From: Candidatus Sumerlaeia bacterium | GTDB taxonomy: Bacteria > Sumerlaeota > Sumerlaeia > JADFCW01 | Assembly: GCA_026415575.1 (NCBI GenBank) | Contig: JAOAGV010000003.1 | Coordinates: 17,616 to 81,615 of the forward strand | Direction of reading: 5' to 3' | Length of the DNA: 64,000 nt | In this document: positions 1 through 64,000 of the stretch, one piece after another | How the letters are laid out: each line of letters starts with the position of its first letter | Position numbering within the stretch: position 1 is the first letter of the stretch | Position numbers and translations under genes: made by a program | Notes under the pieces: model-generated | What the model saw: only the letters and a program-made list of their open reading frames with translations | Database searches by the model: none | What the model was told of the DNA's origin: nothing

Positions 1-651
1 GGCGATTTTGCGCGGGATCATCGGCGGAAGCGGGCCGAACGATTCGGCGAGCGTGGTGATGATTGCCGCGCCGGTGGGCGTGGTGAGCTCGGCTTCGATG
101 CCGCCGGAGTAGATCGGCACGCCGCGCAGAATCTGCACGGTCGCCGGCGCGGGAACGGGCAACTCGCCGTGCCGGCAGCGAACCATGCCGTGGCCGGTGG
201 CGATGGGCGAGGCAACGACGCGCTCGATGCCCAGAAGTTCGATCGCCAGCATCGCGCCGGCAATGTCCACGATGGCGTCAATGCAGCCGACCTCGTGGAA
301 ATGGATGCGCTCGACGGGGCGGCGATGGACTTCGGCCTCGGCCTCGGCGAGGCGGCGGAAGGCTTCGCGCGCGCGGGCGCGTACGCGTTCGGGCAGTTGC
401 GAGCCGTCAAGAATCTTGTAGAGGTCGCCGAGGGTGCGATGCGTATCCTTGCTTTCGTCCACCGACACATCCACGCGCGTGGCGCGAATGCCCTGGCGCT
501 TGACGGCGACGGCCTGAATGTCAAAGCCCTCGACGGGCAGCGAGGCCAGCCCTTTTTTCAAGTCGGTGACGTCCAGTCCCAAATCCACGAGGGCCCCCAG
601 CGTCATGTCGCCGGAGATGCCGTTGTAGCAGTCGAAGTAAGCCAGGTTCAT
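1..651 (-). CDS. larC: Nickel pincer cofactor biosynthesis protein LarC, 3' end truncated by window edge
   Basis: Not in ORF track (no stop in window). Manual translation from ATG at 651: [25 protein letters not shown]...[16 protein letters not shown]...[11 protein letters not shown]...[10 protein letters not shown], the LarC signature motifs. ATGA overlap with the serS stop. Confidence 0.9.
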
Positions 652-1919
652 GCTGTAAGAACCTCGCATCCCATATAAGGTCTCAGGGCTTCCGGCACAA
701 GCACTTGACCCGCCGCCGTCTGATAGTTTTCCAGCAGGGCGATCACGGTTCGCGGCAGCGCGAGGCCCGAGCCGTTGAGGGTGTGAACAAACTCCGGTTT
801 GGCTTTTTCTTCGCGGCGGAATCGAATGTTCGCGCGCCGCGCCTGAAAGTCCCCGCAGTTGCTGACCGACGAGACCTCCAGATACCGGTCCACGCCCGCC
901 GCATACACTTCAATATCGTAGCATTTGGCGGCGGCGAATCCCATGTCGCCCGTGCACAGGGCTACCACGCGATAGTGCAGTCCCAGCCGCTGGAGGACGG
1001 TCTCGGCAAATGCCAGAAGCCGATCCAACTCGTTGTAGGAATCTTCCGGCGTGGTCAGCGAGACCATCTCGACCTTGTCGAACTGATGGAGGCGGATCAG
1101 GCCGCGCACGTCCTTGCCGTAGGAGCCGGCCTCGCGCCGGAAGCATGGGGTGTGGGCCGTGACGCGAATGGGCAGGTCGGCCGCGCGCAGAATCTCGTCG
1201 CGATACAGATTGACCAGTTGCACTTCGGCCGTGGGGATCAGAAACAGATCCTCGCCCGCGACGCGATACATGTCCTCTTCGAACTTCGGCAACTGGCCCG
1301 TGCCGGTCATGGTTTCGCGTGTGGCGAGCGCCGCCGGCATCATCTCGGTGAAGCCGTGCTCGCGGGTGTGGAGATCGAGCATGAAGGCAATGAGGGCGCG
1401 CTCGAGGCGTGCGCCCCATCCTGTGAAAAGCGCAAAGTTCGCGCCGCTGATTTTGGCCGAGCGGGGGAAGTCCAGCAAGCCGAGTCTCTCGCCGAGTTCC
1501 CAGTGGGGTTTGGGCGCGAAATCCAGTTTCGGCGGCTCGCCCCAACGTTTCACCTCAACGTTGTCCCGCGCGTCGTTGCCGACGGGCGTGGTTTCGTGGG
1601 GCAGATTGGGCACGAGCAGAAGGAGTGCATGAAGCGGCTCCTCGATGACGCGCAGTTTTTCGTCGTTGGCCTTGATCTGCTCGCCCAGTTGGCGAATTTC
1701 AGCCTGAAGGGCCGACGTGTCGAGGCCTTGTTTTTTCATCCGGCCAATCTTGGCGGAGGCCTCGTTGCGGCGCATTTTCATTGCATCGGTCTGCTGCACC
1801 AGCGCCCGCCGCTGCCGGTCCAGTTCGAGAATGCGGTCGAGGTCCACGCTGGCATTTCGGGCGGCCAGCCCTTGGCGCACCCGGTCGGTTTCCTCGCGAA
1901 TCAATCGAAGGTCTATCAT
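648..1919 (-). CDS. serS: Serine--tRNA ligase
   Basis: MIDLRLIR N-terminal coiled coil, [49 protein letters not shown]. Start placed at ATG 1919. Confidence 0.97.
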
Positions 1920-2179
1920 GGACGGTCCATCACGACGGTGCCTGCAAACACTGCGCGGAAGCGGATTCGTATTCCCAGCGGCGCGGCGGAAGAAGCACAC
2001 AGCGGATTGCCGGCCCGCTCCGCAAAAATAGGATTGTGTCTTTAGGAGTCCAAAACGCGTGTGTCAACGGCAAAACCAGCCACCGAATCTGCGCGCGCCC
2101 GCGCCGCGAAATTTCTTGACGCGACCTTGCACCGGCCCAAAGACTTATTTCGGCCTATGGCAAGAAAGGACAGTCTGCT

Positions 2180-3595
2180 GTGAAGCCCATGCAATCGAGC
2201 GAGCGGGGAGACCTGTCGAGTGGCCTTTCGCGGCGCGCGCTGCTGCAAGGCGCCGGCGCCGCAGCCGCAGGCTTTGTCATCGTTCCCCGCCGTGTCCTCG
2301 GCGGCCCCGGCTATCGCAGCCCCGGACAGACACTCACACTGGCCGGCGTGGGTATCGGCGGCGTCGGTTTCCCCCAGATGCAATCGTGCGAAAAGGCCGG
2401 CTTCCAAGTCGTTGCCCTCTGCGACGTGGACGATCACTTGGCCGCCCCCGCCCGGAGAAAATGGCCGCAGGCCCGCACCTATCGCGATTTTCGCGAAATG
2501 TTTGATGCCGAAGGTGACAAAGTTGACGCGGTCTATATCGGGACGCCCGACCACACGCACGCGGTGATTACCGCAGCCGCATTGCGCAGAAACAAGCACG
2601 TCTGCTGTGTCAAGCCGCTGGCCCGCACGCTCCACGAATTGCAGACTGTGGTCGAGGCCGCCCGCCGCGCCGGGGTAGCCACCCAAGTAACCGCCGCGCC
2701 GAATACCAACGAAGCGTCCTGCCGCCTGTGCGAATTGCTATGGGCAGGGGCCATTGGCCAAGTCCGCGAAGTCCATGTCTGGTCCGACCGCCCCATCTGG
2801 CCGCAAGGCATGACCCGTCCCGCCGGCGAAGATTCGATTCCCGGGCATCTCGACTGGGACTTGTGGATCGGGCCGGCTCCCATGCGTCCCTTTAAAGACA
2901 AATGGCCCGAAGGCCATAGCGCTCTCGCGCAGATCAAGGCCAACAAGGGCAAACCGCCGCTTTCCACCGGTGTCTATCATCCCTTCAACTTTCGCGGGTG
3001 GTGGGATTTTGGCACAGGCGCCCTCGGCGACATGGGCTGCCACATCATCAATCCGGTCTATCGCGCCCTGAAGCTCGACCACCCGACGCGCATTCAGGCC
3101 ACCTCGACTCTGGTTCTCGAAGAAAGTGCCCCGTTGGCTTCGATTGTAACCTATGATTTTCCTGCACGCGATGACAGGAAGCCCGTACGCGTGGTCTGGT
3201 ATGACGGCGGCTTGAAGCCGCCGTGTCCCCAAGAACTGGCGGGCCGCCCGCTGCCCAATCAGGGCGCGCTCTTTATCGGCAGCAAGGGAAAGATGCTGGG
3301 GTCGGAAATTCTTCCGGTGTCCCGCGCCAAGCAGTTTGCCAATGTTCCCAAAACCTTGACCCGCCGTCCCGGCACGTTTGACGAGTGGTTCGAGGCCTGC
3401 AACGGAGGCGAGCCAGCCGGCTGTCATTTCGACTGGGCCGAATTGATCACAGAATTTGTCCTGCTCGGCAATATCGCTCTGCGCACAGGCATGGATTTAA
3501 AATGGAATCCGGCCAAAAGGCGCTTCACCGGCTCCGGCGCCGAAGAGGCCAATGCGTGGATTCGTCCGCCGTATCGCGAAGGGTGGACGCTGTAG
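2180..3595 (+). CDS. Tat-exported Gfo/Idh/MocA family oxidoreductase
   Basis: SRRALL twin-arginine signal, GIGGVG Rossmann motif, TPDHTH, WDLWIGPAP, FRGWWDFGTGALGDMGCH. Start may be ATG 2189. Confidence 0.88.
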   Translation: MKPMQSSERGDLSSGLSRRALLQGAGAAAAGFVIVPRRVLGGPGYRSPGQTLTLAGVGIGGVGFPQMQSCEKAGFQVVALCDVDDHLAAPARRKWPQARTYRDFREMFDAEGDKVDAVYIGTPDHTHAVITAAALRRNKHVCCVKPLARTLHELQTVVEAARRAGVATQVTAAPNTNEASCRLCELLWAGAIGQVREVHVWSDRPIWPQGMTRPAGEDSIPGHLDWDLWIGPAPMRPFKDKWPEGHSALAQIKANKGKPPLSTGVYHPFNFRGWWDFGTGALGDMGCHIINPVYRALKLDHPTRIQATSTLVLEESAPLASIVTYDFPARDDRKPVRVVWYDGGLKPPCPQELAGRPLPNQGALFIGSKGKMLGSEILPVSRAKQFANVPKTLTRRPGTFDEWFEACNGGEPAGCHFDWAELITEFVLLGNIALRTGMDLKWNPAKRRFTGSGAEEANAWIRPPYREGWTL

Positions 3596-3675
3596 GGTGG
3601 CGGAGTTGCAAAAGGGATGCAAGCTGAAGTCCGGACTGCAAACGTCAAACCGAAGTGTGAGCTACGAGCGAAGGG

Positions 3676-5016
3676 ATGAAACGCAGGATGGTGCGGAGAG
3701 GGATGTTGATTTTGATCGCCGCAGCCGGCGCGGCTGTTCTGGCCGACGGTTGCCGCTCGCGCCGCCCGCCCGTCCTGCGCGTTGCCCATATCTACGAACC
3801 GTTGGCCGGACCCGTTTATGCCGCCGGTCTTCGCTGGTTCGAAGGCATTGCGGAACAGTTCAAACAGGCCCATCCGGAATTCACCGTCCGTTTCGAGCAG
3901 GTCCAGTGGAACAAGATAGATAGCAAGTCCATGACGGATTATCGCGCGGGAGTCGGCCACGATGTTGTGATGAGCTCGCCCCAGATGATGCCGCAACATT
4001 TCATGACGGGCGACCTGCTTGACTTGACTCCCTTCCTTCGGCAATGGCCGCCGGCGGCTGTCGAGGACTTTGCCTGGTCGCCGTCGTGGCGCGCGTGCAC
4101 CAGCGGCCCGATATGCTTGGGCATCCCGACGGGCGTTCATGCACGCGTGGTCATTTACCGCAAAGATTATTTCAAGGAGGCCGGTCTTGATCCCGACCAT
4201 CCGCCGGCCACGCTCGACGCACTGCTGGATGCCGCAAAGAAACTCACGCGCGACACCAATGGCGACGGCAAAACGGATGTCTGGGGACTGGGCCTTTACA
4301 TGGGCCCCGAACGCGCCACCATCGAACTCTATTTCGCCCCGTTGCTCTGGCATTTTGGCGGCGACCTCTGGGATTCGGCCACCCAGCGGGCCGTGTTTGC
4401 CGACGCCGCGGGTGTGCGCGCGGCCGAGTGGCTCCGCGATTGCGTCCATGTTCACAAAGTGACGCCGCCCGCAGCCATGGGCGGCAAGTATGACGGCGTA
4501 TTCGAGGCCTTCATGCGCGGCGAACTGGCCATGGCTTGGGGGTGGGGAAATTATTGGAACGTGGAACTGGAAGCCAGAGGATGGACCAAAGGCTTGCATC
4601 CGGCAACGCCCGGCGGGCAGGCAGTCAACGTCGGGGTTATGGTCACACCCACGCGCGAGGGTGCGCAGTTTTCCAACTGCTGGGCGGTCTCGATCCACAA
4701 ACTCAGTCCGCATCCCGACAAGGCATTTGCGTTTATCGAGACCCTGCTGAAGACGGAGAACCTCGACCACTATGCCGATGCCGGATTGCCGGCGCGACGC
4801 TCGATGTGGGAGCGGCCGCAGTTCGACAACGACTGGTATCGCACATGGCGGCAGGCGGCCGAGCGCGGGCGGCCGATGCCCCCGACGCCGCACTTCAATC
4901 ATCTGGCCGACTCCATCGCGGTGGCCTTGCAGGAAATTGTATTGAAACAGGCTGATCCGGCCCAGACCCTCCGGCGCTATCAAGACGAGTTCAACCGGCG
5001 TTATGCAAAGCCATAA
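3676..5016 (+). CDS. Carbohydrate ABC transporter substrate-binding lipoprotein
   Basis: Signal peptide with LADGC lipobox-like site; YRKDYFKEAGLDP..PATLDAL..AAKKLT (SBP_bac_1-like); followed by two permeases. Confidence 0.88.
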   Translation: MKRRMVRRGMLILIAAAGAAVLADGCRSRRPPVLRVAHIYEPLAGPVYAAGLRWFEGIAEQFKQAHPEFTVRFEQVQWNKIDSKSMTDYRAGVGHDVVMSSPQMMPQHFMTGDLLDLTPFLRQWPPAAVEDFAWSPSWRACTSGPICLGIPTGVHARVVIYRKDYFKEAGLDPDHPPATLDALLDAAKKLTRDTNGDGKTDVWGLGLYMGPERATIELYFAPLLWHFGGDLWDSATQRAVFADAAGVRAAEWLRDCVHVHKVTPPAAMGGKYDGVFEAFMRGELAMAWGWGNYWNVELEARGWTKGLHPATPGGQAVNVGVMVTPTREGAQFSNCWAVSIHKLSPHPDKAFAFIETLLKTENLDHYADAGLPARRSMWERPQFDNDWYRTWRQAAERGRPMPPTPHFNHLADSIAVALQEIVLKQADPAQTLRRYQDEFNRRYAKP

Positions 5017-5899
5017 GCCATCGCTTCTCGCCCGCATTGTTGGATCGCCGCAGTGGCTGTTTTTGCCGGCGCTGCTTTTCCTCGCCCTGTTCTGGGTGGC
5101 GCCGATCGGTCCGGGCCTTCTCATCAGTTGTCAGGATCCGGTGCCGGGAACCGCGCTGCTCGAATGGGTGGGGCTGGCCAACTACCGCCTTCTTCTGGCC
5201 GAAAAGACATTCCGAACCAATGCATTTCTGACGCTGGTCTATCTGCTGGGCGTTGTGGGGTTTTCGACTCCGGTTGCCTATCTTGCCGCGTTGGCGATTG
5301 CCGGGCAAAAACGCGGCATGGGGGCAATCCGTGCGTTGTTTCTCTTGCCATGGGTGGTGCCGCCGGTGGTCAGCGCGCTGATTTTTCGCGGCATGGCCGA
5401 CCCGCAGGTCGGGCCGCTGGCCGCGCTCTACCAATGGCTGTCGGGCAATCCCGACCTGATCCCCCTGCATCACCCCTTCTGGGCGATGGTGAACGTAATT
5501 GTCCACAGCGTCTGGCGGTCGGTGCCCGTGCTGACGTTGTTTCTGGCGGCGGGGCTGACCACGATTCCCGACGAGCTGTACGAGGCCGCGGAAGTGGATG
5601 GCGCGGGCTCTTGGCAGCGTTTCCGCCTGATCACGCTGCCGCTGACCCGCTCTCATTTGGCCACCGGCCTTTTGCTCATCAGTGCTTTTACGCTGCAAGA
5701 TGCCGAGACCATCTATGCCATGACCGGCGGGGGGCCGGGCCACGACACCGAGGTGCTGGCCGTGCGGCTGTTCCGCGAGGCATTTGCGCAGGGACAGTTG
5801 CATGTGGCCGCCGCAATCGGGACGCTGCTTCTGGCGGCCGGCGTTGCGCTTATGGTGCTTTACTTAATTCTCTTCCGGCGGACGGAGGCTGCGTCATGA
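5003..5899 (+). CDS. Carbohydrate ABC transporter permease (MalF/UgpA type)
   Basis: WVGLANY, LPWVVP, ELYEAAEVDGAGSWQRFRLITLP (EAA loop), TGGGPG. Confidence 0.92.
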   Translation: MQSHKPSLLARIVGSPQWLFLPALLFLALFWVAPIGPGLLISCQDPVPGTALLEWVGLANYRLLLAEKTFRTNAFLTLVYLLGVVGFSTPVAYLAALAIAGQKRGMGAIRALFLLPWVVPPVVSALIFRGMADPQVGPLAALYQWLSGNPDLIPLHHPFWAMVNVIVHSVWRSVPVLTLFLAAGLTTIPDELYEAAEVDGAGSWQRFRLITLPLTRSHLATGLLLISAFTLQDAETIYAMTGGGPGHDTEVLAVRLFREAFAQGQLHVAAAIGTLLLAAGVALMVLYLILFRRTEAAS

Positions 5900-6690
5900 A
5901 GCGGTTTGCACGCGCAGCAGTGCTGGCAGCCCTGACGGCCTTTTGTCTGTTTCCGATTCTCTGGGGTGTGCGAACGAGTCTGTCGCCGCCGCTGGAGAAG
6001 GCCCTATGGCCGGCGCGGCTGACCGTCGAGCACTACGGAAAAATCCTGTCGCGCGCCGATTTTTATCGCTATGCCCTCAACAGCTTTGTCCTGACGGCCG
6101 GCACACTCCTCGTGGTCATCCCGCTGGCGTTGATGGCCGGCTATGCGCTGGCGCGCCACCGTTTCTGGGGCCGGCAGGTCGCACCGGTGCTTTTGGCGCT
6201 GCCGCTTCTGCCGGCGGTGTCGTTTTTGGTGCCGATTGCCGGCTATCTGCATGCGATGGGCTTGTATGACACGCGCTTGGCGCTGGTTTTGGCCAACGCG
6301 GCGTTTGCGCTTCCGTTTGCAATCTGGATGGTCTGGAATTTTGTCCATGCCCTTCCGCCGTCGCTCGAAGAGGCGGCGTTTCTGGACGGCTGTTCGCGGC
6401 TGCAGGCCTTGGTGCGGGTCGTGCTGCCGGCCATGGGCCCCGGCGCCGCGGCCGCGTCGGTCTTTGTTGCCGTGCAGAGCTGGAGCAACTACCTGTTCGC
6501 CTTTGCGTTGACCAGCGACTCGCGCATTCGCGTTCTGCCTCATGCCATTGTCGAATACATCGGGCAGTTTTCGACCGATCTGGGCGGACTGACCGCCATC
6601 GGCATCCTCACGCTGATCCCGCCGCTGGTTTTGTATCAACTTTTGCAAAAATGGTTTGTCGCCGGCATGTATGGTGCCGCCCGCCCTTAG
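5896..6690 (+). CDS. Carbohydrate ABC transporter permease (MalG type)
   Basis: Start MKRFARAA at 5896 (ATGA overlap) within ORF 5053-6690; SLEEAAFLDGCS EAA loop; LQKWFVAG C-terminus. Confidence 0.92.
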   Translation: MKRFARAAVLAALTAFCLFPILWGVRTSLSPPLEKALWPARLTVEHYGKILSRADFYRYALNSFVLTAGTLLVVIPLALMAGYALARHRFWGRQVAPVLLALPLLPAVSFLVPIAGYLHAMGLYDTRLALVLANAAFALPFAIWMVWNFVHALPPSLEEAAFLDGCSRLQALVRVVLPAMGPGAAAASVFVAVQSWSNYLFAFALTSDSRIRVLPHAIVEYIGQFSTDLGGLTAIGILTLIPPLVLYQLLQKWFVAGMYGAARP

Positions 6691-6702
6691 AAGCGTCCCG
6701 GC

Positions 6703-7992
6703 TTACCGGCGATTGGCAATGGCGGCGTCAACCAGATTGCGCATGGAGGCGACGACGGATTCCCACGATCTTTCGCGCGCCAATTGAATGCCGCGGTCGC
6801 GACGTTCGGGGGGAAAGTCGCGCAGCGCGCGCTCGCATTGGGCCAGAAACGCCTCCGGGGTTTCGGCGAAATAGATGACGTCGCTGTAGTGCTTCACCAT
6901 GTCGGGGATGGGCGTGGAGACGACAGGCTTGCCCGATGCGAAGTATTCCAACGCCTTGGTGGGATTGATGTGAGCCGTTAGTTCGTTGAGTTTGAACGGC
7001 ATCAAACATACATCGAAGACGGACAGATAACGCGGCAGAAGTTCGTAGCGGCGCGCACCCGTAAATACGACATTGGGGGCGGAGAACAGACGGAAAACGT
7101 TCGGGAAGACCGGGCCGATCATCACCAGATTCCAGTCGGGGCGCTCGCGGGCGATGAACTGGAGAAGCTCGCTGTCAATGCGGTCGTCAATCGCGCCGAA
7201 GTAGCCGAGAGTGACCGAGCCGCGCAGGTGGCGTAGGTCGTGCGGGCGGTCGCGGTGATACAGGTTGCCGAAGTGTTCGACGTCCACGCCGCAGGCGAAG
7301 AAGTGGATGTTGCGGCCGGGGGCGCGCTTGCGCTCGAACAGGGCATCGGTGCCGGCGAAAATCACGTCGGCCTTGTCGAGCAGGAACCGCTCTTTTTCGG
7401 CGGTGTCGCGCGGCGCCCAGCAAAAATGGCTGTATTCGTCCTGGATGTCATAGACGACAGCGCGCTCGCCGAGGCAACCGGCCAGCCATGCCTGCGAGGG
7501 AAAATAGAACCACAGAACCACGGGGCCGAAGCCAAGGCGCTGCATCCAATACCGGATGCGCGTTTCCAGCAGGAAACGGTTCAGCCGCTGGAAGACCGGC
7601 GATTGGGTCTCGAACGGCAGCATGAACAGTTCGGCGTGCCAGAGGTTGGGCCGAACCCGCCGGAAGGAAAGCCGCCGCAGAGGCGCGTGTTTGAGATGGG
7701 CGTCGAGCCGAATCGGATTGATATAGAGGACCTTTGACCGGCGCGCCAGTCCGGCCATGGTGTGGTGATTCCGCTGCCAGATATGCTCCCAGTTCACGTG
7801 GCTGATGCAGACCACGTCCCATGCCGCGGGAGTATCGGATTTGGCCGAACGCTGCGCGCGGCGTTCGCGCCTTTTTAACAGGAGCCGCAAAAAACAGGTC
7901 TTGATCAAGAGATAGAGGGCGATCGGCGGCATCAGAAACATGAGCCGGATCGCCTGAAAGACGGTGATTTGGAATCGCAGATCGCGGGCCAT
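6703..7992 (-). CDS. GT-B fold glycosyltransferase (GT4/TuaH-like)
   Basis: WQRNHH, VVYDIQDEY, GYFGAI, NPTKALEYFASGKPVVST. Confidence 0.85.
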   Translation of the reverse strand: MARDLRFQITVFQAIRLMFLMPPIALYLLIKTCFLRLLLKRRERRAQRSAKSDTPAAWDVVCISHVNWEHIWQRNHHTMAGLARRSKVLYINPIRLDAHLKHAPLRRLSFRRVRPNLWHAELFMLPFETQSPVFQRLNRFLLETRIRYWMQRLGFGPVVLWFYFPSQAWLAGCLGERAVVYDIQDEYSHFCWAPRDTAEKERFLLDKADVIFAGTDALFERKRAPGRNIHFFACGVDVEHFGNLYHRDRPHDLRHLRGSVTLGYFGAIDDRIDSELLQFIARERPDWNLVMIGPVFPNVFRLFSAPNVVFTGARRYELLPRYLSVFDVCLMPFKLNELTAHINPTKALEYFASGKPVVSTPIPDMVKHYSDVIYFAETPEAFLAQCERALRDFPPERRDRGIQLARERSWESVVASMRNLVDAAIANRR

Positions 7993-8001
7993 TAGCACAC
8001 C

Positions 8002-8961
8002 TTACAGCACGACGGCGCCATGGCGGAGCGAGCCGGCGATGCGGCCGGCCGTAAAGCAGGCAAACCGCAACACGTCGTAGCCGTAGAATTTTCGTTCCCA
8101 GTCGTCATTGCCCGGCGGCAGCGGCCCAAGAAATCGAACCATGGCCTTCCACCAGAGGCGATAGTGTTCGCGGTCCAAATAAACAGGACCAATGCCCAGC
8201 CGATGCCGGTGCTTTTTTAGCAGGAAGACGGAACCTTTTCCGTAGCGATACATCCAGCGGCAAAACGCTTTCACCGTCGGGCGATGATGATGATAGACCA
8301 CGGCATCGGGCGCAAATGCAAAGCAGTATCCAAGATCGGCGATGCGCCAGCACAAATCGGCATCTTCGCCGGAGACGGCAAAGCGGGTGTCAAAGCCGCC
8401 GACGGCTTCGATCAGACGTTTTGGGATCAGCGCATTGGCCGTGATCAGAAACGGCGGCGACGTGGGGCGGTCGTCGAGAGCAATTTCCTGCGCAAGCAAC
8501 TGGCGCTCGCTGATGTAGTATTGGATGGGCGTTTGCAGCTGATAGGTTGCCAAATAGCCGCCGACGCCACCGAGCGCGGGCTGGCGGTCGAACCGGGCGA
8601 CGAGGGCGGCAAGCCATGCGCGGTCGGCCACACAGTCGGCGTCGGTGAATACAACCAGTTCGCCGCGCGAAGCAACGACACCCGTCTGACGGGCGGCTGC
8701 AACTCCCCGGCGCGGTTCTTCGATAAGACGGACATCGTAGCCGCCGGCGATTTCTGCGGTCCGATCCGTCGAGCCGTTATTGACCACAATCACTTCATAA
8801 ACGTCGCGCGGCAGGGTTTGCGCGAGAACCGACCGCAAGCAATTGCCGATGCATGATTCCGCCTGATAGGCGGGAATGACCACCGAGACTCGGAGGGATG
8901 AAGGGTGCGTTGGCAGGGGGGCTGTGGACGGAGTGGACGGCATGGGCAAAATGGACGGCAT
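8002..8961 (-). CDS. Glycosyltransferase family 2
   Basis: VSVVIPAYQ, EVIVVNNGSTD, FTDADC (DxD), GGFD..F...GEDADLCWR. Start uncertain (8961 or 8943; both lie inside a 9-nt repeat). Confidence 0.88.
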   Translation of the reverse strand: MPSILPMPSTPSTAPLPTHPSSLRVSVVIPAYQAESCIGNCLRSVLAQTLPRDVYEVIVVNNGSTDRTAEIAGGYDVRLIEEPRRGVAAARQTGVVASRGELVVFTDADCVADRAWLAALVARFDRQPALGGVGGYLATYQLQTPIQYYISERQLLAQEIALDDRPTSPPFLITANALIPKRLIEAVGGFDTRFAVSGEDADLCWRIADLGYCFAFAPDAVVYHHHRPTVKAFCRWMYRYGKGSVFLLKKHRHRLGIGPVYLDREHYRLWWKAMVRFLGPLPPGNDDWERKFYGYDVLRFACFTAGRIAGSLRHGAVVL

Positions 8962-8969
8962 GGACGTGC
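8925..8969. repeat. Five degenerate 9-nt tandem units (TGGACGGCA-like)
   Basis: tggacggag tggacggca tgggcaaaa tggacggca tggacgtgc. Confidence 0.8.
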
Positions 8970-9010
8970 CGGCGGAAGACAAGCAGTAAAGGGTCGCTCT
9001 TAGTTTTGCA

Positions 9011-9625
9011 CTACAGTTCGTTGCTTGCGGCGGGCGGTTTGCGTCCGGCGGCAATTTCGGGCCGGGGCGCTGGATCGCGCGTCGGGGGCTCGGCGGGCGG
9101 CCGCCGCTCGACCGCCGGGCGCGGGGCGCCGCTGTTGTCCGGTGCTTTTTCCCGGATGCCCATGAGGCAGCGGCCTTCGATCTTGGCGCCGCCTTCAATA
9201 ATCAGTCCCCCTGAGGCCGTTTGAAAATCGCCGTGAATTTCGCCCGTGGCCTGAATTTCAAGCCGCTCGTGCGCAATGACACTGCCAAAGACCTTGCCGC
9301 TGACGGCTACCGTGCGCGCGGTAATCGGGCCTTTGACAGCGCCGGTTTGGCCGACCACGACGGCATCTTCGGCAAGAATCTCGCCTTCGACACGCCCATC
9401 AATCCGCAACATGCCTTTGGAAACAATCTTGCCGCCGATGAAGCTGGTGTCCTCCCCGATGATGGACTCGACCGCGCCGGCGCTGGGACGCCGGGCAGGC
9501 GACTCTGGTCGGGCGGGCAGAGACGTCGGCTCACTCATGGGTTTCTTCTCCGTTCGAGAAGGTTCGGCGCCGGCCGATGGCCCGGTGGGCGCCATGATCT
9601 TGTCGGGAATTTTGCGTCCAAACAT
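9011..9625 (-). CDS. Bactofilin (polymer-forming cytoskeletal protein)
   Basis: SIIGEDTSF..G.I...G.LRIDGRVEGEI......VVGQTGAVKG.I.A..V.VSG.V.G beta-helix with Pro-rich disordered termini; GGGAG RBS upstream of ATG 9625. Confidence 0.88.
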   Translation of the reverse strand: MFGRKIPDKIMAPTGPSAGAEPSRTEKKPMSEPTSLPARPESPARRPSAGAVESIIGEDTSFIGGKIVSKGMLRIDGRVEGEILAEDAVVVGQTGAVKGPITARTVAVSGKVFGSVIAHERLEIQATGEIHGDFQTASGGLIIEGGAKIEGRCLMGIREKAPDNSGAPRPAVERRPPAEPPTRDPAPRPEIAAGRKPPAASNEL

Positions 9626-9767
9626 TCGCGTCACTCCCTCTTGCCGCGGTGGCGGGCTCACGGCCCGGCAACCCCCGCGCGCAGGCTTTTCCAACGCGCG
9701 TCCTGCCAAAAAGATTTGGCATTCCCCTGCACAACCAAGTTAAAGAAAAACACTATCGTCCAACATT

Positions 9768-9802
9768 CAATCCAAAACCCAAGATTTAAATTCCAAAATC
9801 CT
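9768..9802. repeat. Degenerate 7-nt tandem repeat (AAATCCA-like)
   Basis: caatcca aaaccca agattta aattcca aaatcct. Confidence 0.6.
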
Positions 9803-10418
9803 ACCGTCCTTCGTCCACAGTTGGCAGTTTTGGCCGTATTTCCTTGCGTTTGGCAGTCCAGACAGTGCGCCCGGCGGCGTCCCGGCTTTCTCGAACCTCC
9901 AGTTCGGGCGGGGACTGCGGCTTGAGATCCGGGCGTTCCCCTTCGGCAAAGCTCAATTCCCCGCCGGTGTCCGAGTCCGTTTCCATCAGCGCGGGTCGGT
10001 AGCGAATGGCCTTGCCCCGAAGGAAATACAGGTCTGTCCAGCCTTGCCGGTAGGAGCGGAACGGCGTCTGGGGATCGAGGACAAAATTGCGATCGGGCGC
10101 AATCAGCATGGACACGTGGATGACGGCATCGGCGCCGAGGCGGCGGGCGCGCTCGCGCAGGTCGTTCACCAGCACTTTTTGCGTCTCCGAAGTCAACGCC
10201 TCTACCTTAATGGAGTCCAGAATTGCGATCTCCTCGTAGGGTGTAAGGACATCGCCCTGATACAGTTCAATCTGCTGGAGAGGCGACGTGGGCGGATAAG
10301 TGCGGTCCGTCAGCATTTTCATCCGCGGCTGACAGCCGGAAGCCGCCAGCGCGACCAGAAGCGCGGCCAAGGCCGCCTTGCCATAAGGACCAACATACAA
10401 TGTGTGATCAGTGCGCAT
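9801..10418 (-). CDS. Hypothetical lipoprotein (possible YbjQ/heavy-metal-binding-like fold)
   Basis: LVALAASGC lipobox; LRERARRLGADAVI motif. Confidence 0.65.
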   Translation of the reverse strand: MRTDHTLYVGPYGKAALAALLVALAASGCQPRMKMLTDRTYPPTSPLQQIELYQGDVLTPYEEIAILDSIKVEALTSETQKVLVNDLRERARRLGADAVIHVSMLIAPDRNFVLDPQTPFRSYRQGWTDLYFLRGKAIRYRPALMETDSDTGGELSFAEGERPDLKPQSPPELEVRESRDAAGRTVWTAKRKEIRPKLPTVDEGR

Positions 10419-10645
10419 GCAAAATTGCCTTGATTCCCCAAAAGCGGTCTGCCGGAGGGAATTGATTTCCGGCTCACTGGACTTTATTTCCTACGGGCAG
10501 GGGCTGTCGCCTGTCAATCGCCTTTATCGAAAGGCGGTATTGGAATGTCGGCCGCACCTTGACAAGTCGGATCCGGCTGCCGACCATCCCGTCTGTTGTC
10601 GGCGGGATTTGCCCGCCGTTTATTTCGCCAATCGGTGTGACCCGC

Positions 10646-11479
10646 ATGCGCGGATTCTGGGCTGCACTTCACAACGAGTTCTCAAAATATGGCCGGCAGA
10701 AGTTTCCCTATCTCGGCATGATTGCTGTTGTGGTTCTGGCCTTTTTCTGGCCGAAGGGGGTTCAGCAGATGGCCGGCCCGCGCGGCGAAACCAATGCCTT
10801 TGACATCATCCTCAAAGGCCTGATTTCGGCCGTTACCTCTGTTATTCCGTTCTTCGGCGTCATCTTCGGCTCAATCCTTGTTGCCGGAGAGACCGCCGGC
10901 GGCACGTATCGCAACATTCTGACGCGGCCGATCGGTCGCGGCACTTTCTTGACCGCCAAAATTGTCTTCGCCTTCGGCTACGTTTTCCTGCTGGTGCTTC
11001 TCTTTCTGGCGGTGATTGTGCCTCTGGCTCACAGCCAGTTCCGCTTGGGCCCGATTGTGGACGGCGGCACGGTGATCTATCCGCTGTCGCACATTCTGGG
11101 GGTTTCGCTCTGGGCATTGGTGCTCAGTCTCCTGCCGTTGTTTGCCATCGTGAGTTACGCCGTTTTCGTTTCGACGGCGGCCAAGTCGTTGACCACCGCA
11201 CTAGGCTTGGGTGTGGGCCTCGTGATTGCCATCGAGCCGGTGAAGTATCTCATCCGCTGGGGCGAATGGGAACTGTCGGACTACATCTTCACGTCGTATC
11301 GGGACACGGCGCTGAAGATTGCCGATCAGGCGGCCTGCGGCTTCGATTATCAGTGGCTGCCCGGCGGCTGGTGGGGGTCGGAGTTGGGCTGGGGGCTGAC
11401 GTTGGCGCTCGCGAGCATGGCGGTGTTTCTGGCGGGCAGTTACTGGATTTTTCTGCGGCGTGACCTGAATTTCTCGTGA
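10646..11479 (+). CDS. ABC-2 type exporter permease
   Basis: ALHNEFSK, VAGETAGGTYRNILTRPIGR..FLTAK, about six hydrophobic segments, C-terminal FLRRDL. Confidence 0.85.
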   Translation: MRGFWAALHNEFSKYGRQKFPYLGMIAVVVLAFFWPKGVQQMAGPRGETNAFDIILKGLISAVTSVIPFFGVIFGSILVAGETAGGTYRNILTRPIGRGTFLTAKIVFAFGYVFLLVLLFLAVIVPLAHSQFRLGPIVDGGTVIYPLSHILGVSLWALVLSLLPLFAIVSYAVFVSTAAKSLTTALGLGVGLVIAIEPVKYLIRWGEWELSDYIFTSYRDTALKIADQAACGFDYQWLPGGWWGSELGWGLTLALASMAVFLAGSYWIFLRRDLNFS

Positions 11480-11504
11480 GCGGCACGCGGGGCGGCGGGC
11501 CGGC

Positions 11505-12191
11505 TCAGAGCTTTTCTACAATTTCGACCAATTCGGACAAGTCGGCTATTTCAAAATCCGCACGCACCGCGCCGTCCGGATACGGCTTGCCTTGGGGATT
11601 CAACCACACCGACCGAACGCCGGCATTGACCGCGCCCGCCACGTCGTACTCGACGGAATCGCCGACAAAGAGAAACTCGTCGGCGCCGCAGGGGACGCGC
11701 TCCATGGCCAGTTGGAAAATGCGCGGGTCGGGTTTGGCCACGCCCACCTCGTCGGCGAAAATCCAGTGATCGAAGAAGGCATGCAGGTCGAGGATGTCGT
11801 GCGGGGTGTTGCCGTTTGAAATGACGCCGAGGACGTAGCGGCCGCGCAGCCGGCGCAGTGCAGTCAGGGCACCTTCGTAGGGGCGGGCGATTTTCCAGCG
11901 GCCTTCCGAGTAAATGCGCGTGAGTTCGGGAGCGAGATCGGGGCCATAGCCGCAGAGGGCAAGGGCGCGGCGGAAGCTCTCGGTGCGGATTTCCGTGAGG
12001 CGGGCGTCGGGATTGTCGGTTTCGGCGGCCACATCCTCGCGCAGTTGGGCAAGACGCTCAATCGAAAGCCGGCCGCGGGTGTCGGGCAGGCGTTCGTAGA
12101 GATGCTGAAGCGCAAGGGCCAGTCCGAAGCGCCGCACGCGCTCGAAGTCATAGAGGGTGTTGTCGTAGTCGAAAAAGACGGCTTTGAGCAT
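11505..12191 (-). CDS. HAD-family hydrolase (YjjG/YigB-like)
   Basis: FFDYDNTL, ISNG, KPDPRIF, FVGDSVEYDVAGA. Confidence 0.9.
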   Translation of the reverse strand: MLKAVFFDYDNTLYDFERVRRFGLALALQHLYERLPDTRGRLSIERLAQLREDVAAETDNPDARLTEIRTESFRRALALCGYGPDLAPELTRIYSEGRWKIARPYEGALTALRRLRGRYVLGVISNGNTPHDILDLHAFFDHWIFADEVGVAKPDPRIFQLAMERVPCGADEFLFVGDSVEYDVAGAVNAGVRSVWLNPQGKPYPDGAVRADFEIADLSELVEIVEKL

Positions 12192-12262
12192 TGGAGTGCT
12201 CGCGCGGGGGGACAGAGCGGACGGGTCGGTCCTTTTTGTCCTTTTTCGTTCGCCTATTTCCC

Positions 12263-13966
12263 TCAGCATTCGGGTGCGGCGGCTTGTCGTTCCATTTTTT
12301 CCGGCGCGCTGATGCCCAGAAGTGCAAAGCCGTTGCGCAGCACAATGCGAACAGCTGCAATCAATGCCATGCGCGCCTGCATGAGGCCCGGATCTTCGGG
12401 CTGAATGACGCGGCTGTCGGGGTCGCGCGTGCCGCGTGTGAAGTAGTTGTGAAACGTCGCCGCCAGTTCACGCAGATACAGCGTGATGCCGTGCGGTTCG
12501 AGGTCGCGCGCCGCCCGTTCGACCACGTCGCCAAACCGGGTCATCTCCTTGATCAGCGCCTGTTCTTCGGGCAGCGTCAGGCGATCGAGCGGACTGGCTT
12601 CGAGCCCCTCCCAAGTGAAGCCCAAACTGGCGGCCTTCTCGAAAATCGAACAAATCCGCGCGTGCGCATACTGCACATAGTACACGGGATTCTCCGTCCA
12701 ATCGGCCTTGAGCGCAAGGTCCCAGTCGAACACCAGATGGCTGTCGAGTTCGCGCATGAGGAAAAAGAACCGCACCACGTCGCGGCCCAGTTCGGCGACC
12801 ATCTGTTGGATGGTGACGATTTCGCCCGCCCGCTTGGACAGCTTGGTCTGCACGCCCGAGCGCAGAAGCGTCACCATCTGGTAGAGCCGCCAGCGCACGC
12901 GCGAGGCGTCATAGCCCAGCGCCTCGATGGCCCCGCGCAGGCGCGGCACATAGCCGTGATGATCCGAGCCAAACAGGTCCACGATCAGATCAAACCCGCG
13001 CTCGAGTTTCTGGTCGTGATACGCAATATCGGGAACGAGATAGGTCATCGAGCCGTCGCTCTTGATCAGGACGCGGTCCTTTTCGTCGCCGAAGGCCGTC
13101 GAGCGAAGCCAAACCGCCCCGTCGTGGTCATAGACAAAGCCGCGCTCGCGCAGCCGGCGCAGAACTGACTCGACGCGGCCCTCACGATACATCGCGGTCT
13201 CGGTCGTCCAGACGTCAAAGTGGATGTCGAGCGCGCGCAAGTCCTCCTCGATGAGTTTGAGAATGTGTTGGACGGCGTAGGCGGTGAAAAAATCCACATC
13301 CGCGCTTTCGGCCAGCGAGTCGCCGTGTTCGGCGCGCAGCCGCGCGGCGATGTCCACGAGATAGTTGCCGAAGTAGCCGTCTTCGGGCAGTTGGGCGTCA
13401 TGGCCGAGCGCCTGCAGATAGCGGACGCGCAGCGACTCGCCGAGATTGCGCATCTGGTTGCCGGCGTCGTTAAAATAGTATTCGCGCGTGACCGTGTAGC
13501 CCGCCGCGGCGAGAATCCGCGCCAGCGTGTCGCCGGCAATCGCATTGCGCGCATGGCCGATATGGAGCGGACCGGTGGGATTGGCGCTGAGGAACTCGAC
13601 CTGTGCGGTCTTGCCTTCGCCCATGCGGCTTCGGCCGTATTCGGCCCCCTGCGTCAAGACGGTCCGCAGCGCGTTGGCCATGCCGCTGCTGCGCAGACGG
13701 ATGTTGAGAAAACCGGGCGGGGCGGCCTCGACCGAGGCAACAAGATCGCTCGGCGGCCAGTGGGCGGCGAGGCCGCGGGCGATTTCGATCGGCGGGCGCT
13801 TGAGGTGTCGAGCCAGAGCAAAGGCGGCCTGTGTGGCGAAATCACCGTGAGCCGGATTCTTCGGCAACTGAATGGTGCAGTCCAGCGACTCTGGAGGAGC
13901 AAGGCCGAGGCTTTGGAGATAGGCGGCAACGGCTTGTTGAATCAGTTCGGCAATTTTTGCTTTCAT
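12263..13966 (-). CDS. argS: Arginine--tRNA ligase
   Basis: HGDFAT, EFLSANPTGPLHIGHAR, REYYFND, KLSKRAG, YVQYAHARICS, LLGISAPEKM. Confidence 0.97.
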   Translation of the reverse strand: MKAKIAELIQQAVAAYLQSLGLAPPESLDCTIQLPKNPAHGDFATQAAFALARHLKRPPIEIARGLAAHWPPSDLVASVEAAPPGFLNIRLRSSGMANALRTVLTQGAEYGRSRMGEGKTAQVEFLSANPTGPLHIGHARNAIAGDTLARILAAAGYTVTREYYFNDAGNQMRNLGESLRVRYLQALGHDAQLPEDGYFGNYLVDIAARLRAEHGDSLAESADVDFFTAYAVQHILKLIEEDLRALDIHFDVWTTETAMYREGRVESVLRRLRERGFVYDHDGAVWLRSTAFGDEKDRVLIKSDGSMTYLVPDIAYHDQKLERGFDLIVDLFGSDHHGYVPRLRGAIEALGYDASRVRWRLYQMVTLLRSGVQTKLSKRAGEIVTIQQMVAELGRDVVRFFFLMRELDSHLVFDWDLALKADWTENPVYYVQYAHARICSIFEKAASLGFTWEGLEASPLDRLTLPEEQALIKEMTRFGDVVERAARDLEPHGITLYLRELAATFHNYFTRGTRDPDSRVIQPEDPGLMQARMALIAAVRIVLRNGFALLGISAPEKMERQAAAPEC

Positions 13967-14228
13967 AATCCGACGGGCATCCTTCCAACTCAAGAGAGGG
14001 AAATTTCATCGCCCGCCGTCGCTCTTGTCAAGCGTGCTGCCGATGGTTCATGCGCCCGAGGGAATGCAATTGGCACAGAGTTCAAACCGCAGGTTGCTGT
14101 TTGCAGGTTGAATTTGTGTTGGTCGTCATCCCCCCGTGTCCTTGAGGCATTTTGCTCACAGGGGATGTGAACAACACTCCCACCCACGCGGGAACTACAA
14201 GCAGCAATTTAGCCTACATGCATAGCTG

Positions 14229-15719
14229 TTACGGCCGGCTGCGGCCGGTCTCCTCGTATTTTTTCAACAACGCCGTCAGGCGCTCGACAATGTCCGGATG
14301 CTTGGTGTAAAGGTTTTCCTTCTCCTCGACATCCACCGACATGTCGTAGAGCTGGCCGGGCGGATCGTCAGCGTTGCCCTTGCCGTCCCAACCGCCCGAG
14401 CCGCGGCCGAGGATGAGTTTCCAGCGGCCCGCGCGGATAGCGAACATGCCGTCAATCGAGTGGTGGACAATGGCCTCGTGAAGCGGGGCACCGCGCGTTT
14501 CACCCAGCAGCGCCGGCAGGATGTTGATGCTGTCTTCAGCAGCGTCGCGCGGCAGTTCGGCGCCGACAATGGCTGCGCACGTGGCCATGAAATCGCCCAG
14601 CCAAATCGTCTCGTCCGACGTGGTGCCGGGGCGGATTTTTCCGCTCCAGCGGGCGACGAAGGGCACACGATGGCCGCCGTCCCAGATGGTGCTTTTGCGC
14701 CCGCGCAAACGGCCGTTGGGCAGGTGATCATATTCGGTCATCGGCGGGTTGGTCGAGCCGTTGTCGCTGGTCATAATCAACAGGGTGTTGTCGGCGATCT
14801 TGCAGCGGTCAAGCGCCGCCAGAACCTCGCCGAGCGAGTGGTCCACTTGATGGACGAAATCGCCGTAGGGGCCGGCCTTGCTCTTGCCTTTGACAAAGTC
14901 GGCCGGGACCACGGGCGTGTGGGGTGCGTTGAGCGAGAAATAGAGGAAAAAAGGTTGGCCGGATTTTTTCGCCGCGTGCGATTCGATGAACTCGACCGCC
15001 TTTTTCGTGAGGGTCGGCAGAACACCCTCCATCGTAAAGTCGGGGGCTTTTGCACCGGCCCGCACGGGTCCGTCCTTCGGTTGGCGCGCCGTTGGCGAGC
15101 CGACCAGCCGGTCGTTCTCGATAAAGATATACGGCGGCATATCGAGCGAGGCCGAAATGCCGAAGTAGTAGTCGAAGCCGACGGCGTTGGGGCCGTTCTG
15201 GATCGGTTGGCTGAAGTCCACGTTCTCCTCGCTATTGCCGTCCTTGCTGACCGGGCCGGGACCTTTTTTCCCCCAGTCCATGCCGAGGTGCCATTTGCCG
15301 ATGCAGGCTGTGGCATAGCCGTTCTGCTTAAGAAGCGAGGCGACGGTCAGGCGGCCGGGCTCGATCAGGCGCGGGCTGTAACCGCCGAGCACGCCGCGCT
15401 TGAGCGACGTGCGCCAGCAATAGCGGCCGGTGAGGATGCCGTAGCGCGTCGGCGTGCAGACCGACGAGCCGGTGTGGGCGTCGGTGAAGCGGATGCCCTC
15501 GTGGGCGAGGCGGTCGAAGTGGGGCGTCGGCACCTTAGAGTCGGGATTGTTGCACTGCGGGTCGCCATAGCCGAGGTCGTCGGCGAGGATGAAAACGATG
15601 TTGGGTTTGGCCTGCGGGGCTGCGGCGAGCGGTGCGCGGTGGGCCAGCGCCCATGTCGCTGCACTGAAAGCAGCCGTCCGCAGAAAGTTGCGCCGGCTGA
15701 GGGAATTATGTGCGGTCAT
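14229..15719 (-). CDS. Tat-exported arylsulfatase (Cys-type, formylglycine-dependent)
   Basis: SRRNFL Tat signal, PNIVFILADDLG, CTPTR..LTGR, GKWHLG, TSDNG. Confidence 0.93.
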   Translation of the reverse strand: MTAHNSLSRRNFLRTAAFSAATWALAHRAPLAAAPQAKPNIVFILADDLGYGDPQCNNPDSKVPTPHFDRLAHEGIRFTDAHTGSSVCTPTRYGILTGRYCWRTSLKRGVLGGYSPRLIEPGRLTVASLLKQNGYATACIGKWHLGMDWGKKGPGPVSKDGNSEENVDFSQPIQNGPNAVGFDYYFGISASLDMPPYIFIENDRLVGSPTARQPKDGPVRAGAKAPDFTMEGVLPTLTKKAVEFIESHAAKKSGQPFFLYFSLNAPHTPVVPADFVKGKSKAGPYGDFVHQVDHSLGEVLAALDRCKIADNTLLIMTSDNGSTNPPMTEYDHLPNGRLRGRKSTIWDGGHRVPFVARWSGKIRPGTTSDETIWLGDFMATCAAIVGAELPRDAAEDSINILPALLGETRGAPLHEAIVHHSIDGMFAIRAGRWKLILGRGSGGWDGKGNADDPPGQLYDMSVDVEEKENLYTKHPDIVERLTALLKKYEETGRSRP

Positions 15720-15859
15720 GGGGGGATTCTCCTTCTTGGGGCGTTTTGTTTGGACTTTCACGTCGCGGGCAAACTATCCTACCCTTTCATGGCCGTGCAG
15801 CGTTGAACGCGCGGCGGCAGTTGTCAACTCAAGTTCGTTTGGATGCAGCACGAAGTTTG

Positions 15860-16297
15860 ATGAAACCGTCGCGGCATGTAAAAATCTCGGCAGTTGTGTC
15901 GTTGGCGCTGGCGCCGTGGGCGGGGTGGAAGGCGCTTCTGGTCTTTGCCGGCGGCATCTTGCCCGACCTCGACCGCTATCTGTGGTATGCGGTGCGATTT
16001 CGGACGTTGAAACTGGACGAGGCGGTCGCGCGCTTTCAAGGGCGCGAGCGCATTCAGGGGGGAGCGCGGCTGCTCCATTCCCTCGAAGCTTTGGCCATAC
16101 TGTCAGCCGCCGGCTATGCCTGCAGGCCGATGGCGTGGCTGACGCTCGGCGTTGCGCTGCACGTGGTGCTCGACCTGTTTGTGCACAAAAAGCACGGCCG
16201 GTTTTGGATTTATTTCGATGCCGCGCACCTGCACTCCATCATCGGCCGTTGGATCAAGGGACGCACCACTGCGGCGGCCAACGAGGACGAAGAATGA
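15860..16297 (+). CDS. Small membrane protein, probable metal-dependent hydrolase (YdjM-like)
   Basis: N-terminal H, PDLD, LLHS, LHVVLD pattern; overlaps the start of the next gene. Confidence 0.55.
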   Translation: MKPSRHVKISAVVSLALAPWAGWKALLVFAGGILPDLDRYLWYAVRFRTLKLDEAVARFQGRERIQGGARLLHSLEALAILSAAGYACRPMAWLTLGVALHVVLDLFVHKKHGRFWIYFDAAHLHSIIGRWIKGRTTAAANEDEE

Positions 16298-17931
16298 AGG
16301 TCATCGTTCTGGGTCTGGACGGGGCGACGCTGGAGCAGATTCTGCCGGCTGTTGCGCGCGGCGACCTGCCTGCGTTTGCACGCCTGATGCGCGAGGGCGC
16401 GTGGGAAACACTCCGCTCGACCCTGCCGGCGGAAAGCCCCGCGGCGTGGACAACCTTCGCCACCGGCGTCGGGCCCGGCCGCCATGGCATCTACGGGTTT
16501 ATGCTGCGGCGGGCGGGCAGCTATGAATACGACATCGGCACGTCGCACCATGTCCGCGTGCCGACGCTGTGGGACATTGCCGGGGCCAACGGCCTTCGCG
16601 TCGGCGTCATCCATGTGCCGTTCACCTATCCCCCGCGGCCAGTGCGCGGATTTCTGGTTGCCGGTATGATGGCACCCGACACGCGGTCGAAATTCACCTG
16701 GCCGCCGGACCTGCGCGCGGCGCTCCTGCGCGCCGTGCCGAACTACCGCGTCAGCCACGGGCTGGGGCGGTCGCGCGGGGCGGATCCGCGCGCGGTGCTG
16801 GCCCGCGACTTTTCCGACACCATCGCCGCCCGCGAGCGCGCCATGCGCTGGCTGGATGAGCGCTATCGTCCGGATTTGCTGATCTGTGTGTTCACCGTGC
16901 TGGACCGGCTTCAACATTTTCTCTGGGCCGACATGGACGCGGGCCATCCGGCGCATTCGCCGTCGGCTCCGCCCGAATACCGCGCGGCCATTGCGGCGGC
17001 CTATCGGCAGTTGGACGGCGTGATTGCGCGAACGCTCAATGCGGCGAACAGCGAGACACTTCTTGTGGTGCTTTCCGACCATGGATTTCAAGCCGTCGCC
17101 CGGACGTTCTTTGTTAACAGGTATCTGGTTGAGCGCGGCTATCTGGCCTTGACCGGCGAAAGGGGCGAGCCGGCCGGCTGGGCGCATCGGGCGGCGCGCA
17201 TGACCCGGCGCCTTTTGGCGCGCCTGCCCGGCGGGTTGGTGCCGGCCGAGCGGCTGCGCGCGCGGCACCTGATCTCGGCCGCGTTTGTCCGCGCCATTGA
17301 CTGGCCGCGGACTCGTGCATGGTTTGGCCTCGACCGCGTGCTGTGGATCAACGTCGCGGGGCGCGATCCGGCGGGATGCGTGCGGCCCGGCGCCGACTAC
17401 GAAGCGCTGCGCGCGCAACTGATCGCCGAACTGGAATCACTTCGGGACCCGGAAACAGGCTACCGTGTGGCGGCCAAAGTCCATCGCGGCGAAGAGGCGT
17501 TTGCCGGAGGCGGCCTGAGCGTTGTTCCGGATTTGCTCATCGAGCCGGCGCGCGACACTGCTGATCCTTCCGGCCGCTATGTGCTCTCGGAGCGGCTTGG
17601 AGCGGCGGGCGTTTGCGGTTTTGTCGGCCCGAGCGCGCCCGTCAGTGGCTATCACACGCCGGAGGGAGTTTTGTTTTTGTGGGGCAAAGGGGTCGCTGCC
17701 GGCGGGCGACTAACCGGCGCCTCGATTGCCGACGTTGCGCCGACCATTCTCGCCGCCTTCGGTATCTCGCCGCCTTCCGCACTGGACGGCAAGCCGCTCC
17801 TCGGCGGAAAACGGACCGATGCTGCGAGCGGTCCGCAACCGCCCGTCGCCCCCCCTGCAGATGCCGCATGGACGGAGTCGGAACGCGCGGCCGCTGAACA
17901 ACAACTCAAAGACTTGGGGTATCTGGATTGA
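16294..17931 (+). CDS. Alkaline phosphatase superfamily protein (NPP/phosphodiesterase-like), paralog 1
   Basis: Start MKVIVLGLDG at 16294; LRSTLPAESPAAW, LDRLQH, SDHGF, GYHTPEG; ends LKDLGYLD. Confidence 0.88.
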   Translation: MKVIVLGLDGATLEQILPAVARGDLPAFARLMREGAWETLRSTLPAESPAAWTTFATGVGPGRHGIYGFMLRRAGSYEYDIGTSHHVRVPTLWDIAGANGLRVGVIHVPFTYPPRPVRGFLVAGMMAPDTRSKFTWPPDLRAALLRAVPNYRVSHGLGRSRGADPRAVLARDFSDTIAARERAMRWLDERYRPDLLICVFTVLDRLQHFLWADMDAGHPAHSPSAPPEYRAAIAAAYRQLDGVIARTLNAANSETLLVVLSDHGFQAVARTFFVNRYLVERGYLALTGERGEPAGWAHRAARMTRRLLARLPGGLVPAERLRARHLISAAFVRAIDWPRTRAWFGLDRVLWINVAGRDPAGCVRPGADYEALRAQLIAELESLRDPETGYRVAAKVHRGEEAFAGGGLSVVPDLLIEPARDTADPSGRYVLSERLGAAGVCGFVGPSAPVSGYHTPEGVLFLWGKGVAAGGRLTGASIADVAPTILAAFGISPPSALDGKPLLGGKRTDAASGPQPPVAPPADAAWTESERAAAEQQLKDLGYLD

Positions 17932-18842
17932 ACGACACGACCTCTGGCGACATTCTTCTGACGGTCTCGATCGCTACGTGGAACAACTGCGGGCAGGTGA
18001 GGGAATGTTTGCGTTCTGTGGCGGAGGGTTTGCGGGGCGTTCGCGCCGAAATTGTGGTGGTGGACAATGCATCAAATGACGGCACTGCGGCGATGATCCG
18101 CGAGCAGTTCCCGCAGGCAGCCGTTCTGCGCAACGAGCGGCCTTTGGGTTTTTCGGCCAACCACAATCAGGTGCTGCGCGGTGCGCGCAGCCGCCATGTC
18201 CTGTTGCTCAACGATGACACGGTGGTCGTGGGCGATGCGCTGAAGCAGGCGCTGGACTTTCTCGAATCGCACCCCGTCGCCGGCGCTGTCGGGTGCACGT
18301 TGCTCAAACCTGACGGCGCACCCGAGGCCATTGCCCAATGTGTTCCGCGGCCGCTGGACCCGCTGTTTCCGCATTTGCGGCGAAAGGTGAGCGCGAAAGA
18401 GGATGCGGCACGCGGGGACGGGGCCGTCGAGGTCGAACGTTGGAGCGGCGCCTGCCTGATGATCCGGCGGGAGGTGCTTGACCGCGTCGGTCTGCTCGAC
18501 GAGCGCTTCGATCCGGCCTATGGCGAAGACACCGACTTGTGTCATCGAATCCGGCAGGCGGGCTGGCGAATTTACCGGCTGCCGGGGGCGCGCGTGATCC
18601 ACCACCGCGGGCAGACGGCGCGGCGCGAGTTTTCCGATCAGGCGTTCCGGTTGCAGCGGGCGCGGATTCTGTGGTATCGCAAGCACCGGAGCCGCGCGAC
18701 GCTGGCGCTCTATCGGGCGGTGGCGTCTGTGGCGATTGTCTGGGAAATGGTAGGCTGTGCCGTGCAGTGGCCGTTCCGACGCACCCGGGTCCGCACACGC
18801 ATGAAACGCCTGTGGGAACGGCTGCGCGCGGTTTTTCTTTGA
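17928..18842 (+). CDS. Glycosyltransferase family 2 (rhamnosyltransferase-like)
   Basis: VVDNASND, LGFSANHN, LLNDD, SGACLMIRR, YGEDTDLC. TTG start overlapping the upstream stop. Confidence 0.87.
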   Translation: MNDTTSGDILLTVSIATWNNCGQVRECLRSVAEGLRGVRAEIVVVDNASNDGTAAMIREQFPQAAVLRNERPLGFSANHNQVLRGARSRHVLLLNDDTVVVGDALKQALDFLESHPVAGAVGCTLLKPDGAPEAIAQCVPRPLDPLFPHLRRKVSAKEDAARGDGAVEVERWSGACLMIRREVLDRVGLLDERFDPAYGEDTDLCHRIRQAGWRIYRLPGARVIHHRGQTARREFSDQAFRLQRARILWYRKHRSRATLALYRAVASVAIVWEMVGCAVQWPFRRTRVRTRMKRLWERLRAVFL

Positions 18843-18907
18843 ATCCGGCGGACAAGGTTGCCAACCTATCGGTCGGTCGGCTTCGGGACTGAGCAGGGGG
18901 TTTGGGC

Positions 18908-19723
18908 ATGTCTTCTTTTTCCGAGCGTTACGGCCCGTGGGCGCTGATTACCGGCGCGTCGTCGGGGATTGGAGCGGAGTTTGCGCGCCGGCTGGCCGCG
19001 CGCGGTCTCAATGTGCTCTTGGCGGCGCGCCGCAAGGAACGGCTCGACGCGCTGGCGGAGGAACTGAAAGCCGGTGGTGTGGAAGCGCGCTCGGTCGAGG
19101 CGGATCTGTCCCGTGCCGATTTTCTGCCGACCCTTTTGGCCGCGGCCGACGGTCTCGAAGTCGGTCTGCTGGTCAACAATGCGGGCTTCGGCACCAGCGG
19201 CGAGTTTCTTGCCAACCCGCTGGAGCGCGAACTGGCCATGCTGGACGTGAATTGCCGCGCGCCGCTGGCTCTGGCTCACGAATTCGGCCGCGCAATGGTT
19301 GCGCGCCGCCGCGGCGGCATCATTTTTGTCGCTTCGATCATGGCGCATTTGTCCGCACCCTACTGGACGGGCTATGCAGCCACGAAGGCGCACAATCTGC
19401 TTATGGCCGAAGGCTTGTGGTATGAAATGAAACAGCGGGGCGTGGATGTGCTGGCGCTGTGTCCGGGTGCCACCGACACGGAATTCAAGGATGTGGCCGG
19501 CATTCGGGCGCGCTATCCGCAAATGCCCGTCGGGCCGGTTGTGGCAGCGGCGCTGCAGGCGCTGGGCCGAAAGCCGTCGGTCATCGCGGGGTTTCAAAAC
19601 CGCGCTGCCTATCTGCTCCTGAAACTTCTCCCGCGCCGGCTGGCGACAATGGCGTGGGGCATGATTGCACGAAAGTGGGTCAAGCCGCCCGACGCGACCG
19701 ATGCGCCAAGGAGCCGCCCATGA
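18908..19723 (+). CDS. Short-chain dehydrogenase/reductase
   Basis: LITGASSGIG, LVNNAG, YAATK. Confidence 0.92.
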   Translation: MSSFSERYGPWALITGASSGIGAEFARRLAARGLNVLLAARRKERLDALAEELKAGGVEARSVEADLSRADFLPTLLAAADGLEVGLLVNNAGFGTSGEFLANPLERELAMLDVNCRAPLALAHEFGRAMVARRRGGIIFVASIMAHLSAPYWTGYAATKAHNLLMAEGLWYEMKQRGVDVLALCPGATDTEFKDVAGIRARYPQMPVGPVVAAALQALGRKPSVIAGFQNRAAYLLLKLLPRRLATMAWGMIARKWVKPPDATDAPRSRP

Positions 19724-21480
19724 CGGAGTCGCGCGACCAGCGTCGCCTGCTCGTCATCGGCATAGACGGCGGAACGTTTGATCTGCTCGACCCGCTGATG
19801 CGCAGGGGCGTAATGCCCAATCTGGCGGCGGTGGTGGCGCGCGGGTTTCGGGCTACGCTGCGTTCGACCATCCCGCCCAATTCCGCTGCGGCATGGGCGA
19901 CGTTTGTTACGGGCAAAAATCCCGGCCGGCACGGTGTGCTGCGCTTTCAGGCCACACGCCCGACCGCCGAGGCAGGCCGCGAGTTTCGTCCCGGCGCCTA
20001 CACCCTTTTGTCGTCTGAAAGCATCGCCGGCCCGCGCATCTGGGACATTCTTGGACATGCGGGCCGCCGCGTCGCCGTCATCAACGTCCCCATGACGTAT
20101 CCGCCGCGTCCGCTCAACGGCGTTATGATCACCGGGCTTCTCACGCCGCCGGAGGCGCGCGACTTCACTTGGCCGCCCGAACTGGCCGACTCGCTGCCCG
20201 GCTATCAGATCGAGCAGCCGCTGGCCGCCATGGGCTTCAGCGCTGAGGCGGACCGCGAACTGGTTCGCGCCTCGCTTGACATTCTCCGAATTCAAGGTGA
20301 AACCGCGCTGCGGCTGCTCCGGCAGGAACCATGGGACTTCTTCTTCGTCTGCTTCACCGGAACCGACCGCCTTCAGCACCGCCTGTGGGGGTATTTGGAA
20401 GAGCTGATGGAAGAAAGGAAAGGAGACACCGGGAAGAAGCAGAATCGGTCCGACTTGTCCGATTCGTCTGACTTGTCTGACTGGTCCCCCCTGCATGATC
20501 CGTCCGACTTGCCCGACTCAAAGTACTTTCTTCGCCGCCTTGAACACTACTATCGCCTCTTGGACGAGGCCATTGGCCGGTTGCTGGCGGCGGCGGGCGG
20601 AACAGTCAACTGCCTGATTCTTTCCGACCACGGCTTTGGTCCCGCGCCCGAACGGGCGGTCTATCGCCGCGTGCTGGCGCGATATCTTGGGCTGGAAGCC
20701 GGCGAGGGCGTTGGCGGGTTTCACTCTGTGCGCGCTTGGCTCGAGCGGCGCGGCATACTCGACGGCGACCGGCTGCGGCGGCTTCTGGCCGGAACGCCGC
20801 TTCGCCGCCTGCTGTCCCGCCTGTCGCGGTTTGCCGTGCGCAAAGAGCACGAGGCGTGGCGTTCGAGCCGCGCCTATCTTGTTGTCCTGCACAAGTATAT
20901 TGGCGGTGTGGGAATCAATCTTCCACCAGACTCACCCGACTATGCCCCGCTGTGCCAGTCGCTGATCGAACGTCTGAAGGCGGTGTGCGATCCGGATACG
21001 GGCGACCCGATCGTCACGGAGGTGTGGCGGCGCGAGGAGATTTATCGCGGCCCGCGCGTTCCCGTCTGTCCTGACATTATTTTCCGGTTGGATTTGCGCT
21101 ACGGTCTTTCGCACGGCGACTCGCCCGGCGGGCGTCTGGTGCAGCCCAAAACCTTCCGCAGTCGAGGCATCCATCGCGACGAAGGCATCCTGCTGGCCGC
21201 CGGACCCGACATCGTTCATGGTGTCGGCGGGAAGGCCCCTGCCATCGCCGACGTGACTGCGACGGCCCTGTATTTGCTCGATGCCGCGATTCCGTCCGAT
21301 ATGGACGGCACGGTGGTGGCCGATGCGATTTCGCCCGCTTATCGCGCCGAACATCCCGTGCGGATTGAACCGGCGTCCGAAGAACCTGTTTCGCCCGACA
21401 TGGCCGGAGCACGCTGGCGGTCGGCGCGCGACGAAGACGCCGTAGCCGAGCAACTGCGCGACCTCGGCTACTTGGATTAG
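19720..21480 (+). CDS. Alkaline phosphatase superfamily protein, paralog 2 (with SDLSD repeat insertion)
   Basis: IGIDG, LRSTIPPNSAAAW, TDRLQH, SDHGF, GIHRDEG; ends LRDLGYLD. Confidence 0.88.
   Translation: MTESRDQRRLLVIGIDGGTFDLLDPLMRRGVMPNLAAVVARGFRATLRSTIPPNSAAAWATFVTGKNPGRHGVLRFQATRPTAEAGREFRPGAYTLLSSESIAGPRIWDILGHAGRRVAVINVPMTYPPRPLNGVMITGLLTPPEARDFTWPPELADSLPGYQIEQPLAAMGFSAEADRELVRASLDILRIQGETALRLLRQEPWDFFFVCFTGTDRLQHRLWGYLEELMEERKGDTGKKQNRSDLSDSSDLSDWSPLHDPSDLPDSKYFLRRLEHYYRLLDEAIGRLLAAAGGTVNCLILSDHGFGPAPERAVYRRVLARYLGLEAGEGVGGFHSVRAWLERRGILDGDRLRRLLAGTPLRRLLSRLSRFAVRKEHEAWRSSRAYLVVLHKYIGGVGINLPPDSPDYAPLCQSLIERLKAVCDPDTGDPIVTEVWRREEIYRGPRVPVCPDIIFRLDLRYGLSHGDSPGGRLVQPKTFRSRGIHRDEGILLAAGPDIVHGVGGKAPAIADVTATALYLLDAAIPSDMDGTVVADAISPAYRAEHPVRIEPASEEPVSPDMAGARWRSARDEDAVAEQLRDLGYLD
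20449..20520. repeat. Degenerate 9-nt tandem repeat (TCCGACTTG) inside CDS
   Basis: tccgacttg tccgattcg tctgacttg tctgactgg ... tccgacttg cccgactca; encodes SDLSDSSDLSDW...SDLPDS. Confidence 0.85.
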
Positions 21481-21510
21481 CCGCAAGCGATGAATGCGGA
21501 ATGAAGAAAG

Positions 21511-23154
21511 ATGCATAACGAAAGCGGCGAACGCAGGCGGGTGCTGATGATCGGGCTCGACGGCGCCACGTGGGACGTTATCCGTCCGATGATTGCCGCA
21601 GGCCGGCTACCGACGCTGTCGCGCCTTGTGCGCGAAGGCGTCTCGGGCGTCCTGCGTTCAACCATGCCGCCGCTGAGTCCCGTGGCGTGGTCATCGTTTC
21701 TGACGGGTGTGAATCCCGGCCGACACGGCGTATTCGGTTTCGAAGAACCGGTCGAGGGGACGTATGATTTTCATCCGGTGACCTCGCGTCCTGCCGGCCG
21801 CCGCTCGCTGTGGCGAATCGTGAGCGATCACGGGCGGCGCGTCGTCGCGCTCGACATCCCGTTTTCCTGGCCGCCTGAGCCGGTCAACGGCTGTCTGGTG
21901 GCCGGATTCGGCGCGCCGGTGGGCGAAGGTGTCGAGTTCACTCATCCGCCGGCGTTGCGGCGCGCCCTTGAAAAGCGGTTCGGCGAATTCCGCGTTGCGG
22001 TTCCCAACATCAAGGCCGCACCGCCGCGCGAGGCCGTCTTCCGGCGCTGGGACCGCATTCTTGACAATCGCGCCCGTGTTGCCGATGCGCTGATTGCCGA
22101 AGAAGATTGGGACGTCTTTATGATCGTCCTCGGCGTGACCGATCACATTCAGCACGGCGCATGGACCTGCTTCGAGCCGCTGCACCCCGACTGGCGCTTG
22201 CCGGAGGCCGGGCAGGTCCGCGAGGCGCTCTTCCGCTACTACGCGCGCGCGGATGAATGGGTCGAACGGCTCATCGAGCGCGCCGGCCCCTCGATTCATG
22301 TCCTCGTTCTTTCCGATCATGGCTTCGGCACAACGCAGCGGGGGGATCTCACGCGGCAAGTGCTGATCGAACACGGCTGGCTGCGTTACCGCCCGTGGCC
22401 GCTGCTTTCGGGCCGACGTGCCATGGACTGGCTGCATCGCGCGTATCATGCCTCGCCATGGCTCAAGCGCCTGCTGCATCGCCGGCGCGCCGGGCGCCGT
22501 TGGCTCAAGCAGGCGGTTGCGCGGGCAATTGACTGGCCACAAACGCGGGCGTTTCCGGCGGCCATGGGCTGGCAGGTGTATATCCACCGGTGCGGTGCTT
22601 TCCCGCACGGCTGTGTGGAGTCGGACGGCGACTATGCGCTGCTTTGCTCGCAGATTCGGGAAGCGATCGAGCACTGTCCGGCGGACGGATTACCGCAAAG
22701 GCCGATTCGGCGCGTCTGGCATCGCGACGAGATTTATCGCGGCGAGGCCGCAGCCCGTGCACCCGATCTCTTTGTTGAATATCAGAACCTGCATACGCCA
22801 GGCAGCGGGACAACTCCGCCTCTCCCGTTGGGCGCCGTGCGCGACCTTGTCGGAAGCCACACGCTGGACGGCATCTTGATCGCGTGGGGCCCCGACATTG
22901 CCCACGCCAGTCTCGACGGCGCGCACATCGAGGATGTGATGCCCACTGCCCTGCACCTGATGGGTCTGCCCGTGCCCGACGATCTCGACGGCAGAGTTCT
23001 CGAACGCGCATTGCGGCCGGAATCGCTCCAACGGCGGCCTGTTTGCTATGAATCAGGCACAGGAGATGTCGTGTCCTCCACGGCTGCATCCCTTGCCGCC
23101 GACGCGGCCGAGTCGGTCAGAGAGCAGCTGCGGAATTTGGGCTATTTGGATTAG
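21511..23154 (+). CDS. Alkaline phosphatase superfamily protein, paralog 3
   Basis: IGLDG, LRSTMPPLSPVAW, TDHIQH, SDHGF, GSHTLDG; ends LRNLGYLD. Confidence 0.88.
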   Translation: MHNESGERRRVLMIGLDGATWDVIRPMIAAGRLPTLSRLVREGVSGVLRSTMPPLSPVAWSSFLTGVNPGRHGVFGFEEPVEGTYDFHPVTSRPAGRRSLWRIVSDHGRRVVALDIPFSWPPEPVNGCLVAGFGAPVGEGVEFTHPPALRRALEKRFGEFRVAVPNIKAAPPREAVFRRWDRILDNRARVADALIAEEDWDVFMIVLGVTDHIQHGAWTCFEPLHPDWRLPEAGQVREALFRYYARADEWVERLIERAGPSIHVLVLSDHGFGTTQRGDLTRQVLIEHGWLRYRPWPLLSGRRAMDWLHRAYHASPWLKRLLHRRRAGRRWLKQAVARAIDWPQTRAFPAAMGWQVYIHRCGAFPHGCVESDGDYALLCSQIREAIEHCPADGLPQRPIRRVWHRDEIYRGEAAARAPDLFVEYQNLHTPGSGTTPPLPLGAVRDLVGSHTLDGILIAWGPDIAHASLDGAHIEDVMPTALHLMGLPVPDDLDGRVLERALRPESLQRRPVCYESGTGDVVSSTAASLAADAAESVREQLRNLGYLD

Positions 23155-23173
23155 TCGAAATGATGAATGCGGA

Positions 23174-24730
23174 ATGATGAATGAGGCATTAGGCAGGAAA
23201 AGCGGCGAACGAAAGCGCGTTCTGGTTGTCGGTCTCGACGGCGCGGCGTGGGAGATTCTCCGGCCGATGGCCGACGAAGGACGCCTGCCATGCCTTGCCG
23301 CCCTGATGAGATGCTCGGCGTGTTGCGAATTACGCTCGACCGCGCCGCCGCTCACGCCGCCCGCTTGGTCGTCGTTTGCCACGGGTGTGGCGCCGGAAGA
23401 ACATGGCGTTTTCGGTTTCAACTATCCCGACCCCCACGACTACTCACTGCGTCTGACCAGCGCGGCCGATTTACTGCGGCCGACGCTGTGGCAGCACCTC
23501 AGCAGCGCCGGCCTGCGTGTTCTGCTTCTCGACGTGCCGTTCACGTTTCCGCCGCAATCCGTCCACGGCTTCATGGTAAGCGGTTTCCCCACGCCGGCGG
23601 CCGGTTGTTTCACTCATCCATCTGATTTGGCCAACCGCTTCGATTGCGACGGCTTCGCTTGCGAGCGCCATCCCGCCGAGCCGCCCGACCCGGCTTCGGC
23701 CGGTTTTCTGGCGTGGCTCGACCGCTTCCTCGATGCGCGGCTGGCTCTTTTCCGAAAGCTTTCGGCGGCCGCGCCGTGGGACTTTGCCATGGTCGGCACG
23801 ATGGCCCTCGATTGGGCGCAGCATGCATTGTGGAAATACTACGACCCGCGTTTTGTGTTTGCCTCCGAGCCGGAGGCCGCCGGACATCGCGAAACTTTGC
23901 GCGAAGTGTATCGCCGCGTGGACCGCTGGATTGGCGATTTGATCGGGAGCGCAAGCGGCGAGCCGAATGTCGTCGTGCTGTCCGACCACGGCTTCGGCAC
24001 GACCTATCACCATGACTGGATATGCGAGGCGCTTACGCAGGCCGGCTTGCTGCATTGGAGGTCGGGCGCGGGTGCGGTGCGGCGGCTGAGCCGGCGAATG
24101 CTGCAAATCGCGCGCTCCTCGCCGCATCTTCAACGTTGGGGCAAACGCCTGTTGGGCGAAACGCGGAGGGCGCGGACATGGGCGCGCACCGCGCGCGCCT
24201 ACGACGCCATTGATTGGGAGCGGACACGGGTCTTCCCTGCGGGCGATTACCACCTTAATTTGTATGTTCACACGAAGGCACGGTTTGCGCGCGGGATGGT
24301 GGGCGCCGGAAGAGACTACGCACGGGTGTTGGAGGACGCAAAAAATGCAGTGCTGGAGTTTTGTCCGCCGGGCCACCGCTTGAAACTCGCCCGGTCGGTT
24401 TCCTGCCCGGCGTGGCCCGCGGAAGAACGTGCGATTCGCCTGCGTCCGGACCTCATTGTCGAGCTGTCGGTGTTTCCGCCGTCGGCCGCGGCGTCCGTCG
24501 GGCAAATGGCCGGTTTGTGCGGTTTTCATGTTCCGTCAGGCGTTTTGATTTCTCCGTTGGAACAGCCGGCGCGAGCTGACATCTGCGGTGTTGCCCGGAC
24601 AATTCTCGACTATTTTGGTGTTCCCCCGGCCGCCGGTTCCCAATCCACCCCTCCCGGACGTCCGGAATTCAGCGCCGCCGAAACCGCCGCCATGCTTGAT
24701 TCGTTGCGCCGTCTCGGCTATATGGATTGA
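23174..24730 (+). CDS. Alkaline phosphatase superfamily protein, paralog 4
   Basis: VGLDG, LRSTAPPLTPPAW, LDWAQH, SDHGF, GFHVPSG; ends LRRLGYMD. Confidence 0.86.
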   Translation: MMNEALGRKSGERKRVLVVGLDGAAWEILRPMADEGRLPCLAALMRCSACCELRSTAPPLTPPAWSSFATGVAPEEHGVFGFNYPDPHDYSLRLTSAADLLRPTLWQHLSSAGLRVLLLDVPFTFPPQSVHGFMVSGFPTPAAGCFTHPSDLANRFDCDGFACERHPAEPPDPASAGFLAWLDRFLDARLALFRKLSAAAPWDFAMVGTMALDWAQHALWKYYDPRFVFASEPEAAGHRETLREVYRRVDRWIGDLIGSASGEPNVVVLSDHGFGTTYHHDWICEALTQAGLLHWRSGAGAVRRLSRRMLQIARSSPHLQRWGKRLLGETRRARTWARTARAYDAIDWERTRVFPAGDYHLNLYVHTKARFARGMVGAGRDYARVLEDAKNAVLEFCPPGHRLKLARSVSCPAWPAEERAIRLRPDLIVELSVFPPSAAASVGQMAGLCGFHVPSGVLISPLEQPARADICGVARTILDYFGVPPAAGSQSTPPGRPEFSAAETAAMLDSLRRLGYMD

Positions 24731-24733
24731 GCC

Positions 24734-25972
24734 GTGGAAACGACAAGCCCAACCGCTCGCCGACGCATTCTCTTTATCACGCAGGTGCTGCCCTATCCGC
24801 TCAATTCGGGTGCCAAGGTGCGGGCCTATTACATGCTGCGGCATTTGGCTGAACAGCACCGCGTGACGCTCTGTTCTCTGGTGCGGAAGACCGACGGCGC
24901 GGAGGCCGTCGAACATCTGAAGTCTTTTTGCGAGTCGGTTCATCTCGCGAGGGTCCGTCGGTCGCCGCTGCAGGACATTTGGGCGTTGGGAATCAGTCTG
25001 GCTTCGCAGATTCCGGTGCTGATTGCGCGCGAGCGCTCGGCGGAATTTGGCCGCATCGTCCGGCGTGCGATCACCACGTTTCACCCCGACGCCATTCACG
25101 TGGACCAGATCAAGGCCGCGCCACATGTCGAAGACCATCGCACCATTCCGCGCCTGATAGACATGCACAATGTGTATGACGGAATGCTCGAAGGCCTTGC
25201 CCGCCTGACGCGCTCGCCGCTTCGCCGCCGGTTGCTTCAGCGCGAAGCGCGCCTGATGCGCCGCTACGAAACGCGCATCTGCACGGAGTTCGACGAGGTG
25301 CTGGCCGTGACCGACTTGAACGCCCGACGCCTGCAGGCCATGACGGCGCGCAAAAACCCCGTCATGTCTATTCCGATTTGCGTGGACCCGTCGGCGGTTG
25401 CCGTGGTCGAGCCGCAGTCCGATATGCGCGAACTGCTTCTTCTCGGCCCGCTGGCGTATCCGCCGAATGCCGATGCCGCGCTGTGGATGATCCGCGAAAT
25501 CCTGCCACTGATCCGGCGCGAGCGCCCCGACATCCGCATTCGGATTGTCGGCGAGCGGCCCGGCCGGCGGCTGCGGCGCGCGGCTTCCGCCGACCCGGCG
25601 GTCTCGCTCATGGGCTATGTAGATGACATGTCGCCGTTCTGGCCGCGGACGGCGGCGCTGGCCGTCCCGTTGCGCGCCGGCAGCGGCATGCGCGTGAAAA
25701 TTCTCGATGCGATGGCGCGCGGCGTGCCTGTGATTTCAACCCCTCTGGGTGCCGAAGGCATCGAGGCGCGAAACGGCGACGAGATTCTTCTGGCCGACCA
25801 TCCTCCGGGTTTTGCACGAGCGATTGCTCGGCTGTTGGATGACGTTGACCTGCGGCGATCACTTTCGCAAAATGCGCGCCGCCTCGTGGAAGAACAATAT
25901 GACTGGCGCAAGCGCTACCGCGACGCCGACGCGGTGTATGCGCGACTGCTTTCTCACGTCAACCGCACATAG
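24734..25972 (+). CDS. Glycosyltransferase family 4
   Basis: PYPLNSGAKVR, PLRAGSGMRVKILDAMARGVPVIST, EEQYDW. Confidence 0.9.
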   Translation: METTSPTARRRILFITQVLPYPLNSGAKVRAYYMLRHLAEQHRVTLCSLVRKTDGAEAVEHLKSFCESVHLARVRRSPLQDIWALGISLASQIPVLIARERSAEFGRIVRRAITTFHPDAIHVDQIKAAPHVEDHRTIPRLIDMHNVYDGMLEGLARLTRSPLRRRLLQREARLMRRYETRICTEFDEVLAVTDLNARRLQAMTARKNPVMSIPICVDPSAVAVVEPQSDMRELLLLGPLAYPPNADAALWMIREILPLIRRERPDIRIRIVGERPGRRLRRAASADPAVSLMGYVDDMSPFWPRTAALAVPLRAGSGMRVKILDAMARGVPVISTPLGAEGIEARNGDEILLADHPPGFARAIARLLDDVDLRRSLSQNARRLVEEQYDWRKRYRDADAVYARLLSHVNRT

Positions 25973-26115
25973 AACCTGCAAGGAATCGAAATTGAAAATG
26001 GGGTCGTGCGGGCAGCCACACAAGCCTCCGCGGAGGGTGGGCATGGAAAAAGTCCTCCGAAAGCGGGAACTCTATCCATCCAAAACCGCATTCTACAGAG
26101 CATCCCGCAGGGCGC

Positions 26116-27561
26116 CTAAAGATTTTCCTCAAGCGCGGAGGGGATTGTTGCTTTTCTCATGGCCTCACGAATGCGCTGCCGCAGGTCGTTGACCCACGAA
26201 TCGGGAAATTCGCCGCCGAGGCGGTAGAACACACTGTTGTTGGTCAGAAGCGGTTCGCTTTCCACCGGGGGATTTCCCATGCGCCGCACCTTTTCCCATT
26301 CCGCGGTAAATGGCATCGGAGAGAACTCTCCGAGCAGCGGCACAGCGCCGAGCGAGAGAACGTAGTCAATGGTTTGCTCGACCTCGCTGCGCGTTTGTTC
26401 GGGCAGGCCGAACAAGACATAGACGCCGACATTGGCCGGCGCGAAGCCCGCCTGCGCAAGGGTCTGCAGCGCCGATTCAAATTGTGCCAGATCGGCGCAG
26501 CGGTTCAGTGCGCGAAGCCGCGTGCGGTCGGCCGTCTCGATGCTGAGCCGCACCGTGCGAAATCCCACTTCTGCCATTGCATGGGCAACCGGCGGGCGAA
26601 TGACCGAAAAATCCAGACCGTTGGGCGTGTGGAACCGAAGCGCAGAGGGCAGGCGCGACCGCGCGGCAATTAGGCGCCGGCAAAACGGCAGGAAGTGACG
26701 GTCGGCGTCGGCCAGCAGGGCGTCGTCGTAAAATGCCACATCGCATTCCGGCCCGTCCCCGCGCTGTTCGAGGATGCGGATCAACTCCTCGGCAGCCCGA
26801 ACGGGATCGCGCTGTCGGAAGCGGCCGAACACTTTCCGCGACGCGCAGTAGGTGCACCGGTGCGGACAGCCGCGCGTAAGCATGACCGGCAGGCAGTCGC
26901 GCGAGGACAAAAGATCATAAGCCGGCGGCGGCAGGGCGTCCAGATCATCCAAGTCCAGCAAGGGAACCGGCGGGCTCGGGCGAAACCGGTCGTTGATCAT
27001 CTGAAGCAGTGCATTCTCTCCCTCGCCCTCAATGATGAAATCGGCGCCGGATTCCCGCCGCGCGTGATCGGGAAACAATGTTGCATAAATGCCGCCCAGT
27101 GCAATCGGCGCGCGGGGAAATCGGCGGCGCAGGCGTCGAATCGCCTCGACTGCGCCGGGATACCAATAGGCCATGCGCGATCCGACGCAAATCAGGTCCA
27201 TGTCGTCCAGTGCGTCCAACGCGCGCTCGAAATCTTCGAGGGCAATGCCGTAGCGTTTGAACCGGCGCGGGATTTGCCGCAGCGCCGGCGGCTTTTCGAT
27301 TACCTGCGCGGGATATTTGCCGCAGGCAAACCGGCGCGGCTTCCAAGGACGTTCGGCCAGTGACGGATGATGGCGGTCCATGCAGTCGAGCAGAAAAGGC
27401 TCGCAACCGGCGCAGCGGGCTACGGCCGCCAGATAGAGAAGACCGAGCGGTCGCGCCCAGAGATCGAAGGCGGAAAAATCGGTGGCCCAAGGGTTGACAA
27501 AAAGAATTCGGGGCACGCGGCCGGCATGATGGGCAATTGCAGGGCGGGACAGGCAATTCAT
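26116..27561 (-). CDS. B12-binding radical SAM protein
   Basis: DFSAFDLWARPLGLLYLA, LGGIYATL, RGCPHRCTYC, FYDDAL, HTPNGL. Confidence 0.88.
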   Translation of the reverse strand: MNCLSRPAIAHHAGRVPRILFVNPWATDFSAFDLWARPLGLLYLAAVARCAGCEPFLLDCMDRHHPSLAERPWKPRRFACGKYPAQVIEKPPALRQIPRRFKRYGIALEDFERALDALDDMDLICVGSRMAYWYPGAVEAIRRLRRRFPRAPIALGGIYATLFPDHARRESGADFIIEGEGENALLQMINDRFRPSPPVPLLDLDDLDALPPPAYDLLSSRDCLPVMLTRGCPHRCTYCASRKVFGRFRQRDPVRAAEELIRILEQRGDGPECDVAFYDDALLADADRHFLPFCRRLIAARSRLPSALRFHTPNGLDFSVIRPPVAHAMAEVGFRTVRLSIETADRTRLRALNRCADLAQFESALQTLAQAGFAPANVGVYVLFGLPEQTRSEVEQTIDYVLSLGAVPLLGEFSPMPFTAEWEKVRRMGNPPVESEPLLTNNSVFYRLGGEFPDSWVNDLRQRIREAMRKATIPSALEENL

Positions 27562-27648
27562 GATGCAGAATGGACAGGGTGGACAGAATGAACGAACACG
27601 CGGCACGCCTTCCTGCCGAAGATTCCGCTCCGGAACATCGCGATCGAA

Positions 27649-28617
27649 TCAGGCGGTGGTTTTCTCAAACTGCATCGGCGGGTGCAGGTGGCCGCCGTTG
27701 ATGAGGTCCACACCCGTCAGCACCTTGCCGCCCGCCGGTTGCGCGCGCGTGATCACGAGATAGCCGTCGCCGGTGCGGACGACCGGCCCGCGGCCCGGCC
27801 AAATGCCGGCCACCTCGCCCGGTTTATGCTTGGGGTCGGCCAGCTCCGCGGCCTCGCGCGCGATCAACTTGTCTGCATCCATAAGGCGAAAGACCTTGCC
27901 GCCGGCTTTGGAAAAACAGCCGGGCCAAGGATTGAGGCCGTGAATGCGGCAGATGATCTCTTCGCTGGTCATCCGCCAGTCCAGTTCGCCGTCTGACTTC
28001 TTTAGCAGCGGGGCATGGGTGGCCTTGCTGTGATCCTGTGGCGTGGAAATAATTTTTTGCTCGCGTTCGACGGTGTCGAGCACTTGAAGCAACAAGTCGG
28101 CCCCGACGGCGCTCAACATGTTGCCGAGCGAGAGCGCGTCGTCGTCGTCGAGGATTTCGACCTCGCTTTGCGCGACAATGCCGCCGGTGTCGAGCCCTTC
28201 GTCCATGTGCATGATCGTGACGCCGGTCTTTCGCTCGCCGCGGATGATGGCCCACGGCACCGGCGCCGCGCCGCGATACTTCGGCAGAAGCGAGGCATGG
28301 ACATTGAGGCAGCCAAGGCGCGGGACGGCAAGCACTTCGGGCGGAAGAATTTTGCCGTAGGCGACCACCACAATCACGTCGGGGTGGTAGGCAGCAAGCG
28401 TCTTGTGAAAATCGGTGCCGCGAATCTTTTCCGGCTGGAGAACGGGAATATTGTGCCGCACCGCCACCAGCTTGACGGGCGGGGGGTGAATTTGCCGGCC
28501 GCGCCCGGATGGCCGGTCGGGCTGGGTGACCACGCAAACCACCTCATGGCGCGATTCGATGAGCCGTTCCAGTGTCGGGACGGCAAAGTCCGGAGTTCCC
28601 ATGAAGATAATCCGCAT
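27649..28617 (-). CDS. fmt: Methionyl-tRNA formyltransferase
   Basis: MRIIFMGTPDFAVP, VTQPDRP, NVHASLLPKYRGAAP, GLDTG, GLNPWPG. Confidence 0.96.
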   Translation of the reverse strand: MRIIFMGTPDFAVPTLERLIESRHEVVCVVTQPDRPSGRGRQIHPPPVKLVAVRHNIPVLQPEKIRGTDFHKTLAAYHPDVIVVVAYGKILPPEVLAVPRLGCLNVHASLLPKYRGAAPVPWAIIRGERKTGVTIMHMDEGLDTGGIVAQSEVEILDDDDALSLGNMLSAVGADLLLQVLDTVEREQKIISTPQDHSKATHAPLLKKSDGELDWRMTSEEIICRIHGLNPWPGCFSKAGGKVFRLMDADKLIAREAAELADPKHKPGEVAGIWPGRGPVVRTGDGYLVITRAQPAGGKVLTGVDLINGGHLHPPMQFEKTTA

Positions 28618-28862
28618 CGGTTCCTTCCACGGCGCGCGATGAAGTTCACGTCCTGAAAACGAATCTATTCCCGTGGCGGCGGCAATGCAACGGGAACTTT
28701 CGCGCAAACGGGTATAAGGAAGTTGCGATGGAGTGTAGCATGGGCGTCTCGCTCATGACTCTTGCAACAAATCTGTCCAAAATCCCTTCATTCTTATGGG
28801 GGAGATGTCCATGCTACGGCCGAATCGCGATATTTCGGAAGTCCTTTTTCTGCAAAAACTGC

Positions 28863-28917
28863 TTGACAAGATGTTGGCGATGCAAGATTTTGTATTCAGA
28901 ATTGTATTCAAAATACA
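28863..28917 (+). promoter_or_regulatory. Candidate gntR promoter/operator
   Basis: TTGACA at 28863-28868 (no convincing -10 at canonical spacing); TTGTATTCA direct repeat (28890, 28902) and palindrome TGTATT-CAA-AATACA at 28903-28917. Confidence 0.5.
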
Positions 28918-28966
28918 TTTAATCGCTGAGGATTATTGATCATAAGCTCATAAGGGTCAAACATTC

Positions 28967-29623
28967 ATGCATGAAGAAACCGGCGATGTCGTGAATCATG
29001 TCGGCTTGAGTCAGCTCGTTTATCAGAAAGTCAAAGCACTTATTCTGAATAACGTGCTGGCTCCCGGTCAGAAAATCACGCAAGAGGAAGTCGCCCGACG
29101 GCTCGGTGTCAGCCGCACCCCCCTGCTCAAGGCTTTGCAGATGCTCGAAAGCGAAATGCTGGTTGAGTCCATTCCGCGTCGGGGCGTTTTTGTCAAACGC
29201 ATGGACCTTCGGGAAATCCGCGATGCGTTTGATTGCCGCGAGGCGTTGGAGAGTATCGCCACACGGCTGGCCGCCGAAAAAATCACCGATGCCGAGGTGG
29301 CTGAGATCCGCTTGCTGTTTGCTCCGTTTCTGGCCGAGCGCGACCGGATTGATCTGAAGCAATACGAGGCGGCCGACCGGCGGTTTCACGCGCGAATTGT
29401 CGAAATCAGCGGCAACCGTATTCTCGCCAATCTTGAAGTGCTGGGCAATATCCAGCTGATTGTCTATCAGCGGGGGCTGATCCGTCCGCCGTCGGAGACG
29501 CTGCCCGAGCATATGGCCATCATCGAGGCTTTGGAGAAGCACGACAGCGAGACGGCGGAACAGTTGATGCGCGCGCATTTCAAAGCCTCGCGCGACCGGA
29601 TAGACCAGATGTTGCGCGAATAG
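28967..29623 (+). CDS. GntR family regulator (FCD domain)
   Basis: LAPGQKI...VARRLGVSRTP wHTH; ADRRFH..I...SGN..L, EHMAIIEAL, MRAH. Confidence 0.93.
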   Translation: MHEETGDVVNHVGLSQLVYQKVKALILNNVLAPGQKITQEEVARRLGVSRTPLLKALQMLESEMLVESIPRRGVFVKRMDLREIRDAFDCREALESIATRLAAEKITDAEVAEIRLLFAPFLAERDRIDLKQYEAADRRFHARIVEISGNRILANLEVLGNIQLIVYQRGLIRPPSETLPEHMAIIEALEKHDSETAEQLMRAHFKASRDRIDQMLRE

Positions 29624-29876
29624 GAGGAATCGCAGTTCACAGCACCGGCGTTGGAGTAGAACAAACAGAGTGCTTTCCGTCAGGGAAATAAACGATTTGG
29701 AAAAAAAAAGCAATTTATCCCTTGGAAAAGGTTTGCCCTCTGTCTTTCGCAAGGAGTGAAGCAGAAAAGACAATCTGGATAAAATGGGTTGCAATGGAGA
29801 AAGTGGTCTGACCCAAATACCCGATGTCAGGAATAGTCAGCCTTGACGCAAAAGATCATTCCAGGGAGGAGAAGTC

Positions 29877-30923
29877 ATGAAAAGGCAAGAAGTGTATTTA
29901 AAGGCTGTGCTGGTGCTCGCGATGTCGGTTGTGTTGAATTCACTGGCATTGCCACAAGGGCCGGTGGCCCATTGGCCGCTGGATGGCAACGGCAACGACA
30001 TCAGCGGGAACAACCTGCACGGCACGCTCAACGGTAATGTGACGCCTACGTCCGACCGTCTGGGGATCAACAACAAGGCGATGCGGTTTGGTGGCGGGGC
30101 CAATGACTATATTACTGTGCCGGACAGTCCGCCGCTGCAAATCACGGGCGCGCTGACGTTGGCCGGCTGGGCGTATCTGACGACGACAACGAACAACCCG
30201 CGGATTGTGGCCAAGGGCGGGGCCAGTGGACAGCGCTGCTGGGGGCTATGCGTCGAGGGGGCATCGGGCGGCATTGTACGGCCGGGGAATTTTCAGATCG
30301 CCTCGAACTCGACCACCAACCTCAGCTGCCTGACATCCGGCCCTGTTCCGTTGAACCAGTGGTTCCATCTGGCCGGTGTGTTCCGCCCCGGTGTGGCTAT
30401 GGAGATTTATCTCAACGGGCGGCTGAGCCGCACATCGGCCACGGTTCGCACTACGCACTTCAACAATACGCTTGGCGTGATGATCGGCAATCGCGCCGGC
30501 GCCACCAATGTGGGCTGGAAGGGCGATTTGGATGATATCCGGGTTTATGATCGTGCATTGAGTGCGGCGGAAATTGCCGCACTGGCCGTTTATGCCCCGG
30601 TCACCACGCCGTCGGCACCCACGCTGACGCGCGCGCAGGCGGGCGACCGACAGGTGTTGCTGGAATGGACTGCCCCTTCGGGCACGGTGAACGGCTATCG
30701 GGTGTATCGGAGCCAGACCAGCGGCGGGCCCTATACGCTTGCAACCAGTACGACCACGCAGTTGACGGCCACGGTCACGGGGTTGACCAACGGCACGACG
30801 TATTATTTTGTGGTGCGGGCCTACAACTCGGCGGGCGAAAGCCCCAATTCCAACCAGTTGTCGGCAACGCCGGAATCGGGCGTGAGCTTGGGTACGCGCC
30901 GCTGGGAATTGTATGAACGATAA
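29877..30923 (+). CDS. Secreted LamG-like jellyroll + fibronectin type III protein
   Basis: Sec signal; AHWPLDGN, QWFHLAG, YLNG, GDLDDIRVYDRALSAAEI; FN3 (W..P....GYRVYRS, LTNGTTYYFVVRAYN..GES..SN); AGGAG RBS. Confidence 0.87.
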   Translation: MKRQEVYLKAVLVLAMSVVLNSLALPQGPVAHWPLDGNGNDISGNNLHGTLNGNVTPTSDRLGINNKAMRFGGGANDYITVPDSPPLQITGALTLAGWAYLTTTTNNPRIVAKGGASGQRCWGLCVEGASGGIVRPGNFQIASNSTTNLSCLTSGPVPLNQWFHLAGVFRPGVAMEIYLNGRLSRTSATVRTTHFNNTLGVMIGNRAGATNVGWKGDLDDIRVYDRALSAAEIAALAVYAPVTTPSAPTLTRAQAGDRQVLLEWTAPSGTVNGYRVYRSQTSGGPYTLATSTTTQLTATVTGLTNGTTYYFVVRAYNSAGESPNSNQLSATPESGVSLGTRRWELYER

Positions 30924-31055
30924 TCAGTTTTGCCACTGAAGGGCGCCGGCGGGTAGCGGCGTCGCGCAGGCGCGCCAAAAAGCTGTTTTCCATCCGAACC
31001 AAATACGTGTTGTTTCGGGGCAGGGGGAAAGGGAGAAAAATGTAGTTCAATCGGC

Positions 31056-31074
31056 TTGTAATACAAACATACAA
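31056..31074. promoter_or_regulatory. Candidate GntR-type operator upstream of pilin-like gene
   Basis: Palindrome TTGTA-A-TACAA (31056-31066) plus extra ATACAA half-site; TTGACA at 31091. Confidence 0.45.
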
Positions 31075-31193
31075 GGCATGACGATTTTGCTTGACAGCCC
31101 GCGGCAGTTTAAGGACGAGTTGCCAATAGAACGAGCGGGACAAGGGGTTTTGGTATTTATCCCCATATTATCATCATAAAAGGAGAACACAGC

Positions 31194-31859
31194 ATGAAAA
31201 CGCACCGGGAACAAGGATTCACCCTGATCGAGCTGCTGATTGTCGTGGCGATCATCGCCATTCTGGCGGCGATCGCCATCCCGAACTTTCTGGAGGCGCA
31301 GGTGCGCGCCAAGGTTTCGCGCGCCAAGTCGGACATGCGCTCGATCGCCACAGCCCAGGAAGCCTATATGGTGGACTGGAACTCCTATACGTATAAGGAC
31401 GCCGGGGACAACATGCAGCAGCCGACCTATATCGAAGGGCTGAAGTTCCTGACCTCGCCGATTGCGTATATTACGTCGCTTCCGCATGATTCCTTCGGCG
31501 GCTACAAGGACTCGCCCGGCTGGATGAAACCGATGTTCGAGTTTGGCTCCGGATCGGCCACCGAAAAAGTCTCGAGCGGACCGCCCGACAATCCCAACCG
31601 GCTCGGTATGCCCGCCGATACGTTCCTCATCCGGTCGGTTGGCCCCGACGCGGTGGATAACACGAACATCAACTCGTATCCGTGGCCGCCGACGCGCAGT
31701 CCGGAAGGCTTGATGAACCAGACGGGGGTCAACGCGGTGCTGTCGCAACTGTACGACCCGACCAACGGAACGGTCAGCTTTGGCGACATTTACCGTGTGG
31801 GAGGCGTGAAGCCCGAAGGTCCGCAGTTCGACGTGCTGTTTGCCGCTGCGTCCAAGTAA
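31194..31859 (+). CDS. Type IV pilin/T2SS pseudopilin-like protein (prepilin N-terminal cleavage/methylation motif)
   Basis: MKTHREQG|FTLIELLIVVAIIAILAAIAIPNF class III signal with E5; GspG-like RSVGPD motif; AAGGAG RBS. Confidence 0.92.
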   Translation: MKTHREQGFTLIELLIVVAIIAILAAIAIPNFLEAQVRAKVSRAKSDMRSIATAQEAYMVDWNSYTYKDAGDNMQQPTYIEGLKFLTSPIAYITSLPHDSFGGYKDSPGWMKPMFEFGSGSATEKVSSGPPDNPNRLGMPADTFLIRSVGPDAVDNTNINSYPWPPTRSPEGLMNQTGVNAVLSQLYDPTNGTVSFGDIYRVGGVKPEGPQFDVLFAAASK

Positions 31860-32007
31860 CCGCGTTTCGTTCGGCTGGACGCGGATTCGGCGCATTCTTT
31901 ATTGGAGAGAGGAGGAACGGACGATTGTTTTTCCTTCTCAGGAATCATGGCAAGCCAAGGAAAGGCTGGTTCCTGAGTCATTTTACATCATCCCACGAGG
32001 TGCAATC

Positions 32008-34203
32008 ATGAAAGGAAAGTGCATTCTGGCAGTTTTGGTTGTGTCCCTTTCGGCCCAGACGCTGTGGGCGCAACCCAAGCGGGTGATATTCATCCGCAAC
32101 ACCGGCGCCTCCGACTACGCGACAGCCGACGTGAACATTATCCGCGCGATTGCCACGTCCGGCTACGTCCGCTACGAGGGCTTTGGCATCCTTGGTCTTG
32201 GTTGGACGGTCACCGAGGTGCAAGAGCGAACGGATCAGCAGACATATACGGCTGCGGACACCGATTTGATTTTTGTCTCTCAGACTATCTCGTCGGGCAA
32301 TATTGAGGATCATTCGGACGATCCGGTCGGTGTAATCATGACCGAGCAGGCGCTTTACGATGACGACACCGGCAACAACTGGGCGGGGCGTCCCCGGTCG
32401 GAAATGAGTTTGTCGGACGGTGCGGCGCAAATTAACCCGATGACCCATGTCCGAATTGTGGACAACACCCATCCGATTACCAGCATCTTCACGTCCGGCA
32501 CAACAATACAGCTATTTGAGAACCGTCCGCCCAATCCGCCCCCCCAAGGCGGTGTGTCCGTTTTGCCTCTCGGCGCTGGTGTGCGGCGTCTGGCGGCGCT
32601 TTCGGCCACAGACAACCGGTTCCCGTTGGTTGCCGCCGATACCGGTGCGGCGCTTCGGCCGCGTGTGGGGACGGCACCGGCCCGCCGCGTCAACCTCGGC
32701 TACCACAACAACGCCATGGACTTTCCCACCAGCGCAGGCGTGGTGTTGTTGCTTCGCACCTGTCAGTGGGCGGCGGGTGTGACGCCGACGGTGGACTTTT
32801 CATCGGTGCAAATGGCTGCCGTGGCCTCGGCCACGCGTGCTTTCGGCTCGCCCTTCTACCAGATCGGCGATGTAACAACCGCCACCATTACCATAGTGCA
32901 CCGCGCCAACAGCAACCCCTTGATAGTCCGCGAAGTGATCCCCTCGGGCTGGACGGCGTCGGATATCAGCCATGGCGGCACGTTCAATGCCAGCACGGGT
33001 GAAATCACCTGGAACCTCAATTTTACGGGAACCACCGTGCTGCGGTATTCATTCCTGCCCAAGGCCAACGTCAACACCTCGTCGCAGTTCTCGGGCACAA
33101 CGACGGACGCGGCTGGCTTTGTCACGCAGATCATGGGTACGGTGAATCTGAACGAATTCGACGCGAAGCCAATTATTTATGTAAAATTCGTGTCGTCCAC
33201 GCCGCGGTATGATGACGTGGCGCGCAATGTGCTCGGAACGGTGGGCTACACCAGCGGCTCGATCAGCGTCAAGGGCTTGGGCTATCCGATCTGGACGCTG
33301 ACGGAAAACGATGCGGAAGAGGCCACGTCGTTCACGACCAACCACGGCGTGCTTCTGTTCATCTCGCACTCGGTCGGCACCGAAGCTAACATCGCGTATC
33401 ACACCAAGGACAATATCCCGATTCTGATGACCAAGTCGGGAATGTTCAACAACACCGCCCCGCCAATGAGTGACATGTATTTCTGCACGGGCACGAGCAG
33501 TGCGGCCGGGGCGATGGGTTTCAACATCGTCGCCACGACACACCCGATCACCTCGATCTTTCCGCTTGGATTCCTGCAGCTGTGGCGCGGCGGCGCGTCG
33601 GCGCCGGTCATCGGGGCGGGAACCGGCACGTTCGGCTCGTCGGTGATCAAGCTGGCGGGCTATCCGGTCACGCCGTTGAATCCCAACCCGACGTCGGTCA
33701 CCTTGGCTGTGGCGGAAGCGGGCGAAAGCGGCTTCATGACTCCGGCGGCTGCGCAGCCCTATGTCAGCCCCAAGCGCCGGGCCATTCTCGGCTATCAGGA
33801 GTTCACGCTGGATAACCCGACAGCCAACGGCATCTACTTGCTGCAACGCACCGCCCAGTGGTTGATCGGCGACAACGTGACGGCGGGCGCCAATGCACCG
33901 GCGGCACCGACCAACCTGACGTCGGTCCAGTCGGGCATTTCCGTTCAATTGAACTGGCAGACCGTGGCCAACGCCAACGGCTATGCAATCCAGCGCAAGG
34001 TGGGCGACACCGGCACGTATCAGGACATTGGCAAGGTGCGCTACAACACGCCGACGTTCATGGATTCGGGCGTGGGAATTGGCAAGACCTACTACTATCG
34101 CGTCCGGGCATTCAACGTGACGGGCGAAAGCGGCTACTCGAACGAGACCAGCATCACGTTCCAGCCGAGCCTGAACGTGCAGCGGTGGGAGCATTACCGC
34201 TAA
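32008..34203 (+). CDS. Secreted multidomain protein: two internally repeated alpha/beta domains, an Ig-like spacer and a C-terminal FN3
   Basis: Start MKGKCILAVLVVSLSAQTLWA (GAGG RBS, ATG 32008); THPITSIF occurs twice; PAAPTNL...W...YYYRVRAFN..GES.YSN FN3. Confidence 0.8.
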   Translation: MKGKCILAVLVVSLSAQTLWAQPKRVIFIRNTGASDYATADVNIIRAIATSGYVRYEGFGILGLGWTVTEVQERTDQQTYTAADTDLIFVSQTISSGNIEDHSDDPVGVIMTEQALYDDDTGNNWAGRPRSEMSLSDGAAQINPMTHVRIVDNTHPITSIFTSGTTIQLFENRPPNPPPQGGVSVLPLGAGVRRLAALSATDNRFPLVAADTGAALRPRVGTAPARRVNLGYHNNAMDFPTSAGVVLLLRTCQWAAGVTPTVDFSSVQMAAVASATRAFGSPFYQIGDVTTATITIVHRANSNPLIVREVIPSGWTASDISHGGTFNASTGEITWNLNFTGTTVLRYSFLPKANVNTSSQFSGTTTDAAGFVTQIMGTVNLNEFDAKPIIYVKFVSSTPRYDDVARNVLGTVGYTSGSISVKGLGYPIWTLTENDAEEATSFTTNHGVLLFISHSVGTEANIAYHTKDNIPILMTKSGMFNNTAPPMSDMYFCTGTSSAAGAMGFNIVATTHPITSIFPLGFLQLWRGGASAPVIGAGTGTFGSSVIKLAGYPVTPLNPNPTSVTLAVAEAGESGFMTPAAAQPYVSPKRRAILGYQEFTLDNPTANGIYLLQRTAQWLIGDNVTAGANAPAAPTNLTSVQSGISVQLNWQTVANANGYAIQRKVGDTGTYQDIGKVRYNTPTFMDSGVGIGKTYYYRVRAFNVTGESGYSNETSITFQPSLNVQRWEHYR

Positions 34204-34230
34204 ACTGTTGCACATTTCGCCAATGATGTA

Positions 34231-34274
34231 GCCCCGGCCGGGCGGTTCTTCCTTCCGGCCGGGGTTTCTTTTTT
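34231..34274 (+). terminator. Rho-independent terminator
   Basis: GCCCCGGCCGG / CCGGCCGGGGT stem followed by TTTCTTTTTT, about 28 nt after the stop at 34203. Confidence 0.8.
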
Positions 34275-34397
34275 CTGCTTATAGGTTCGGGGAAAGGGGC
34301 CCTCCGCATTTTTGCTTGTCATTGCGTCCCAATGCCCTCATAAACATTTCAAGAATGCGCGGGACGCTCGTGCGCCTGAAGTGGTTGTTGCAGCCGT

Positions 34398-36767
34398 ATG
34401 CAAGAAGAAAGACATCCTGCCAAGTTCGCTTCCTGTTGGCTCATACTCAGGACCTTTGTTGTTCTCTTGCTGCTCACGCCGATGCCGGCTGCGGCATCGG
34501 TCGTTATCAACGAAATCATGTATCATCCGCCGGACGACGATGAGAGCAAAGAGTATATCGAGTTACACAATACCGGTGCGACGACCGTTTCTCTGGCCGG
34601 CTGGTCGTTGGCCGATGCTGTGACCTATACCTTCCCTGTCGGCCAGACATTGCAGCCCGGTGGCTATCTGGTCGTGGCGAAATCCATTGCCTCGTTTCAT
34701 GCCCGCTATCCGGCCAGCACGGCCACGGTGATTGGCAATTACGGCGGGCAGCTGTCCAACGGCGGGGAAACGATTCTCTTATATGATACCTCGGCAACCT
34801 TGGTGGACCGGGTGGCCTACGATGACGCCGGCTACTGGCCCGAAGCAGCCGACGGCGGTGGTGCGTCGCTTGAGCTGATTCATCCGGGGCTGGACAACAA
34901 TGTGGCCCACAGCTGGGCGGCCAGCAGTCCGTCCGAAACGCCGGGATTTCGTAATTCCTGCTATGCGGCCAACCCTCCGCCATTTTTGGTATTTCCCCGC
35001 CACAGCCCGGCGGTCCCGCGTCCCAGTGATCCGATTACCGTGACCGTCCGGGCTTACGACAATTCTGCTGTAGTCTGGGTGGAATGTTCCTACAAAGATG
35101 AGGCCACGTCGCCGCCCTTTACCCAACGGGCGATGCTCGACGACGGGCTGCACGGTGATGGCGCGGCAGGCGACGGCGTCTATGGCACAACGCTTCCGCC
35201 CCAGCCCCAAGGCCGCATCCTTGAGTTTTACATGCGGGCATTTGACGACACCCTTCAAGCGCGGGCGATTCCCCCGTCCGCCCCTGCGGCCAACTTTCTT
35301 CTTCAGGTGGACGGGCAGGCTGTGATGACGACCTCGCCGGTGTATCGAATTATCATGAAGGCGGCCGACCATGCCACCTTGCACGATCCGGTCAACCGGC
35401 TGAGCAACGTGCTGCGGAATGCGACCTTTATCTGCGGCGACGAGATTTACTACACCGTCGGCGTGCGGCTGCGCGGCAAGGGGTCGCGCAGCGCCGCCCG
35501 AAAGTCCTACCGCGTTCAGTTCACGCCGCAAGAGCCGTATCACGGCATTGAAAACATGAACCTCAACGCGCAGTGGATTCGCTGCCAGTTCCTCGACATG
35601 GATCTCATGCGCCGCGCGGGCATACCGGCACCGGCAACCCAATATGCCTACCTCATCTTCAAGTATCAGGACAAGAACACCTACTATCTTTACGACGGCG
35701 TCCCGTCGGGTGAACCCAACCTGCTCATGATGGGCTGGCGCATTCAGATGCAGGACATCAACAAGGACTTTCTGCGCCAGTGGTTTCCCGGCCGCTTCGA
35801 CGGCAACCTGTATCGCGGCGTGTATGTTTCGGCGACCGAGCAGGCCGACCTGACCTACTACGGCCCCGACAAGAACCGCTATCGGCGCGCGTATGAGAAG
35901 CACACCAACGAAGCCGCTGATGATTTCTCCGATGTCATTCGCCTCTGCGATGTGTTCACCAATACGCCGGATACGTCCTTCACGGCGGCCATGCATCAAT
36001 ATATCAACCACGAGGAGTGGTTGCGGTTTTGGGCATGTCTGGCGATGATGAACATCGAGGAGACGGACATCTACAATACGCGCGGCGACGACTACTACAT
36101 GTACTTTGAGCCGAACGGCACATCCCTTCCGCGTCCGGTTCTGTTGCCGTGGGATCTTGATTCGGCGAATCTGCATCCAACCCAGACGATCTTTGCCTGC
36201 ACGCTGCCGCGCGTGCAGCGTTTCATCGAAAACCCCGACTTTACGCCCAAGTATTTTTACTATATTCAAGAAATGCTGGACCATCATTATCGCCTCGACA
36301 TCATGCTGCCGCTGATTCAATCGGTGGCACCCTACTACGGTTTCGAGACCTCGCCGGCATCCGGCGTGGCGCGCGATACGCTCACGATCCCGCAACTGAC
36401 CAGCTATGTCACGGCGCGGATTGCTTATCTGGAGAGCGTAATCTCGCGCCAGCTGACCGTGCAGGTCTCCGGCGCACAGAAGATCGGCAATTTATATGTT
36501 GCCGCGCAGCCGACGGTTCAGCTAAGCGGCCGCGGCTTGACGGCGCTGACCCGCCGCGTGCGGGTTAACGGCCACAACGCCGGCTATCAGTCGCTGACAG
36601 GCAATTGGGGCAGCTATACCCTTTCCTTGCAGCCGGGCTTGAACACGGTGGTCGTGGATTGTTTGACCACAGCGGGTGCCGTGGCCACCAGCCGGACGCT
36701 TCAGATTGTCTATGACACGTCCCCCAGCGCTGCCGTCCATCGCTGGCAGCAGTATCCGCCGGAATGA
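34398..36767 (+). CDS. Secreted lamin-tail-domain + CotH-family kinase protein
   Basis: Signal peptide; VVINEIMYHP..EYIELHN..LSNGGE..ADGGGASLEL (lamin tail); DDGLHGDGAAGDGVYG; GVRLRGKGSR..RKSY, LPWDLD (CotH). Confidence 0.85.
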   Translation: MQEERHPAKFASCWLILRTFVVLLLLTPMPAAASVVINEIMYHPPDDDESKEYIELHNTGATTVSLAGWSLADAVTYTFPVGQTLQPGGYLVVAKSIASFHARYPASTATVIGNYGGQLSNGGETILLYDTSATLVDRVAYDDAGYWPEAADGGGASLELIHPGLDNNVAHSWAASSPSETPGFRNSCYAANPPPFLVFPRHSPAVPRPSDPITVTVRAYDNSAVVWVECSYKDEATSPPFTQRAMLDDGLHGDGAAGDGVYGTTLPPQPQGRILEFYMRAFDDTLQARAIPPSAPAANFLLQVDGQAVMTTSPVYRIIMKAADHATLHDPVNRLSNVLRNATFICGDEIYYTVGVRLRGKGSRSAARKSYRVQFTPQEPYHGIENMNLNAQWIRCQFLDMDLMRRAGIPAPATQYAYLIFKYQDKNTYYLYDGVPSGEPNLLMMGWRIQMQDINKDFLRQWFPGRFDGNLYRGVYVSATEQADLTYYGPDKNRYRRAYEKHTNEAADDFSDVIRLCDVFTNTPDTSFTAAMHQYINHEEWLRFWACLAMMNIEETDIYNTRGDDYYMYFEPNGTSLPRPVLLPWDLDSANLHPTQTIFACTLPRVQRFIENPDFTPKYFYYIQEMLDHHYRLDIMLPLIQSVAPYYGFETSPASGVARDTLTIPQLTSYVTARIAYLESVISRQLTVQVSGAQKIGNLYVAAQPTVQLSGRGLTALTRRVRVNGHNAGYQSLTGNWGSYTLSLQPGLNTVVVDCLTTAGAVATSRTLQIVYDTSPSAAVHRWQQYPPE

Positions 36768-36958
36768 CCGTGTTGGCCCTTGACGGCAAAGCAGGAAAGG
36801 TCTCGCCATGTGTCGAGGCGCACAGGCTGATTTGAGCCTTGACACTTTTGCGGGCGGATTTCTAGCGTTCGCCTACATCCGTTTTGCTTCGCAAGAACGG
36901 CGAAGGGCCGAAAACGGAAGATTTCAGCACACCATTTCATTGCAGAAAGGACGCCTCG

Positions 36959-37312
36959 ATGAGTTTGAAAGCGCTGATTATCCACAGCGACGACAACGTA
37001 GCGAACTTGATCGGACCCGGCGAAAAGGGCCAGTCGGTGGTCTGCACCACCGAGGGGACATCGCAGCGGCTGACCATCCGGCTGCTGGAGGATGTTCCCC
37101 CGAACCACAAATTTGCCGTCCGCGACATCAAGGCCGGCGATGCGGTCATTAAGTATGGTCTGAATATCGGCCGCGCCTCGTGCGACATTCGGAAGGGCCA
37201 GTATGTTCACGTCCACAACATTGAGTCGAATCGCGGCCGCGGCGACTTGTCCGGAAAAACCCAGGCCGCGTGTGGCTCCCCTCGGCGGCAGAAAAAGACG
37301 GCAAAGTCCTAA
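36959..37312 (+). CDS. SAF-domain small subunit of UxaA-family dehydratase (SuyA-like)
   Basis: DDNVA, HKFAVRDI..G..VIKYG..IG.A...I..G..VHVHNIES.RGRGD. Confidence 0.88.
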   Translation: MSLKALIIHSDDNVANLIGPGEKGQSVVCTTEGTSQRLTIRLLEDVPPNHKFAVRDIKAGDAVIKYGLNIGRASCDIRKGQYVHVHNIESNRGRGDLSGKTQAACGSPRRQKKTAKS

Positions 37313-37331
37313 TGTGGCCTTCGCCCAGAAC

Positions 37332-37366
37332 CAAAGAGGTTAGAGGCAAGAGGTTAGAAATTAGAA
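37332..37366. repeat. Degenerate 7-nt tandem repeat (GTTAGAG-like)
   Basis: caaagag gttagag gcaagag gttagaa attagaa. Confidence 0.7.
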
Positions 37367-37452
37367 AATGTTTTCGCAAACGGGATAGATGTATAGATGA
37401 AATTACCAAAACTTCCCGATGAACATTATTTATCCCCTTCAGGAGGAATAAC

Positions 37453-38622
37453 GTGAGAGATTACTTTTACGGCTATCCCCGGCCCGACGGCCAGGTGGGC
37501 ATCCGCAACTATGTGCTTATGCTTAGCGGCACACTTTACGCCAACCCCACGTGTGAACGCGTGGCCTACATGGTTCAGAACACCATTCCGATTGTCCATC
37601 CTCTGGGCCGCTGTCAGATTGCACCCGATCTGGCACAAACCAAACGCACTCTGGTCGGCCACGGACTGAATCCGAACGCTGGAGCGGTGATTGTGGTGGA
37701 CCATTTCAAGGAGCAGGGCTGCACGGCCGACGAAATCGCGCACGAAATTGCCAAGAGCGGCAAACCCGTCGAAGTGGTGAACATCCGGCGGGAGGGCGGT
37801 GCCGTCAATGCACTGGCGCATGCACTGCGCGCGGCAGTCGAGTTTCAGCGCAAGATCAGCGGCCAGCAGCGCGAGCGTGTGCCGCTGAGCAAATTGATTT
37901 ACGGGATCAATTGCGGCACGAGCGACGTGACCAGCGGCTTGTCGGCCAACCGCTGCGTGGGCTGGGTGGCCGACCGCATTGTCGAGGCCGGCGGCCGCGC
38001 ACTGGTGGCCGAAACGACGGAGATGATGGGCGGCGAAGCCCTGATTCGTGCCAAGGCCAAGACGCCGGAAATCGCGCAGAAGATTCTCGACATGATTGAC
38101 CGCATGGAACAAAGCATCCTTGCCTGCGGCGTGGACGTGCGCGGCAGCCAGCCGACGGGCGACAACATCGCCGGGGGCCTTTCGACCATCGAGGAAAAGG
38201 CTATCGGTGCCATGCAAAAATGGGGAACCAAGACCATCGTCGGCGCCGTCGGCTATGCCGAACCCATCGGCCCGGAACCGGGGGTGTGGGTTATGGACAC
38301 GCCCGGCCACGGCGGCGAGAGCATCACGGGCATCTGTGCAGCCGGCGCGCAGGTGATGAGCTTTGCCACCGGCGGCGGCCACACCATCAACCACCCGCTC
38401 ATGATCACCATGCGTCTGACCGGCAATCGCGAGTCGTGGAAGAAAATGGGCGATACCATGGAGGTGGATGTGTCGGACATGTTCCGGGGTACGCCGCTGG
38501 ACAAGGCGGGCGAGCGGTTGTTCAACGAAGTCCTCGACATCTGCAACGGCAAGATGACCAAAGCCGAGGCGATGCGCGAGTTCAACGGCTTTGCCATCAA
38601 CCGCTGCGGCCCCAGCGTGTAA
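37453..38622 (+). CDS. UxaA-family dehydratase/lyase large subunit (altronate/galactarate dehydratase or SuyB-like)
   Basis: GYPRPDGQVGIRNYV, CGTSD.TSG, GG.....ETTE, GNIAGGLSTIEEK-like segment, MDTPG, FATGGG; AGGAGG RBS before GTG. Confidence 0.88.
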   Translation: MRDYFYGYPRPDGQVGIRNYVLMLSGTLYANPTCERVAYMVQNTIPIVHPLGRCQIAPDLAQTKRTLVGHGLNPNAGAVIVVDHFKEQGCTADEIAHEIAKSGKPVEVVNIRREGGAVNALAHALRAAVEFQRKISGQQRERVPLSKLIYGINCGTSDVTSGLSANRCVGWVADRIVEAGGRALVAETTEMMGGEALIRAKAKTPEIAQKILDMIDRMEQSILACGVDVRGSQPTGDNIAGGLSTIEEKAIGAMQKWGTKTIVGAVGYAEPIGPEPGVWVMDTPGHGGESITGICAAGAQVMSFATGGGHTINHPLMITMRLTGNRESWKKMGDTMEVDVSDMFRGTPLDKAGERLFNEVLDICNGKMTKAEAMREFNGFAINRCGPSV

Positions 38623-38629
38623 AACGGGA

Positions 38630-39295
38630 ATGCTTCGTGTGCCGCCGAACCGATTCTCAGGCCAACCGCGCGAAAGTCCGCCCCGTGCGGCGAAGCGGCT
38701 CCGTTCTCTGCCCACATTCGAGGCATGTTTGCACGAAATCGAAGCGGCCGAGGAGGGCTGCGGCTGGCTGTCAGCGTGCGAGGAGGCCGGGCGGTTTTTG
38801 TTGCTTAGCCGGGAACTGATCGCAGCCTTGAGCGGTCTGCTTCGCTCATTGACCCCCGGCCGGATTCTCGAAGTCTGCGCCGGCCGCGGCGAACTGGCGG
38901 AGGCGCTGGCCGCAACGGGAGTGCATATTGTAGCGACGGATAGCCACGTCAGCGGCAGCTCTGCGCGCAGGCAGAGAACGGTGGTCAGACTGTCGGCCTC
39001 AGAGGCTCTTCGGCGCTATCGGCCTGCGGTGGTTCTGGGAGCGTTCGTGCCGTTTGATTCCGGCGTGGATGCCGCGGTCATGGCGTGCGATTCAGTTCTG
39101 CATTATGTGGTGCTTGGCGCGCGGGTCGGCGGACTGCTGGGTTCCGCGATGCTCTGGCAGAACCCCAACTGGGGTGCGGAACCGATGCCTGAAATCAGCC
39201 GCTGGATGCTGACGCGGCATGACGTGTGGCTGGGCGGAGCGGAGCGAAAAATCCTGCAGCATGGCGAGGCGTGGGTGTTTCGACGCGCGCAGTGA
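38630..39295 (+). CDS. Hypothetical protein, class I SAM-dependent methyltransferase-like
   Basis: ILEVCAGRGELA motif I and VATD; fills the gap between co-oriented genes. Confidence 0.55.
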   Translation: MLRVPPNRFSGQPRESPPRAAKRLRSLPTFEACLHEIEAAEEGCGWLSACEEAGRFLLLSRELIAALSGLLRSLTPGRILEVCAGRGELAEALAATGVHIVATDSHVSGSSARRQRTVVRLSASEALRRYRPAVVLGAFVPFDSGVDAAVMACDSVLHYVVLGARVGGLLGSAMLWQNPNWGAEPMPEISRWMLTRHDVWLGGAERKILQHGEAWVFRRAQ

Positions 39296-39361
39296 GGAAG
39301 CCAAAAGAAGTGGACGAAGTGAAATGGACGGGATGAACCCTATCTGGAGAAAGGTTTTTCA

Positions 39362-40423
39362 ATGGCTCGGTATTCAGCAGACGAAGTGAAACAGTTGGCG
39401 GCCGACATCGCCGTTGCGGCGGGCGTCGCGCGGAGCGATGCGGAAATTCTCGCCGGCGCATTGATTGACGCCGATCTGCACGGCGTCTCGACTCACGGGG
39501 TCTCGCGCCTGAACATCTACATCCGCCGCATCCAGAAGAAATTGATTGATCCGACCGCCGACCTTGTGGTGAACCGCCGACGTCCGGCCGTTCTTGAAGT
39601 GGACGCCAACAATGGTCTCGGCCAGGTGCAGGCCGTCAAAACCCTGCGGCTTCTCGAGCCTCTGGCGCGCGAATACGGCGTGGCCGCAGCCACGATTCGG
39701 CGTTCGCAGCACTTCGGCGCCCTCTCCTTCTACTGCAACTGGGCGGCCGCACGCGACATGATTCTCCTGGCCATGACCAGCTGCGAGCCGGCGCTGTCGC
39801 CCGAAGGCGCCTGCGAGGGGTTCTTTGGCACCAACCCCATTGCCGCTTCGTTTCCCACGGGCAAAGGCTTTCCGATCAAGGTTGATCTGGCCACCTCGAT
39901 TGTGGCGCGGGGCAACATCATCGCGGCGCACAAGGCCGGCCGCCCCATTCCCGAAGGCTGGGCGCTGGATCCCGACGGCAACCCCACCACCGACGCAGCG
40001 GCCGCACTGGCCGGCACCGTTCTGGCCATGGCTGGCCACAAAGGCGCGGCTTTGGCCCTGATGGTCGAGATGTTTTCGAGCGTGCTGTCGGGCGCAGCCA
40101 TTGGCAACGAAATCGGTTCGATGTACAAGCACATGGACCGCGAACAGAACGTCGGCCATTTCTTCTGCTTGATGGACATCGCAGCGTTTATAGACCCCGC
40201 CGTCTTCCGCCAGCGGACCGACAGAATGATTGATCGCATCAAGGCGTGCCGCCGCAGGCCGGGCGTCGAGGAAATTCTGGTTCCGGGCGAGCGGTCGCAT
40301 CGGAAAGCATTGGAAAACCGAACCAAAGGGATTCCTATTGGCGATGAGACGGTGGCTGAATTGAAACTGCTGTGTCAGGAATTCGGAATTCCATTTGCGG
40401 TGCAAACTTTGGATGGGGTTTGA
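39362..40423 (+). CDS. Ldh_2 family oxidoreductase (malate/L-lactate/sulfolactate/ureidoglycolate dehydrogenase)
   Basis: ADLHGVSTHG, HFGA, GTNPIA, DLATS, IPEGWALD..G.PTTD, GHKG, VPGE. Confidence 0.92.
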   Translation: MARYSADEVKQLAADIAVAAGVARSDAEILAGALIDADLHGVSTHGVSRLNIYIRRIQKKLIDPTADLVVNRRRPAVLEVDANNGLGQVQAVKTLRLLEPLAREYGVAAATIRRSQHFGALSFYCNWAAARDMILLAMTSCEPALSPEGACEGFFGTNPIAASFPTGKGFPIKVDLATSIVARGNIIAAHKAGRPIPEGWALDPDGNPTTDAAAALAGTVLAMAGHKGAALALMVEMFSSVLSGAAIGNEIGSMYKHMDREQNVGHFFCLMDIAAFIDPAVFRQRTDRMIDRIKACRRRPGVEEILVPGERSHRKALENRTKGIPIGDETVAELKLLCQEFGIPFAVQTLDGV

Positions 40424-40513
40424 CAGCAAACGGAAGGTTGAACTGCGGACGGCAGACGGCAGTTTGAACTACGGGCATGCGGTGTTCTGCTGCGGCTGGA
40501 AATCGAAGGATTT

Positions 40514-41821
40514 ATGACCAAAGTTGCGCTGCTTCTGGCGTTCGATCGCGCGTCGTATTTCCAACGGCATCATCCGCCGCTGGCACTGGGGTATTTGGCC
40601 GCTTATGTGAAGGCGCATGTGCCGGATGTGGACATACGGTTTTTCCTGACGCCGGAAGAAGCCGTGCTGTTCGAGCCGGAGCTTGTCGGCATTTCGAGCG
40701 TAACGCAGAACATCCCGATCGCGGTCGAGATGGCGCAACGGTTGGCCGCCTGCGGCGCACCGCTTGTGCTCGGCGGCATCCACATCAGCCTTCTGCCCGA
40801 AACCTTGCCGCGGCCGTTTGCCCTTGGAGTTCTTGGCGAAGGCGAACAGACGTTGGCCGATCTGGTCCGATGGCGGAGGCGCGAAATCGCCGACCTTGCC
40901 TCGGTCGCCGGTCTTGTCATCCGCGACGGCGACCGGCTGATTCAAACCGCGCCGCGGGCGCCGCTGGCCTCGCTCGACACGCTTCCCTTTCCCGACGTGG
41001 TGCTGCTTGGACGTCACTGGGAGGCCGACTATCACAGCCGGATGCTGATGTATTCATCGCGCGGCTGTCCCTACCGGTGCCTGTTCTGCGCGGGGGCGCG
41101 ATTCTGGCGGACGTATCGCTGCTTTTCGCCCGAATACGTGGTGCGCGAAATCGAATCGCGCTGTGCGGAGTTCGGGACGCGCTGGTTTGATTTCTGGGAT
41201 GATCTTTTCATCGGCGACGAGACGCGGCTGCGCCGGTTTGCGGAGTTGTTCCTCGAACGCGGCCTGCGTGAGAAAGTGATCTTGGGCTTCAGTGTCCGCT
41301 CGAATCTGGTCAGCGGGGAGCGGGCGAGGCTGTTTGCACGGCTGGGTGTCGAGAACGTCAATTTCGGGGCCGAGTCGGGCTGCGACCGCGTGCTGCGCGC
41401 CATGAACAAGGCGGGCGTAACGGTCGCCGTCAATCAGCGCGCCATTGATCTGCTCCATGATCAGGGCATCTTTGTAAATTGCTCGTTCGTCTTTGGCTTT
41501 CCCGACGAGACCGCCGCCGAGATGGAGCAGACGCTGAACTTTATCGAACGCAACCGCGACAAACTTGCCGACATCGGCTATTTCCCGCTTCTCCCGTTTC
41601 CGGGAACACCCTACTGGGACATGGCGCGGGAACGCGGCATTGTCTCGCTCGACATGGACTGGCGCGCGTTTGAGATGAACTATAGCGAGATTGACTGGGA
41701 GCGGCTGCCGATGCTGGCGGAGAAGGTGGGCCGGAATGAGCTGAAATCCTTCCTCGACCGGGCCAATCAGTTGCGCAACGAGATTGTCGCAGCGCATTTC
41801 CAACGCAGGACGAAACGATAG
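40514..41821 (+). CDS. B12-binding radical SAM protein
   Basis: PPLALGYLAA, LGGIH, GEGE, SRGCPYRCLFC, DDLF, FGAESG. Confidence 0.9.
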   Translation: MTKVALLLAFDRASYFQRHHPPLALGYLAAYVKAHVPDVDIRFFLTPEEAVLFEPELVGISSVTQNIPIAVEMAQRLAACGAPLVLGGIHISLLPETLPRPFALGVLGEGEQTLADLVRWRRREIADLASVAGLVIRDGDRLIQTAPRAPLASLDTLPFPDVVLLGRHWEADYHSRMLMYSSRGCPYRCLFCAGARFWRTYRCFSPEYVVREIESRCAEFGTRWFDFWDDLFIGDETRLRRFAELFLERGLREKVILGFSVRSNLVSGERARLFARLGVENVNFGAESGCDRVLRAMNKAGVTVAVNQRAIDLLHDQGIFVNCSFVFGFPDETAAEMEQTLNFIERNRDKLADIGYFPLLPFPGTPYWDMARERGIVSLDMDWRAFEMNYSEIDWERLPMLAEKVGRNELKSFLDRANQLRNEIVAAHFQRRTKR

Positions 41822-41970
41822 GTTTTGGGGTTTTCTTCCTGAAAGCCGGTATCATTGCCTTTTTGGTTTGAGCTTTTTCCCGTTGCAACGTGTTGAACCG
41901 GAGCGCAGAATTCGGTATCAGCCGCCGGCGGAACGGCTGAGGCGGTACTTTCCCGCATGAGACGATACCC

Positions 41971-43821
41971 ATGAATGTGTTATGGTTCCTGATTCCGGCG
42001 ATTGTGCTGTTGGTGCTCGCATCCAGAACCTACGGAGTCCATCTGGAAAAAGTTTTCGGCGCAGACGACCGGCGCCCGACGCCGGCCGCGCGGCACGATG
42101 ATAACCGCGACCTTGTCCATACCCGCGTGGACGTGGTCTTTGCCCACCATTTTGCCGCCATCGCCGGCAGCGGCCCGATCATCGGGCCGGTATTTGCTTT
42201 GGCGTTCGGCTATCTGCCGGTATGGATGTGGCTCCTGATCGGCGGCGTGTTTTTGGGCGCGGTGCACGACTTCGGCTCGCTGTTTGTCAGCGTGCGCGAA
42301 GGTGCCAAATCCATTCCGACGATTGCGCGCAAGACGCTCGGCAAGGCCGGCTATGTGCTGATGATCCTGTTTTTCCTCTCGATGATTGTGCTCGTGACGT
42401 CGGTGTTTCTGAATCTTTCGGCGGCGGCGCTGACCAGCAAATACCCGCTCGACAAATTGCGCCTTCCACCCGATCAAACGCTGCTGCGCACGGTGAGCGA
42501 GACCGCGCCGGACGGCACCACGGTGGTGCGGGGTGTGATCGGCGGCATTGCCTCGACGGGCGTTTTTGTGATTACGCTGCTGGCCATTCCGCTCGGATAC
42601 ATCCAGCGCCACAAGATTCTCAAGATGCGCTGGGTGCATTTGCTGGGGACGGCCATCTGTGTGGTCTCGATTGTCGTGGGATTCTGGAAACCGGTCTCGC
42701 TTTCGCCCGATGTGTGGAAGATTGTGCTGACGGTGTACACGCTGGTGGCGGCGGGCGTGCCGCTGTGGCTGATCTTGCAGCCTCGCGACGTGATCAACGT
42801 GCAAATCTTGTATGGGGGCATTTTGCTCTTGTTCGGTTCGCTGCTGGTGGGCGGCGCGACGCACCAGTTGATCCTGCCGGCGCCGGAATTGTCGAATGCG
42901 TTGGGGGCGGAAAAAATTGGGATGATCTGGCCGTTCCTGTTTATCACGGTGGCGTGCGGGGCGATCTCCGGGTTCCACTGCATGGTTTCGGGCGGGACAA
43001 CCTCGCGGCAGTTGGCGCGCGAGAGCGACATCCGGCGGGTGGCCTACAACAGTATGTTGCTCGAAAGCCTGCTGGCAATCTGCGTTCTTCTGACGCTGGG
43101 TAGCTGTCTGGCGCGGGAGGAGTACTTGCGGATTGTCTGGCCGAGCGCCGAGCAGGTGCAGGCGGGCAACCGGGCGAATCCGGTGTTTGCATTTGCACTG
43201 GCCGCCGGAACGCTGTTCCAGCAGGCATTCGGCATTCCCTTGGCAATCGGCTGCGTTCTGGGCATTTTGACGGTCGAGGGATTCATCGTCACGACGCTGG
43301 ACACGGCGGTGCGGCTGAACCGCTATTTGTTCGAGGAGTTGTGGGACGTGATTTTCGGTCATCGCGTGCCGCCCCTGCTCAAGCACTACTGGTTCAACGC
43401 CACGTTGTCGGCGGCGTTGATGCTGTGGTTTGCGACGGGAATTAAATTGGACCTCGGATGGCTGCTGTTCGGAACGGCCAATCAGCTGGTGTCGGCCTTG
43501 GCGCTGATTGTAATCACGGTGTGGCTGATGGCGCACGGGCGGCGGTTTATCTATACGCTGGTGCCGATGGTGCTGATGCTGGTAACGACGCTGACGGCGC
43601 TGATGATGGAGATTTTCGGGACGCATCCGGTGGGACAGACCAAGAACGCGCTGTATCAGGGCAGCGCAATCTTTATGGCCGTTATGGCCTTCGGCGTGGT
43701 GGCCGTTGTGATTCGAACCATCGTATTCCGCCGCACGCCTGCGGTGCCGCCCGGCGACGAGGCGCCCACGCCGCTGGAAGCCGCCGGCGAGAAAGAAGAA
43801 CTCGAAGTCGAAGGCATTTAA
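41971..43821 (+). CDS. cstA: Carbon starvation protein A family transporter
   Basis: HHFAAIAGSGPIIGP, GAVHDF, WPFLFITVACGAISGFH, TTLDTAVRL, LFGTANQL. Confidence 0.9.
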   Translation: MNVLWFLIPAIVLLVLASRTYGVHLEKVFGADDRRPTPAARHDDNRDLVHTRVDVVFAHHFAAIAGSGPIIGPVFALAFGYLPVWMWLLIGGVFLGAVHDFGSLFVSVREGAKSIPTIARKTLGKAGYVLMILFFLSMIVLVTSVFLNLSAAALTSKYPLDKLRLPPDQTLLRTVSETAPDGTTVVRGVIGGIASTGVFVITLLAIPLGYIQRHKILKMRWVHLLGTAICVVSIVVGFWKPVSLSPDVWKIVLTVYTLVAAGVPLWLILQPRDVINVQILYGGILLLFGSLLVGGATHQLILPAPELSNALGAEKIGMIWPFLFITVACGAISGFHCMVSGGTTSRQLARESDIRRVAYNSMLLESLLAICVLLTLGSCLAREEYLRIVWPSAEQVQAGNRANPVFAFALAAGTLFQQAFGIPLAIGCVLGILTVEGFIVTTLDTAVRLNRYLFEELWDVIFGHRVPPLLKHYWFNATLSAALMLWFATGIKLDLGWLLFGTANQLVSALALIVITVWLMAHGRRFIYTLVPMVLMLVTTLTALMMEIFGTHPVGQTKNALYQGSAIFMAVMAFGVVAVVIRTIVFRRTPAVPPGDEAPTPLEAAGEKEELEVEGI

Positions 43822-43831
43822 TTCGGCCACG

Positions 43832-44578
43832 ATGGCAACCGCCGACCACGCTGCCAAACCTGCCGCTGGCCCCATGAGCCGGCCGCCGAATACTGTTCGC
43901 GTGCCGCCGCGCGAGCGGAATCTGTTCGTCAATCTCTTTCGGGCGTTTCTGTGGATTTACCACACCGTGTTTCACGGGTGCCGCTGGCGCCATGCCGCGC
44001 GCGTGCCGATGAGCGGGCCGGTTATCCTCGCACCCAGCCACGCCAGCTGGTATGATCCGCCGATTGTGGCGGTGCCGTTGTGGAGGCGGGCGTATTATTT
44101 CACCAGCGCGAAGTATTTCAAGTTTCCGCTGGGGCCGATCATTCGCTATCTCAACGCGTTTCCGGTGGATTTGGCCAAACGCTTCGATCTGCGGGCCTAC
44201 GAGCAGGCGCTCGCGGTGTTGAACGCCGGCGGGATGCTGGTGCTTTTTCCCGAAGGCACGCGCACGTATGACGGGCGGCTGGGGAAGATTCAGGGGGGCG
44301 TGGCGGCACTGGCTTTGGAGACCGGCGCCACCATTGTGCCGGTGTCCATTCTGGGGGCGTTCGAGGCGTGGCCGCGCACGCGCAAACTGCCGCGCTGGTG
44401 TCGGCCGATCTCGATCAAGTATCACGTGCCGATTCCTGTTGAGCGGACGACAGACCCGCAATTGAAACGCCGGAGGATTGCCGAGATTTCGCGGCAGCTG
44501 GAGCGTGTGCTGGCCCCGCCGCTGCGTGCATGGAATGATTTGCAGAGAAGGCGCAGGCGGCTTCGCGGGATGGGATGA
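43832..44578 (+). CDS. Lysophospholipid acyltransferase (PlsC family)
   Basis: SHASWYD (HxxxxD), LFPEGTRT, IVPVSI. Confidence 0.9.
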   Translation: MATADHAAKPAAGPMSRPPNTVRVPPRERNLFVNLFRAFLWIYHTVFHGCRWRHAARVPMSGPVILAPSHASWYDPPIVAVPLWRRAYYFTSAKYFKFPLGPIIRYLNAFPVDLAKRFDLRAYEQALAVLNAGGMLVLFPEGTRTYDGRLGKIQGGVAALALETGATIVPVSILGAFEAWPRTRKLPRWCRPISIKYHVPIPVERTTDPQLKRRRIAEISRQLERVLAPPLRAWNDLQRRRRRLRGMG

Positions 44579-44584
44579 GTCGCT

Positions 44585-44615
44585 CAAGTCGGACGGGTCG
44601 GACAACTCGGACAAG
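44585..44615. repeat. Degenerate 9-nt tandem repeat, reverse complement of the 20449 unit
   Basis: caag tcggacggg tcggacaac tcggacaag; CAAGTCGGA is the reverse complement of TCCGACTTG. Confidence 0.75.
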
Positions 44616-44630
44616 GTGATTTGTGCAATC

Positions 44631-45596
44631 ATGAAAAGCGATCCTCGGACCACAAAAATTCTCCGGCGAATGCGCGGGCGTGTCTTTCGCGCCAGCAAGC
44701 TTCTGGACCGGCCCGATACGCCGTGGCGAAGACGGCGTCTGCTCGATCTGCTGGATGCGGGCAGCGATCGCACGGTCGCCACGGAAGCCGGCGGTGTTCT
44801 GCATCTGACGCTTCGCGTGCCCTACGGGGCGGCAGAAGCCGCATGCGGCTTGCAGTTTCCGCGATGCGGCCGGCGGGACAAACAGGCCGATCCTGCGGTC
44901 AACCCCTTCGCCGGTTGGGGCGCAACCGTATGCCAACCGCGGGTGATGGCCAAAGCGGCACGCCGGCCTTCGCTGGGCCGAATTCGGCCGCATCGCATTG
45001 TGGTGCTGGATACGGAAACAACCGGACTGCTCGATGAACCGGAGACGGTGCCGTTTCTTGTGGGCTTGGGCTTTTTCGAGCCGGAGCACTTTGTTGTCGA
45101 GCAGTTTTTTATGGAAGATTTTGAGGCCGAGCCGGCGCTGATGAAGTCGCTTGCGCGCCGGATGCGCACGGTTGGCGCCATCCTGACCTACAACGGTGGC
45201 TCGTTTGATCTGCCCCTTCTGCGGCGGCGATTTACGCTGCAACGGCTGTCGGCGGCCGCGTGGGAGAAAACGCACTGGGATGTGCTTCTGACGGCGCGGC
45301 GACTGTGGAAAGGCGATATTGGTTCATGTTCGCTGACGAACGTCGAACGCGAGGTGTTGGGATTTCGACGCGAACGCGATATTCCCTCCGACCGCATCCC
45401 GCAAGTCTATCGCGACTATCTGGGCGGGCACCGCGCCGGCCGTCTTGCGGCCGTGTTCGATCACAACGCGCAGGATATTCTCTCAACCGCCGCCATCGCC
45501 GTAACCCTTGGCGCCGTGGCGTGCGATCCTTGCGCCGCTTTGGCGGATGGACTGGCCAGCAAGGCGGCACTGGAACGGTTTGCGGAGCGGGAGTAA
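44631..45596 (+). CDS. RNase H-like DEDD exonuclease (YprB/MrfB-like)
   Basis: LDTETTGL, TYNGGSFDLP, SCSL..VE..VLG..R..DIP, HNAQDI. Confidence 0.83.
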   Translation: MKSDPRTTKILRRMRGRVFRASKLLDRPDTPWRRRRLLDLLDAGSDRTVATEAGGVLHLTLRVPYGAAEAACGLQFPRCGRRDKQADPAVNPFAGWGATVCQPRVMAKAARRPSLGRIRPHRIVVLDTETTGLLDEPETVPFLVGLGFFEPEHFVVEQFFMEDFEAEPALMKSLARRMRTVGAILTYNGGSFDLPLLRRRFTLQRLSAAAWEKTHWDVLLTARRLWKGDIGSCSLTNVEREVLGFRRERDIPSDRIPQVYRDYLGGHRAGRLAAVFDHNAQDILSTAAIAVTLGAVACDPCAALADGLASKAALERFAERE

Positions 45597-45691
45597 TTCG
45601 CACAGGGAGAGTTTTCAGACTGGACGTTGAGCGCGGCAATGCCACACCATCCGTTGTGGTCGCGCAAGGGTTGTGCGACCGGGCGAATCGC

Positions 45692-46879
45692 ATGAATGAA
45701 CCCGCATCCAGTTGTTGCCCCGCCGAAACGGCACGCCGCCGCAGGCCTTACACGATTGTCCAGTTGACCTCGTCGGGCGATATGGGCGGCACCGAGCGCA
45801 TGACGCTCGAACTGGCTGCGCGGCTGGATCACAACCTCTTCCATCCGATTGTGCTTTGTCTGGTCGGCGGCGACACGCTGGTCGAGGAGTGCCGCCGGCG
45901 CGGCGTCGAGGCGGAGCATCTGCATTGCCGCCATCCGCTGGACTGGCGCGCGTGGCGGCGCTATGCGGACATTCTGCGCACACGGGGCGTGTCGTTGGTG
46001 CATCTATACGGCCTGCGGGCCAACATTCCGGGGCGCCATCTGGCCCGGCGTGCGAAAGTCGGCTGCGTGGTGGCGGGCATTCGCAGCACCGATCCGTGGC
46101 GCCGATGGTATCATGTGTGGCTGGATCGCTGGACGGCGCGATATGTGGATGTGTTTGTGTCCAATTCAGAAGCGGGACGGCAGGCGGCGATTCGGCGCGA
46201 GCGCATTCCGGGCGATCGTATCAAAGTGATTCCGAACGGTGTCGAGATGCCGCCGGCCGTGAGTTTTGATGCTGCCGCACTGCGCCGGAAGTTCGGTCTG
46301 TCCGAACACGATGGCCCCGTGCTGGCAGTGGTGGCCAATCTGGGGCCGGAGAAACGCCACCGCGATTTGATTGATGCCGTTGCATCGTTGGCAGCCGATT
46401 TTCCGCACATGGCCGTTCTTTGCGCCGGGCGCGACGAGATGGGCGGCGCCAACCAGCAATACGCCGCCGCGCGCGGCGTGGAAGGGCAATTCCGCTGGCT
46501 GGGGCGTGTGGACAATGTGGCCGAGGTGTTTGCCGCCGCCGATTTCGCCGTGTTGCCGTCGCGCCACGAAGGCATGCCGGCCTCGGTTCTCGAAGCAATG
46601 GCGATGGGCAAGGCGGTGATTGCCTCCGATGTGGGGGGAATTCCGGAGGTAATCCGGCATAAGGAGAACGGTCTGTTGGTTCCGCCGCTTCAACCGGCGG
46701 CGCTGGCAGATGCGATCCGGATACTTGCGTCGGACCGCGCACTTTGCGAACGCATCGGGCAGGCGGCGCGGCGCGCGGTTGAAGAGCATTTTTCGATGGC
46801 GGGCATGGTCGAGCGCATTCAGGACTTGTATTTGGAGTATCTCGAAGGCGGCCGCGAGCCGAAGGCGCGAGGCGATTAA
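45692..46879 (+). CDS. Glycosyltransferase family 4
   Basis: MGGTER, IPNGV, EKRH, PSRHEGMPASVLEAMAMGKAVIASDVGGIPE. Confidence 0.9.
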   Translation: MNEPASSCCPAETARRRRPYTIVQLTSSGDMGGTERMTLELAARLDHNLFHPIVLCLVGGDTLVEECRRRGVEAEHLHCRHPLDWRAWRRYADILRTRGVSLVHLYGLRANIPGRHLARRAKVGCVVAGIRSTDPWRRWYHVWLDRWTARYVDVFVSNSEAGRQAAIRRERIPGDRIKVIPNGVEMPPAVSFDAAALRRKFGLSEHDGPVLAVVANLGPEKRHRDLIDAVASLAADFPHMAVLCAGRDEMGGANQQYAAARGVEGQFRWLGRVDNVAEVFAAADFAVLPSRHEGMPASVLEAMAMGKAVIASDVGGIPEVIRHKENGLLVPPLQPAALADAIRILASDRALCERIGQAARRAVEEHFSMAGMVERIQDLYLEYLEGGREPKARGD

Positions 46880-46918
46880 ACGGCCAGCATATTCGGTTCT
46901 TGCAAGAGGCAGTGAACG

Positions 46919-48847
46919 ATGTGCGGAATTTGCGGCATAGTCTTCAACGATCGCGCGCAACGGCCCGACCCGGCGCTCTTGCAGCGGATGGCGGCGCGGA
47001 TGTGCCATCGCGGGCCGGACGAGACGGGCTTCCATGTGCAGGCGGGCGCGGGTTTGGGGCACAGCCGCCTGAGCATCATTGACTTGTCGGGCGGCCGCCA
47101 GCCGCTGTTCAACGAGACGGGTGAGTTGGCGCTGACATTTAACGGCGAGATTTACAATTTTCCGGAATTGCGCGGCGAGTTGGAACGCCGCGGGCACCGG
47201 TTCGCCACCCGAACCGACAGCGAGACCATTCTTCACCTGTACGAAGAAATGGGCGAGCGATGCGTCGAGCGCCTGCGCGGGATGTTTGCGTTTGCCATCT
47301 ATGATGCACCGCGGCACCGGCTGTTTGCAGCGCGCGACCGACTGGGCAAGAAGCCGTTTTATTTCGCCACGCGGCCGGGCTGTTTTCTCTTTGCCTCGGA
47401 ATTGAAAGCGTTGCTGGCCCATCCGGAAATATCACGCGAACTGGACCCCGTCGCCCTTGACGAGTACCTGACATTTCAATACGTGCCGGCACCGCGAACC
47501 ATCCTGCGTGGGGTCGAGAAGCTGCGCGCCGCCCATGTGTTGCTGTATGAGGACGGGCAGGTGAAAACGTCGCGCTACTGGCGGCCCGAATACTTTCCCA
47601 AGCGTCAAATCAGCGCCGACGCGGCGGGCCGCGAAGCGCTCGAACAGATCGAAGACGCCGTCCGCTGCCGGCTGATCAGCGATGTGCCGTTGGGTTGCTT
47701 TCTCAGCGGCGGCATAGACTCGTCGTTGGTCGTGGCGATGATGCGCCGGCATGTTGGAGGCCCGCTGCGGACGTTCTCGATTGGGTTCCGCGAGGCGGGT
47801 TTCGATGAATTGCCGTATGCACGCGCGATTGCGAGACACTTTGAAACGCAGCACGAGGAGTTTGTCGTCGAGGTCAACGCCGTCTCTGTCCTGCCGCGGC
47901 TGGTGTGGCACTACGACGAGCCGTTTGCCGACTCATCGGGATTGCCCACTTTTTTGCTGTCCGAGCTGACCCGCCGCCATGTTACTGTGGCGCTGAACGG
48001 CGACGGCGGCGACGAGTCGTTCGCCGGCTATCAGCGCTATGCGGATTGCGGCTTTGCCATTTTCAACGTGTGGCGGCGAATTCCGGCGGCGCTGCGGCGA
48101 TGGCTCATCGGGCCGCTGGCGGCGGCGCTTCGCGCAGCCCTGCCGCAGTCGGGCCGGTTGGAGTTGCTGGACTATGTAAACCGGGCGTCGCTCTGGGACG
48201 ACGATGCGCGCTACTGCGAGGCCATGCGCATTTTCCGCCCCGAACAAAAGCAGCGGCTCTATCGGCGCGAACTGGCCGCACAAATCCATGCGGCCGGCCT
48301 CGGCGACCCCATGGGCCGCACGCGGCAGGTCATGGCCCAACTGGGCGCGCAAGTTCATCGCATAGATCGAATGGCCGCCGGCGACCTCGACGCCTATCTG
48401 CCGGATTGCCTGCTGGTCAAAGTGGATCGTGCAACGATGGCCCACAGTCTCGAAGGCCGCTCGCCGTTTCTCGATCATCGGGTCGTGGAATTTGCGGCAA
48501 AACTGCCGGCGGAGTTGCGGATGCTGGGAGGGGTGCCCAAGGGGCTGTTGCGCAAATACGCAGCGCCGCTGTTTCCGCCCGGACATCTCGACCGTCCCAA
48601 AAAAGGCTTTACGCTGCCTGTGCGGGAGTGGCTGCGCGAGGGGGCGTTGCAGCGGCTGGCGACCGAGCTGCTGCTGTCGCGGCGTTTGGGGGAACGCACC
48701 CTTTTTGATCCGAAATATATCCGGCTTCTTTTGGATCAGCACGCGCGCGGCACGCAAAACCACCATTATCGTCTGTGGGCGTTGATGTGTTTCGAATTGT
48801 GGTGCCGCACGTTTCTGGATTCCGACGGCAGCGCGCCGCTGGAATAG
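46919..48847 (+). CDS. asnB: Asparagine synthase (glutamine-hydrolysing) family amidotransferase
   Basis: MCGICG, HRGPD, FNGEIYN, LSGGIDSS, GDGGDE, KVDR..MAHSLEGRSPFLD. Confidence 0.93.
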   Translation: MCGICGIVFNDRAQRPDPALLQRMAARMCHRGPDETGFHVQAGAGLGHSRLSIIDLSGGRQPLFNETGELALTFNGEIYNFPELRGELERRGHRFATRTDSETILHLYEEMGERCVERLRGMFAFAIYDAPRHRLFAARDRLGKKPFYFATRPGCFLFASELKALLAHPEISRELDPVALDEYLTFQYVPAPRTILRGVEKLRAAHVLLYEDGQVKTSRYWRPEYFPKRQISADAAGREALEQIEDAVRCRLISDVPLGCFLSGGIDSSLVVAMMRRHVGGPLRTFSIGFREAGFDELPYARAIARHFETQHEEFVVEVNAVSVLPRLVWHYDEPFADSSGLPTFLLSELTRRHVTVALNGDGGDESFAGYQRYADCGFAIFNVWRRIPAALRRWLIGPLAAALRAALPQSGRLELLDYVNRASLWDDDARYCEAMRIFRPEQKQRLYRRELAAQIHAAGLGDPMGRTRQVMAQLGAQVHRIDRMAAGDLDAYLPDCLLVKVDRATMAHSLEGRSPFLDHRVVEFAAKLPAELRMLGGVPKGLLRKYAAPLFPPGHLDRPKKGFTLPVREWLREGALQRLATELLLSRRLGERTLFDPKYIRLLLDQHARGTQNHHYRLWALMCFELWCRTFLDSDGSAPLE

Positions 48848-48979
48848 AAGTGCCGCGCGCCCCTTGCAAGGCGGGCGGGATTGCGGTATTTGAGACCTTA
48901 TCTTGCTATCAGAATCCCATCGGTCTCTATTTCAGGAAACGCACCTGCAGGAATTACGAAAACACGTCCGCCGGTGTTC

Positions 48980-51187
48980 CTACTGGGGCAGCGTAAAATA
49001 GAACACAGCACCTTCACCCACCTTGCCCTCGGCCCAGACCCGTCCGCCGTGCCGGCGAACGATGCGCTGCACGATCGCCAAGCCCACGCCCGTGCCCTCG
49101 AATTCCTCAGTTGAGTGAAGGCGTTGAAACACGCCGAAAAGTTTTCCGGCATACTGCATGTCGAACCCGGCCCCGTTGTCCTTGACATAATAGATGCTTT
49201 CGCCGTCACGCGATTCGCCGCCGACTTCCACGCGGGCCGTCGGGCGGTGCCGTGTGAACTTCAGGGCGTTGGAGAGAAGATTGGTCCACACCTGCCGGAG
49301 CAGCGACCAGTCGCCGCGGGCCGGTGGCAACGGCCGGATGTCCAGCTGAACGTTTCGCCCCTGCCATGTCGGCTGCAGTTCCGCGAGAACGATTTGTACC
49401 AGTTCATCCATGTTGACAGGCGCGGGCGAGAGCGGCTGGCGGCCGGTTCGCGAAAAGGCCAGCAAGTCCTCAATCAGCTGGCCCATCTGCCGGGTGTTGG
49501 AGCGAATGAGGTCGAGAAAACGCTTTCCTTCTTCGTCGAGACGGTCGCTGTATTCCGTCGAAAGCACATGGGAGAAACCGTCAATGACGGCCAGCGGGGA
49601 ACGCAGGTCATGCGAGACGGAGTAGCTGAACGATTCGAGGTCGGCATTGGCGGCGCGCAGTTGTTCGATGCGTTCGGCCAGTTCGGCATTGAGCGCGCGG
49701 ATTTCCGCCTCTGCGCGTTTTCGTTCGGTGATGTCGCGGACAATGCCGGTAAAGAACCGGCCTTCGACGGTCTGCCAAGAGGCGAGCGAGAGTTCCAGAG
49801 GGAACTCGGAGCCGTCTTTGCGAAGTCCGGGCAGGGCGAGGGTTTTTCCGACCAGACGGGTCTGGCCGGTTTCGGCCACGCGAAGGAGCGCGCAGCGATG
49901 GGCGGCGCGCATGGATTCAGGGATGATGCGTTCGAGGGGCTGGCCAAGCATTTCATCGGCGGAGTAGCCGAAAATGGTTTCAGCCGCGCGGTTCCAAAAC
50001 ACAATTTTGCCGGCGGCGTCAATGGTGATCACCGCGTCGTTGGCCGTTTCCGCCAGAGAGCGGAAGCGCGCTTCGCTGTGTTCGAGGGCTTCGCGGGCGC
50101 GGCTGTTTTGGAGCGCGAGGGCGGCCAGTTCGCCGAAGGCGGTGGCCATGCGGGCGTCGTGTTCGACAAAGCCGCCGGGTTTGTTGGCCAGACCAATCAG
50201 GCCAACGACCCGGTTCTCGATTTTCATCGGGGCAAACAAGACGTTTTGGAGCACGGCGTGGCCTTCGGGCATATACTCCATCCAGCGGCTCGAGGGGAAG
50301 TCATTGTCGAAGACGGGTTCGCCCGTGCGATAAGTTACCTCACGCAAACCGCGAATCGGCATGGGCAGGGAGGGGTCCACGTTGCAGGGCAGACCGCCGG
50401 CATCCAAAAACACGACCTCGTTTTGGGTGCCATCCTTGCTTAGGATGGCGATATAGCCGGCGGTGGCTTGGATGAGGTTTTTGCAGAAAGCAAAGATCGT
50501 CTCGGCGGTCTCGACGAAAGTGGTTTTTTCGAGGATGACGCGGGCACCGGCCAGAAGCGCTGCGATTTCCATTTGCCGCCGGCGCGAGTCCTGCAAGGCC
50601 TGCTCCAGCTGAAGCGCCGCCCGACGCTGTTCGGTCACGTCGTGCCAAATGGAGATGGCGCCGGCGATCCGTCCGGCCACGCGAAACGGGGCACAGGAAA
50701 TCAGCAGGCAACGGTCCCGACCGTTCTTGTCGGCGATGATATGGGGCTCATTGCGAACAACCTGGCCGCGCAAAGCCCGGTGCGCAGGGCTTTCGTCGGG
50801 TGCGACAGGCCGTCCATCGTCGTGGCGGAGATTCATGCGCTGCAACGCCGCGGCAAGCTCCGGGCCGGCCGGTTTTGCCGACGGCGCGAGACCCAACGCC
50901 GCCAAAGCCGCCGGATTTGCGCTGATCGGTTTCTGGCGGGAATTGTAAATGACGACCGGGTGGGCCATGGCTTGAAAGATGGCGTCGCGCTCGGCCGCCC
51001 GTTGTTGGGCTGGGGCTGTCCGTTGCTTTCGACTGCGCGAGCGGTCGGATTTCTTTCCCGCATTGGGAAGTGAAGAGGCCTTTGTCCGATTTACTTTCTC
51101 GAAACGTTTTCGGCGGGTACCCGACAGCCGTCGGGATGCGGAACGCTTCGCCGTTCGCCGGCCTTGTTTTTTGAGCCTATTGGTCAT
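48980..51187 (-). CDS. Cytoplasmic PAS-GAF-PAS sensor histidine kinase
   Basis: SVSHDLRSPL H-box, NLLSNALKF, DNGAGF, FQRLH, GTGVGL; PAS and GAF segments; no transmembrane helix. Start uncertain. Confidence 0.92.
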   Translation of the reverse strand: MTNRLKKQGRRTAKRSASRRLSGTRRKRFEKVNRTKASSLPNAGKKSDRSRSRKQRTAPAQQRAAERDAIFQAMAHPVVIYNSRQKPISANPAALAALGLAPSAKPAGPELAAALQRMNLRHDDGRPVAPDESPAHRALRGQVVRNEPHIIADKNGRDRCLLISCAPFRVAGRIAGAISIWHDVTEQRRAALQLEQALQDSRRRQMEIAALLAGARVILEKTTFVETAETIFAFCKNLIQATAGYIAILSKDGTQNEVVFLDAGGLPCNVDPSLPMPIRGLREVTYRTGEPVFDNDFPSSRWMEYMPEGHAVLQNVLFAPMKIENRVVGLIGLANKPGGFVEHDARMATAFGELAALALQNSRAREALEHSEARFRSLAETANDAVITIDAAGKIVFWNRAAETIFGYSADEMLGQPLERIIPESMRAAHRCALLRVAETGQTRLVGKTLALPGLRKDGSEFPLELSLASWQTVEGRFFTGIVRDITERKRAEAEIRALNAELAERIEQLRAANADLESFSYSVSHDLRSPLAVIDGFSHVLSTEYSDRLDEEGKRFLDLIRSNTRQMGQLIEDLLAFSRTGRQPLSPAPVNMDELVQIVLAELQPTWQGRNVQLDIRPLPPARGDWSLLRQVWTNLLSNALKFTRHRPTARVEVGGESRDGESIYYVKDNGAGFDMQYAGKLFGVFQRLHSTEEFEGTGVGLAIVQRIVRRHGGRVWAEGKVGEGAVFYFTLPQ

Positions 51188-52470
51188 GATGTCGGCGGGA
51201 TGGGGGTTCCGGGCAGAAGGGGAGGAGGCGGCAAGGTCGCCGGTCCGGCCCCATACGGGATAATGCAGCCGGCGGCTGCAACATAACCGGGCGGAAGCGT
51301 AACCTGTTTGCCGATCAGCGTTACGACCGTCCCGTCACCGGCAGCGGTTTTGTTCTCGGGATCGCCGCCGATGGTGCACCGCTCGCCGATCACGCAGTTT
51401 TTGTCCAGGATGGTATTGCGGATGAAGCAATCGCGCCCGACTTGGACGCCATTGAGCAGGACGGAGTTTTCGATTCGCGCACCGGGAGCCACACGCACGC
51501 CGGGCGAAAGCACACTTCGACAGACGTGGCCTTCGATCTGGCAGCCAAACGAAACAATGCTTTGCTCGGCGGAACCGGGGCCAAGAAAACGCGCCGGCGA
51601 GAGACAATAGTCGAAGGCGCCGCGCGTCGAGGTACACACACCCCAGTGGTGAAGGTCGAGACCGGACCGTGGGTCGAGCAAGTCCATGTGCGCCTGCCAG
51701 TAGGACTTGTAGGTTCCCACGTCGCGCCAGTAGCCGGAAAATGTGTAGGCATGGCAGGGATAGGATTCGATCATTGCGGGAATAATGTCGCGGCCAAAGT
51801 CGTGGGTGGAATCGGGCGAGCGGGCATCGGCGCGCAGGCGCTCTACCAACACGTCGGTGTCGAATACGTAAATGCCAAGGTTGGCCAAGTTTGAGGCGAC
51901 GGGTCCCTGCGGCTTTTCATAGAAGCGCACGATGCGGCCGTCGCCGTCGGTCTCCATAATCCCGAAGCGCGAGACCTCGTCCCACGGCACTTCCTGACAG
52001 GCGATCGTCAGCGCCGCCTTCTTCTCGATATGCAGGGCAATCATCGGACGATAGTCCATCCGATAGATATGATCGCCCGACAGGATCAACACGCGCTTCG
52101 GTTTGAACCGCGCGATGAACTCAAGGTTCTGGTAAATGGCGTCGGCGGTGCCGGCATACCAATCGGAGTCCACCTCGCCGGTGTAGGGAGGCAGGACTTT
52201 GGCCAGATAGCCGCGCCGCGCAAATCCCCACCCCTCTCCGATGGACAAATGGTCCATAAGCGAAGACGGCTTGTATTGCGTGCAGATGCCGACGACGGGG
52301 ATTTCGGAATGCATGACGTTGCTCATGGTGAAATCAATAATGCGATAGATTCCGCCGAACGGCACAGCCGGCTTGGCACGCTTGCCCGAAAGAACCGACA
52401 ACCGGCTGCCCTCGCCGCCGGCCAGAATCATGGCAACGGTTTGGATTGTCCGACTGCTTCGTGGAGGCAT
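51184..52470 (-). CDS. glgC: Glucose-1-phosphate adenylyltransferase (catalytic subunit)
   Basis: LAGGEGSRL....[40 protein letters not shown]. Confidence 0.92.
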
Positions 52471-52482
52471 GGCCTGAAATCC

Positions 52483-53697
52483 TCATGGGTCGCGTGAGGC
52501 AACGACAAACCGGCCGGGCCGACCCCGCCAGTATTCCGACGCCCGGGCGTCCACAATCCGCTTTTTTCCGACCAGAGTCAGTTGGAGTTTCGTGCCGAAA
52601 TGGGAACCCATCTCCGGCCCGACACGGCATCCGCGCTCGAAGACCACATCCTTGTCGGCGACCACCTGACAGACATAAGCATCCTGCTCGACGCGCGTAT
52701 CGTGCATGAGAATGGAATCGCGGACGAGGGCGCCGGCTTCCACCACCACACCGGGCGAGAGCACGCTGTTTTCAACCCGGCCTTCGATGCGGCAGCCCGG
52801 ACTGATCAAAGCGCGGTGGATTTGAGCCGTCGGGCCGATGAAGGCACCCGGCCGCTGCGCCAGAGCGCGGTCGTTCAGGTTGGTGCGCACATCCCACCCG
52901 ATCAGATCAATTTCCGGCGTGTCGTCCAAAAGCGAGAGGTTGGCCCGGAAGTAGTCCTCGACGGTTTCCAAATAATTCCAATAGCCGTTAAAGGGACAGC
53001 TCAGCACACGGTTGGTGTCGAGCATCGAAGGGATGATGTCGCGGGAGAGGTTGAAACATTTCTCGCCGTGGGCAAGGCGTTCCAACTGGCGAACCAACAC
53101 GTCCTTGTTGAAGACATAGACGCCGATGGAGATGCGATCGCCGGTCGGCAACTTGGGTTTTTCGTCGAAGCGCACGACGCGCCCCGATGAGTCGCTGGTT
53201 ACATAACCAAAGCGGGGCGACAGCCGTTCGCGCGGCAACTGCTTTTCCACAACGGTCAGGTCGGCGCCGTTGGATTCATGGAACGCCACGATCTCAGAAA
53301 AATCGAGATTGTGGACGTGCTCGGCCGAGCAGATGATCACATACGAGGGGTCCCAGTCCGACAGAAAGTTCATGTTCTGATAGATGGCGTCGGCTGTGCC
53401 GCGAAACCACTCGATTTTACCCACGCCGACAAACGGCGGCATCAGTCGGACTTCATGCCCGAAGCCGTTGAATCCCCACGCCTCGCCGCTTGCCACATGT
53501 TCGATCAACGAGGCCGGCAGATATTGGCAAATCACTCCGACGCGCCCGACCCCCGAGCGGCTCAGGCTGCTGAGGGTGAAGTCCACAATGCGGTAGAAGC
53601 CGCCGAACGGCAATGCGGCTTTGGCGCGATTGAGTGTCAATACGCCATAGCCGTGAATACGTCCTCCGGCCAGAACTAGCGCGGCAACCCGTTGCAT
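52483..53697 (-). CDS. GlgC paralog with degenerate catalytic motifs (GlgD-like subunit)
   Basis: LAGGRIHGY...RAKAALPFGG.YRIVDF, CSAEH in place of SGDH, YWNYLET in place of YWRDVGT. Confidence 0.8.
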   Translation of the reverse strand: MQRVAALVLAGGRIHGYGVLTLNRAKAALPFGGFYRIVDFTLSSLSRSGVGRVGVICQYLPASLIEHVASGEAWGFNGFGHEVRLMPPFVGVGKIEWFRGTADAIYQNMNFLSDWDPSYVIICSAEHVHNLDFSEIVAFHESNGADLTVVEKQLPRERLSPRFGYVTSDSSGRVVRFDEKPKLPTGDRISIGVYVFNKDVLVRQLERLAHGEKCFNLSRDIIPSMLDTNRVLSCPFNGYWNYLETVEDYFRANLSLLDDTPEIDLIGWDVRTNLNDRALAQRPGAFIGPTAQIHRALISPGCRIEGRVENSVLSPGVVVEAGALVRDSILMHDTRVEQDAYVCQVVADKDVVFERGCRVGPEMGSHFGTKLQLTLVGKKRIVDARASEYWRGRPGRFVVASRDP

Positions 53698-53900
53698 TGC
53701 TGCCCATCCCTGCGACAAAAATAACCGATCTTGGCGATAATCAAACCTATGGAAAAGCAGCGTGCAAAAAAGATGCCCGCCCCCTTTCCTGCGCAACTAA
53801 CATGTGAACGAAATGCGCGGGTCCTGTCAACCCCCCAAGATCAAGCGATTGACGCGCGGAGAGCTACAAAGCAAAAAACACAGACCGCACGGCGTGCCCT

Positions 53901-54386
53901 TTATTTTAGGGCGTCCAGACCGGCCTGCGCAATCTGTCCGTCTTGATTTGGCGCCATGCCTGACACGCCGATGCCGCCGATGATCTTCCCGCCGACAATA
54001 ATCGGCAGGCCGCCCTCGATGGGCATGGCGTCGGCCACTTTGAGGAATCGCCAGCCCGCCCCGCCGGCTTCGAGCTGGTCGGCGAAAACCTTGGTCGAGC
54101 GCCGAAACGCCACGGCCGACCGCGCTTTCATCATGGCCACATCGAGGCTGCCCAGCTGGGCATTGTCCATCCGATGCAGGAGAACGGGATTGGCGCCGGA
54201 GTCGGTGATGACGATTACGACGTCCCAGCGGTTCTTGACCGCCTCCGCCTCGGCGGCGGCGGCAATGGTCTTGGCTTGCTCGAGTGTGATGGGCGGTCCA
54301 TAGGCTGGCGGGGCATCAGCCGGTTTCGAGGCCGGCCCGGCGGCCAGCGCCAAAAGAATGGCCATGAACAACTTCGCGAGGGTCAT
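53901..54386 (-). CDS. Exported GlcG/HbpS heme-binding family protein
   Basis: Signal peptide; RMDNA, KARSA, GGLPI...G.IIGGIGVSG...QD..IA.AG. Confidence 0.88.
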   Translation of the reverse strand: MTLAKLFMAILLALAAGPASKPADAPPAYGPPITLEQAKTIAAAAEAEAVKNRWDVVIVITDSGANPVLLHRMDNAQLGSLDVAMMKARSAVAFRRSTKVFADQLEAGGAGWRFLKVADAMPIEGGLPIIVGGKIIGGIGVSGMAPNQDGQIAQAGLDALK

Positions 54387-54719
54387 GGTTCGTTCCTCCT
54401 GTGAACGACAAGATACGAGTTTGGGGGAAACCGGAACAAAGACGACAGAACGGGGCCTTGCACCTTATGGCCCACCCACTCTGCCTTGCGCTCCATTCGC
54501 CCACCACTCGTTCGTCCCGCTCATACGAGCAAACGACAGGCACGATAACAGCGCACGGTTGCAAATCAAGCGGATTTGAATGCGGCAACGCGCAGAGGAG
54601 GCTTTTCCCGACTTCCGGAGATGCATCCAGCACCTCTGTGTTTGCTTGTTTTTACTTGATTGAAGGGACAAAAAACAGCATAGTCCTTTTCAGAATCTGA
54701 AGAGCGCAGGTCTTTCGAG

Positions 54720-56309
54720 ATGCCGTTGTCGCTGGAACAAGTCCAAATTCAAACGCAAAAGCTGGTGATGACGCCCCAGATGCAGCTGTCCATCAAGCTG
54801 CTGCAGATGAACACGCAGGAGATGGAACAGCTGGCGCGGCAGGAAATTCTCGAAAATCCTTTCCTCGAATTGGAAGAAGAAGAGGAAGGGCAAGACGGAG
54901 AAGTAGAGTCGCCTTCGGGTTTGGATGCGGAGGAACGCGAGCCCGCCATGCCGGCCGATGTCGCCGATTCTTCCGAATCCGCCGTCGGGGCCGCTGCCGG
55001 CGAGACCGCCGATGCGGTCTCGCTCGATTTGGCCAAGGACGATCCCGCCCTGTTGGACAGCGACGCCACCGTCCCTCCGCCCCCGCCGCTGGACAGCGAG
55101 GAGGGCGCGGAGACGTTTGATCAGGTGGACGTCGAATGGGATGATTACTATGATGAGCCGACGGTGTCTTATGCGTCGGTGCGCGAGGAGCCGGACGAGG
55201 AGCGCGATTTTACGGAATACACGGCAAGCCGCCGGAGCCTGTATGACCACCTGATGTGGCAGCTGCGGGTTTCGGCGCTCGACGGCCGGCGCCTCCAGAT
55301 CGGCGAGTTTCTGATCGGCAACATAGACGATAACGGCTATCTGACCCTGTCGGTCGAGGAAGCCGCCGCGCAGTTGAACGTTCCCGCCGGCGAGGTGGAA
55401 GAAGTGCTCCGGATTATTCAGACCTTCGATCCGACGGGCGTCGGCGCGCGCAATCTGGCGGAGTGTTTGTTGATTCAATTGGACAGCCAAGGGTTGAAAG
55501 ACCCGATCTACCGCGCGATCCTGACGGAACACTTCGAGCAGTTGGGGCAGCAAAAATTCCGCGAGGTCGCGCGGGCGCTCAATGTTCCCGAAGAAAAAGT
55601 GGCCGAGGTGTTTCGCAACATCCGGCGCTGCGAGCCGAAACCCGGCCGCTCCATTACCAAAGATACCCCGTCCTATGTCGAGCCGGATGTGGTCGTCAAA
55701 AAAGTGGACAACCGCTATTTATACTTTCTCAACGAGGGGGATCTCCGCCATCTCCACATCAACGACTACTATCGCCATCTGTTGTTCACGCGCGACGGGT
55801 TAAAGGACAAGGAGCGCGAGTATTATCGCAACAAATACCGCGATGCCGTGTGGCTGATCCGCAACATCGAGCGCCGCAAGGGAACAATTCTGCGCGTGAC
55901 CGAAGCCATCATGGAGTATCAGAAAGAGTTTCTGGAGAAGGGAACGGAGCATCTCAAGCCGCTGACACTGCGGCAGATTGCCGAAGCGGTCGGGATGCAC
56001 GAGAGCACGATCGCACGCGTGACGGCAAACAAGTATGTGGAGACCCCGCGCGGTGTGTTCCCGTTAAAGTATTTCTTTTCCAGCAGCCTCGACCGCGACG
56101 GGAGCACGGCCGCCTCTTCGCGCAGCGTCAAAGAACTGATCCGCAAGATGGTTGCCGAAGAAGACCCCAAGCATCCGCTTAGCGACTCGGACATCGCCAA
56201 GCGCCTGCAGGCCCAAGGCTACGCCATCGCACGCCGGACGGTTGCCAAATACCGCGATTCCCTGAAAATCCTCCCCGCCAATTTGCGGCGCAGCGCTGCG
56301 CGCCGCTGA
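54720..56309 (+). CDS. rpoN: RNA polymerase sigma-54 factor
   Basis: QKLVMTPQMQLSIKLLQ, GVGARNLAECL, MHESTIAR, RpoN box ARRTVAKYR. Confidence 0.97.
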   Translation: MPLSLEQVQIQTQKLVMTPQMQLSIKLLQMNTQEMEQLARQEILENPFLELEEEEEGQDGEVESPSGLDAEEREPAMPADVADSSESAVGAAAGETADAVSLDLAKDDPALLDSDATVPPPPPLDSEEGAETFDQVDVEWDDYYDEPTVSYASVREEPDEERDFTEYTASRRSLYDHLMWQLRVSALDGRRLQIGEFLIGNIDDNGYLTLSVEEAAAQLNVPAGEVEEVLRIIQTFDPTGVGARNLAECLLIQLDSQGLKDPIYRAILTEHFEQLGQQKFREVARALNVPEEKVAEVFRNIRRCEPKPGRSITKDTPSYVEPDVVVKKVDNRYLYFLNEGDLRHLHINDYYRHLLFTRDGLKDKEREYYRNKYRDAVWLIRNIERRKGTILRVTEAIMEYQKEFLEKGTEHLKPLTLRQIAEAVGMHESTIARVTANKYVETPRGVFPLKYFFSSSLDRDGSTAASSRSVKELIRKMVAEEDPKHPLSDSDIAKRLQAQGYAIARRTVAKYRDSLKILPANLRRSAARR

Positions 56310-57664
56310 TGTCAAGGAGAGCCATGACCCCGCAAGCGATGATCAGCGTTGCCGGAATTCGCGGAATCGTCGGCGAAACCCTGCAAGCTGAGGATTTCGT
56401 CCGTTATGCGTTGGCGTTTGGGACGCTGCTCAAAGGCGGCAAGGTGGTCGTCGGGCGCGACACGCGGCCGTCGGGCGAAATGGTGCGCAATCTGGTCTGC
56501 GGCGCGCTTCTGGCCACCGGCTGCTGCGTCGAAGACCTTGGCATTGTCCCGACGCCGACCATCGGGATTATGGTCCGCGCGCGCAAGGCGCGCGGAGGGG
56601 TGGCCATCACGGCCAGCCATAATCCGGTCGAGTGGAATGCGCTGAAGTTCTTCCGTGCCGACGGCACGCTTCAGGAAAAAGCCGATCAGGAGAAGTTGTT
56701 TGCAATCCATCGCGAGGGGCGATTTCGCCGCGCGACCCTGCGCAAACCTGCACGCGTGTTCGAGTGCAGCGACGGTCCGGCGGTACATATCGCACGAGTG
56801 GTCCGCAATGTGAATGCCGCTGCAATCCGCCGCCGGCGATTCCGGGTTGTCCTCGATTGCTGCAACGGCGCAGGGGCGGCGGTCCTGCCGGCACTGCTGG
56901 TGCAGCTTGGCTGCGAGGTCGTTACACTCTTCGACCGCATGGACCGGCCGTTCGAGCGCAACGCCGAGCCTTTGCCCGAAAACTTGACCACCCTGTGCAG
57001 GCGCGTCCGCCGCGAAAACGCCGACATGGGTTTCGCCGTGGACCCCGATGCCGACCGTCTGGCCATTGTGGATGAAACGGGAGCCCCTCTTGGCGAGGAA
57101 CGGACCGTCACTCTGGCGGCGTATCATCTGCTGGCGCGCAGACGGTCGCCCGTGGTGGTCAACCTCAGCACCACGCGTGCGATGGATGATGTCGCGCGGC
57201 TGCGCAGCGTCGAGGTCATCCGCACGCCCGTCGGCGAGGCCCACGTTGTGGCCGGTATGCGGCGCCATCGGGCGCAGATCGGCGGCGAGGGCAACGGCGG
57301 GGTGATTTGGCCAAAGGTGGCGATGGGGCGCGATGCTGCCGCCGGCATCGGGCTGATTTTGGAGGCCCTCGCAACCCGCGGCGAACCGGTCAGCCGGTTC
57401 AATCGCCGGATACCCGACTATGTCATGCGGAAGATGAAAGTGCCGCTGGAGCGCGACAGAGTGCAGTCCGTCTTTGCGCGTCTGGAGGAGGCGATGGGCA
57501 GGGCCGCGCAGGTATGGAAGACAGACGGCTTGCGGATGGATTTTCCAGACGGATGGTTTCACCTTCGGCCTTCGGGCACGGAGCCGATTGTGCGTCTGTT
57601 TGTCGAAGCGCGCACGTGCGAGGACGCGGAAAAGCTGACCGCCGAGATTTTGCAGCTGCTTTGA
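56309..57664 (+). CDS. Phosphohexomutase (phosphoglucosamine mutase/PMM-like)
   Basis: GIRG, ITASHNP, DPDADR, GGEGNGG, RPSGTEP. Start may be ATG 56324. Confidence 0.9.
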   Translation: MSRRAMTPQAMISVAGIRGIVGETLQAEDFVRYALAFGTLLKGGKVVVGRDTRPSGEMVRNLVCGALLATGCCVEDLGIVPTPTIGIMVRARKARGGVAITASHNPVEWNALKFFRADGTLQEKADQEKLFAIHREGRFRRATLRKPARVFECSDGPAVHIARVVRNVNAAAIRRRRFRVVLDCCNGAGAAVLPALLVQLGCEVVTLFDRMDRPFERNAEPLPENLTTLCRRVRRENADMGFAVDPDADRLAIVDETGAPLGEERTVTLAAYHLLARRRSPVVVNLSTTRAMDDVARLRSVEVIRTPVGEAHVVAGMRRHRAQIGGEGNGGVIWPKVAMGRDAAAGIGLILEALATRGEPVSRFNRRIPDYVMRKMKVPLERDRVQSVFARLEEAMGRAAQVWKTDGLRMDFPDGWFHLRPSGTEPIVRLFVEARTCEDAEKLTAEILQLL

Positions 57665-57691
57665 TTTTGCGTTTTCGGTTTTGGATTCAGT

Positions 57692-58639
57692 ATGACGTTC
57701 GAGGAAAGCAAACCGGCTGTCGGAAACTCGGAACAGAGGAACGAATTTCGCGCGGGATTTGTGGCCATTGCCGGCAAACCCAACGTCGGCAAGTCCACAT
57801 TGATGAACGCGCTAATCGGCGCGAAAGTTTCGGCTGTGTCGCGCCGCCCGCAAACCACGCGCGAGCAGATCAAGGGCATCCTGACGCGCGACAACGGACA
57901 GATCGTGTTCGTGGACATGCCCGGGCTGATTCAGCCGCGCGACCGCTTCAACGAGTGCCTCATGGAGCAGGCCGTTGAGGCGCTGCGCGACGTGGACCTG
58001 CTCTATCATCTGGTCGAGGCCGACGACCCGGCGCCGCTGAGCCCCGAAGTGGCCGAATCTCTGGCGCGCGTCAAGTGCCCGCGTTTCCTTGTTGTCAACA
58101 AGATTGACCGCCTCGACAGGAATGCTCCGCGGGAAACTCCGGCCCTCTCGCAGATTGTCGCACACTACGATGAAACATTCTGGATCAGCGCCCTGACCGG
58201 ACAGGGCCTGCCGCAGCTGCTCGAACGCACAATGGCCCGCCTGCCGGTTCATCCACCCTATTATGAGGGGGATGAGCTGACGGACCGGGATGCGCGATTT
58301 TTGGCTGCCGAGATTGTCCGCGAGAAACTGTTCGAGCTCACCGGTCAGGAAGTTCCCTACTCCATTGCAACCGAATGCGAGGAGTTCAAGGAACGGGCCG
58401 AACAAAAACACTACATCCGCGTGAGGATTTACGTCGAGCGCGAGTCGCAAAAAAAGCTGGTCATCGGTGCCGACGGGCGGGTTCTCAAAAAGGTTGGCGA
58501 ACTGGCCCGCAAGGACATCGAGGCGCTCCTCGGCCATCCCGTTTATCTTGAACTGTGGGTCAAGGTTCTCAAGAACTGGCGCAAGAACGAAGCCGATCTT
58601 CGACGGCTCGGTTACAAGATTTCGCACTCGAAGAGGTGA
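57692..58639 (+). CDS. era: GTPase Era
   Basis: GFVAIAGKPNVGKSTL, PQTTR, DMPG, NKID, EVPYS, KH domain, YLELWVKV. Confidence 0.96.
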   Translation: MTFEESKPAVGNSEQRNEFRAGFVAIAGKPNVGKSTLMNALIGAKVSAVSRRPQTTREQIKGILTRDNGQIVFVDMPGLIQPRDRFNECLMEQAVEALRDVDLLYHLVEADDPAPLSPEVAESLARVKCPRFLVVNKIDRLDRNAPRETPALSQIVAHYDETFWISALTGQGLPQLLERTMARLPVHPPYYEGDELTDRDARFLAAEIVREKLFELTGQEVPYSIATECEEFKERAEQKHYIRVRIYVERESQKKLVIGADGRVLKKVGELARKDIEALLGHPVYLELWVKVLKNWRKNEADLRRLGYKISHSKR

Positions 58640-58648
58640 ACGGTTGCC

Positions 58649-60181
58649 ATGAAAATTGTGACTGCCGAACAAATGCGCCGCATTGACCGCATCACCATTG
58701 AGGAGCGGGGCATTCCCGGCGTCCAGCTCATGGAAAAAGCCGGCCAGGCTGTGGCCGATGCCGTATGCGAACGCTTCAGTCCCGACAGTGTGGCGGTCGT
58801 GACAGGCAAAGGCAACAACGCCGGCGACGGATTTGTGGTGGCGCGCATTCTTCACCAGCGGCGGATTCACGTGGTCGTCTTTCTTATGGCCGACCCGGAA
58901 GAACTTCGCGGCGATGCCAAAACGATGTTCGAGGCCCTTCCCGCCACCGTCCCACGCGTCCGGATCGAGGATGTCCGGCGATTGGCCGACGCCCTCCCGC
59001 GCTTCGATTTGATTGTGGACGCCATTCTCGGCACAGGCATTCAGGGCCCGGTCAAAGGACTTTTCGGCGAGGCCATCGAGGCGATCAACGCAACGGGGCT
59101 GCCTGTTGTATCCGTGGATATTCCATCGGGGCTGATTGCCGAAGGCGGGCCAATCTTGGGCCCGGTCATTCGCGCCGCTCATACGGTTACCATGGGGCTG
59201 CCGAAGCTGGGCATGCTCGTTCAGCCGGGCATCGCCTATACCGGCACAGTCAGCGTGGCGGATTTGGATTTTCCCGCGGATTTGCTCAATGACCCCAATA
59301 TTCATCTGAACCATCTGACCGGGAAAATGATCGCCGGTCTTTTGCCGCCGCGGCCGGCCGACGGCCACAAGGGCACGTTTGGCAGCGTGCTGATCATCGG
59401 GGGTTCGCCGGGAATGACCGGCGCGCCGGTTATGGCAGCGCGGGCGGCCATGCGTTCGGGCGTCGGGCTGGTTTTTTGCGCGGTTACCGAAGCGCTTCAA
59501 GGACAGATTGCCGCCCGCCTGCTCGAGGAACTGACGCTCGAAACTCCTTCGTCGGACAAAAGCCGCTTTGATCTTTCGTCGCTGCCGTCCCTGCTCGGTC
59601 ACATCTCCCGAATGGAGGCCGTTGCTTTGGGGCCGGGCATTGGTCGCGCCGAGCCGACGGAGATGTTTGTGCGGCGGGCCGTCGAGACCATCCCCGTGCC
59701 GCTCGTAGTGGACGCCGATGCGCTGAATGCGCTGGCGGGCCATCTTGAAGCAGTTCGCCAGCGCAAGGCCGCCACCGTTCTGACCCCGCATCCCGGCGAA
59801 ATGTCGCGGTTGACAGGGCAGCCGGTTGCTGAAATTCAGGGCGACCGCATTGGTGCGGCGCGCGCTCTGGCGGCCGATGTGCGGGCCGTGGTGGTTCTCA
59901 AAGGCGCGCAAACCGTGATTGCCGATCCCGACGGGGAAGTGTTCATCAACCCGACGGGCAATACCGGACTGGCCAAAGGCGGCAGCGGCGATGTGCTCAC
60001 CGGGCTGATCGCGGGGCTTCTGGCGCAAAGCGGAAATGCGCTTTCGGCCGCGCTGTGCGGAGTGTTCCTGCATGGTCTGGCCGCCGATCTGTGCGCCGAG
60101 ACCATCCCGCCCCGCACCATGATCGCCTCGGACGTGATCGCGAACATCCCGGCAGCTTTCTCATCTCTTGCCAAAATGTAA
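58649..60181 (+). CDS. nnr: Bifunctional NAD(P)H-hydrate epimerase/dehydratase (YjeF)
   Basis: GKGNNAGDG, DAILGTG, VDIPSG, HKGTFG, GPGIG, DADAL, TPHPGE, GGSGDVL. Confidence 0.95.
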   Translation: MKIVTAEQMRRIDRITIEERGIPGVQLMEKAGQAVADAVCERFSPDSVAVVTGKGNNAGDGFVVARILHQRRIHVVVFLMADPEELRGDAKTMFEALPATVPRVRIEDVRRLADALPRFDLIVDAILGTGIQGPVKGLFGEAIEAINATGLPVVSVDIPSGLIAEGGPILGPVIRAAHTVTMGLPKLGMLVQPGIAYTGTVSVADLDFPADLLNDPNIHLNHLTGKMIAGLLPPRPADGHKGTFGSVLIIGGSPGMTGAPVMAARAAMRSGVGLVFCAVTEALQGQIAARLLEELTLETPSSDKSRFDLSSLPSLLGHISRMEAVALGPGIGRAEPTEMFVRRAVETIPVPLVVDADALNALAGHLEAVRQRKAATVLTPHPGEMSRLTGQPVAEIQGDRIGAARALAADVRAVVVLKGAQTVIADPDGEVFINPTGNTGLAKGGSGDVLTGLIAGLLAQSGNALSAALCGVFLHGLAADLCAETIPPRTMIASDVIANIPAAFSSLAKM

Positions 60182-60424
60182 GATGCACCAACCCGCATTG
60201 GCGGCGTTCTTCTCCCGCGCGGATGTGTCGAAACAGGCGCCCCTTTGGACCGGCTGACCCCGGACGACCGCTTGCGCGTTTGCAACCGAAGTTGTTGGAA
60301 GAAATGCGGGCCGGCGCGTGAACTTTTCTTGCAATCCGCCGACCGCTCGCTTATATCGCAACTGTCGTGCGGTCGGGCACTCCCTGCCCTTCCGCGGCAA
60401 AATCCCGCCCCGCAGGGGGAGCGT

Positions 60425-61495
60425 ATGAGCGTTCAGAAACTGGTCGAGCGCGCCGTCGAGCAAAACGCCTCGGATCTGCACTTGCGAGCCGGCGAGGTGC
60501 CCCGTCTTCGCATAGACGGCGAACTGGCCGCCGTCGAACATGCCCAAGTCTCCGAAACCGACATGCGCGATTTCCTTTACGCAATGTTGACCAAGGAGCA
60601 GATCGAAAAGTTTGAACGAACGCACGAGCTGGACTACAGCTTCACGGTGGAGGATCTCTGCCGGCTGCGCATCAATCTGTTTGTGCAACGCGGGCAATTC
60701 TGCGCCTCGCTCCGCGTCATCCCCAACCACATCCCTTCGATGGAGGAAATCTATCTGCCGCCGGCCTGCTACGAGTTTGTCAAATGCCACAAGGGCTTGG
60801 TGTTGGTGACCGGCCCGACCGGCAGCGGCAAGTCCACCAGCTTGGCGGCCATGCTCGATCACATCAACGCCACGCGCCACTGCCACATTCTGACGATCGA
60901 GGACCCGATCGAGTTTGTCTATACGAACAAACTGGCGACGGTCAGCCAGCGCGAAGTCTCCCAAGACACCGGCAGCTTCGCCGCCGCCCTGCGTCATTCG
61001 TTTCGCCAAGACCCCGACGTGGTGATGATCGGCGAAATGCGCGACCTCGAAACCATGCAGGCAGCAATCACACTGGCCGAAACCGGCCACCTGACGTTTT
61101 CGACCCTTCACACGGGCGAGGCCTCGCAGACCATCCACCGCATCATTGACTCGTTCCCGCCCCACCAGCAAACGCAAGTGCGGATGCAGCTGGCGATGTC
61201 GCTCGAAGGGATTATTTCGCAAACGCTGGTGCCGTTGCGCGGACAGAAAGGGCGGATTGCGGCGCGAGAAGTGCTGGTCTGCACGCGCGGCGTCAAAAAC
61301 CTCATCCGCGAAGGCAAAATCCCCCAAATTGCCTCGGCGATGCAGACCGGCGCCGAGGAAGGCATGATCACCATGGATGCCGCCCTGACGGACTACGTGC
61401 AGAAGGGCCTGATCACCTACGACGTGGCGCTGGCGGCCTCATTCGACAAGCGGGCGTTTGCCGAGCGCTTCGGCCGGCGCGGCGGCTCGGTCTGA
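60425..61495 (+). CDS. pilT: PilT/PilU family type IV pilus retraction ATPase
   Basis: ASDLHL, TGPTGSGKST, EDPIE, RQDPDVVMIGEMRD, ETGH..FSTLHT, VKNLIRE; GGGGAG RBS before ATG 60425. Confidence 0.9.
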   Translation: MSVQKLVERAVEQNASDLHLRAGEVPRLRIDGELAAVEHAQVSETDMRDFLYAMLTKEQIEKFERTHELDYSFTVEDLCRLRINLFVQRGQFCASLRVIPNHIPSMEEIYLPPACYEFVKCHKGLVLVTGPTGSGKSTSLAAMLDHINATRHCHILTIEDPIEFVYTNKLATVSQREVSQDTGSFAAALRHSFRQDPDVVMIGEMRDLETMQAAITLAETGHLTFSTLHTGEASQTIHRIIDSFPPHQQTQVRMQLAMSLEGIISQTLVPLRGQKGRIAAREVLVCTRGVKNLIREGKIPQIASAMQTGAEEGMITMDAALTDYVQKGLITYDVALAASFDKRAFAERFGRRGGSV

Positions 61496-62206
61496 CGCCC
61501 CGCCGGCTCCTTCGTGCACCGCCCGCAGCTGCTTGTGCAGCACTTCCAGCGTTTCGACCACCCACGGGGCGTTCCATCGCGCAAAATCCTCGCGCGTAGC
61601 CTGTCCGGTCAGCACGCCGCAGAAGGCGACGCCGGCGTTGCGCGCCAGCTCGAGATCGGGCAGGCTGTCGCCGACCACGAGAACGCTGTCGCGCTTGACG
61701 CCGAACAGATTGATGACGTGATCGAGCAGGGCGGGGTCGGGTTTGCGGGGAAATTCGGACGACTCGCCTCGAATGAAATCCACGCGCGCGGCCAGCCCCA
61801 GTGCGGCGCAAATCCGCTGGGTCAGCGCGTCCACCTTGTTGCTCCAGATCGCCGTTCGGATGTTGGCCTGTTGCAACCATTCGAGCAGTTCAACCACGCC
61901 CGGATAGAGGCGGGTATGATCCGTCGGATGGCGTTCATAGTATTCGCGCCAGAAAACCACGGCGGCATCAGCGAAGGCCGCGCGGTCGGGTCCGAGGGCA
62001 CGGGCCATCAGTTCCCGCACGCCGCGGCCGACAAACTGCTTGATGGTTTCGGCGGGCAGCGTCGGACAACCGAACGCCATCAGGGCATGATTGGTCGCCT
62101 CGGCGATGTCCTTAAATGGATCGGCCAGCGTGCCGTCCAAATCAAAGGCCACCAGCCGGACGCTGCGCGGCATTGTCGGAGTATGTGGACTGTTGTTTGT
62201 TGTCAT
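61439..62206 (-). CDS. HAD hydrolase, phosphoglycolate phosphatase-like
   Basis: FDLDGTL, FVGRG, WSNK, KPDP, VGDS..D. Confidence 0.88.
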   Translation of the reverse strand: MTTNNSPHTPTMPRSVRLVAFDLDGTLADPFKDIAEATNHALMAFGCPTLPAETIKQFVGRGVRELMARALGPDRAAFADAAVVFWREYYERHPTDHTRLYPGVVELLEWLQQANIRTAIWSNKVDALTQRICAALGLAARVDFIRGESSEFPRKPDPALLDHVINLFGVKRDSVLVVGDSLPDLELARNAGVAFCGVLTGQATREDFARWNAPWVVETLEVLHKQLRAVHEGAGGASDRAAAPAEALGKRPLVE

Positions 62207-62426
62207 TCAACACCTCAACCTCGCACCCGTTTCACGCGTCAGACAGGCAAACCTGCCGCGTGCAAAAAAACAAGCCGCCAAACGAATGATGTTTTTATGC
62301 AGGCGAAATCAAGGGAATTCTCCCTCGGGCCATGTCTTGACATGCGCAACGCAATGTAGTGTCCTGCTCTCGATTTTGACGGGCGGAATCGAGCAAACTT
62401 TTTTCGCTCTCACGAACAGGTGAAAA

Positions 62427-64000
62427 ATGAACCATTCGCATCAACAGTCAAAAACGGTACAAAGCGGTATTCCCGCTTTCGACGAAGTGGTGCAGAACCT
62501 CCGGCTCGGCGACAACGTCGTCTGGCAGGTGGACCAGTTGCAGGATTATGTGTATTTTGCCGGGCCGTTTGCGCGGCAAGCCATCCGCGACGGCCGCCCG
62601 TGCGTGTATCTGCGTTTTGCGCCGCACCCACCGGTGCTTCAGCCGCAGCCGGGACTCGACCTCATCGAGCTCAATCCAGCCGAGGGGTTCGATCCCTTCA
62701 GCGCCGCCGTGCATAAGATCATCCGCGACCGCGGCCGCGGCGTCTGCTATGTCTTCGACAACCTCTCGTCGCTGGTCGAGGAGTGGGCGACCGACGAATT
62801 GCTGGCCAACTTCTTCCAAGTTACCTGTCCATTTCTGTTCGAGCTCGATACGGTGACTTACTTTGCGCTGACGCGCGGCCAGCACAATCCCGCCGCCGTG
62901 GCCCGCATTCGCGACACCACGCAAATCCTCATTGATGCCTATCATGTGAACGAAAAGTTCTACATCCACCCGATCAAAGTCTGGGACCGCTACTCCCCGC
63001 AGATGTTTCTGCCCCATGTCGTGTCGGACGACCGGTTCACGCCCGTTCTGCAAAGCGGCGACGCCAGCGCGGTGGCCGCCAGTGCACGGCGCCAACCTTT
63101 GCGCACGGACGCCCGCTCGATCGCCCCGTGGGACAGTGTCTATCGCCGCCTGATGCAATACCACGAATCGGGGGCCGACCTCGCCGAGCCGACGCCTGAA
63201 CTCACCGCGCTGCGTCAGGAATTTTCCCGCATGCTTCTGGGCAACCATCCGGAGTTCAACCGGATTGCCGACACTTACTTCACAATTGGGGACTTGTTCC
63301 ATATCCGCAGCCGGCTGATCGGTTCGGGACGGATCGGCGGCAAGGCGGCCGGCATGCTGCTGGCGCGGCGAATCCTGCTGTCCGAGCCGGGCCGCGTGGA
63401 CTTTTCCCAAATCCTCGAAGAGCACGACTCGTTCTTCATCGGCTCGGATGTGTTCTTCACGTTTTTGGTCAACAACGATCTGTTCCGGCTGCGGCTGCAG
63501 CTGTCGCGGAATTCCCAGATTACACACGAGGAATTCGAGGAGGTCGAACGGCGGTTCCTCGCCGGCGACTTCCCCCGCGACATTCTCGACCAGTTCCGCG
63601 AGATGCTTGACCACTTCGGCCAGGCGCCGATCATCGTGCGCTCGTCCAGCCTGCTCGAAGACAGCTTCGGCAACGCATTTGCCGGCAAGTATCGCAGCGA
63701 GTATTGCGCCAATCAGGGCAGCCCCGACCGGCGCCTCGAAGCGTTTCTACACGCCGTCAAACTCGTCTATGCCAGCGCGCTCAATCCCGATGCCCTGAGC
63801 TACCGGCGGCGGCGCGGTCTGGGCGACAGCGATGAGCAGATGGCGATTCTCGTGCAGCGGGTTTCGGGCACGCGCCACGGCCGCTATTTCTTTCCCCCGC
63901 TGGCCGGCGTGGCCTTCTCGCGCAATCTCTATGTCTGGACCAACCGCATTGATCCGAAGAAGGGCATCATCCGGCTGGTATTCGGACTGGGCACGCGGGC
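62427..64000 (+). CDS. PEP/pyruvate-binding (PPDK_N, PEP-synthase-like) domain protein, truncated by window edge
   Basis: Not in ORF track. Manual translation from ATG 62427: MNHSHQQSKTVQSGIPAFDEVVQNLRLGDNVVWQV...IGGKAAGMLLA...IIVRSSSLLEDSFGNAFAGKY...MAILVQRVSG...LVFGLGTR. Confidence 0.88.
   Translation, partial: MNHSHQQSKTVQSGIPAFDEVVQNLRLGDNVVWQVDQLQDYVYFAGPFARQAIRDGRPCVYLRFAPHPPVLQPQPGLDLIELNPAEGFDPFSAAVHKIIRDRGRGVCYVFDNLSSLVEEWATDELLANFFQVTCPFLFELDTVTYFALTRGQHNPAAVARIRDTTQILIDAYHVNEKFYIHPIKVWDRYSPQMFLPHVVSDDRFTPVLQSGDASAVAASARRQPLRTDARSIAPWDSVYRRLMQYHESGADLAEPTPELTALRQEFSRMLLGNHPEFNRIADTYFTIGDLFHIRSRLIGSGRIGGKAAGMLLARRILLSEPGRVDFSQILEEHDSFFIGSDVFFTFLVNNDLFRLRLQLSRNSQITHEEFEEVERRFLAGDFPRDILDQFREMLDHFGQAPIIVRSSSLLEDSFGNAFAGKYRSEYCANQGSPDRRLEAFLHAVKLVYASALNPDALSYRRRRGLGDSDEQMAILVQRVSGTRHGRYFFPPLAGVAFSRNLYVWTNRIDPKKGIIRLVFGLGTR

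Follow-up and report, generated by a model that had tools for sequence, protein, structure and literature searches.

The window analysed here, a stretch of 64,000 nucleotides from a Candidatus Sumerlaeia genome, contains three genes for secreted proteins with different domains and closely similar last residues, which raises the question of what such a shared ending does. The tail is probably an undescribed address label for moving proteins out of, or onto, the cell, since about 55 unrelated exported proteins of this bacterium, and comparable sets in most related genomes, share a short tryptophan/tyrosine tail that fits no catalogued signal. The locus comprises:

29877-30923, + strand: tail protein 1, an open reading frame (ORF) of 348 aa; signal peptide, Laminin_G_3 (residues 74-234), fn3 (residues 246-330), linker and tail (Pfam)
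30885-30923, + strand: tail of protein 1, SLGTRRWELYER, and stop codon
31194-31859, + strand: GspG-like pseudopilin, between tail genes (NCBIfam and Pfam N_methyl / T2SSG)
32005-34203, + strand: tail protein 2, 732 aa; signal peptide, about 600 aa without family match, fn3 (residues 634-717) and tail (Pfam)
34168-34203, + strand: tail of protein 2, SLNVQRWEHYR, and stop codon
34398-36767, + strand: tail protein 3, 789 aa; signal peptide, lamin-tail domain (30-141), choice-of-anchor X (245-272), CotH (356-628), C-terminal beta-rich region and tail (NCBIfam, Pfam)
36726-36767, + strand: tail of protein 3, SAAVHRWQQYPPE, and stop codon

For protein 2 the longest ORF begins at 31840 and the signal peptide (MKGKCILAVLV...) at 32005. 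The three endings had been noticed in the initial annotation, and the observation proved real and far larger than first thought: the tail positions it gave are correct with the stop codons included, and a search of the window bore out its statement that no other ORF there ends in the same way. The tails are alike in protein only, their DNA ends differing in codons and downstream sequence; a DNA repeat or terminator artefact was ruled out, since the three ends and 21 genome-wide RW..YR sites use different codons.

Relatives of all three proteins retain the ending. Orthologs of protein 1 at 50-100% identity kept it in four of four cases, and protein 2 has only two relatives among 5.8 billion proteins, of which the 90%-identical one retains the tail. 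Protein 3 has three residues beyond Y, the longest overhang seen, and the counterpart of its tail in a relative reads SAAARRWQQYQP. All 11 of its homologs at 58-68% identity terminate in W..Y, in 10 of them after an extra beta-helix of about 540 aa, and homologs spanning 742 to 1332 aa all carry the tail at their ends. The tail is thus retained while the domains ahead of it are gained or lost.

The position of the motif is fixed throughout the genome. The whole 4.68-Mb assembly has 14,573 ORFs of at least 100 aa; in 50 of them W..Y is followed by exactly one residue, in 5, 9 and 2 by 0, 2 or 3 residues, respectively, and each of the offsets 4 to 11 accounts for 0-5. Genes and signal peptides were called by crude home-made heuristics rather than Prodigal or SignalP. 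The resulting gene set comprises 1.28 million residues with 132 occurrences of [AV]..W..Y, 43 of them 0-3 residues from the C-terminus; at the extreme C-terminus of the proteome the tail is far commoner than chance. The consensus in this genome is [SAP]-[TAL]-x-[AV]-R-R-W-E-L-Y-R-COOH, while class-wide the conserved core is only [AV]-x-x-W-x-hydrophobic-Y, after which come 0-3 residues, usually one, and the stop. The earlier definition of the motif by S, R, W and Y was therefore wrong, as S and R are local habits of the genus. Hydrophobic residues are spaced i, i+3, i+6, and in this genome (G000) one residue follows Y in 46 of 53 tails and any residue in 49. In total, the tail was counted on about 56 proteins, which belong to at least 22 unrelated families and whose genes are dispersed through the genome. 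Five ORFs that end in W..Y but misfit the upstream consensus by eye (g2347, g3207, g1202, g2119, g2810) were excluded from the logo, the clustering and the adjacency counts and included among the 50 genes of the signal-peptide comparison, while C198, C215 and C231, likely true tails missed by the gene caller, stand outside the main counts. A 1.8-kb fragment, L011, showed no tail ORF and was left out.

Carriers of the tail are enriched in exported proteins. An N-terminal hydrophobic stretch without a later transmembrane (TM) segment was present in 43 of 50 complete tail genes versus 975 of 2951 others (Fisher p=2e-14), and in genome G018 signal-peptide-like N-termini were found in 34 of 40 tail genes versus 109 of 337 others. 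BLAST clustering resulted in 22 clusters, 18 of them singletons, with 29 of 53 carriers connected through shared domains. Pfam domains on 20 carriers include CARDB, LVIVD, LamG, fn3, beta-helix, FG-GAP, WD40, matrixin, papain, S15 peptidase and Y_phosphatase3, and NCBIfam places choice-of-anchor X and Q domains, named by NCBI after the variety of their anchors, ahead of the tail. Proteins 1 and 2 bear out the claim that the motif comes after a beta-sandwich, their fn3 domains ending 7-15 residues ahead of it; the claim fails genome-wide, where the tail follows many folds, among them the non-sandwich Y_phosphatase3, PepX_C and beta-helix (Pfam).

Could the tail simply be the last strand of an FN3 or Ig domain? 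This was ruled out by the Pfam boundary, which leaves fn3 complete before the tail, by FN3-terminal homologs in other phyla that end without it, by the non-sandwich carriers and by the AF2 model of protein 1, in which fn3 has pLDDT >90 with its last strand at 328-330 and residues 339-342 and 345-348 fall below 50. The tail is modelled as a flexible appendage. Neither does it contain a membrane helix: the 15-residue Kyte-Doolittle mean over the last 35 aa reaches at most 1.67 (median 0.3), and none of 53 tails attains 1.8. No Pfam or NCBIfam model lay on the C-terminus of any of 14 tail proteins scanned; curated NCBIfam sorting-signal models matched neither the four window proteins (E<=0.1) nor ten tail proteins of G018 (E<=1), and searches of the open-access literature yielded no description of such a tail. 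Membership tests agreed with the initial annotation that LPXTG, PEP-CTERM, GlyGly-CTERM, the T9SS CTD and the OMP beta-signal do not fit.

The tail reaches well beyond this genus. In 26 of 41 class genomes, C-terminal [AV]xxWxxY outnumbered the control with the pattern reversed (62 versus 8 in G033, 39 versus 8 in G018, 32 versus 1 in G008 and 30 versus 4 in G000), while three Planctomycetota genomes had no enrichment (3-6 versus 1-10). By pattern counts it is present in 11 of 15 sampled families, and in more by direct reading, so that the narrow sense of "lineage-specific" in the initial annotation does not stand. A genus-only motif was ruled out, as patterns demanding Arg are too strict and the relaxed pattern reveals the tail class-wide. 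Even so, patterns under-detect: G010 has no excess, yet five large lamin-tail-type ORFs read there end in W-x-[IVL]-[YF]. The flanks vary by family: in the present lineage W is preceded by Arg-Arg and Y followed by Arg, another family has Asp ahead of W and ends on Y itself, and in other families Asp takes the place of Arg at -1; this might reflect drift or co-evolution with whatever reads the tail.

On balance, we interpret the tail as a short, unstructured C-terminal targeting tag of this lineage and most of the class that acts after Sec and is read by an envelope component. Carriers would be transported by Sec and then fold in the periplasm of a diderm cell with the tail left exposed, where the envelope component may read it and direct the protein through the outer membrane or onto it. 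The initial interpretation is partly supported overall, and a function in export, anchoring or docking is what we, too, infer.

Gene neighbourhoods hint at the nature of the reader. The genome encodes BamA, LpxC and a GspDEFGJK operon, with 11 secretin-domain matches and 50 paralogs of the GspG-like pseudopilin family. A same-strand pseudopilin gene adjoins five tail genes versus 0.49-0.62 expected (p ~2e-4), two of these adjacencies sharing one pseudopilin and leaving four independent loci. The pseudopilin in the window, which carries the prepilin-type N-terminal methylation motif, is one of the five, and the gene order around it is the same in relative L001. The distant genome G018 shows an excess as well (3 versus 0.36 expected, p=0.003), on pseudopilin-adjacent cargo that has no homolog in G000. 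Only about one in ten tail genes adjoins a pseudopilin gene. Secretin genes lie directly upstream of tail genes at C146 and C215, and in G018 no tail gene stands beside a secretin. Other recurrent neighbours, named by eye and common genome-wide, are response regulators, Gfo/Idh/MocA-type oxidoreductases and sulfatase-like proteins.

Within the targeting-tag reading, a type II secretion or type IV filament machine is tentatively the most likely reader. A GspG-like pseudopilin or tip pilin might bind the tail much as the TcpF signal binds TcpB (PMC10120004). A prediction of the complex between the window pseudopilin (30-221) and fn3 plus tail of protein 1 (240-348) scored 0.00 (mark 0.32) and speaks neither for nor against binding. 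A PDZ-bearing GspC was rejected as reader, as Pfam found no PDZ among the type II operon proteins scanned. The operon also includes one 637-aa protein without family match. Secretin copy number bears no relation to the tail, with three secretin-domain matches each in the tail-rich G018 and G033 and 12 in G010, which has no pattern excess; since tails occur in almost all genomes of the class, profiling inside it cannot single out the machine. A bolder version, which we consider rather unlikely, is that the tail represents the first linear, transferable, proteome-wide export signal for such a machine, in which case a peptide of about ten residues on some 40-60 cargos per genome, throughout an entire candidate phylum, would be caught by the expanded GspG-like pseudopilins and pushed through a secretin.

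A possible but doubtful alternative to export targeting is that the tail retains proteins at the surface: after export by any route, the aromatic peptide would attach, by non-covalent contacts, to a receptor on the surface, a scaffold protein, the S-layer or lipopolysaccharide, so that enzymes and adhesins stay cell-bound; it would be a minimal version of what dockerin or SLH modules do. The carriers are indeed multidomain proteins resembling adhesins and hydrolases, the tail is preceded by choice-of-anchor X and Q domains, and Trp and Tyr are typical interface residues. Moreover, lamin-tail/CotH homologs of the same class (L065, L078, L083) end in dockerin-like D-x-N-x-D-G modules instead, but G003 and G012 have W..YR tails (15 versus 4 and 9 versus 3) in addition to dockerin-like ends, so the two are not simple alternatives. 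Ten residues would also make a small interface, and docking leaves the pseudopilin adjacency unexplained.

It is improbable that the tail has no signalling role, being a structural cap or protease-resistant end spread among paralogs by recombination, or that it is a catalogued signal under another name. Some spread by duplication is likely given the shared domains of 29 of 53 carriers, and our literature search covered open-access text only; but 18 singleton families have the tail, it persists in no fewer than 11 families of the class despite changing flanks, it is disordered in the model, and the 14 C-termini scanned gave no Pfam or NCBIfam match. Least probable is a processing or modification signal, by which a PDZ-type C-terminal protease or a Trp/Tyr-modifying or cross-linking enzyme would remove or alter the tail without directing location: the strict closeness to the free C-terminus, the 0-3 residues after Y that could be trimmed and the reported P450-made Trp/Tyr cross-links at WxxY motifs in small ribosomal peptides would suit it, but P450 chemistry takes place in the cytoplasm and on small peptides while the carriers are exported and 300-1800 aa long, and such a signal common to at least 22 unrelated families without a shared domain would be unusual.

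A targeting tag would matter beyond this locus. Time and again, short C-terminal sorting tags have brought new envelope machines to light (sortase, exosortase, rhombosortase, T9SS, myxosortase), and the present one is found on about 1.5% of genes in an uncultivated, globally distributed phylum. As it lacks the helix-plus-basic-tail design of those systems, its reader should work differently. For annotation, a one-line rule picks out the exported or surface proteins encoded by Sumerlaeota genomes, and the tail itself offers a compact peptide for pull-down of the reader. To our knowledge, how type II systems choose their substrates is an open question; if the reader is a pilin-based secretion machine, that choice becomes directly testable, and if pseudopilins capture the tail as an export signal, the long-sought substrate-recognition rule of this secretion class would be legible in sequence.

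Among known systems, LPXTG/sortase, PEP-CTERM/exosortase, GlyGly-CTERM/rhombosortase and MYXO-CTERM/myxosortase resemble the tail in that a short C-terminal region is found on dozens of unrelated signal-peptide proteins per genome, is lineage-restricted and is located after choice-of-anchor type domains. However, these tripartite signals have a TM helix and a basic cluster after the motif, whereas the tail has neither and its motif is the protein end; a PEP-CTERM-like regular expression gave only one match in the genome. The T9SS CTD (TIGR04183 / PF18962) likewise sits at the C-terminus of many secreted hydrolases and adhesins within a phylum-level group, and PF18962 occurs on other-phyla homologs of the window CotH protein (P0041, P0098, P0118), but it is a folded beta-sandwich of 70-100 aa rather than about ten unstructured residues. 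TIGR04183 had no match in G000 and G001 and single weak matches in 6 of 41 class genomes; apart from these, T9SS tails are absent in the class, and a replacement of T9SS by the tail was ruled out.

Dockerins share the C-terminal position on secreted enzymes, and even the same place on homologs within the class, but consist of duplicated Ca-binding D-x-N-x-D-G loops over about 60-70 aa that the tail lacks; a Pfam scan of 23 tail proteins gave no dockerin. OMP beta-signals and YxF C-termini, read in the periplasm by BamA, BamD or the DegS PDZ, also end in an aromatic residue or have one beside the free C-terminus, yet they form the last barrel strand with alternating hydrophobics, in contrast to the i, i+3, i+6 spacing on soluble multidomain proteins. 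Encapsulin cargo-loading peptides, C-terminal motifs of about ten residues after a flexible linker, similarly mark unrelated cargo at its extreme end, but that cargo is cytoplasmic whereas 43 of 50 tail carriers have signal-peptide-like N-termini.

Pilin binding of the tail, which the gene neighbourhood suggests, has its closest parallel in TcpF and CofJ. According to PMC10120004, TcpF has a disordered export signal at its N-terminus that binds the minor pilin TcpB; the Tyr of the TcpF/CofJ signal is essential, and export runs through a secretin by a pilin-based machine for which each signal is specific. Like the tail, this signal is disordered, lies at a terminus, contains Tyr and belongs to a Sec-exported protein; it is N-terminal and serves one cargo per pilus, whereas the tail is C-terminal and marks about 56 cargos.

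The short C-terminal W..Y tail is most plausibly a class-wide targeting tag, hitherto undescribed, on exported proteins. The initial annotation had noticed it on three secreted proteins of the window, and these endings were borne out, with all three ORFs lying in the same orientation:

29877-30923, + strand, tail protein 1, Laminin_G_3 and fn3 domains (Pfam)
31194-31859, + strand, GspG-like pseudopilin gene between tail genes 1 and 2 (Pfam/NCBIfam)
32005-34203 (longest ORF from 31840), + strand, tail protein 2, about 600 residues without family, then fn3
34398-36767, + strand, tail protein 3, lamin-tail, choice-of-anchor X and CotH domains (Pfam/NCBIfam)

Each of the three tail proteins has a signal-peptide-like N-terminus, and no DNA-level repeat is common to their 3' ends, so the likeness reflects selection on the protein. 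Just ahead of the tail-gene cluster lies a 218-aa ORF (28967-29623, + strand) that resembles, by eye, a GntR-type transcription regulator.

The whole assembly of the window's own genome (G000; 4.68 Mb, 255 contigs) has 14,573 ORFs of 100 aa or more, in which W..Y was counted 989 times. Exactly one residue separates Y from the stop in 50 ORFs; offsets of 0, 2 and 3 residues were found in 5, 9 and 2 ORFs, respectively, and each offset from 4 to 11 in 0 to 5 ORFs, which leaves some 55 ORFs in excess at the C-terminus. A crude, self-made set of 3262 genes gave 132 occurrences of [AV]..W..Y (in 1.28 million residues), 43 of them at most three residues from the end. The working set comprises 53 tails, with five ORFs set aside by eye and three likely tails missed by the gene caller. 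Relative to W, the logo reads S/A/P at -6, T/A/L at -5, A or V at -3 (42 of 53), R at -2 (23 of 53) and R, else S or H, at -1 (31 of 53 with R), followed by W, E/T, L and Y. The residue after Y is R (30), P (6), E (5) or K (3), and 46 of the 53 tails have exactly one residue between Y and stop.

Patterns demanding Arg placed the tail in the own genus only (21 matches vs 2 of the reversed-pattern control in G000, 17 vs 3 in its congener G001). Because homologs elsewhere in the class end in W..Y without Arg, relaxed patterns ([AV]xxWxxY-stop and [AV]xxWxxYx-stop) were counted over 41 genomes of the class, and a genome was called positive if either form gave at least 10 matches and double the control or more. 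This was the case for 26 of 41 genomes, in 11 of 15 families. The shared tail initially noticed stands confirmed and has been greatly extended. Matches vs control amounted to 62 vs 8 in G033, 39 vs 8 in G018, 33 vs 5 in G034, 32 vs 1 in G008, 30 vs 4 in G000, 24 vs 6 in G009 and 20 vs 1 in G014, while three Planctomycetota genomes gave 3-6 vs 1-10. The relaxed patterns under-detect tails: G010 had no pattern excess, yet the five large lamin-tail-type ORFs inspected there end in W-x-[IVL]-[YF].

In G018, 40 tail ORFs were found in 610 kb around its sites, with the consensus [AS]-[AGS]-V-x-[DGE]-W-x-[LIMV]-Y-stop, where the site-finding pattern partly dictates V at -3 but not [AS] at -5 (40/40). 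Signal-peptide-like N-termini were present in 34 of these 40 ORFs vs 109 of 337 other genes. From this consensus and the class-wide counts, the core of the tail is [AV]xxWx(hydrophobic)Y at the extreme end, with charged flanks that vary by lineage:

Flanking residues of the tail core in genomes of the class
G000: Arg before W, Arg after Y
G018 and G033: Asp before W, nothing after Y
G014: Arg-Arg before W, Asp or Glu after Y
G003: Asp before W, Arg after Y

Among G000, G003, G014, G018 and G039, the flanks flip between Arg and Asp before W and between Arg, Asp/Glu and none after Y in family-specific combinations, which may reflect co-evolution with a reader, or drift.

The tail is not the last strand of the preceding domain. 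The Pfam fn3 match is complete at residue 330 of 348 in protein 1 and 717 of 732 in protein 2, FN3-terminal homologs of other phyla (e.g. P0162) end directly after the last strand, and in the AlphaFold2 model of protein 1, with a mean pLDDT of 85, the final strand spans 328-330 and residues 339-342 and 345-348 fall below pLDDT 50. A short linker thus joins the tail, as an appendage, to the domain. Where carriers had a C-terminal domain match, the domain stopped some 15 to 35 residues ahead of the stop. The carriers themselves are diverse. Without their last 15 residues, the 53 proteins formed 22 BLAST clusters, 18 of them singletons, and Pfam assigned a family to 17 of 20 carriers (CARDB, LVIVD, DUF5689, LamG, fn3, CarboxypepD_reg, matrixin, S15 peptidase with PepX_C, beta-helix, BNR, FG-GAP, papain, TIG, WD40, Y_phosphatase3). 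An N-terminal hydrophobic stretch without later membrane segment was found in 43 of 50 complete tail genes vs 975 of 2951 other genes of G000 (odds ratio 12, p=2e-14; calls by a crude heuristic, not SignalP), an enrichment of signal-peptide-type proteins among tail genes.

The nearest named relative, a MAG of Candidatus Sumerlaeota bacterium (L001), has the same four genes in unchanged order and all three tails. The CotH family is a clean case of a domain lost or gained with the tag kept: 11 of 11 metagenomic homologs (58-68% identity) terminate in W..Y, and 10 of these carry, ahead of the tail, an additional beta-helix some 540 residues long. This region occurs in the ten closest other homologs (P0005-P0012, P0014, P0015) and is lacking in the window protein (789 aa), whose tail is joined straight onto the preceding beta-rich region, and in P0013 (742 aa). 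The tail was present in 6 of 6 metagenome loci of at least 59% identity, one with an adjoining second tail ORF, in 0 of 45 of at most 49%, and in 0 of 3 Planctomycetota or Phycisphaerae loci examined. All 4 orthologs of the LamG-fn3 protein kept the tail; the single tail among the other 116 matches listed, on a partial protein, is probably due to chance. A different ending, [FY][FYL]R[LI] at most about 8 residues from the stop, recurs in CotH or LamG homologs of other phyla (P0057, P0060, P0071, P0084, P0107, P0115, P0123, P0217) and probably represents the final strand of a C-terminal domain that they share. Dockerin-like D-x-N-x-D-G-x-x-x-x-x-D modules replace the tail in lamin-tail/CotH homologs of G012 and G003 of the same class (L065, L078, L083). 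One large lamin-tail protein gene (L080, G000 contig C176, 26218-30681) contains ambiguous or masked bases, visible as a run of X in the translated ORF.

The cell is diderm, and BamA and LpxC are present in G000. Numbers of secretin-domain matches are unusually high (11 in G000, 3 to 13 across the 41 genomes). A type II operon (L148, contig C181, 4013-19930) encodes GspE, F, G, J, K and a 1493-aa GspD secretin with ten Secretin_N repeats; a 637-aa membrane protein without Pfam family is also encoded there. G000 has 50 GspG-like pseudopilins, a paralog family to which the window's pseudopilin belongs. In pseudopilin alignment A3, distant families of the class have two motifs in common beyond the N-terminal helix, P-[IV]-[AS]-Y-[IL]-T..P.D.F and Y-D-[PA]-[TS]-N-G-T-[VIL]-S-x-G.

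Five tail genes in G000 have a same-strand pseudopilin gene no more than 300 nt away (for two of them, that of the window), vs 0.49 expected for random genes and 0.62 for random secreted-type genes (p about 2e-4). In G018, 3 of 40 tail genes are pseudopilin-adjacent vs 0.36 expected (p=0.003), and since G000 lacks homologs of these cargo proteins, the pairing is an independent recurrence. In G000, two tail genes are directly downstream of secretin genes. Against a simple link to a pilin machine stand the secretin counts, which show no relation to tail abundance across the 41 genomes, and the roughly nine in ten tail genes without a pseudopilin neighbour. Overall, we regard pilin-based export as possible, though less likely than not.

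The step that the tag governs would be its carriers' export by a pilin-based machine, their docking at the surface or their processing. It differs from catalogued signals: none of the 53 tails has a hydrophobic helix in the last 35 residues, G000 has no PEP-CTERM-like set (one regex match) and no T9SS tails, and no Pfam/NCBIfam model covers the tail on four window or ten G018 proteins. Literature searches turned up no description of it, and a term search of the main text of Sumerlaeota genomics papers returned no mention of C-terminal signals or secretion machinery. There is a published precedent in TcpF, whose disordered terminal signal attaches to a minor pilin, with export through a secretin (PMC10120004).
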